From positions 96,658,001 through 96,722,000 of the forward strand of contig JAGIQG010000009.1 of the NCBI GenBank assembly GCA_024679065.1: a DNA stretch of 64,000 nt. Direction: 5' to 3'. Positions 1-64,000 of this stretch are shown here, piece by piece (positions within the stretch are counted from its first letter, which is position 1; every line of letters starts with the position of its first letter). Below the pieces are notes generated by a model. The model was not told the DNA's origin. It saw only the letters and a list, made by a program, of their open reading frames with translations, and made no database searches. The stretch comes from Sphyrna mokarran (lineage: Eukaryota). Position numbers and translations under genes: made by a program.

Positions 1-23690: not shown

Positions 23691-25599
23691 TTGATCCTGG
23701 ACATAAATAGACAGTTTAAAGCATAGTTGTTTGCAAAATAACTCAGGGTGGTGGTATTCACACACTCCGAAGATCGATTGGCCATGATTGCTTCCTTTTG
23801 CAGAGTGATTCTGTGAGGGAGATTGGGCATGACCTTACTACCCATTCACACCATGGTCCTGCTACAGTGAAGAGGCAGAACTTGGCAATAAGCCAAATTC
23901 CCATTCACAGCAGCCGGGATGGGGAAATCCTACTGGCGTGAATGGTTGGATAATTCCGGCCACTGACTGTTTAACTTCCTTCAGGAATGACCAAGTAAGG
24001 TCAGGTCAAGGACAATGAGGGGTGGGGAACAAATTCTGACACTGTCAGCCCCCCCAAAAAATGAAGGGAAGATCAACAACATTCGCAACCCTATCCTATT
24101 GGACAGTCCATCCACTGTGAGCATATGTGCAACTGACATCGTCGTAAAATCTAAAACAGTAAACCTTAACGCACCTTTAATCTTTGTCAAACCACCCAGG
24201 CTTCCGAAAAGATCAAAGTAACCTCTTCGTTTCAACGTATGTTAACCACACCATTGCAAAACAGAACATTCTCATCAACCTCGTCATTGTAACATTGTCC
24301 TGCCGCTCAGCTGATTCTCAACCAAGTATATCTATTTTCTTAAGGCAGGAGATGGTATCAGAAGTGCTGAGGATCAATCCTAAATTCTGGGAATGGGATT
24401 TAGTGGCGACTGGGGGAACCCGAGTGTTGCTTCTTGATCTTGTACCCCTCCCCCTTCCCCAAGACTCGGGCTAATGATGTGTGAGATTGCTCCTCCCCTT
24501 CCCCCCTCCCCCAGCCCCTTCCCTCGGTGCTCTAACCTCTAAAATCGCTTTGCAAGAACGCAAGCAAATTACTTTGTCTTAACCCACAAATTCAAGGCAG
24601 GGGAGACATAACGGAGATGAGCAGGTTTTGGGGCGGAAAGTGAGGCAACACAATTGGTAAGGTATCGAAAACTATGGGGGGGTGCAATATGTAGAGGTGT
24701 GTGTGTGTGTGTGTGTGTGTGGGTGTCTATGGGTGGGTGTGTGTGGGTGTATTTGGGTGGGCGTGGATCGGGGAGAGGTTGGGATAGCAATTGAGCACCA
24801 ATCAACTTGTTAAGTCGTTCCCCCTGATCATTGGCAAGTTGAAACTGCTCCCAAGTTGATTTCAGTTGATCCACTCTTTATGGACCCAGAAGGCAGTCGA
24901 TTGGAAGCAACAGGCAATGTCTTGAAGGGAATTAGTGAACCCCTCTGGTGAAGTAATGTCCTTTCCAATCATAGAATCATAGGGAGAGAAATCTGTTATC
25001 TTTACCCGGCCTAGCTTACATGTGACTCCAGAGTCACGGCAATGTGGTTGCCTCTCAGCTGTCCTTGGGTAACTAAGGATGGGCAATAAATCTGGTGAGT
25101 TGGTGACATCCCTGTCCCACCAATGAATAGAAAAAATAGGGGAACTCATTGCTGACCACCTGGTTTAAGGCCACAGAGGTTGTCTTGGGGATGGGTTGAT
25201 AAATCAGACTCTGAGAGCTTTAGCCCATGGTCTCAGAGACAAAACCTGGGGGCTAGCCCATAGGACTGTTGGAAATCTTTCTTTTCATTTTGACAGTAAA
25301 AGGTTGGATGTTCTGCTGCAGCAATCCATCCAATAAAAACCCTGTTCCTTTAGTTTATTGTAGGACATGCAGATTCTCAGAGAAGGGAAACCACGATTGC
25401 ACTATTAACCTAAAAAAAAAACAGAAACATACACAAAAAAAGTCTGATCAGGGTTTCAGATAAGAAGTCTTGACAGACCAGAATTAGCACTTCAGAAACC
25501 CATTGTGCAGCTGCAGAAATTTCTATGATCTTCTCAGCACTGTTGCCAACATTTGAAACAAATTATATTTCAAATGAGCCCTGGACAATGATTTCCCAG

Positions 25600-25903
25600 A
25601 GTCCCAGAATCCCGATAGTGCAGAAGGAGGCCAGTCAACCCATTGAGTCTGCAACAACCACAATCCCACCCAGGCCCCATTCCTATTACCTCACATACTT
25701 ACCCTGCTAATGTCCTGACACTAGCACGGACAATCAACCAAACCCACGTATCTTTTGGACTGTGGAAGGAAACCGTAGCACCCAAAGAAAACCCACACAA
25801 ACACGGGGGGAACATGCGAATTCCGCACGGATATGACCCAAGCTAGGAATTGAACCCAAGTTCCTGGCTCTGTGAGGCAGCAGTGCTAAGCACTGTGCCA
25901 CTA
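25600..25903 (-). mobile_element. HE1-type SINE
   Basis: Consensus match. Confidence 0.88.
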
Positions 25904-26794
25904 TTTTGAAAATTGGATTATTGTGGTGTTGTGCTGTTTTGAGTAGGTTGTCATAAAATGATTCTATGATTTCTACAATTCTTCTATGAAAATCCAGTGG
26001 CGAAATAAAAGGAGGCCATTCTTCCCATTGTGCCAATGTTAGCTCTTTGGAAGAATCGGGTCTTCTCCCTTTAATCTTCCGATGTTTTTTCTCCAGCCAT
26101 TTATTCAGTTTCCCATTGCCTGTTACCCTTCAACCCTCTTCCATCAACTTTTCAGATGGTGCATTTCGGATTCTACACAGTAGGGTTACGTTAAAAATAA
26201 CCCTCTCTCTTTTTGTCAATTATTGGAAATCTCTATCCTTAGATTACCCATCCTCCCTCTATGAGAAGATGTTTTTCCTTAATTACACTACCAGAATCTT
26301 TCAATATTTTGAACCTTGTCATTTGCTTGCTACTGTTGTATTGAGGTAATGTTTTATTTGTTATTTGATTCTTTCACTGGGTATGGGTATCGTTGGTCAA
26401 GCCAGGATGTGCTGCCCATCCCTAATGGTCCTTGAGCAAGTGGCGGTGTGCCAGCTTCTTGAATTGCTGCTGTTGCAGATCATGTGGTGTAGGTATACCC
26501 CAAGCGCTCGTAGGGAGAGAACCTTTATGCCTGTTAGTGAAGCGTATGACGAACTTGCTGTGGCAGTGACAATAATATGTGGCTGTGAGAGCATTCATCA
26601 ACAACAGGCTGGTATACATCTATGTGTAAGTGTCTATTTTCTTACACCCTTGTATATCTTGTGTTAGTGAGTATCTGTGCTGGGTGTGTCGGTGTGAATA
26701 TATTTGTATAGTGCTGGTGTGTAACTGCATCTTGTGTCTGTGTGATTGTGTGATGCTGAGGTTATGTATTCTGCCTTTGGTTACGGGACAAGCT

Positions 26795-27097
26795 CATAGA
26801 ATTTCTGCAGTGAAGAAGGAGGCCATTTGGCCCATCGAATCTACACTGACTACAATCACACCCAGGCCCTATTCCTGCAACCCCAAATATTTACCCTGCT
26901 AATCCTCCTGACACTAAGGGTCAATTTAGCATGGCCAATCAACCTAACCCTCACATCTTTGGACTGTGGGAGGAAACCGGAGCACCCGGAGGAAATCCAT
27001 GCAGACACGGAGAGAACATGCAGACAGTGACCCGAGCCCAGAATCGAACCAGGGTCCCTGGCCCTATGAGACAGCTGTGCTAACCACTGTGCCACCG
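26795..27097 (-). mobile_element. HE1-type SINE
   Basis: Consensus match. Confidence 0.9.
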
Positions 27098-27329
27098 TTC
27101 TGCCCTTCCTGGTGATGAAACTTCCCGGAGTTGGAAGTACTGGGCAAGATTCTCTGCGGAGGGTGACATGTTGCTTGCTAGTGATGGAATTCCCTGGTAC
27201 CGCCGCTTCAGTGGGAATTCTCTATTATGTCACCGCACGCCAACTGGAAACCCGTGGGAGAGGACACACTGCTGGCGGGACTGGAGAATTCTGCTAACAT
27301 CAATAGCTAAAAAATTGCAGCCAATGTAG

Positions 27330-29505
27330 CAGCAGAGATAAAAGATTGGTTAACGGACAGCAAGCAGAAGCTGGGCACACATTTAAAGTGATCATCAAAA
27401 AAGGCAAATGTGATGTGAGAAAAACCTTTTTCACGCAGTGAGTGGTTCGGATCTGGAATGCACTGCCTGGATGTGTGGTGGAGGCAGGTTCATTCAAAGC
27501 AATCAAGAGGGCGTTAGATGATTATTTGAAAAGAGACAATGTGCAGGAGTTATGGAGAAAGACGGAGGAATAGTCTTGATGTTTGTTTGGAGAGGTGGTA
27601 CAGGCAAGATGGGTCAAATGGTCGATAAACAGGGCATATTGAATCTGCACTGCATAGAATGGAGAGGATGAAGGGGGCTGCTGCAAGCATCAAATCTGGG
27701 GCCTCAGCTATCTACAATCTACATTTATGAGTTAGATGAAGAGATGTTGAGTAATGTACCTATGTTTGTGGTGTTACAAAGCTAGGTAGGAAGATAAGGT
27801 ATGGGGGTCACATAGTGAGGCTGCAAAGAGGTATTGACAGGTTAGGTGAGTGGACAATGGGATGGAAGATGGAGTGTAATATATGAATTGTAATTTAGGT
27901 GACAAGGTGGCACAGTGTTTAGCCCCACTGCCTCATAACTGCAGAGACCTGGGTTCAATTCCTGGCTTTGGTCACTGTCTGTGTAGAGATTCTCCCCGTG
28001 TCTGTTTCTTCCTGTGTGGGTTTCATCCAAGTGCTCTGGTTTCCTCTGACAGTCCAAAGATGTGTGAATTAGATGCATCGACCATGCTAAATTGGTCCTT
28101 AATTTCCCGGGATACGTAGGTAAGAGGGATTAGCAGGGTAAATAGTGGCTTATTGGAATAGGGCCTAGATGGGATTGTTGTCAACACAGACTCGATGGGC
28201 CAAATTTGCCTCCTTCTGCACTGAATGGTTCCTGTGGTTTCTATACTATACGAATTGTGAAATTATTCATTTTGGATGTAAGACTAGAGAAATATTTTTT
28301 GAAAGTATAAAATTTGAGGTCGAAAGAGACATAGATATGCTCATACAAGGAACACAGAAAGTTGGCATGCAGATGCAGCAAGCAATTCGGAAAGCAAATA
28401 GAATATTAGTCTTAATGGCAAAGGGATTGGAGTACAGAGATAAATAAGTTTTGTTACAGTTTGACAGGGATTTTGATAAGACCATATCTGGAATGGGATT
28501 ACATTGATCCTTATTGCCAGGGGACGGGCTAGGGTAAATAAGTGGGGATATGGGGATAGGAATTGGATGGGATTGTGGTTGGTGGAAATTTGATGGGCCG
28601 AATGGCTTCCTTCTGCACTGTAGGGAGTGTATGAATATTGTGTGCAGTTGTGGTCTCCAGGTTTAAGAAAGGAAGTGTCATCGAGATTCGATACGTTGGT
28701 TCTATTCTTTCTCCATAGATGCTTCAGACTTGCCGAGATTTTCCAATGTTTTCTCTGACTGTTTGAGAAAGGATACACTTGCATCACAGGAGGCACAGCA
28801 AAGGTTCACTAAATTGGTCCCAAGATGAGAGGGTTGGTGTATGATGGGAAGCTGAGTAAATCAGGCTCATATTCTCAGGACTTTAGAAGAAGAGAGGTGA
28901 TTTTATTGAAGAATACAAGATTCCACAGGGTTTTGATGGGATGGGCACTGAGAGATTGTCTCCATTGGTTGGTGAATGTAAAATATGGGATATAGTGTCA
29001 GGATAAGAGGCGGATCATAGGATCCCTACAGTAAAGAATGAGGCCATTCAGCCCATCGAGCTTGCACCAACAATGATCCATTCTATCCCTGTAACTCCAC
29101 ACATTTATCCTGCAAATTCCCCCAAAACTAGGATCAATTTAGCATAGTCAATCAACCTAACCGACACATTCTTGGACTGTGAGAGGAAACTCATGCAGAC
29201 AAACAGTGACCCAAGCCGGGAATTGAACCCGGGTCCCGGGTGCTGTGAGGCAGCAGTGATAACCACTGTGCCACCGTGGCACCCCTGTTTTTGTAAGATC
29301 CTTTAAGACTGAGATGAAGACAAACATCTTCATCCAAATGGCTATGAGAATTTGGGGACCTGACCCTATAGAGTTGTGAATGTTCTATCATTGAACATGC
29401 TTAAGACGGTGAAGACCTCTCAGGGAATTAAGCTTTATAAGGAACAGAAAGAAAAGTGAATTGAAGCTGAGATCAACCCTGATTGTGTTGAATAGTGGAG
29501 AAGGC
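27330..29505 (+). mobile_element. Old CR1 fragments interrupted by several SINEs
   Basis: CEIIHFG, QAIRKAN and YCVQLWSP remnants. Confidence 0.7.
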
Positions 29506-29509
29506 TGTT

Positions 29510-29838
29510 TCGGTGAGAATGTCTCTCTGAGAGTGTCCCTCAGCGAGTGTGTCTCTCTGAGTGTGTCACTCTGTGAATATGTCTCTCTGTGAGAGTGTAC
29601 CTGTGCGCGCGTGTGAGTGCGCGCGTGTGTGTGCGTGTGTGTGTGTGTATCTCTTGGTGAGTGTGCCTCTCTGAGTATGTCTCTCAGTGAGAGTGTCTGT
29701 TTTTGAATGTGTCTCTCAGTGAGAGTGTCTCTCTGTGAGTGTGTGAATGTGTATGTGTGCATGTATGTGTCTCAGTGAGTGCCTCTCTCTGAGTGTGTAT
29801 GTGTGTGTGTCTCAGTGAGTGTGTCTCTCTGTGAGTGT

Positions 29839-29871
<33 letters not shown>

Positions 29872-30760
29872 CTCAGTGAGTGTGTCTCTCTATGAGTGTG
29901 TCTCTTGGTGAGTGTGTCTATCTGAGTGTGTCTCTCTGTGAGAGTGATTCTCAGTGAGAGTGTCTTTCTGAGTCAGTGTGTGTCTCGGTGAGTCTGACTC
30001 TCTGAGTACTCTGTGTCTTTGTGAGAGTGTCTCTTTGAGAATGTATCTCTCTGTGAGTATGTCTCCCAGTGAGAGTGTCTCTCTGTTAGTATGTCTCTCA
30101 GTGACAGCGTATCTCTGAGGCTGTGTCTCTCAGTGACTGTGTCTCTCTTTGAGTGTGTATTTCAGTGAGTAAGTCTCTCGGTGAGTATATCTCTCTGAGA
30201 GTGTGTCTTTCAGTGAGAGTGTCTGTCAGTGAGAGTGTCTCTCTGTGAATATGTATCTCAGTGAGAATGTCTCTGTATGAGTGTGTTTCTTGGTGAAACT
30301 GTCTCTCTCTGAGAATGTGTCTCTTGGTTAGTGTGTTTCTCAGTGAGTGTGTCTCTCAGTGAGAGTGTCTCTGTGTGAGTGTTTCTTGGTAAGATTGTCT
30401 CTTTCTGAGAGTGTGTCTCTTGGTGAGAGTATCTCTCAGTGAGTATGTGTCTCTGGGAGTGTCTCTCAGTGAGAGTATCTCTCTGAGGGTGTGTCTCTCA
30501 GGGTGTGTGTCTCTCTGAGGGTTGTCTCTCAGTGAGAGCTTCTCTCTGTGAGTGTGTCTCTTTATGAGTGTGTTTCTCATGAGTATGCCTGTCTGAGTAC
30601 TCTGTGTCTCGGTGAATGTGCCTGTCTTGTATAATTTTTGTGCGAGTATTTCTGGATGGTATCTGTCAGTGTTGCCTCTGTGTGCTGTGATGGTGTACCT
30701 GTGCTGAGTGTCACAGTGTGTGCTTGAGTGTATGTGTGTCTGTGATCTGTACCTCTCTGT
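29510..30760. repeat. Degenerate GT/CT/GA minisatellite (gtgtctctcagtgaga-like units)
   Basis: Direct inspection; it explains the low-complexity ORFs 29388 and 30356. Confidence 0.92.
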
Positions 30761-30969
30761 TAAGTCAGTCATAAGAGCATAGAAACAAAAAGGAGGAATT
30801 GGCCATTCAGCCCCTCGAGCCTGCTCCGCCAGATCCTGATTGATCTGAAATTCGTCTCAAATCTGTACCCCAACTTTATCCCGGTAACCCAGTATCCCTT
30901 TGCTGACCAAGAATTTATCCATCTCAGCCTTAAAAATATTCTAAGAGAGTTCAAAAGACTCACGACCCT

Positions 30970-31640
30970 CATAGAATCTTAACATGCAGAGGGTGACCAT
31001 TTGGCCCATTGAATTTGCACCAATTATCCAACAGCATCTTACCCAGGCCCTATCCCTGTAACCTCACAGACTTACCTCAAAAATTCCCCTAACCTATTTA
31101 GGGAAACTAAGGAACAACTTAACATAATCAAACCCATCTAACTGCATGTCTAAGCGGCACGTAGCACAGTGGTTAGCTTTGCTGCTTCACAGCACCAGGG
31201 ACCTGGGTTCAATTCTAGTCTCGGGTCAACTGTCTGTGCAGAGTTTGCACATTCTCCTTGTGTCTGTGTGGGTTTCCTCCAGGTGCTCCGGTTTCCTCCC
31301 ACAGTCCAAAGATGTGTGGGTTAGGTTGATTGGCCATGCTAAAATTGTCCCTCAGTGTTCTGAGATACGTAGATTAGAAGGATTAATGGGTAAATATATA
31401 GGGATATGGCGGTAGGGCCTGGGTGGAATTGTGGTCGGTACAGACTCGATGGGCTGAAGGACCATTTCTATGCTGTAGGGATTTGATGATTCTATGATCT
31501 TTGGACTAAGGGAGGAAACCAGAGCGTCCTGAGAAAACCCATGCAGACACGGGAAGAACATGCAAACTGCACACAGAAGTGACCCAAGGCTAGAATTCAG
31601 CCTGGGTCCTCGTGCTGTGAAGCAGTAGTGCTATCCTCTG
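30970..31640. mobile_element. HE1-type SINE (+, about 31155-31497) nested inside a minus-strand HE1 copy
   Basis: The minus copy breaks at ctaactgcatgtct and resumes at atctttggact. Confidence 0.85.
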
Positions 31641-32164
31641 TGTGATAAATTCTTCGTCATGCAAAGGAGTGATGGGTTATTGGGGATGCAGAGGTTAATA
31701 TCTGATCAACAATAATCTTGTTAAATGGTGTAGTGATACCACTGTGTCGCTGTACCCTCAAGGCCTCTCAGGACTTTTGATCAAGACGTTTCTTACTTCC
31801 AAACTCCAGCAGACACAAAGTTAGCCTACCCAGTCTTGCCTCATTAGACAACCCACCCATTCGAGCTACTCGTCTGGTAAATCTTCTCTGAACTGCTTCT
31901 AATGCATTTACATCCTTTGTTCAATAAGGTGACTGATGTTGTGCACAGCAATGCAAATGTTGTCTCAATGATGCCCTGATGCACAAATGAAGCATAACCT
32001 CACTTAGTTGTGTTGGGTCACTCTGAGTTTGTGAGTGTGTGGCATAGTGGCATGTTGGTTAGCACATAGTCTTGCCTCATAGCCCAGCAACCTGGGTTCA
32101 ATCCCAACCTTACATGCCTGAATAAGTAGAAAAGTTTGCACATTTTCCCCATGATAGAGTCTTA

Positions 32165-33175
32165 GTATCCCTACAATGCAGAAGGAGGCCATTCAGCCCA
32201 TCAAGTTTGCACCGACCACAATCCTACCCAAGCCCTGTTCCCATAACTCCACATATTTACCCTGCTAGTCCCCCTAACATTAAGAGCAATTTAGCACGGT
32301 CAATCAACCTAACCCATAAATCCTTGGACTGTAGGAGGAAACTGGAACACCTGGAGGAAACCCACACAGACATGGATAGAATATGTAAACTCCATAGACA
32401 GTGACCCGGAATTGAACCTGGCACTGTGAGGCAGCAGTGCTAATCACTGTACCACCGTGCCACACTAAATTCACACAGATATACATGCAGATAGTGTGGT
32501 AGAAATGTCTATCATGTTTGCGTGGTTTTCCACTGGGTGCTCCAGTTTCCTTCCAAAGTCCAAAGATGTGCAGGTGGATGGATTGGCCATACTAACTTGT
32601 CCCTTAGTGTACCAAGATATGTGGGTTAGATGAATTAGCTGGGTAAAATACATGGGGTTATAATGATAGGCTCAATGGGATGCTTTGTTGGAAAGTTGGT
32701 ACAGACTCAATAGAACAAATGGCCTCCTTCTGCACTGTGTGAACATGTCTATCAGTGCAACAGTTTTTTTTAATGATTTATCTATATTAATGCTTTTATT
32801 TCTCTGTGGACATTTCTACCACACTATGTATGTCTGAGTGAATATCTATGTCCTCTATGGACAGTACAGTGGCACAGTGGTTATCTCTGCTGCCTCACAG
32901 TTCCAGGGACCTGGGTTTGATTCTCAGCTTGTGTCACTGTCTGTGTGGAGTTTGCACATTCTCCCTGCGTCGGCATGGGTTTCCTTTGATTGCTTAGGTT
33001 TCCTCCCATGGTCCAAAGATGCGCGGGTTAAGTGGATTGGCCATGCTAAACTGTCTCTCAGTATCGAGGGATTAGCAGGGTAAGTATGTGAAGTTGCGGG
33101 AATAGAGCTTGGGTGGGAATGTTGCCAACGCAGACTCAATGGGCCGAATGGCTGTTCTATGTCATGAGACTGTGA
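32165..33175. mobile_element. Cluster of three HE1-type SINEs (-, +, +)
   Basis: Consensus matches at about 32165-32463, 32490-32742 and 32868-33175. Confidence 0.85.
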
Positions 33176-33299
33176 ATCCATCTGTGCAAAAATGTCTATC
33201 AGTGCATCAATTTTCCTCCAATGATTTATCTCTCCATGGATACTTCTACCACATTATCTGCACATATGTCTGTGTGAGTATCTATGTCATTGTGTGTGT

Positions 33300-33612
33300 C
33301 ATTGCCAATATAATCAAGGACCCCACACATCCCTGGACATGGTCTCTTCCACCTTCTTTCATTGGGAAAAAGATACAATAGTCGGAGGTCACATACTCAA
33401 GAACAGCTTCTTCCCTGCTGCCAACAGACTTTTGAATGGACCTATTTGTATTAAGCTGATCTTTCTCTACACACGAGCTGTGACTGTAAGACTATATTCT
33501 GCACTCTCTCCTTTCCTTCTCCATAAATCATTATTCTTTGTCTGTATAATGCGCAAGAAACAAAATATTTCGCTGTATACTAATACATGTGACAATAATA
33601 AGTCAAATCAAA
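33300..33612 (+). mobile_element. Rex1/Babar-type LINE 3' end
   Basis: LKNSFFPAANRLLN followed by the tail. Confidence 0.8.
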
Positions 33613-33699
33613 GTGTGTGTGTGTTGGTTAGTATCTATCTCTCTGTAAGAATATCTGTGTCCTTTTGATGACATTTTTCAGCCCCCTACTCATGTAAAA

Positions 33700-34043
33700 G
33701 CGAGCTATCTGGGGTTGTGGTTGAAGATAGAAATAATTTATTTTTGATTGCTAAAAGTAAAGCTACATTTTGCTCTGAACAAGTCATCTGGATAGACAAT
33801 CGTGTGGGGAATGGGGTTTTGCACTTGTATTTAGCCAGCTCGCTTCAGCAGATTAAAATAGAGTCTGTTGTCAGACACTCAAAACCACTTGTGAAGATAA
33901 ACGGACGGGTTTATTTGTAGAACCGGCAAGCAAGGAGACAGGGAAGTTGTCGCACTGTAAAGTACAGAGAGTCAGTGGGTGCACAGGCCAGAGATGAGTA
34001 CAAACTTGTAAAAAAAGATAAAATGATGTACCTGCAAGTGAGC
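33700..34043 (+). promoter_or_regulatory. Candidate promoter and non-coding first exon of the receptor gene
   Basis: Unique-sequence island with TGTGGTT (RUNX), AGATAA (GATA), GGAAGT (ETS) and a donor CAA|gtgagc at 34037/34038. The leader exon has its own acceptor, so an upstream exon must exist. Confidence 0.35.
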
Positions 34044-34317
34044 TCGGTGTATCAATTACCGGGAGTTCATGTGAACTAGCTCACATCCCCTGGTAATGCA
34101 GTCAACGTGTTTTTTTTAATGAACAACTTGTTCCATTAATGTGAAATGAAATAAACAAATTTATGTCAAATAAATGTGTGGCACAGTGGTTAGCACAGTA
34201 ACTTCATTGCAGTGTAGTGTAAGTGTTACTTGTGACTAATAAATAAACTATAACTGTTACTTTAGCACAGTGCCAGCAATCCAGGTTCAATTCCTCCAGT
34301 CACTGTGTGAAATTTAA

Positions 34318-34580
34318 TGTGGGGTTGATGGCGTTTGACTGGGGTGGGCACAGCAAAAAGTCTCACAAAACCAAGTCAAAGTCCAAAACGTTTACCTGGA
34401 ATCACAAACGTTCGGAGCGTTGTTCCTTCATCAAGTTTCTACAAAGATGCAATAAAGCAGACAAGATCCCGAAAGGATTACAGATGACGAACACTCACTT
34501 GATAAAGGAGCAGTGCGCTGAAAGCTCGTGATTCTAAATAAACTCTGTTAGACTTTAACCTGTTGTGTTGTGAGACTTTA
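34318..34580. mobile_element. Penelope-like inverted-repeat remnant inserted into an HE1-type SINE
   Basis: aagtctcacaaaacc...ccttcatcaagt is inverted against acttgataaagg...tgtgagactt. Confidence 0.7.
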
Positions 34581-34819
34581 AAGTGTGGAGTTTGAACTTG
34601 CTTCATGTGTCTATGTGAGTTTCCTCCAGGTGCTCCAGTTTCCTTGCACAGTCCGAAAGATGTGTTTGTTGGGTGCGTCGGCCGTGCTAAATTCTCCTTC
34701 AATGTGCCTGAACAGCTGCTATAATGTCATAACTGGGGGATTTTCACAGCAACCTCATTGCAGTGTTGATATAAGCGCACTTGTGACAATAATAAACAAA
34801 CTTGAAATTTTAACCCTTA

Positions 34820-35305
34820 ACATTTCCAAGTCAGGATAACGCGTGGCTTGGAGGGGAACTTCCCCTCCAAGTGCTGGTGGTGTTCCCATGTATCTGCTGC
34901 CCTTGTCCTTATAGATGGTCAAAGTCATGGGTTTGGAGAATGCTGTCAAAGAAGCCTTGGTGAGTTTCTGCAGTGGAACTTGTGGATGGTACATGCACTG
35001 CCACTGTGTGTTGCTGCTGAAGGGATTTGCTGTTTGTAGAAGAGGTAGCAATCAAGTGGGTTGCTTTGTCGTGAATAGTGCTAAGTTTCTTGAATGTTTT
35101 TGGAGCTGCACTCATCCAGGCAAATGGAGGGTATTCCATCACACTCCTGACTTGTGCCTTGTAGATGGTGAGTAGGCTGTGGGGAATCAAGAGGAAAGTT
35201 ATTCGTCACAGGATTCCTAGTCTTTAACCTGTTCTTGTCTACACAGTATGTATGTGGTTGGTCCAGTGCAGCTTCTGGTCAATGGTAACCCCCCAGGATG
35301 CTAAT
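34820..35305 (-). mobile_element. L2/CR1-group LINE 3' fragment
   Basis: LLTIYKAQVRSVMEYPPFAWMSAA in ORF 34909-35190. Confidence 0.8.
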
Positions 35306-36264
35306 AGTTTAATATTAAAACTCTACCCTTTAATACAGTGAAGAATGCAACGAACTTTGTCACCAGTGAGGTAATCAGTGGCACAAACTTCAACTGTCCC
35401 TTATCTCAATGTAAGAGAGCAGCTGCTTTGTTATAAACTGCCTGCGATTTTGTCCAGAATTATGGACAGAGGAAAGCTTTACATTTGGTGGAGAACATCG
35501 CAAGCAATACCTCTGTTCCAAAATAGAAGTTTATTTATTAGTGTCACAAGCAGGCTTACATTGATGCTGCAATGAAGTTACTGTGAAAATTGCCTAGTTA
35601 CCACACTCCAACACCTGTTCAGGTACACCAAGGGAAAACTAGGCATGGCCAACGCTCTGAACCAACACTTTCAGACGGTGGGAGGAAACCCGCGCAGACA
35701 ATGTACAAACTCCACACATACAGTCAACTGAGTCAGGAATCTAACTTAAATACCTGGCACAGTGAGGCAGCAGTGTTAACCACTGTGCCACTGCATTGAA
35801 TGCAAAAGAGGGTCTTTATTTATTAAGTATAGTATTTCTCTGGAATAGTGCATATTTTAATTTGACATTATTTTATAGTTCCAAACTTTTATGTGTTATT
35901 CCACTATGGCACAGTGATTAGCACCGCTGCCTCACACAGCACCAGGGACCCTGATGGAGTTTACACATTCTCCCCATTCTGTGTAGATTTCCTCTGGGTG
36001 CTCCAGTTTCCTCCTACACTGCAAAGATGTTAGGCGGATTGGCCATGCTAAGTTGCTCCTAGTGTTAGGAGGATTAGCTAGAGTAAATATATGAAGTTAT
36101 GGGGATAGGGCCTGGCTGGGATTGTGGCTGCTGCAGACTTGATGGATCAATTGCCTCCTTCTGCATGTAAAATTCTATGAAAATAAAAAAAAAAGTCCAT
36201 TTGCTTACTTCTCATTGTGCCTGGCTCCAAGTACGGGTAAGAGTCCATCGGAGAGTGAGCTTCT

Positions 36265-37376
36265 TTTTATTTGTTCATCTGATATGGGCATTACTAGATA
36301 GGCCAGCATTTATTGCCCATCTCTAATTGCCCCTTGATAACATAGTGGTGAGCCACCTTCTAGAAACACTGCTGTCCATGGGATGGAGGTTTGGAAGATG
36401 TTAGTAACGGAGCCTTGGGGAGTTGGTGCAATGCATCTTGTCAGTGGTGGAGGGAGTGAATATTTGTAGAAGGGGAACCAATCAAAAAGGCTGCTTTGCC
36501 CTGGTTGGTGCCGAGTGTTGTTGGAGTGTGCTGAGAATATTTCAACACACTCCTGACTTGTACTTTGTAGATTGTGGACAGGCTTTGGGGAGTCAGGGGG
36601 TGAGTATCTCGCTATCGGATTTCTAACTTTGACCTACTCTTGCAGCCACAGTAATTATATGGCGAATGTAGTTCGGTTTCTGGTCAATGGTAATTCCCAG
36701 GATGTTGATAGTGGGAGAGTCAACGATGGAAATGACATTGAATGCCATGGCTATATGGTTAGTTCCTCTCTTGTTGGAGATGGTCATTGCCTGGCACTTG
36801 TGTAACATAACTCATCAGTCCAGGGCTTGTTGTATTTGGACATAGACTTCTTGAGTATCTGAGGAGTCGGAAATGGTGCTGAACATTGTGCAGTCATCAG
36901 CGAATTTCCCCGTTTCTGCCATTATAATGGAAGGGAGATCATTGATGAAGAAGTTGAAACTGGTGGGGCCTAGGACACTACTCTGAGGAACTCCTGCAAT
37001 GATTCCCTGGGACCGGGATGATTGACTTGCAACAACTACAACCAACTTCCTTTGTGCGGAGTGTAACTCCAACCTGTGGTGTCTTTCCACTAGTTCCCAT
37101 TGACTCTAGTGTAGCTAGGGGTCATTGATGTCCTGCTCGATCAAATGCTGCCTTAACGTCACGGGCAGTCACTCCTGCCTCATCTCTGATGTTCCTCTCT
37201 TCTCTCCATGTTTGAAACAAGGCTGTGATTGTGGTCAGGAACTGAGTGCTTTTGGTAGAACCCAAACTGAGCCTGAATGAGCAGGTTTTTGCCAAATAAG
37301 CACTACTTGTTATGATCCCTCTCTTTACTTTGCTAATGTCCATGAGGAGACTGGTGGGGTAGGAATTGACCAGGTT
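36265..37376 (-). mobile_element. L2/CR1-group LINE RT fragment with a fold-back duplicated 5' end
   Basis: AGVPQSSVLGP, KFADDC and DVKAAFDR in ORFs 36815-37343. Confidence 0.85.
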
Positions 37377-37536
37377 GTAGCAGCAACAAATCTAACCTGG
37401 TCAATTCCTACCCCATCAGTCTCCTCGCGGACGTTAGCAAAGTAAAGAGAGGGATCATAACAAGTAGCGCTTGCTCGGCAATAAGCTGCTCATTCAGGCT
37501 CAGTTTGGGTTCTACCAAAAGCACTCAGTTCCTGAC
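37234..37536. repeat. Inverted repeat with about 143-bp arms and a 17-bp spacer
   Basis: 37234-37376 is the reverse complement of 37394-37536 with scattered mismatches. Confidence 0.92.
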
Positions 37537-37637
37537 TGTAACCTTCTCTGCTTATCCAGGTTTATTATTTGCACTGGTGCAACATTTTTCACAGCATTCT
37601 GGGATTACAAAGACTTCATTTTTCACAACATTGTGGC

Positions 37638-37970
37638 TGGCACGGTGGTGCAGTGGTTAGCACTGCTGCCTCACAGCACCAGGGACCCAATTTCAATTCC
37701 TGGTTTTGTCTGTGCAGTTTGCATGTTCTCCCCATCTCTACATGGGTTTCCTCCAGGTGCTCTAGTTTCCTCCCGTAGTCCAAAGATGTGGGGGGTTAGT
37801 TGCATTGGCCATGCTAAATTGCCCCTTCGTGTCCTGAGATGAGTAGGTTCTAGGGATTAGCAGGGTAAATGTGTGGGATAGTGGGAAGAGGGGCTGGGAT
37901 GGGATTGTTATTGGTGCAGACTTGATGAGCCGAATGGCCTCCTTCTGCATTGTAGGGTTTCTATGATTCT
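37638..37970 (+). mobile_element. HE1-type SINE just upstream of the leader exon
   Basis: Consensus match. Confidence 0.9.
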
Positions 37971-38101
37971 GCTTCTTGTGTTTTGCCCTTTTTTTGCACT
38001 GCCAGTTTTTATCCTTCGCATTGCAATGACCTTTCTGTTTGCTAATTTTGAGTGTTAACTTCATGTCTTATGTACTTCCTTTCTCCACTTTCTACAGGAA
38101 A

Positions 38102-38144
38102 ATGAACATAAGTCCCATCCTCTGGATTTTGGCTGCCTTCTGGG
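38102..38144 (+). CDS. Signal-peptide exon MNISPILWILAAFW(G); exon begins at 38098
   Basis: Polypyrimidine tract and acceptor cttcctttctccactttctacag (ends 38097), ATG 38102, hydrophobic core, phase-1 donor G|gtaagt. Joins to GINA-EKF of the V exons to complete a leader. Confidence 0.88.
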
Positions 38145-41100
38145 GTAAGTGGGCATTTCCTTACGCTGCAAATCTGTCCCAGGCAATGGTGCAGAAGTGG
38201 ATAACAGTGACTGGGCAATGGGAAAGCAAAATGTCTCTTGTTTTACCTTGCTGTTGCTTGCTCTGCCACACATCACCTTACCCTGCACTCCCCCTGCTGT
38301 TGCTGATCGATCAAACTGTTTGTGTAACACTCTGTGCTGGATGGGCAGAAATCTCTCCTTTATTCTGAGGACTGAAGCTATTGCAGTCAGGATCCCGCCT
38401 CCCACTCCTCCCTCCCCTCTGTCATTGATAACCCAGAGTGTCTACTGGAGCTGGCACCTTCTGGACAAGTAGCAACTACAGATTCAGTATCCTGTTTCTT
38501 ATCAAATAACTCCAATCCTGCAAGTTTCTTGAGGTTCATGGAATCAAAGAATCCCTACAGTGCAGAAGAGGCCATTTGGCCCATCGAGTCTGCACCGATC
38601 ACAATCCCAATCAGGCCCTACTTCCACAATCCCACTTATTTACCCTGCACCAATCTCCTGACACTAAGGGGCAATTTACCGTGGCCAATCAACCTAACCC
38701 ACACATCTTTGGATGTGCAAGGAAATCGGGGCGCCCACACGCAGACATGGGGAGAATGTGCAAACGCCACCCAGACAGTGACCCAAGGTCAGAATTGAAC
38801 CCGGTGCCTGGTACTGTGAAGCAAGAAATCTGACTACTGTGTCACTGTGCCACCCAAATTGACTCTCTGACAGAGTATCTTACCCAGGCCTTATCCCCTG
38901 CTCTATCCTGGTGATCCCAGAATTTACTATGATTAATCCCATCTAACCTACACATTATGAGTGATTGAAGGACAATTTAGCATAACTAATCCACCTAATT
39001 TGCACATCTTTGGACTGTGGGAGGAAACCAAAGCACCCAGAGGAAACCCACACAGACACAGAGAGCATGTGCAAACTCCACACAGACAGCGACCCAAGGT
39101 TGGAATCAAACCCTAGTCCCTGGCATCGTGAGGCAGCAGTGTTAACCATTGTGCCACCGTGTTGCTCAAATGGCCTTATTCTGCTCTGCCTCACAATGCC
39201 TCCATTATGTCACAGCTCCTGTCTGTTCAATGTTAAAAGGTGTAAATATAAACACAGGATGATATTACTGTCCGTTGGTCGACATTTGCCAATTAGATTC
39301 TGTCCAAATGCATAACTGAATAGGACTACATTGAATGTACATCACAGAAAGAGGCAAAGGGATTCACACACTCCATTCATTTGGTTATGCCCCAGCCAAA
39401 CATCCACTCTTCTCTCTTCATGTCCCCTTTAATTATCCTTCTCATGATTTCTTCCTCATGTTTAACTAGGATCCATAATATTCAGCACAAGCACTCTAAG
39501 TGATAGACAGTATCCCACTCCCATCACCCTCTGGATAACTTAGTTTGTCCTGAATCCCTTATTGAATGTATTATTGCCCATTTTATATTCATGCCTCCTA
39601 GTTTGGACTTCCCTAAAAGTGCAAAAAATATTCATTCATCTATCCAGTAAACCTCTTCCATAATCCTGGAGGCATCTATTAGGTCAACCTTGTCTTTTCC
39701 AAAGCTCAATGTTGAGATAATGGTCACCATTTAGAGAATATGCTTAGTTTTCATTCTTCCTGCCAAAATAGACAATTTCACATTGGTCCACATTATATTC
39801 TATTTGCCAAATGTTTGCCCAATCACTTAGATTATCTATGTCCCTTTGTTGCTCCTTATGTCTTCTTCACAATTTATTGCCTATCTCTCTTTGTATTATC
39901 AAATTTAGCAAACATACCTTTTGTGCCTTCATCCAAGTTATTAACAAAACAGGTTGGGGCCGCAGCACTGATCCCTGTGGCACACCACTTGGCACACCCT
40001 GCCAACCAGAAAAAGATCTATTCTCTGTGGTTAACTATCCAATCCATGGCAATAGGTTAGCCCTTGTTGTACAATGTGTGATGTCCAATGTTTTTCTTGT
40101 TATCATAGTTAAAACTTGCATTCCCCTCTAATACCAAAGTCACAGAGGGGTTTAAGATGATTTATTGACACCTGTAGCTACGGAACTCCGATCCAATCTT
40201 TAAGACCAGTCAGAATGCAGAACTGAGAAATGCAGAAGCAATTATTGTTTCAAATTTGATTACAAGTAATTAGCATATATGAATCAAAATATACAATTTT
40301 CTTCTGTCCACTCATGGTTATTGATTAATGTTACATCATGTATAAAGTACAGATATTAAAACCAATCACAATCACCTTACGTTTGCTTAATTATAATATC
40401 CAATTAGCGTGAGGTTTTTCATTGCATCAATAGGGTATCGTTCCAACTATCTTTAGACATTTTAGCAGTATCTGAATGTTAGGACATAAATCACCCCACT
40501 ATCTACTTTAATGGCCTCTCCCCAGACCAAGATTCCCTATCTTACCTGAAAGGTAATTGTTCTATGTAAAACAGATTAGTACCCTAACGTGGATGTCTCT
40601 GCTGAAAACTGCATGCAAGCTATATATTTTTTTGTTTTTAATGCTTTCAGTAGCTATTTCCCAATATGGAATAACTACTACTTTCTTACATAATTATTAG
40701 TATGAGTATTATTCCCTCTCAGCCTTTATGTTATGAGTTTCGATTTTCCACAATAACTTTTGATGTGGCACCCTAATAAATGCCTTCTGGAAATCCAAGA
40801 ACAGCACATTCACTAGTTCCCCTTTATCCAGAGTGCTTACCGTAAAACAGTAATGCTTTTCTCTCTTTTATCCAGGAATTAACGCTGAAAAGTTCAGCGT
40901 TATTCAAGAGCACCCCACAATTTTGGCAATGGTGGGAGAAGATGTGTTCATTCCTTGTACCTTCACAGCCAACATCCAGAGTAAGATATGGTCTTACACA
41001 TGGTACAAGGATGGCAGAAATGGCATTAAGGTTTCCAATGAGTCTGTAGAATACAGAGGACGGATCAACAGGCCCAAAGAAGATAATTTGCAAGATGTCT

Positions 41101-44100
41101 CCATTGTAATAAGAGATGTGAGAGTGAATGATTCCGGGATCTATTACTGCAAAGTGTATATTATGCCACTGGGTGAGGAATATGGAGCAGGAACACAACT
41201 CACAGTGAGAGGTAAGTAACTCGACAATCTGAGGGATGAGTGACAGAGGGGGGAATTCAGTGCCACAGTCTGCTCGTGAGATCTGTGACTGACACCACTG
41301 CCAGACTGGGGAATACAAAAAACAGAAATAACTAATCATAAACTTCTTACGGTGCTGAAAGAAGCCATTTGATCCATCATGTCTTTACCGGTTCTCCCAA
41401 TTTCTCTTCATATCCCCATTCAATGTATCCTTCTCATGCTTTCTGCCTCATATTTAACCAGCATCCATGATATTCAGCACAAGTACTCTAGGTGGTAGAC
41501 AGTACTCCAATCCCATCATCCTCTAGATAAATTAGTTTGTCCTGAATTCTTTATTGAATGTGTTATTGCCTGTTTTATATTCATAGCTCCTCGTTTGGAC
41601 TTCCCTAAAAGTGCAAAATATATTCATTTCATCTATTCAGTAAACTTCTTTCATAATCCTAGAGGCATCTATTAGATCAGCTTTGTCTTTTCGAATGCTC
41701 AATGCTGGAACAGTGGTCACCATTTAGAGAATATGCTTAGCTTACATCCTTCCTGCCAAAATTGGCAATTTCACATGTGCCCACATTATATTCTATTTGC
41801 CAATTGTTTGCCCCATCACTTAGATTATCTATGTCCCTTTGTGGTTTCCTTATGTCCTCTTCGCAATTTACTTTCCTACCTAGTTTGCATTATCAAATTT
41901 AGCAACCATACCTTTAAGTCCAGTCAGAATGCAGAATTGAGAAATGCAGAAGCAATTATAGTTTCAAATTTGATTACAAGTAATTAGCATATACCAATCA
42001 AAATATAGGATTTACTTCTGTCCACTCATGGTTATTGATTAATGTTACATCATGTATAAAGTACAGATATTAAAACCAATCACAATCACCTTACGTTTGC
42101 TTAATTATAATATCCAATTAGCGTGAGGTTTTTCATTGCATCAATAGGGTATCATTCCAACTATCTTTAGACATTTTAGCAGTGTCTGAATGTCAGGACA
42201 TAAATCATCCCACTATCTACTTTAATGGCCTCTCCCCAGACCAAGATTCAGTATCTTACCTGAAAGGTAATTGTTCTATGTAAAACAGAGTAGTACCCTA
42301 ACGTGGATGTCTCTGCTGAAAACTGCATGCAAGCTATTTTGTTTTTTGTTTTTCATGCTTTCACTAGCCATTTACCAATAGGGAACAACTACTACTCTCT
42401 TCCATAATTATTATGAGTATGAGTATTAATCCCCCTCAGCCTCTATGTTATGAGTTTCCATTTTCTACAATAACTTTTGATGTGGCACCCTAATAAATGC
42501 TTTCTGGAAATCCAAGAACAGCACGTCCACTGGTTCCCCTTTATCCAGAGTGCTTAGTGTAACACAGTAATGCTTTTCTCTCTTTTTTCCAGGAATTAAC
42601 GCTGAAAAGTTCAGCGTTATTCAAGAGCAACCCACGATTTTGGCAACGGTAGGAGAAGATGTGTTCATTTCTTGTACCTTCACAGCCAACATCCAGAGTA
42701 AGATATGGTCTTACACATGGTACAAGGATGGCAGAAATGGCACTAAAATTTCCAATGAGACTGAAGAATACAGAGGACGGATCTACAAGTCCATTTTACG
42801 AGATGCCTCCATTGTAATAAGAGACGTGAGAGTGAATGATTCCGGGGTCTATTACTGCAAAGTATATATTATGCCACTGGGTGAGGAATATGGAGCAGGG
42901 ACACAGCTCACAGTGAGAGGTAAGTGACTCGACAATCTGAGATATCGGGTGATTGACAGGGGTGCGGCGGGGTGGCGAATTCAGCACCACAGTTCATTAA
43001 TGGGATCTGTGACTGACGCTACTGCCAGGCTGGGGAATACGAAAAATAGAAATAACTGATCATAAACTTCTTACGGTGCTGAAAGAAACCATTTGATCCA
43101 TCATGTCTTTACCGGTTCTCCCAATTTCTCTTCATATCCCCATTCAATGTATCCTTCTCATGCTTTCTGCCTCATATTTAACCAGCATCCATGATATTCA
43201 GCACAAGTACTCTAGGTGGTAGACAGTACTCCAATCCCATCACCCTCTAGATAAATTAGTTTGTCCTGAATTCTTTATTGAATGTGTTATTGCCCATTTT
43301 ATATTCATGGCTCCTCGTTTGGACTTCCCTAAAAGTGCAAAATATATTCATTTCATCTATTCAGTAAACTTCTTTCATAATCCTAGAGGCATCTATTAGG
43401 TCAGCCTTGTCTTTTCGAATGCTCAATGCTGGAACAGTGGTCACCATTTAGAGAATACGCTTAGCTTACATCCTTCCTGCCAAAATTGGCAATTTCACAT
43501 ATGCCCACATTATATTCTATTTGCCAATTGTTTGCCCAATCACTTAGATTATCTATGTCCCTTTGTGGCCTCCTTATGTCATCTTCACAATTTACTTTCC
43601 TACCTATCTTTCCATTATCAAATTTAGCAACCATACCTTTTGTACCTTCATCCAAGTTATTAATAAAACAGGTTGGGACCACAGCACTGATCCATGTGGC
43701 ACACCACTTGGCATATCCTGCCAACCAGAAAAAGATCACCTTTCTGTAGTTAACTATCCAATCCATGGCAATAGGTTAGCCCTATTATATCCCTGTTATA
43801 CGATGTGTGATGTCCAATGCTTTCTTGTTATCATAGTTAAAACTGTCATTCCCCTTTAATAGCCAGAGAAAGTCACGGAGTGGTTTAAGATGATTTATTG
43901 ATACCTGTAGCTACGAGACTCTGATCCAATCTTTAAGACCAGTCAGAATGCAGAATTGTGAAATGCAGAAGCAATTATAGTTTCAAATTTGATTACAAGT
44001 AATTAGCATATACCAATCAAAATATACGATTTACTTCTGTCCACTCATGGTTATTGATTAATGTTACATCATGTATAAAGTACAGATATTAAAACCAATC

Positions 44101-47100
44101 ACAATCACCTTACGTTTGCTTAATTATAATATCCAATTAGCATGAGGTTTTTCATTGCATCAATAGGGTATCATTCCAACTATCTTTAGACATTTTAGCA
44201 GTGTCTGAATGTTAGGACATAAATCATCCCACTATCTACTGTAATGGTCTCTCCCCAGACCAAGATTTCCTATCTTACCTGAAAGGTAGTTGTTCTATGT
44301 AAAACAGCTTAGTATCCTAACATGGATGTCTCTGCTGAAAACTGCATGCAAGCTATATTTTTTGTTTTTAATGCTTTCACTAGCCATTTACCAATGTGGA
44401 ATAACTACTACTCTCTTCCATAATTATTAGTATGAGTATTATTCCCTCTCAGCCTTTATGTTATGAGTTTCCATTTTCCACAATAACTGTTGATGTGGCA
44501 CCCTAACAAATGCCTTCTGGAAATCCAAGTACAACACATCGATCAGTTCCCCTTTATCTATAGTGCTTACTGTAGCTTTTCTCTCTTCTTTCCAGGAATT
44601 AATGCTAAAAAGTTCAGCGTTATTCAAGAGCACCCCACAATTTTGGCAAAGGTGGGAGAAGATGTGTCCATCCCTTGTATCTTCATAGCCAACATCCAGA
44701 GCAAGATATGGTCTTATGCATGGTACAAGGATGGCAGAAATGGCACTAAGATTTCTAATTTTACTGGAGAATACAGAGGACGGATCTACAAAGAGGATAT
44801 TTTGCGAGATGCCTCCATTATAATAAGAGATGTCAGAGTGAATGATTCCGGGATCTATTACTGCAAAGTGTATATTATGCCACTGGGTGAGGAATATGGA
44901 GCAAGAACACAGCTCACAGTGGAAGGTAAGTGAGTCAACAATCTGAGGTATTGGATGAGCGACGGGGGTGGGGGGGGAGAGGAATTCAGCACCACAGTTC
45001 ACTAATGGGATCTGTGATTGGCGCCACTGCCAGGCTGGGGAGTGCCAAAGACAGAAACTCACTCAGCTACGGAGAAGAGAATATTGAACCATCTGAAATA
45101 ACTGATCACAGAATTGTTACAATGCAGAAGGAAGCCATTTGGCCCATCATGTCTTTACCGGCTCTCCCAATGAGCATCATGACTGAGTGCCATTTCCCTG
45201 CCGATTCCTCTGTACCCCTGCACATTGTTTCTATGCAAATAATCATCCAATGCCCTCTTAAATGCCTCAATTGGTCCTGCCTCCAGCACATTTCTAGGCA
45301 ACCCATTCTGTTCGCTACATGTGCTGATGTGGAAAAGTTTGTTCTCACATCGCATTTGCTTCTTTTACAAATCTCTTGAAACCTGTGCCCTCTTACTCTT
45401 CATCCTTTTATGAGCTGGTACAGTTTTGCCCAATTTACTCTACCCATCCCCTTCATGATTTTGAACATCTCTGTCCAATCTCCTCTCAGCCTTCTTCTCT
45501 CCAAGAGATCAGTCCCAATCTCTCCAATCTGATCTCATTAGTGAAGTTTCTTATCCCTTGAACTATTATTGTAAACCTCACCTGCTCTCTCTACAGTGCG
45601 TTCTCATCCTTCCTATTATAACGTACCCAAAACTGTGCACAATATTCCTGCTGATATCAAACTAGTGCCTCACATAAGTTCAGTGCAACCTCCTTACTCT
45701 TGTACTGTAATGCTGCTATAAGTAAAGCCAGAATTCTGCATAAATGCAAAGATAAATGCAAAATATTGTGGATGCTCGAATCCAAAACAAAAACAGAAAA
45801 ATGCTGGAAAAGCTCAGCAGGTCTGGCAGCATCTATGGATTGAGGGTAGACCCAATGGCTAGGAATTTATGACCTTGTGCGGGCAAGGCTCGTAAAAATC
45901 CCACCCAAAACCAATGGAGATTCATTCAAAAGTCTGACAACAATAGGAAATGTACTGTTATTGGTGCGACACCGCCTGTTCTATTCATGTTCACCCCGTC
46001 CCCAGTTGTGTTTAAATAGCAGAGGAAGCCACTTGTTAAAATAGCCCATACGTGAAGAACAACTCTGCTAGTTAGTTGTATAGTTACACAATCAGGCATG
46101 TACTGAGAAAGTCAGGTCTCGCTGCACGTTGACGATTTTAGCAATTCTATTCGGGTACTTTTGAATTCCAAATCATTTTTTGTTCAATTTCCAGAAAGAA
46201 AGGCAGAATTCCAAGTTATTCAGAACTTGTTGAATATCCAGACTGTAGAAGGACAGACAGTGGTCATTCCTTGTACTCACACAGCTCTTACCTCTGCTGA
46301 AAAAGTGAGTTTTCAGTGGTACAAGAATGCTAGAAATGGAACAGAAATTTCCAATGAAGCAGCAGAGTACAAAGGGCGGATCTCCATGGTTGGAGAAAAG
46401 GATGGAAGAAACGCTTCCATTCAAATAAGGGACGTGAAATTGAACGATTCAGGGCTGTATTACTGCTGCGTCAAAATGGAGGATCACGTCCCAGAATATG
46501 GAGCAGGAACGCAGCTCATTGTAATGGGTAAGAGATTCACCCGCCTGCGATATCTGAAACTAGCGTAGCATTATTCTGGAGCTGGATAATTGTAATACGC
46601 TGTCTTTCCCCCTTCTGGGAGTGAGTGGGTGAGATGCTCCTTTTCTGCCTCTGGGACTGGGTGGGACAGTGGGTCAGACACTGTCCTTTCCCCCTCTGGG
46701 ACTGGGTGGGACAGCGGGTCAGACACTGTCCTTTCCCCCCTCTGGGACTGGGTGGGACAGCGGGTCAGACACTGTCCTTTCCCCTGCTGGGACTGGGTGG
46801 GACAGAGGGTCAGACACTGTCCTCTGCAATTTGTATAAAAGCTGGGTTCAATGGCAGAGCAGCTGGAGAACCCTTATCAGCGCGTTGAGCAAGTTCTTTC
46901 ACCACTGTCCTGATTACCTGACATTCTGGTTTGTGGAGTCAGGATCATATATTCTATCTCAGAACCTTGCTTGTAATTCAACTGGGAAGAGGATTCTGAA
47001 ATGAATAAAAGTGTAATGTCTAATAACTAATTGAATATACTAGTGAACGATAGCAATTACAGTCTGTTGGACAGACTGGAATACACCAGTGGGGAAGTTA

Positions 47101-50100
47101 CGGTAGAGTCATACGAGGTTTATAGCGTGGAAACAGGCCTTTTAGCCCAATTTGTCCATGCTGCCCTCTCTTTTAAAACCCCTAAGCTAAGCCCAATTGC
47201 CCACATTTGGCCCATATCCCTCTATACCCATCGTACTCATGCAAATATCTAAATGCTTTTTAAAATACAAAATTGTACCTGCCTCTACTACTACCTCTGG
47301 CAGCTTAATTCAGACACTCGCTGCCCTCTGTGTGAAAAGAATTGCCCCTTTGGATATTTTTGTATCTCTCCCCTCTCACTTTAAACTTATGTCCTACCTT
47401 TGGGAAAGGATATAGACTAGCCAACTGATCTGTGCCTCTCATTATTTTACACACCTCTATAAGATCAACCCTCAGCCTCCTACGCTCCAGAGAAAAAAAT
47501 CCCAGTCTATCCAGCCTCTCGTTATAACTCAAAATATTAAGTCCCAGTAGCATCCTAGTAAATTTTTCTGCACTCTTTCTAGTTTAATAATATCCTTTCT
47601 ATAATTGGGTGACCAGAATTGCACACAGCATTCCAAATGTAGCCTTACCAATGTCTTATACAACTTCAGCAAGACGTCCCAAGTCCTGTATTCAATGTTC
47701 TGACCGATGAAACCAAACATGCCGAATGCCGTCTTCGTCAGTCTGTGTACCTGTGACTCCACTTTCAAGAAGCTATAAACATGTACCTCTAGATCTTTTT
47801 GTTCTATAACTCTTCCCTGTTGCCTCAGGCACTGTTTGGATCACATTTGGAGAATTGCACTCAGCTCGAGGCAGGAGAGGGACGATCTGTTGGCTGCGGA
47901 TGGTCACAATCCTGATTCCCCAGAATGAAATTTGGGTTTGATTTCTAAGTTGTTGGAAGGGTTTGGCCCTTACATTGGGAGAAATTGTTCCTTCTGGTGA
48001 GACACGTGTGAGACCTGATTCTGAAACTAGAGATCTGAAATCAAAGAGTTATTTTCACAAAGGAGTGATGGAAACTTGAACTCTTGCCAATAAAGTTGTT
48101 CAAGTGAGGAAAACGGAAACCTTTGAAATAGAGATTTGGTGGGCCACCCCAGGGCAATGATAGGAAGGCACGTGGAATGTTGACAGATTCGTGGAGTTAG
48201 GATTCAACCCCACCATGGCCTTGTTGAACGATGATGTGTTTTTGCAGTGCTGAATGGAGTGGTCATGTTCACTCTGACACAATGCTCCCATCTGACTTGC
48301 TATCCTCTCTCCACAGAGAAAACAAAACCTATAGCAGTTCTGTTGCTAATCCTGTTAGTCAGCACAGTGGTGGAACTGGGTGTCTTTCTCAGCGTTGCAC
48401 TCTACTGTTTGAGGTTACGCAGAGTGAGAGGTAAGAGCATGCATCTTTTGCTGATTTGCAAATATTATGGTTGTGAAATATTGCTGTGGAATTGGATAAT
48501 GATTGAGGTATTCAGTTAACCGCTCTACTGGTATATGAGAGAATGACTGGGGTAATGTATTAGGGTCACCACTTGACCAGGGACACAGTGAAGGTCAGTG
48601 AAAACCGCACCCTAGTTTAAGGGTAATGTGATGATTTGACCGCGTGGATAATGCCTATAAATTTAAGAGTTTTGGAAATGTGCCGATGGGGAATCTATCT
48701 TCAGTTCTGAATGATAGCTAATTTCAGTTAGCTCATGATGTTGGTGATAGTTATTATTATTAATTCCTAGAAGTAAAATCGAATTGACACCTTTTCAGGG
48801 AAATTACAAATGGATTAGAAAGATTACCTTTACAAGCAAGTAACTGAAAGGAAATGCATCCTGAAACAATGCCACACACCGAATGAAATTATGGTAACAC
48901 TCCATAGTTTGTGTGCAACAGGGTAGGAATTTGATCTAGACAAATGATCATTTGAATTAGGAACAAGGATAGACCATTTGGCCTCTTCGGCCTAGTCCAC
49001 CATTCAATAAGATCATGGCCAATCTGGTTGTGGCCTCACTTTGCCCACCTCTTGATAACCTCTGACTGCTCCTAACCCCTCCTTTAATTAAGAATCTATC
49101 AACTTCTGCCTCAGAAGAAACATTGACCTTGTTTCACTGCCATCTGGGAAAGAGAGTTCCACAGATTTGACTTTATCAGAGAAAATAATTCTTCTCGCCT
49201 CTATCTTAATTGGGAGTCCTCTTATTTTTAAATGGTGTCAGCTAGTTCCAATCTCTCTCACAAGGAGAAACAGCTTTTAAGTAGCTGTTAAGTCCCGTTG
49301 AGATCTTCTCTGATTCACCAAGATCACAGCTCAATCTTTTAAACTCCACTGAATATAATACAGCCTGTTCAACCTTTTCTCATAAGGTGTCCCTTCACCC
49401 TCATCCTGTGTATCTGTCAAGTAAATGTCATTTAGGGCGGCACGGTGGCATAGTGGCCAGAGCACTGTTGCCTCACCGTTTAGGGGACGTGGGCTCGATT
49501 CCAGCCTTGGGTCACTCTCTGTGTGAAGTTTGCACATTCGCCCTGTGTCTGCATGAGTTTTCTCTGGGTGCTCCGGTTTCCTCCCACTGTCCAGAAGATG
49601 TACAGGTTAGGTGCATTGGTCATACCAACTTGCCCCTTAGTATCCCTGGTATGTAGGTTAGAGGGATTAGCAGGGTAATATGTGGGGTTACAGGAATAGG
49701 GTCTGGGTGGGATTTTGTCAGTGCCGACTCAATTGGACAAATGGTTTCCTTCTGCACTGTAGGGATTCTATGACTTATATCCTTACTTATTAAGGAGACT
49801 AAAACTATATATAGTATTCTACATGTGATTTCACCACCATCCTCTGCAACTGTAGCAAAATAGCCCTACTTGGATATGTTGTCACTCTTGCAGTAAATTA
49901 CAACTTTCCATTTAACATTGCAACGTTAACACAGAATAGTCAGTATCAGCTGGCTGTCTGTTACAACATTCAGTCATTTTACCTCCTTATTCATTCATGA
50001 GATGTGTGCACCATTGGCAAGGTTGGTATTTATTGCCCATCGCTAATTTATCCTTGAGACAACTGTACGGTTTGTGATGTTATTTCAGAGGGCAGTAACA

Positions 50101-53100
50101 GCTGCTCTGATGGTAGTGGGTTATTGTTGGTATTTGTTTACAATGTCAGAGGGCAGCAATGATACAAGTGGATCTGGAGTGATTACATTTCTATCCAGAT
50201 CAGGTAAGGTGAGAAGATTTCCTCACTAAAGGGTATGAGTGAACCAGCTTGGTTTTACTAGATAGTTTTGCAACACGTTTCCACAAAATTAGCCTGGGTC
50301 TCTTGGATTATTGGTATGGAGATGCCGGCGTTGGACTGGGGTAAACATAGTAAGAAGTCTGACAACGCCAAGTTCAAATCCAACCGATTTATTTGATAGT
50401 AAACTCGCAAGCTTTCGGGTTTTGCCCCTTCGTCAGGTGAATGGAGAGTAAACTGTCTATGCTGTTATACGCTCTGTCCGAGGCCAGAGGGGCAAACCCC
50501 AAAAGCTTGCGAGTTTACTATCAAATAAATTGGTTAGACTTAAACCTGATGTTGTCAGACTTCTTACTGCCTCTAGATTATTGGCACAGCAACACGACAA
50601 TAGCACAGTGGTTAGCACTGGTGCCTCACAGTGCCAGGGTCCCAGATTCAATTCTGGCCCCGAGGTCACTGTCTGTGTGGAGTTTGCACTTTCTTTCCAT
50701 GTCTGCGTGGGTTTCCTCTGGGTGCTCCGGTTTCCTTCCCACTACAAAGATATGCCTGTTAGGTTGATTGGCTGTGCTAAATTGACCCTAGTTTCAGGGG
50801 GATTAGCACGGTAAGTGTATGGGGTTCGGTAGTAAGGCCTGTGTGGAATTGTGGTTGGTACAGACACAATGGGCTGAATGGCCTCCTTCTGTATTGTAGG
50901 ATTCTATGACTGTGCAACCAAATCCATTTCCCAGACAAGCTCTGATCACTGGTTAGTGCATTGGCTGTTCGTTCATCCATCCGTCCATCCATCCGTCCCT
51001 CCCTCTTTCCATCCATCCATCCACCAGTTCTAAATAATGTCCATGTCAAAAAACAGTGCACTGTGTGCCGGAGAAGATCAGAATTGTAATTAGGACAAAG
51101 TAATGTGTACCACCTAAATACATTTTCATTTACAATCTTCACAAGAACACAAAGATTCTTTGTGTTCAGATTCTGTATTGGCAGATTATCTTTAATCACA
51201 CAGAACATTGTGAATTTCTATTGTATTCCAGAAATAAAATAGAATCAGCAGCATACTATCGATCCACAATAAACTGTAATAGATCAAGAGGTTTTACTTC
51301 TGCATCCAAGCCTCTAGATATTTGAAAACTTAGGGGGCTTTACCATATCAAAAAAGAAACATGATAATGGATAACAAATGTTCTGTATTTTGGCCAAGAA
51401 CAGAGATGTATCGGGTTTTTAACACACTGAAGGAACCCACCTGGTGCATCTCTAACCGAGTGTTTTTTGGTGTCAAACAACCCCCCAAATGAAGAATATA
51501 TAGAAAGGGCTTAGGAGAGCTAGGAGGGGGCATGAGAGATCCTGGGTGGGTTGGATAAAAAAAAACAAGGCTTTTTACTCTTGAGTCAGAAATAGAAGAA
51601 TGATCAGGGTGAGGTTGCGGCCAATCAAGGATAGTAGCGGGAACTTGTGGATGGAGTCAGAAGAGGTAGGTGAGGCATTGAATGAATACTTTTCTTCAGA
51701 GTTCACTAAGTAGTGGGGCGATAGGATCAAGGAGGTAGATGTTCTGAGGGAAGATGTATTAGCAATTTTGAAAAACCTGAGGGCGGATAAATCCCCTGGG
51801 CCAGATGGGATACATCCTAGGATCCTTTGGGAGGCAGGGGATGAGATTGCGGAGCCTTTAGCTTTGATCTTTGAGTCCTCACTGTCCACAGGAATAGTGC
51901 CAGAGGACTAGAGAATAGAAAAAGTTGTTCCTCTTTTCAAAAAAGGAAATAGGAATGACCTTGGTAATTATAGGCCAGCTAGTCTTACTTCAGTGGTCGG
52001 TTAATGGAAAAGGTCCTGTGAGATAGGAGTTATGACCATTTGGAAAGATTCAGTTTAATCCGGAGTAATCAGCATGGTTTCGTGAGGGTAAGTCCTACCT
52101 CACAAATTTGATTGAATTTTTTTGAGGAGGTAACTAAGTGTGTGGATGAAAGTAGAGCAGTAGATGCAATATACATGGATTTTAGTAAGCTGTTTGATAA
52201 GACTCCCCATGGTAGGCTCATGAAGATGATAAGGAGGTGTGGGATAGAAGGAAATTTGGCTGACTGAATAACTGGCTGTATCATAGAAGTCATGATGTGG
52301 AGATGTTGGCTTTGGACTGGGGTAAACACAGTAAGAAATCTGACAACACCAGGTTTAATCCAACAGATTTATTTGATAGTAAACTCGCAAGCTTGCGGGG
52401 TTTGCCCCTTTGTCAGGCGAATGGAGAGTTCTGGCCTCAGACAAAGCATATAACAGCACAGACAGTTTACAGATTACTGATTAGAATGTGAATCGAATGC
52501 GAGAAAATTCATATTCTAATCAGTAATCTGTAAACTATCTGTGCTGTTATATGCTCTCTCTGAGGCCAGAACTCTCCATTCGCCTGACGAAGGGGCAAAC
52601 CCTGAAAGCTTATGAGTTTACTATCAAATAAATCAGTTTGGACTTAAACCTGGTGTTGTCAGACTTCTTACTGTGTATCATAGAAGACAGAAGCTGATGG
52701 TGGAGGGAAATTTTTCATGCTGGAGACCAGTACTACAGGTGTACCACAGGGGTCAATGTTGGGTCCTCTGCTTTTTGTGATTTTTTTTATCAATGACTTG
52801 GAAGAATGGGCTGAAGGGTTGGTTAGTAAATTTGCTGATGATACCAAGATTGGTGGAGTATTGGATGAGGTGGAGGGCTCTTGCAGGCTGCAAAGAAACA
52901 TTGATAGGATGCAGAGCTGGGCCAAAAAATGGCAGATGGAATTTAACCCTGATAAGTGTGAGGTGATTCATTTTGATAGGACAAACTTGAATGCAAATTA
53001 CAGGGTCAAAAGCAGTATTCTAAGGAATGTGGAGGAACAGAGAGATCTTGGGGTTCATATCCACAGATCTCTGAAGGTTGCCACTCAAGTGGATAGATCT

Positions 53101-56100
53101 GTGAAGAAGGCTTACAGTGTGTTAGTGTTTATTAACAGGAGGTTTGAGTTTAAGAGCTGTGGGGTTATGCTGCAACTATACTGAACATTGGTGAGACCAC
53201 ATTTGGAAATATTGTGTTCAGTTCTGGTCACCTCATTATAAGAAGGATGTGGAAGCATTGGAGAGAGTGCAGAGGAGATTTACCAGGATGCTGCCTGATT
53301 TGGAGGGTAGGTCTTATGAGGAAAGGTGGAGAGAGCTGGGGCTTTTCTCATTGGAGCGGAGGAGGATGAGAGGCAACTTAATCAAGGTTTATAAGATGAT
53401 GAGAGGGATTGACAGAGTGGACGTGCAGAGGCCATTTCCTCGGGTGGGTATTGCTGTTACTAGCAGGCATAACTATAAAGTTCATGGTGAAAAATATAGG
53501 AGGGATGTCCGAGGTAGTTTCTTCATCCAGAGAGCGGTTGGGATGTGGAATAGACTATGTGCTGTGATAGTGGAGTTGGACACTTTAGGAACTTTCAAAC
53601 GGTTGTTGGATAGGCACATGGAGCACTCCAGAATTATAGGGAGGGGATAGCTTGATCTTGGGATTGGACATAGCTCGGCACAACATTGCGGGCCGAAGAG
53701 CCTATACTATACTGTAATGTTCTATGTTCTATGTTTTATGTTTTATGAGTATCTACTCTGCTCACAATACAGTGTTTAGGTCAGGAGATAATATAAAAGC
53801 AGTTTGCCCTTCATGCTAAGGAGTTAATTTCAGCCACAAGTTAGAATTTGAAACAGGGAAAATCATAGAATCCTTACAGTATAGAAGGAGACTATTCGGC
53901 CCATCAAGTCTATATCGACCACAATCCCACCCCTGTCCTATTCCTAGGACCTCTCATATTTACTTTGCTAATTCCCCGATGTGAGAATCACTTTAGCATG
54001 GCCAATCAGCCTAACCCGCACATCTTTGAGCTGTGGGAGGAAACTGGAGCACCCGGATGAAACCTATGCAGACATAGGGAGAACGTGGAAACTCTACACA
54101 GCGACCCGAAGCTGGAATTGAACATGGGTCCCTGGCACTGAGGCAGCAGTGCTAACCACTGCACCCATCATAAATATATCTTTTTGTTTCATTTTTAAAA
54201 ATGAAACAAGCAACATCATTTTGCTTTCACTGGAGCGAAAGAGGTTGAGGGGAGACCTGATAGAAGTCTATAAGGTCATAAGAGGCATGGACAGAGTAGA
54301 TAGTCAGAAGCTTTTACCTCGGGTGGAAGAGTCAATTACTAGGGTGCACAGGTTTAATGTGCGAGGGTTAACTTTTAAAAGAGATATACAAGCAGATTTT
54401 TTGCAGGGTGGTGGGTGCCTGGAACTCGTTGTCAGGGGAGGTAATGGAAGTGGATAGAGTAGTGAATTTTAAGGGGCGTCTTGACAAGTACGTGCATGAG
54501 ATAGGAATAGGGGGATATGGTCCTAGAAGCGTAGGGGGTTTTAGTTAAGATGGGCAGCATGATCGGTGCAGGCTTGGGGGGGGGGGCCAAAGGGCCTGTT
54601 TCTGTGCTGTAATTTTCTTTGTTCTTTATCAGGTAACCTAATTGATTGTGAAATACAACTGAAATAAATTGCGTTAAGATAGACTTTTTTTCTAAATGCA
54701 CTAAGGATCTGCTTCAAGCAGTTTAAAATAAGCACTGATTTCTCTTCCTGTGATTGCTGAAAAAAGCAGCATCATTTATTTAATTTTGGCACAGGAACAG
54801 AGTAGCTTCATCATTGATTTAACTGTTGAGTTTTAAAAACAAGTGTTTGATGCCACTTCTAAAGTGGTTTAAAATGTTGAACCCCAGCTGAAGATATTTT
54901 GCATTGTGACTACTGCTTCCTAACCAGCTCTACACCAATTCCCATTTACAACTGTGTATGAGGGCTATATCTCCCCCCCCCCCTCCCCCCCCCGTATGCT
55001 TTACAGTTAACAACGTAACTCTATTTCAATTCTCCAAAGATATGTGGGTTAGGCTGATTTGCCATGGCAAATTGCCCCTTAGTGCCATGGGGATAGGCAG
55101 GGTAAATATCATTGAATCATAGAATCCCTACAGTACAGAAAGAGGCCACTCAGCCTATCGAGTCTGCACCAACAACAATCTCACCCAGGCCCTACCCCCA
55201 TATCCCTACATATTTTACCCAGTAACCCCTCTAACCTATGCATCTCAGGACACTAAGGGGCAAATTTATTAGCATGGCCAATCAACTTAACTCGCACATC
55301 TTTGGACTGTGGGAGGAAAGTGGGGCACCCAGAGGAAACCCATGCAGACACGAGGAGAATGTGCAAACTCCACACAGACAGTGACCCAAGCCGGGAATCG
55401 AACCAAGGTCCCTGGAGTTGTGAAGCAGCAGTACTAACCACTGTGCTACCATGAGGATAGGGACCTGGCTGGGATCATTGTTGGTGCAGGCTCAATGGGC
55501 CGAATGCCCTCCTTCTGCACTATAGGAGTTCTATGTAACCAGACAAATAAAATCTTGCCATAGATTCAGATTAGACATTTGTAATAAACTTATCGTTTGT
55601 TGCATCAGGGACTAAGGACGCAGTGCACCCAGTCCTTCTTCTTTGCAACCCCCCCAAAAAACTTGTAGCTGAAACCACAGTTCCAGTAAAAGATCTTACC
55701 TTGGAAACTCTTCAAGCTTCTTTGTTTCATTACCTCATTTCTTGTAGTGAAACATGGTGTATTGTCAACCTCAACTCCATCTGCTATTTCCAAAATCTTC
55801 CCCAAAAGTTGCCCACACTAACAGCAGCACAGTATGGTATGGGTTGGCCCAAACCATGGAGAGTGTGACCAGGTCTTTCTCGTGAACCTCCTCTGGAGAA
55901 GCTTCAGAGGAGGTTCACCAGAATGATTTCACGAATGAAAAACTTAATGTATGAGGAGAGTTTGAGGACTCTGGGTCTATAATCAATGGAGCTTAGAAGG
56001 ATGGTGGTGGGGGTGGGAAGAGGGGGGTGAATCTCATTGCAATTTACAGAATATTGAAAGGCTTGGATAGAGTGGACATGAGAAAGGTTATTCCATTCTT

Positions 56101-59100
56101 AAGAGAGACTAGGATCAACCTCAGAATAATAATTGGTGGCACAGTGGTTAGCACTGCTGCCTCATAACATCAGGACCCAGGTTCAATTCCAGCTTCAGGT
56201 CATTGTCTGTGTGAAGTTTGTACTTTCTCTCTGTGTTCATGTGAGTTTCCTCCCGGGGTGCTCTGGTTTCCTCCCACATTCCAAGATGTGCAGTTTAAGT
56301 TGATTAGCTATGCTAAATTGACCCTAGTTTCAGGGGATTGGCAAGGTAAATGTGTGGGGTTATGGGAATAGGGCCTGAATGGGATTGTGGTTGGTCCAAA
56401 CACGACGGGCTGAATGACCTCCTTCTAGAATGTAGGGGTGTCTAGAACTTTATGATAAAGAAATGACTCTTTAGAATCAAGATGAGAATGAATTTCTTTA
56501 GACAGAGGGTGATGAATCTGTGGAATTTATTGCCACAAAATGCTGTGGAGGCCAAGTCATTGAGTATATCTGAGACAGAGATAGATAGGTCCTTGATTAA
56601 TAAGGGGATTAAAGGTAATGGGGAAACAGTGGGAGAATGGGGACTGAGAAACTTATCAGCCATGATCGAATGGACTCGATGGGTTGAATGGCCTAATTCT
56701 TATGGTTTTATGCTGTTCAGTGGGTAGTGGAGCAGCTTCCAGGACAGAAAGCTCTGGTGCAGGGAATGTTTATTACTCTTACTCAGGATCAAATCTGGCA
56801 TCTCCTGGTTCCACATGAGGAAATCATCTAGTATGGCCTACATCTTCCTGAAAAATGAAATATTATGCCCCCCACTTCCTGCACCCCCATGAAAATCTCT
56901 CAAAATTTCCCTTAGACCACCCCTTAATTGCTTTCTCTTTATATGGTGCATGTTTCTTGTACATATTGATTCACTTGGCACAACTGATGATTTTGAAGCG
57001 TTTCTCCATGTCCTGGGATCATGCTGTGCTTTGGCTCATCAATCTCCAGCTTTATTTTATCCAAAGGTTTAAAATGGCAGAATAAAGAGAGCGATATAAT
57101 GGAGGAATTAGTGGGGGCCATACAGGAGGGCAGGGTGAGAGGGAGAAAAGGGTTTGTAGGAGGTACAGTACCATGCAGGGAGGTGTATGAGGGAGATTGG
57201 AACAAGAAGGAGGTATTTAAGGGAGTGATGCACAACACAGAGCACGTGTGAGTAAGGAAAAGTGGTTAGTCCTCCTGCTTCACTGCACCAAGGGACCCGG
57301 GTTCGAGTCCCAGTTTGGGTCATTGTTGGCACATTCTCCCCTTATCTGCGTGGGCTTCCTCTGGGTACTCCGGATTCCTCCTATAGTCCAAAGGTGTGTG
57401 AGTTAGGTGGATTGGCTATGCTAAGTTGCCCCTTCGTGTTGGCAGCGGCAGGGGTGCTAGCTAAGGTAAAATGCACGGGATTATGTGGATAGGGCTTGGG
57501 TGGGATTGTGGTCAGTGCAGACTTGATGGGCCGAATGGCCTAGTTCTGAACTGTAGAGATTCTACTCTATAAATGGATTGATGGAGAGAGTGGTACGAGG
57601 GTTTGTGGTATGTAATACAATTTCCTTTTTTTTTGTTTCCTTGTTCATTAGATCTTCAAAAGGCCCAAAGGTGAGTAATTGTCAGCATGTATGCATCCAT
57701 TATTTGTAAATTCACACCAATAACATTTAAAGAGATTGAAGAAGTTTTCAACCAAAGTTTGGTGGGTTGGGGGAATACAGGGGTTGGAATTCATTGCATG
57801 AAACAGCAATCATGACCAAAACACTCACCACTTCAAAACAAAAGGTAATTGCATGCTTGGTTAGGTGGATTGGTCTTCCTAAATTGTCCCTTGGTGTCCC
57901 AAAGCAAAATAAAAATGCTGGAAAATCTCAGCAGATCTGGTAGCATCTGTAAAAAGAAAAAAGAGATGATGTTTCAAGTCCAGATGACCCTTTGTCAAAA
58001 CTGGTTAGAATTGGGCATGTGGACTCAAAATGTCAGCTCTTTTCTCTCCTTGCAGGTGCTGCCAGACCTGCTGAGATTTTCCAGCATTTTCTCTATTGGT
58101 TTCAGATTCCAGCACCCGCACAAATTTGCTTTTACCCTCATGTGCCAAGTTGTGCAGGTAAAGTGGATTGGGGGTTAAGGAATTCGGGTTGCGGTGGGGC
58201 GGGGGAAGGACGCAGAATCGGGGTTAAGAAGGTTAAATTGTGATTGGGGGGGATGTTGCTGGGTAAGATGCAGAGTCAGTACCTTTTCAATGGGCTGAAT
58301 GACCTCCTTCTGCACTATAGAGATTCTATGCAATTGAGATGGCACAACCTAAAGAGCTGCGGACTGGAGGAGTCAGCTTTAGCTGGATACCTCATTTATA
58401 GCTAGCAGAGACAAGATGGGCTGAATAGTCTGCTTCTGTGCCTTAAAGCTTTCAATGTTTAGCATCTTATGAGAAAATGTGGTTGAGTCTTTTTTGTTAA
58501 TATTCTTCCCTTGCAGACAAAGCACAATTATCCCAGAAAACACTTGCAAGGATGGTAAGTTATATCGGATTTTATGCCGTGGACAAACATTTAAATTTCT
58601 ATAGGGTCATTAGAACCAAAATTGTTCAATTTCAATGGTTTGCTTCAAATGCATTGAAAAGGTTACAATTCAAAATTATGGGTCATGCACTGCAGTTATC
58701 TTAACTCATTTAACTTTCCTTTTGAATTGAACACTTTCACACTTGTCATGGTATACATGTCTTCCCCCTCTGCGTGGTGTGGTTTTTTTTACACCAAGGC
58801 ACCGCTTTTCTCTACTATGTAACATTTTTTTTCATTCATTCATGGGACATTGGCTGGTCAGCATTTGTTGCCCTTGGAGGGCAGTTGAGAGTCAACCACA
58901 CTGCTGTAGCTCTGGAGTCACATGTAGGCCAGACCAGGTAAGGATGGCAGATTTCCTTCACAAAGGACATGAGTGAACCAGACAGGTTTTTCCGAAATCA
59001 GCAATGGTTTTAGGGTCATTGATAGATTCTGAATTCCAGATTTTTTTTTTAATTGAATGCAAATTTGACTTTCTGCCATGGCGAGATTTGAACCCAGGGT

Positions 59101-62100
59101 GTCAGAACATTCGCTGAGTTTCTGGATTAATAGTCTAACAATATTACCACTAGGCCACCGCCTTTACACATTATGGCAATAAGACCATGCCATGTCTATA
59201 ATTGCAATTGCCCCTCTCAGCAGATTCCCAGTTCACCACATATACTAATGCACTTTGCAGGAGCTGTGCAGGGACGGCAAATTTGCAAACCCAGGGAATC
59301 TGATGTGTTCTTGGAGAAAGAGGAAAATTGCAGGGATGTGGGGGGAAAAGTGGGGCAGTGTTAGTAACTCAATGTCCGTGCAAAGGAACCAGGGCCGAGC
59401 AGCACCCTCCTGCACTGTACTATCTTGTGCATGACATGAATGAACATGAGGCACTCCGCTGTTTCGTTGTCTAGGAGATTTGAAGGCTGAAATGAGGCAC
59501 GATGGAGTCACAAGTCATGCAGGTGAGTGTGAAATAGCATGGATATTCTTGCTCACTACTGGTTTCCCACTGCCCCATCCTGTCAACAGTTAAAAGTGGG
59601 GTAAGCAAGGACTGGCCTTTCAACAATTAAGGCAAATTTAACTCGCAAATTATTTATAGAACCCCTACAGTACAGAAGGAGGCCATTTGAACCTGCACCA
59701 ACAACAATCATACTCTAACCCTACATATTTATCCTGCTAATTCCACCTCCCCCACCACCTCCCAAAACTAGGGTCAATTTACCATGACCAGTCATCTAAC
59801 CTGCACACCTTTGGACTGTGGGAGGAAACTGAGCACCCAAAGAAAATCCACGCAGACATGGGGAAAATGTACAAGCTCCACCCAGACAGTGACCCAAGCC
59901 GGGAATTGAATTATTGACCACTTGAGGGTCATTTCTCATCTAGCCTCAATTTTTTAAAGGGAAGAGTTCCTGCGGATGGGAGACACTGGAAAATAATTAG
60001 GTTTAGGTCTTGTACAGAAAGGGTATATTTCCATCAGAAGCTCCCTTTTAAGTTTGAGTGCCCTCCACTTACACTCTAGTAATTGCTTGACCTCCCCATC
60101 CCCTGTCCCTCTGCCTAGTCCCCAATCCCCCACTGAATACTCTCATGACTTCCCTCTTCCCAGCACCCGCCAAAACTTTCCTTCGTCTAGAATCCTGTGA
60201 CTTTAGCTACAGGGATTGCACGCAGTCCTGATCCTGAACACTGTATCCTGTGGTGCTGCAGGTTTAGAGATCTCTAAGGCAGGACTTCCACCCAAATGAG
60301 GGTCCTGCAACACAAGCCCATGGATCTTTCTTGGATGGCAGGATGGGAATTCCTGCCATGCAAAAATTTCTGGCCATTATCTACTGAAAGGATGCCTTGA
60401 AATGCAAAACATGCAATGAAACTTTATTCTTTATTTGCACCCGTAAGAAATAAGTTGCAGCTCTGTCACCTAACTGAGATATTTCCAAAGCACTGAGCAA
60501 CTAAATCATAGAATTATAGAATCCCTACACTGCAGAAGGAGGCCAATCGGCCCATCAAGTCTACACTGACCACATCCCCATCCAAGTCCTATTCCAGTAA
60601 CTCCGCCAGTTCATCCTGCTTGTCTCCCTGACTCCAAGGGGCAATTTAGCATAGCCAATCCATCTAACCTGCACATTTTTGGACTGTGGGAGGAAATCAG
60701 ATCACCCAGAGGAAACCCATGCTGACCCAGGGAGAATGTGCAAATTTCAGATAGACGATAACCTAAGCCAGGAATTGAACCCGGATCCCTGGCACTGAGA
60801 GGCAGCAGTGCTGAACACTGTGCCACTATGAATCCACAACCTCCACCATCTAAGTGTCACAAGCTAAGAAACAAAACCTGATTCACATTCACATCTACAT
60901 CCACATGTCTCGCAGCCTTTAAGAAGTACCTGGACGAGTACTTGGCACGCCATGGCCCAAGTGCTGGCAAGTACGATTAGGTGGGCAAATCAGGCTGTTT
61001 CATTGGTTGATACAGACTCTGGGCCGAAGGGCCTCTTCTGCACAGTAGTATTCTGTGATTCTGGATTAGTTAAACAGTACAATAGGTGTAGTTATGAGAC
61101 ATTGTATATTTAGCAGCACTCCAAATAGACAACACTGATACTTGTAATGCTTTTTTCAAATATAGATTGCCATTACAATAAACAGTGTAATCTTATACTG
61201 ACCATGTGCAGTTCCAGAGGAGATTTAGCTCATTGATTTATTTTTTTTAAATTTGTTTTGCAGATAACATAACGTCACCTCAACTTGAAACAGAGCAAGA
61301 CCTGGTAATTAATCTAATAAGAAAACAAATTGCATTATTTCAACTTCACATACTCAGTATAGGTTTGGAACAATAAGTCCGCATTATCGTCTTTATGAAA
61401 TCGTAGATTAGACAGAGATATAATTGAATTGTTGTTGAGAATGAATACCTATACAGAACATGGGTCAGTTTTTATGACTAGATAACTGAGGCTAACAGTA
61501 AACCAATGCTTGGTGTCTGCAGTTCATTGTGAAAACTGCGATTCTGCTGTCTGATATAACCCATTCCCCTGTACAGTCTGCTATTGCTGCCCTTGCCAAG
61601 CTCTTGGCACTGAGAGAAAGACAGCCCCTCAAACCTGATTACATACCAACCAATCCCCCTAAGGAGGCGGAATTAATTAGAGCTGATGGATATAGACGTG
61701 CGTGACTTATTAACAGAATGAAAATCACTGAGCAGTAACCTATCTGGCTGTAGAAAAGAAATCAATCTCGCAAGTGCAAAGCCTCATTCTCTTAATAATA
61801 GCATAGAAGGAGGCCATTTGGCCCATTGGGTCTGCACCAACTGAGATCTTTCCAATGCACTGGGCAACTAATTCGTAGAATCATAGAATCCCTACGCTGC
61901 AGAGGAGGCAAATCAGCCAATCAAGCCCGCACCAATAATAATCCTACCCAGGGCCCAGCCTCATAAGCCCACATATTTAACCTTCTAGTCCCCCTGTCAC
62001 TAAGGGGCAATTTATCATGGCCAATCAACCTAATCCACACATTTTTAGAGTGTGGGAGGAAACCAGGTATCTCTCTATACCCATTTTACTTACGTAACTG

Positions 62101-63173
62101 TCTAAATGCTTTTTAAAAGGCAAAATTGTACTCATCTCTATTAATATCTCTAGCAGCTTGTTCCAGACAGTCGCCCCCTCTGTATGAAAAAATTGCCCCT
62201 CTGGATTCTTTTGTCTCTTTCCCCTGTCACCTTAAACTTATGTCCTCTAGTTTTAAACTCCCCTACCTTTGGGAAAAGATATTGACTATCTAGCTGATTT
62301 GTGCCTCTTATCATTTTATAGACTTTCACAAGATCAACCCTCAACCTCCTACACTTAGCGAAAAGAGTCCCAGTCTATCCAACCTCAAGCTGTTAAGACC
62401 TGGTAGCATCCTAGCAAATCTTTTCTGCACTTTTTTTTAGTTGAATGTAAAACAAATCCATTATGTCCATAACAGACCCCACTGGCAAACGGTGGAAAGA
62501 ATATAATTTGGTCTTGTTTAGATGTAGTTATGAGAATACACAGCACCTTGCAATAGCAAGCTGGTGTTACTGCTCCTGCTTTAACGAATATTAAATGCAC
62601 AGTCAGGAACAACTTAAATTGTTATTTTTCATCGATCAATATTAATTAAATCATACATTTCAAAGTTTGCTATTATGACGTTTCTACTGTTTTTAGTCAT
62701 ATGCAGGAATAAATAGTCACTGTCAAATCAAATTTCAGCATATAACGGAAAATTGTCAAAATAGTGAGATTGGTTCATCTGGTGTGTGTGTTGGTGATGT
62801 CAGCATAGTGAGAAGATTCCTGTAGTCCCAATCTATTGGATATTTGATAAATGTGAACATTGGCATCAAAGAGATTTTCTCACTATGTTTCATAAAGTGT
62901 TCAACATAATAGAAACATTTGCTTCATTTCCTGTCATCAGTAACAAGTTAAAGATAGTGAGATTAATTTTTCTGATGTTACATTTTAATAAAATTATTTT
63001 CGGGGCTCGTCCATCCAACACTGTTTCGGTGCCACAAACGAAAACAAAAAATGCTGGAAAATCTCAGCAGGTCTGACAGCATCTGTTGAAAGAAAAGAGC
63101 CAATGTTTCGAGTCTGGATGACTCTTAAAATGCTATTTTTTTAAACAATCTGAAGATAGCTGCCAATAGTTTG

Positions 63174-63240
<67 letters not shown>

Positions 63241-63881
63241 CAGTTTGATTATTGTTGTCATATGCATTAGCATACAGTGAAAAGTATTGCCTCTTGCGCA
63301 GTATACAGATAAAGCATACCATTCATAGAGAAGGAAATGAGAGAGTGCAGAACGTAGTGTTACAGTCATGGCTAAGCTGTAGAGAAAGATCAACTTAATG
63401 TGACATAGGTCCATTCAAAAATCTGACAGCAGCAGGGAAGAAGTTGTTCTTGACTCGATCAGTATGTGACGTAAGACTTTTGTATCTTTTTCCCGACGGA
63501 ACAAGGTGGAAGAGAATGTCTCGGGTGCATGGGGGCCTTAATTATGCTGGCTGCTTTTCTGAGGCAGCGGGAAACGTAGACAGAATGTGTGTGGGTGTGT
63601 GTTATGATTTATCCCATGGTAGGTCATTGAGGAATTCTTTCTTTAGAAAGTGTTGGTCTATATCAATAATTATGTCCTTGGATAAATACTTTACTTTGTG
63701 ACAAGTTAAAGATGGAACTCTATTGAACATGATCCCTTGTGTATGGTCCTGAAATATGTTTCACTTTGTGTGTGATTGTATTACACTTCATTCAAGTATT
63801 CACTGATAGAGCTTTATTTGTTTTCCCCAGGATACAAATGAAGAACAATCGATCTACACGCCTATGGAAAGGTACATCTAG
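38102..63881 (+). CDS. Spliced gene model: type I membrane Ig-superfamily receptor (signal peptide, 4 VJ-type V domains, TM, ITIM-bearing tail), NKp30/NCR3-like; about 580 aa if all exons are used
   Basis: Eleven GT-AG exons with compatible phases: 38102-38144, 40876-41211, 42593-42919, 44596-44925, 46195-46527, 48317-48430, 57652-57670, 58517-58554, 61264-61304, 62697-62807, 63831-63881. The joined frame has no stop until TAG 63879-63881. The extracellular/TM part is well supported, the tail exons moderately. Confidence 0.8.
38540..39162 (-). mobile_element. Two tandem HE1-type SINEs downstream of the leader exon
   Basis: Consensus matches at about 38540-38853 and 38870-39162. Confidence 0.9.
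40876..41211 (+). CDS. V-set Ig domain exon V1 (VJ-type), 336 nt, phase 1-1
   Basis: tccag|GA...G|gtaag. Protein GINAEKFSVIQEHP...IPC...WYK...YRGRI...DSGIYYC...YGAGTQLTVR has the canonical B-strand Cys, C-strand Trp, DxGxYYC and a J-like G strand. Confidence 0.95.
42593..42919 (+). CDS. V-set Ig domain exon V2 (paralogue of V1), 327 nt, phase 1-1
   Basis: ttccag|GA...G|gtaagt; open frame; DSGVYYC...YGAGTQLTVR. Confidence 0.95.
44596..44925 (+). CDS. V-set Ig domain exon V3 (paralogue of V1), 330 nt, phase 1-1
   Basis: ttccag|GA...G|gtaagt; open frame; DSGIYYC...YGARTQLTVE. Confidence 0.95.
46195..46527 (+). CDS. V-set Ig domain exon V4 (divergent, membrane-proximal), 333 nt, phase 1-1
   Basis: tttccag|AA...G|gtaaga; ERKAEFQVIQ...IPC...WYK...YKGRI...DSGLYYCC...YGAGTQLIVM. 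Confidence 0.95.
46649..46824 (+). repeat. 45-46 bp minisatellite, about 4 copies
   Basis: ctgggactgggtgggacag(c/t/a)gggtcagacactgtcctttccccct starts at 46651, 46696, 46742 and 46787. Confidence 0.95.
47105..47815 (-). mobile_element. CR1 3' fragment in the V4-TM intron
   Basis: ORFs 47305-47768 contain HLECCVQFWSP and FSLERRRLR. Confidence 0.9.
48317..48430 (+). CDS. Transmembrane exon EKTKPIAVLLLILLVSTVVELGVFLSVALYCLRLRRVR
   Basis: ctctctccacag| acceptor and G|gtaaga donor, phase 1-1; hydrophobic stretch followed by a basic stop-transfer sequence RLRRVR. Confidence 0.92.
49435..49773 (+). mobile_element. HE1-type SINE; further intronic copies at about 50600-50908 (+), 53862-54165 (-), 55115-55450 (-), 57260-57570 (+), 59655-59910 (-), 60505-60828 (-) and 61875-62065 (-)
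   Basis: Consensus match. Confidence 0.9.
50315..50569. mobile_element. Second, internally deleted copy of the same Penelope-like hairpin element
   Basis: Same termini; inverted arms of about 80 bp; degenerate TSD ending gattattgg on both sides. Confidence 0.8.
51500..53745 (+). mobile_element. CR1 LINE ORF2 remnant with tail, interrupted at 52290-52673
   Basis: KSPGPDGI, GVPQGSMLGP, KFADD and ALERVQRRFTRM; tail ttctatgttctatg. Confidence 0.93.
52290..52673. mobile_element. Penelope-like element remnant forming a hairpin with about 165-bp arms and a 13-bp TSD
   Basis: Inverted arms at about 52330-52494 and 52507-52673; TGTATCATAGAAG is duplicated at 52277-52289 and 52674-52686. Confidence 0.85.
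54225..54615 (+). mobile_element. CR1 3' end
   Basis: SLERKRLRGDLIEVYK. Confidence 0.85.
55900..56710 (+). mobile_element. CR1 3' end interrupted by an HE1-type SINE (about 56135-56440)
   Basis: QRRFTRM and FFRQRVMNLWN remnants. Confidence 0.8.
57652..57670 (+). CDS. Cytoplasmic micro-exon (19 nt) DLQKAQ(R)
   Basis: Long T-rich tract ending ttcattag|, strong donor AAG|gtgagt; phase 1 in, phase 2 out; fits both neighbours. Confidence 0.75.
57903..58135. mobile_element. Short palindromic Penelope-like repeat of a second family; relatives at about 5270-5455, 16005-16135, 20030-20122, 28680-28755, 45755-45840 and 63035-63125
   Basis: aaaatgctggaaaatctcagcag and ctgctgagattttccagcatttt form inverted ends. 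Confidence 0.7.
58517..58554 (+). CDS. Cytoplasmic micro-exon (38 nt) RQSTIIPENTCKD
   Basis: ttcttcccttgcag| and ATG|gtaagt; phase 2 in, phase 1 out. Confidence 0.78.
61264..61304 (+). CDS. Cytoplasmic micro-exon (41 nt) DNITSPQLETEQDL
   Basis: tttgttttgcag| and CTG|gtaatt; phase 1 in, phase 0 out. Confidence 0.75.
62065..62430 (-). mobile_element. CR1 3' fragment
   Basis: ORF 62150-62344 reads DLVKVYKMIRG...TRGHKFKV. Confidence 0.85.
62697..62807 (+). CDS. Cytoplasmic exon SYAGINSHCQIKFQHITENCQNSEIGSSGVCVGDVSI (completes ITIM L|SYAGI); 3' end uncertain
   Basis: tttctactgtttttag| acceptor, phase 0. Donor ATA|gtgaga at 62807 (phase 0) is preferred; alternatives are G|gtgtgt at 62781 (phase 1) or read-through to a TAG near 62824. 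Confidence 0.6.
63177..63238. repeat. (TG)n microsatellite in the last intron
   Basis: Direct inspection. Confidence 0.97.
63242..63585 (-). mobile_element. Rex1/Babar-type LINE 3' end
   Basis: Matches the 815-1160 copy. Confidence 0.8.
63831..63881 (+). CDS. Probable terminal coding exon DTNEEQSIYTPMERYI*
   Basis: tttgttttccccag| acceptor; the phase-0 frame gives an acidic stretch followed by a Tyr motif; ATTAAA at 63943-63948 may be a poly(A) signal. Confidence 0.6.
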   Translation, partial: DTNEEQSIYTPMERYI

Positions 63882-64000
63882 CCAGCAACCTCTTAAGTTT
63901 ACAATTAGCTTGCTGCTATCACTGTAAATTCAGTGCACTGCCATTAAATATGGCAGTACAATTACAATATTTAAATTTGGACAAGTACATGGTGAGGAAA

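What the first reader, a model, noticed from the sequence alone, without database searches (positions are those of the whole stretch)
39412..45170. Three interchangeable first-domain cassettes behind one leader: possible mutually exclusive (Dscam-like) V-exon choice
Seen in sequence: V1, V2 and V3 each begin with GINA(E/K)KF, the C-terminal end of the signal peptide, so each is a copy of the original N-terminal exon. All are phase 1-1 with intact AG/GT sites and open frames. I find only one leader, one V4 and one TM exon. Inference: an ancestral L-Va-Vb-TM gene became L-(Va)x3-Vb-TM. Any subset of the cassettes splices in frame, allowing up to eight ectodomains of 1-4 domains, or three alternative two-domain receptors. 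That would be splice-based, RAG-independent diversification of an NK-type receptor. The simpler alternative is constitutive inclusion that only lengthens the ectodomain.
Basis: partly seen in the sequence, partly recalled or inferred. Interest (0 to 1): 0.82.

Follow-up and report, generated by a model that had tools for sequence, protein, structure and literature searches.

The report
Shark NKp30-like receptor, triplicated V exon
This is one shark immune-receptor gene of the NKp30 type whose outermost domain exon has been copied three times in a row, most likely giving a longer four-domain receptor rather than a Dscam-style pick-one system.

Summary
On the + strand lie one leader exon (38102-38144), three tandem V exons (40876-41211, 42593-42919, 44596-44925), a diverged fourth V exon (46195-46527) and one TM exon (48317-48430). 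All are phase 1-1 with GT-AG sites and open frames.

V1's best solved-structure match is human NKp30/NCR3 (E 2.4e-13). A tree of 36 V domains supports the ancestry L-Va-Vb-TM becoming L-(Va)x3-Vb-TM.

Dscam-like exclusive choice is not supported:
- The introns are 1269-1676 nt.
- All donors are U2-type GTAAGT.
- Exon lengths are multiples of three.
- No docking/selector complementarity exceeds shuffled controls.

RefSeq models of relatives string the V domains together: Heterodontus in 3 of 3 isoforms, Carcharodon in 3 of 5. The other 2 Carcharodon isoforms skip one inner V. None has a single V, and none skips the first.

My reading is default inclusion of all four V exons, with cassette skipping possible. 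Another four-V gene nearby was noted earlier in this scan (s1-886404).

The parts
38102..38144 (+). Leader exon: MNISPILWILAAFW plus the first base of a split Gly codon; donor G|gtaagt, phase 1
   Evidence: Sequence read. Only leader-like hit in the window, from the leaders of homologues P0003, P0005 and P0154. Donor shown.
40876..41211 (+). V1 exon, 336 nt, VJ-type V-set domain
   Evidence: Pfam V-set E 2.9e-14. Top four PDB rows are NKp30/NCR3, best E 2.4e-13. Translation.
42593..42919 (+). V2 exon, 327 nt, copy of V1 (93.3% nt identity, 305 of 327)
44596..44925 (+). V3 exon, 330 nt, copy of V1 (91.2% nt identity); J-like motif reads YGART instead of YGAGT
46195..46527 (+). V4 exon, 333 nt, old membrane-proximal V type (49-51% aa identity to V1-V3)
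   Evidence: Groups with Scyliorhinus domain 2 and Heterodontus domain 3.
48317..48430 (+). Stalk and TM exon, 114 nt, phase 1-1: EKTKPIAVLLLILLVSTVVELGVFLSVALYCLRLRRVR, with a Glu inside the helix
   Evidence: Aligns to the TM of Carcharodon and Heterodontus models, which keep the Glu.
39413..41402 (+). Repeat unit A (intron part plus V1 plus about 190 nt downstream)
   Evidence: Self-BLAST; alignment
41403..43126 (+). Repeat unit B (V2); lacks about 280 bp present in A and C. Segment 41912-43640 is a 92.75% copy of 40198-41915, which looks like a second, later 1.72-kb duplication.
43127..45171 (+). Repeat unit C (V3); 88.6% identical to unit A over 1951 nt
40193..40493 (+). Intron segment kept unusually alike in all three units (equivalents near 41912-42210 and 43931-44230): 1.7-3.7% differences against 5.5-10.8% in the rest of the upstream intron
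   Evidence: Fisher p 9.8e-05, 1.6e-04 and 5.4e-03. No Rfam match. Meaning unknown.
40876..40905 (+). Hairpin starting at the first base of the V1 exon (same in V2 at 42593-42622): -13.8 kcal/mol, z -4.0 and -4.4. Weak in V3 (-6.5, z -0.8) and absent in V4.
   Evidence: No compensatory change seen, so there is no covariation support.
63831..63871 (+). Cytoplasmic micro-exon DTNEEQSIYTPME, a Tyr motif shared with shark homologues. Two further candidate tail exons lie at 63712-63745 and 58517-58554. The tail runs past the window end.
   Evidence: tblastn; sequence. Exon phases do not chain from the TM exon, so at least one micro-exon is unfound.

Best explanation
One non-rearranging NKp30/NCR3-like receptor gene of a shark.

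Ancestry (inferred from the tree). Its ancestral form was leader, distal V (Va), proximal V (Vb), TM and a Tyr-motif tail.

Duplication (shown, bar the order of the two steps). The Va exon with about 1.5 kb of upstream intron was duplicated twice in tandem. The first step gave units A and C. The second was a 1.72-kb step that made B.

Splicing (inferred). All five introns are ordinary long U2-type phase-1 introns with near-identical strong sites, and each exon encodes a whole self-folding domain. The spliceosome should therefore include all four V exons by default. The product would be a pIgR-like string of four V domains on a Glu-bearing TM helix, in which the repeated GINAEKF simply acts as an inter-domain linker. 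Occasional skipping of an inner cassette may give shorter in-frame isoforms.
For: Gene anatomy and splice sites.

V-set and NKp30 similarity.

Duplication history.

Tree: V1-V3 form a clade at 100/99; V4 groups with Scyliorhinus d2 and Heterodontus d3 at 96/93.

Relatives' models string V domains:
- Heterodontus: 3 of 3 isoforms have three V.
- Carcharodon LOC121291130: 3 of 5 isoforms have three V.
- Mobula has five V, Hemitrygon three.
- Inner domains in these models also start G(I/S)(D/N/G)(A/S)EKF.

The copies look maintained, moderately:
- Frames are open, and both exon indels (9 and 6 nt) are multiples of three.
- dN/dS is 0.30-0.61, with Fisher p 0.0017 for V2-V3.

No feature that would forbid joint inclusion was found.
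Against: - No transcript of this species was seen: no RNA run was listed, so read laying could not be used.
- The relatives' proteins are automatic RefSeq models whose read support I could not inspect.
- 2 of 5 Carcharodon isoforms skip Vb or Vc, so inclusion is not always complete in this family.
- Evidence for selection is modest. dN/dS is not significantly below 1 for V1-V2 (p 0.068) or V1-V3 (p 0.25). Exon divergence equals intron divergence. An open frame after 22-30 changes has a 0.22-0.33 chance probability.
- V3 has lost the second Gly of the J-like motif.
- A stable hairpin abuts the 3' splice site of V1 and V2 but not V3. It could bias exon use.
Confidence: 0.6

Rival explanations
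1. Regulated cassette skipping. V1-V3 are alternative cassette exons used in varying subsets. The gene would then give a set of ectodomains with two to four domains and different C'-C''-D surfaces at appreciable levels.
For: - Any subset is in frame.
- Carcharodon isoforms X3 (Va+Vc) and X4 (Va+Vb) exist beside the three-V forms.
- V1-V3 differ most in the C'-C''-D stretch, including both indels.
- The exon-start hairpin is strong in V1 and V2 and weak in V3.
- A conserved intron segment sits upstream of each cassette.
Against: - Strong, near-identical splice sites favour inclusion.
- 6 of 8 models in two sharks hold all V domains.
- Junction reads between near-identical exons can be mis-assigned, so X3 and X4 may be artefacts. 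This is my inference.
- No transcript data here.
Confidence: 0.25
2. Dscam-like mutually exclusive choice. Exactly one of V1-V3 is spliced between leader and V4, possibly clonally, giving three alternative two-domain receptors.
For: Tandem homologous exons of like length and phase behind one leader. A conserved intron element upstream of each cassette could in principle be a selector.
Against: - Introns between cassettes are 1381 and 1676 nt, so there is no steric block.
- All are GT-AG with GTAAGT donors, so there is no U2/U12 clash.
- Exon lengths are 3n, so joint inclusion causes no frameshift or NMD.
- The best complementarity between the unique L-V1 or V3-V4 intron and the cassette introns scores 27-43, against shuffled means of 31.6-32.9 and maxima of 37-43. 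No docking site pairs with all three units above chance.
- Each exon is a whole domain, so joint inclusion folds.
- 0 of 8 relatives' isoforms have one V or an L-to-inner-V junction.
Confidence: 0.04
3. One or two of the copies, V3 first, are decaying pseudo-exons that are skipped or contribute nothing, so the working receptor has fewer than four domains.
For: - V3 has the G-to-R change in the J-like motif and the longest branch, 0.13.
- Exon and intron divergence are alike.
- Open frames could survive by chance with p 0.22-0.33.
Against: - All splice sites are intact.
- Both exon indels are in frame, and the Cys/Trp/YYC core is kept in all three.
- V2-V3 dN/dS is 0.30 with p 0.0017.
Confidence: 0.08
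4. Assembly artefact: haplotypes or reads wrongly concatenated into a false triplication.
For: None found. Tandem repeats of 1.7-2 kb are a known difficulty for assemblers (general knowledge).
Against: - Units differ by 6-10% and by a 280-bp indel.
- There is no N run within 30 kb.
- Multi-V genes of the same family occur in independent assemblies of at least six other elasmobranchs.
Confidence: 0.02

Closest known systems
NKp30 / NCR3 (human; shark NCR3 family of Kinlein et al. 2021, which I could not read)
   Same: Non-rearranging V domain with a germline-joined J-like G-x-G strand. The leader/V split is in phase 1. It is the best solved-structure match to V1. A Stegostoma relative is named 'natural cytotoxicity triggering receptor 3-like' by RefSeq.
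   Different: Four V domains instead of one. The TM carries Glu, not the Arg that (recalled) pairs NKp30 with CD3zeta/FcRgamma. The tail is long with Tyr motifs. V4's best PDB match is pIgR, with NCR3 at only E 6.9e-08.
RefSeq models of shark and ray relatives (Heterodontus XP_067865770, Carcharodon LOC121291130, Scyliorhinus LOC119975535, Mobula XP_062903898, Hemitrygon XP_072892315)
   Same: Same leader, same V types, same EKTK stalk and Glu-bearing TM (Carcharodon, Heterodontus), and the same SIYTPME tail motif. Two to five V domains in tandem.
   Different: At most 65% identity to V1. The number and type of amplified V differ by species: the proximal type is amplified in Mobula, and there is no proximal type in Carcharodon LOC121291130.
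Polymeric Ig receptor and other multi-V receptors
   Same: An ectodomain made of tandem V-type domains, each on its own exon. pIgR is the second-best PDB family for V1 and the best for V4.
   Different: No orthology is implied. pIgR domains are old and divergent, whereas here three are recent copies.
Insect Dscam1 variable exon clusters
   Same: Tandem arrays of homologous Ig-coding exons in one gene.
   Different: Dscam choice depends on docking and selector RNA pairing (abstracts of PMC8042237 and PMC6071210, seen in the listing). No such pairing above chance was found here, and joint inclusion here is in frame and structurally harmless.
Ig-domain cassette skipping in vertebrate IgSF receptors (for example CEACAM1 and CD33 isoforms; recalled, not looked up)
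   Same: Phase 1-1 domain exons can be dropped in frame, giving receptors with fewer domains. Carcharodon X3 and X4 look like this.
   Different: Here the skippable exons are near-identical paralogues, so skipping would change length more than kind.

Membership tests
NCR3/NKp30 family | V-set domain with a germline-joined J-like strand (G-x-G-T-x-L-x-V) in a single exon | tested here: met
   YGAGTQLTV ends V1 and V2, YGAGTQLIV ends V4, and V3 has YGARTQLTV. Pfam V-set E 2e-12 to 3e-14.
NCR3/NKp30 family | Closest sequence similarity to NKp30 among characterised proteins | tested here: met
   For V1, the top 4 PDB rows are NCR3, with best E 2.4e-13. For V4 it is not the top hit: pIgR E 3.3e-13, NCR3 E 6.9e-08.
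NCR3/NKp30 family | Single extracellular domain | tested here: not met
   Four V exons lie between the leader and the TM exon.
NCR3/NKp30 family | Basic (Arg) residue in the TM helix for adaptor pairing (recalled feature of mammalian NKp30) | tested here: not met
   The TM reads LLLILLVSTVVELGVFLSVALYCL: a Glu and no Arg or Lys inside the helix.
NCR3/NKp30 family | MHC linkage and B7H6-type ligand | not testable with these tools
   The window holds no MHC marker that I recognised, and binding needs experiment.
Mutually exclusive exon cluster (Dscam-like) | Neighbouring homologous exons of like length in the same frame | tested here: met
   336, 327 and 330 nt, phase 1-1, 91-93% nt identity.
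Mutually exclusive exon cluster (Dscam-like) | A mechanism that forbids joint inclusion: steric block, U2/U12 clash, frameshift/NMD, or competing RNA pairing (PMC5740500, passages read) | tested here: not met
   Introns are 1269-1676 nt, all donors are GTAAGT with AG acceptors, and exons are 3n. Complementarity is no better than shuffles. That search was ungapped and covered two candidate docking regions only.
Mutually exclusive exon cluster (Dscam-like) | Transcripts carry one and only one exon of the cluster | not testable with these tools
   No RNA run was listed. In relatives, 0 of 8 isoform models have a single V.

The most novel reading that the evidence does not exclude
Elasmobranch NKp30-like genes repeatedly amplify one V exon inside the gene and use the copies as optional cassettes. 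A single germline gene would then yield several ectodomains that differ in length and in the C'-C''-D face. That would be a splice-based, RAG-independent way of varying an NK-type receptor. The exon-start hairpin and the conserved intron segment would tune which cassettes are kept.
Probability: 0.2. Interest if true: 0.75.

Novelty: new member of a known kind. Interest (0 to 1): 0.4.

Why it matters
NKp30 is the one NK receptor traceable across jawed vertebrates, and its V domain is discussed as a relic of the pre-RAG antigen-receptor ancestor (PMC12227049 and PMC10751288, passages read).

Shark relatives of it repeatedly multiply a V exon within the gene: three copies here, two to five V domains in six other species' models. 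This means the family explores ectodomain length and surface by exon duplication and not only by gene duplication.

If the cassettes prove optional in transcripts, that would be a modest vertebrate parallel to splice-based receptor variation. If they are always included, this is an ordinary case of domain accretion.

Tried and rejected
RNA evidence. The look-up of sequencing runs on 38000-47000 listed no run and used its only call, so read laying was never called.

I therefore could not compare introns, the hairpin or the conserved segment in other sharks.

A close relative or the window's own product in the protein collections. V1 alone found nothing among proteins of 61-194 aa. The best representative is 65% identical. 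A search with the 452-aa Heterodontus protein gave 13 proteins, none flagged as encoded by the window.

Docking/selector pairing.
- A first script using whole-intron duplex folding gave meaningless global duplexes and timed out.
- It was replaced by an ungapped local complementarity scan with 20 dinucleotide shuffles per pair, which showed nothing above chance.
- A 12-nt perfect match between about 90 nt upstream of V2 and the V4 acceptor (I6) is at the chance level. By my arithmetic, about 3 such 12-mers are expected in 10.4 kb.

Extra leaders. There are no further leader-like hits inside the units.

Rfam. There are no matches in 37500-49000 at E up to 0.1.

Literature.
- Searches found no paper describing multi-V NCR3-like receptors or their splicing.
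- The key paper (Kinlein et al. 2021, PMC8273117) and two others (PMC3709836, PMC4594805) are not held. I know the first only from reference lists and recall, and it may already describe such genes.
- Supplements were not consulted.

Rejected readings. Haplotype artefact is rejected because divergence is too high. Alternative promoters of the protocadherin or sDscam type are rejected because there is only one leader.

Steps left out. I therefore made no whole-ectodomain structure prediction and no full-length protein search.
Full report
**What is there**

The + strand between 38.1 and 48.4 kb carries the 5' part of one receptor gene.

| Exon | Coordinates | Length (nt) | Notes |
|---|---|---|---|
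| Leader | 38102-38144 | 43 | MNISPILWILAAFW plus one base |
| V1 | 40876-41211 | 336 | V-set |
| V2 | 42593-42919 | 327 | V-set |
| V3 | 44596-44925 | 330 | V-set |
| V4 | 46195-46527 | 333 | V-set |
| Stalk/TM | 48317-48430 | 114 | EKTKP, then a helix with an internal Glu |

- Every intron is phase 1.
- Donors are G|gtaagt, or gtaaga after V4. Acceptors are pyrimidine-rich cag or ccag.
- Intron lengths are 2731, 1381, 1676, 1269 and 1789 nt.
- tblastn finds only these four V exons, one leader and one TM exon in the 64 kb.

Tail exons lie 10-15 kb further on and run past the window end:
- a candidate at 58517-58554;
- a candidate at 63712-63745;
- 63831-63871, encoding DTNEEQSIYTPME.

Their phases do not chain from the TM exon, so at least one micro-exon is unfound.

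**The repeat**

Self-comparison gives three units: A 39413-41402, B 41403-43126 and C 43127-45171.
- A and C are 88.6% alike over 1951 nt.
- Segment 40198-41915 is 92.75% like 41912-43640.
- B lacks about 280 bp that A and C share.

I read this as two events: an older duplication giving A and C, then a 1.72-kb tandem step that created B. The order is inference.

Identity along the units is mosaic. B and C are 96-100% alike over their first 400 columns but 83-86% alike downstream of the exon. That suggests later conversion or unequal exchange.

Divergence of 6-10% and the indel rule out a haplotype artefact. The only N run is at 7429-7639.

**What kind of domain**

All four exons match Pfam V-set, with E 2e-12 to 3e-14.
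- For V1, the four best solved-structure rows are human NKp30/NCR3 (E 2.4e-13), followed by pIgR.
- For V4, pIgR leads (E 3.3e-13) and NCR3 follows at E 6.9e-08.
- Each domain ends in a J-like YGAGTQL(T/I)V. V3 has YGART.

**Relatives**

A full HMMER scan with V1 gave 1017 proteins at E up to 0.001 and 13 at E up to 1e-30. The top ones are RefSeq models from sharks and rays.

| Species / model | V domains | Other features seen |
|---|---|---|
| Heterodontus | 3 | same EKTK stalk, Glu-bearing TM, SIYTPM-type tail |
| Carcharodon LOC121291130 | 3 near-identical | same stalk, Glu-bearing TM and tail |
| Carcharodon LOC121291272 | 2 | |
| Scyliorhinus LOC119975535 | 2 | |
| Mobula | 5 and 2 | |
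| Hemitrygon | 3 | |
| Hypanus | 2 | |
| Several others | 1 | |

None is more than 65% identical to V1. The window's own product is not in these collections.

**Tree**

I built a tree from 36 V domains: 32 cut from 17 relatives plus the window's four. P0001 and three partial domains were left out.
- V1-V3 are one clade (100/99), next to Scyliorhinus domain 1 (89/82, not starred).
- V4 sits with Scyliorhinus domain 2 (96/80) and Heterodontus domain 3 (96/93).

So a distal type (Va) and a proximal type (Vb) are old, and the window's gene is Va x3 plus Vb.

Copies also cluster by species in Carcharodon, Cetorhinus, Heterodontus, Hemitrygon and Mobula. In Mobula the proximal type is the one multiplied. 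This means either repeated independent amplification or concerted evolution. The mosaic identity seen here fits the latter at least in part.

**Are the copies maintained?**

- Pairwise dN/dS among V1-V3 is 0.43, 0.61 and 0.30. Fisher p is 0.068, 0.25 and 0.0017.
- Exon and intron divergence do not differ significantly.
- An open frame after 22-30 changes has a chance probability of 0.22-0.33.
- Both exon indels, 9 and 6 nt, are in frame, and all splice sites are intact.

Maintenance is therefore likely but only moderately shown. Differences concentrate in residues 50-73, the C'-C''-D stretch by my reading, as another first-stage note says.

**Testing exclusive choice**

PMC5740500 (passages read) lists the ways joint inclusion is prevented: a U2/U12 clash, a donor-to-branch-point distance under about 50 nt, a frameshift, and competing RNA structures. 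It also notes that exclusive exons usually encode the same embedded part of a fold. Here:
- The introns are over 1.2 kb.
- All sites are U2-type GT-AG.
- Exon lengths are multiples of three.
- Each exon is a whole domain.

An ungapped complementarity scan compared the unique part of the L-V1 intron and the V3-V4 intron with the three cassette introns. Best scores were 27-43, against shuffled means of 31.6-32.9 and maxima of 37-43. No docking site pairs above chance with all three units. The limits of that scan are that it allowed no gaps and covered two docking regions only.

**What the relatives' isoforms say**

- Carcharodon LOC121291130 has five models. X1, X2 and X5 carry Va-Vb-Vc, X3 carries Va-Vc and X4 carries Va-Vb.
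- Heterodontus X1-X3 all carry three V domains and differ only in the tail.
- Across both species, 6 of 8 models include every V, 2 of 8 skip one inner V, 0 of 8 have one V, and 0 of 8 join the leader to an inner V.

These are automatic models. I could not see their read support, and junction reads among near-identical exons can be misplaced (inference).

**Conclusion**

The Dscam-like reading is not supported. My odds are:

| Reading | Odds |
|---|---|
| Default inclusion, giving a four-V ectodomain | about 0.6 |
| Appreciable cassette skipping | about 0.25 |
| Some copies decaying | about 0.08 |
| Strict exclusive choice | about 0.04 |
| Assembly artefact | about 0.02 |

**Novelty**

The gene is a new member of the shark NKp30-like family. 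Its multi-V architecture already appears in unnamed RefSeq models. My searches found no paper on multi-V NCR3-like receptors. However, the main shark NCR3 paper (PMC8273117) was not held and may cover them.

Earlier notes of this scan report another four-V NCR3-like gene with an Arg-bearing TM 24 kb beyond the window (s1-886404) and a paired cluster elsewhere (s1-886394). I could not check either.

Noticed in passing
window 40876-40905 and 42593-42622 (weaker at 44596-44625): A 13-bp hairpin begins at the very first base of the V1 and V2 exons (-13.8 kcal/mol; z -4.0 and -4.4). Two changes weaken it in V3 (-6.5; z -0.8), and V4 has none. It could affect 3' splice-site use. There is no covariation evidence.
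   Followed up: partly
window 40193-40493, with equivalents in units B and C: A 300-bp AT-rich intron segment 400-700 nt upstream of each V exon is 2.5-3 times less diverged than the rest of the intron in all three pairs (Fisher p 1e-4 to 5e-3). It has no Rfam match and no counterpart upstream of V4. The cause could be a conversion tract or a constrained element.
   Followed up: partly
window 48317-48430: The TM helix carries a Glu (VVELG). Carcharodon (VVELG), Heterodontus (AGEIG, AVEVG) and a Stegostoma model (LIELA) keep an acidic residue there, while other family members have Gly or Asn at that place.
   Followed up: partly
window 58517-58554, 63712-63745, 63831-63871: These are cytoplasmic micro-exons. 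In the 63712-63745 exon one frame reads DGTLL and another reads HDPLCM, while homologues read DGNLLESDPLCM in a single frame. The window copy may therefore have a 1-nt shift there, or use other boundaries. Whether SIYTPME is in frame could not be settled.
   Followed up: partly
about 20 places in the window, e.g. 39001-39161, 55294-55453, 32866-33024: A roughly 160-bp SINE-like repeat translates as MCKLHTDSDPRLE.NPGPWHCEAAVLTT. The first 40 or so residues of a Chiloscyllium punctatum RefSeq model (XP_072406317.1, P0163) match this repeat, so that model's N-terminus is probably repeat-derived.
   Followed up: no
window 46648-46823: A 45-nt tandem repeat of 3.9 copies (95% matches) lies in the V4-TM intron.
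   Followed up: no
Carcharodon proteins P0164, P0151, P0153, P0166 and P0167: A 7-residue duplication, GTELTVRGTELTVRG, sits at the Va-Vb junction of all five isoform models. It is either a small tandem duplication at the exon end or a modelling quirk.
   Followed up: no
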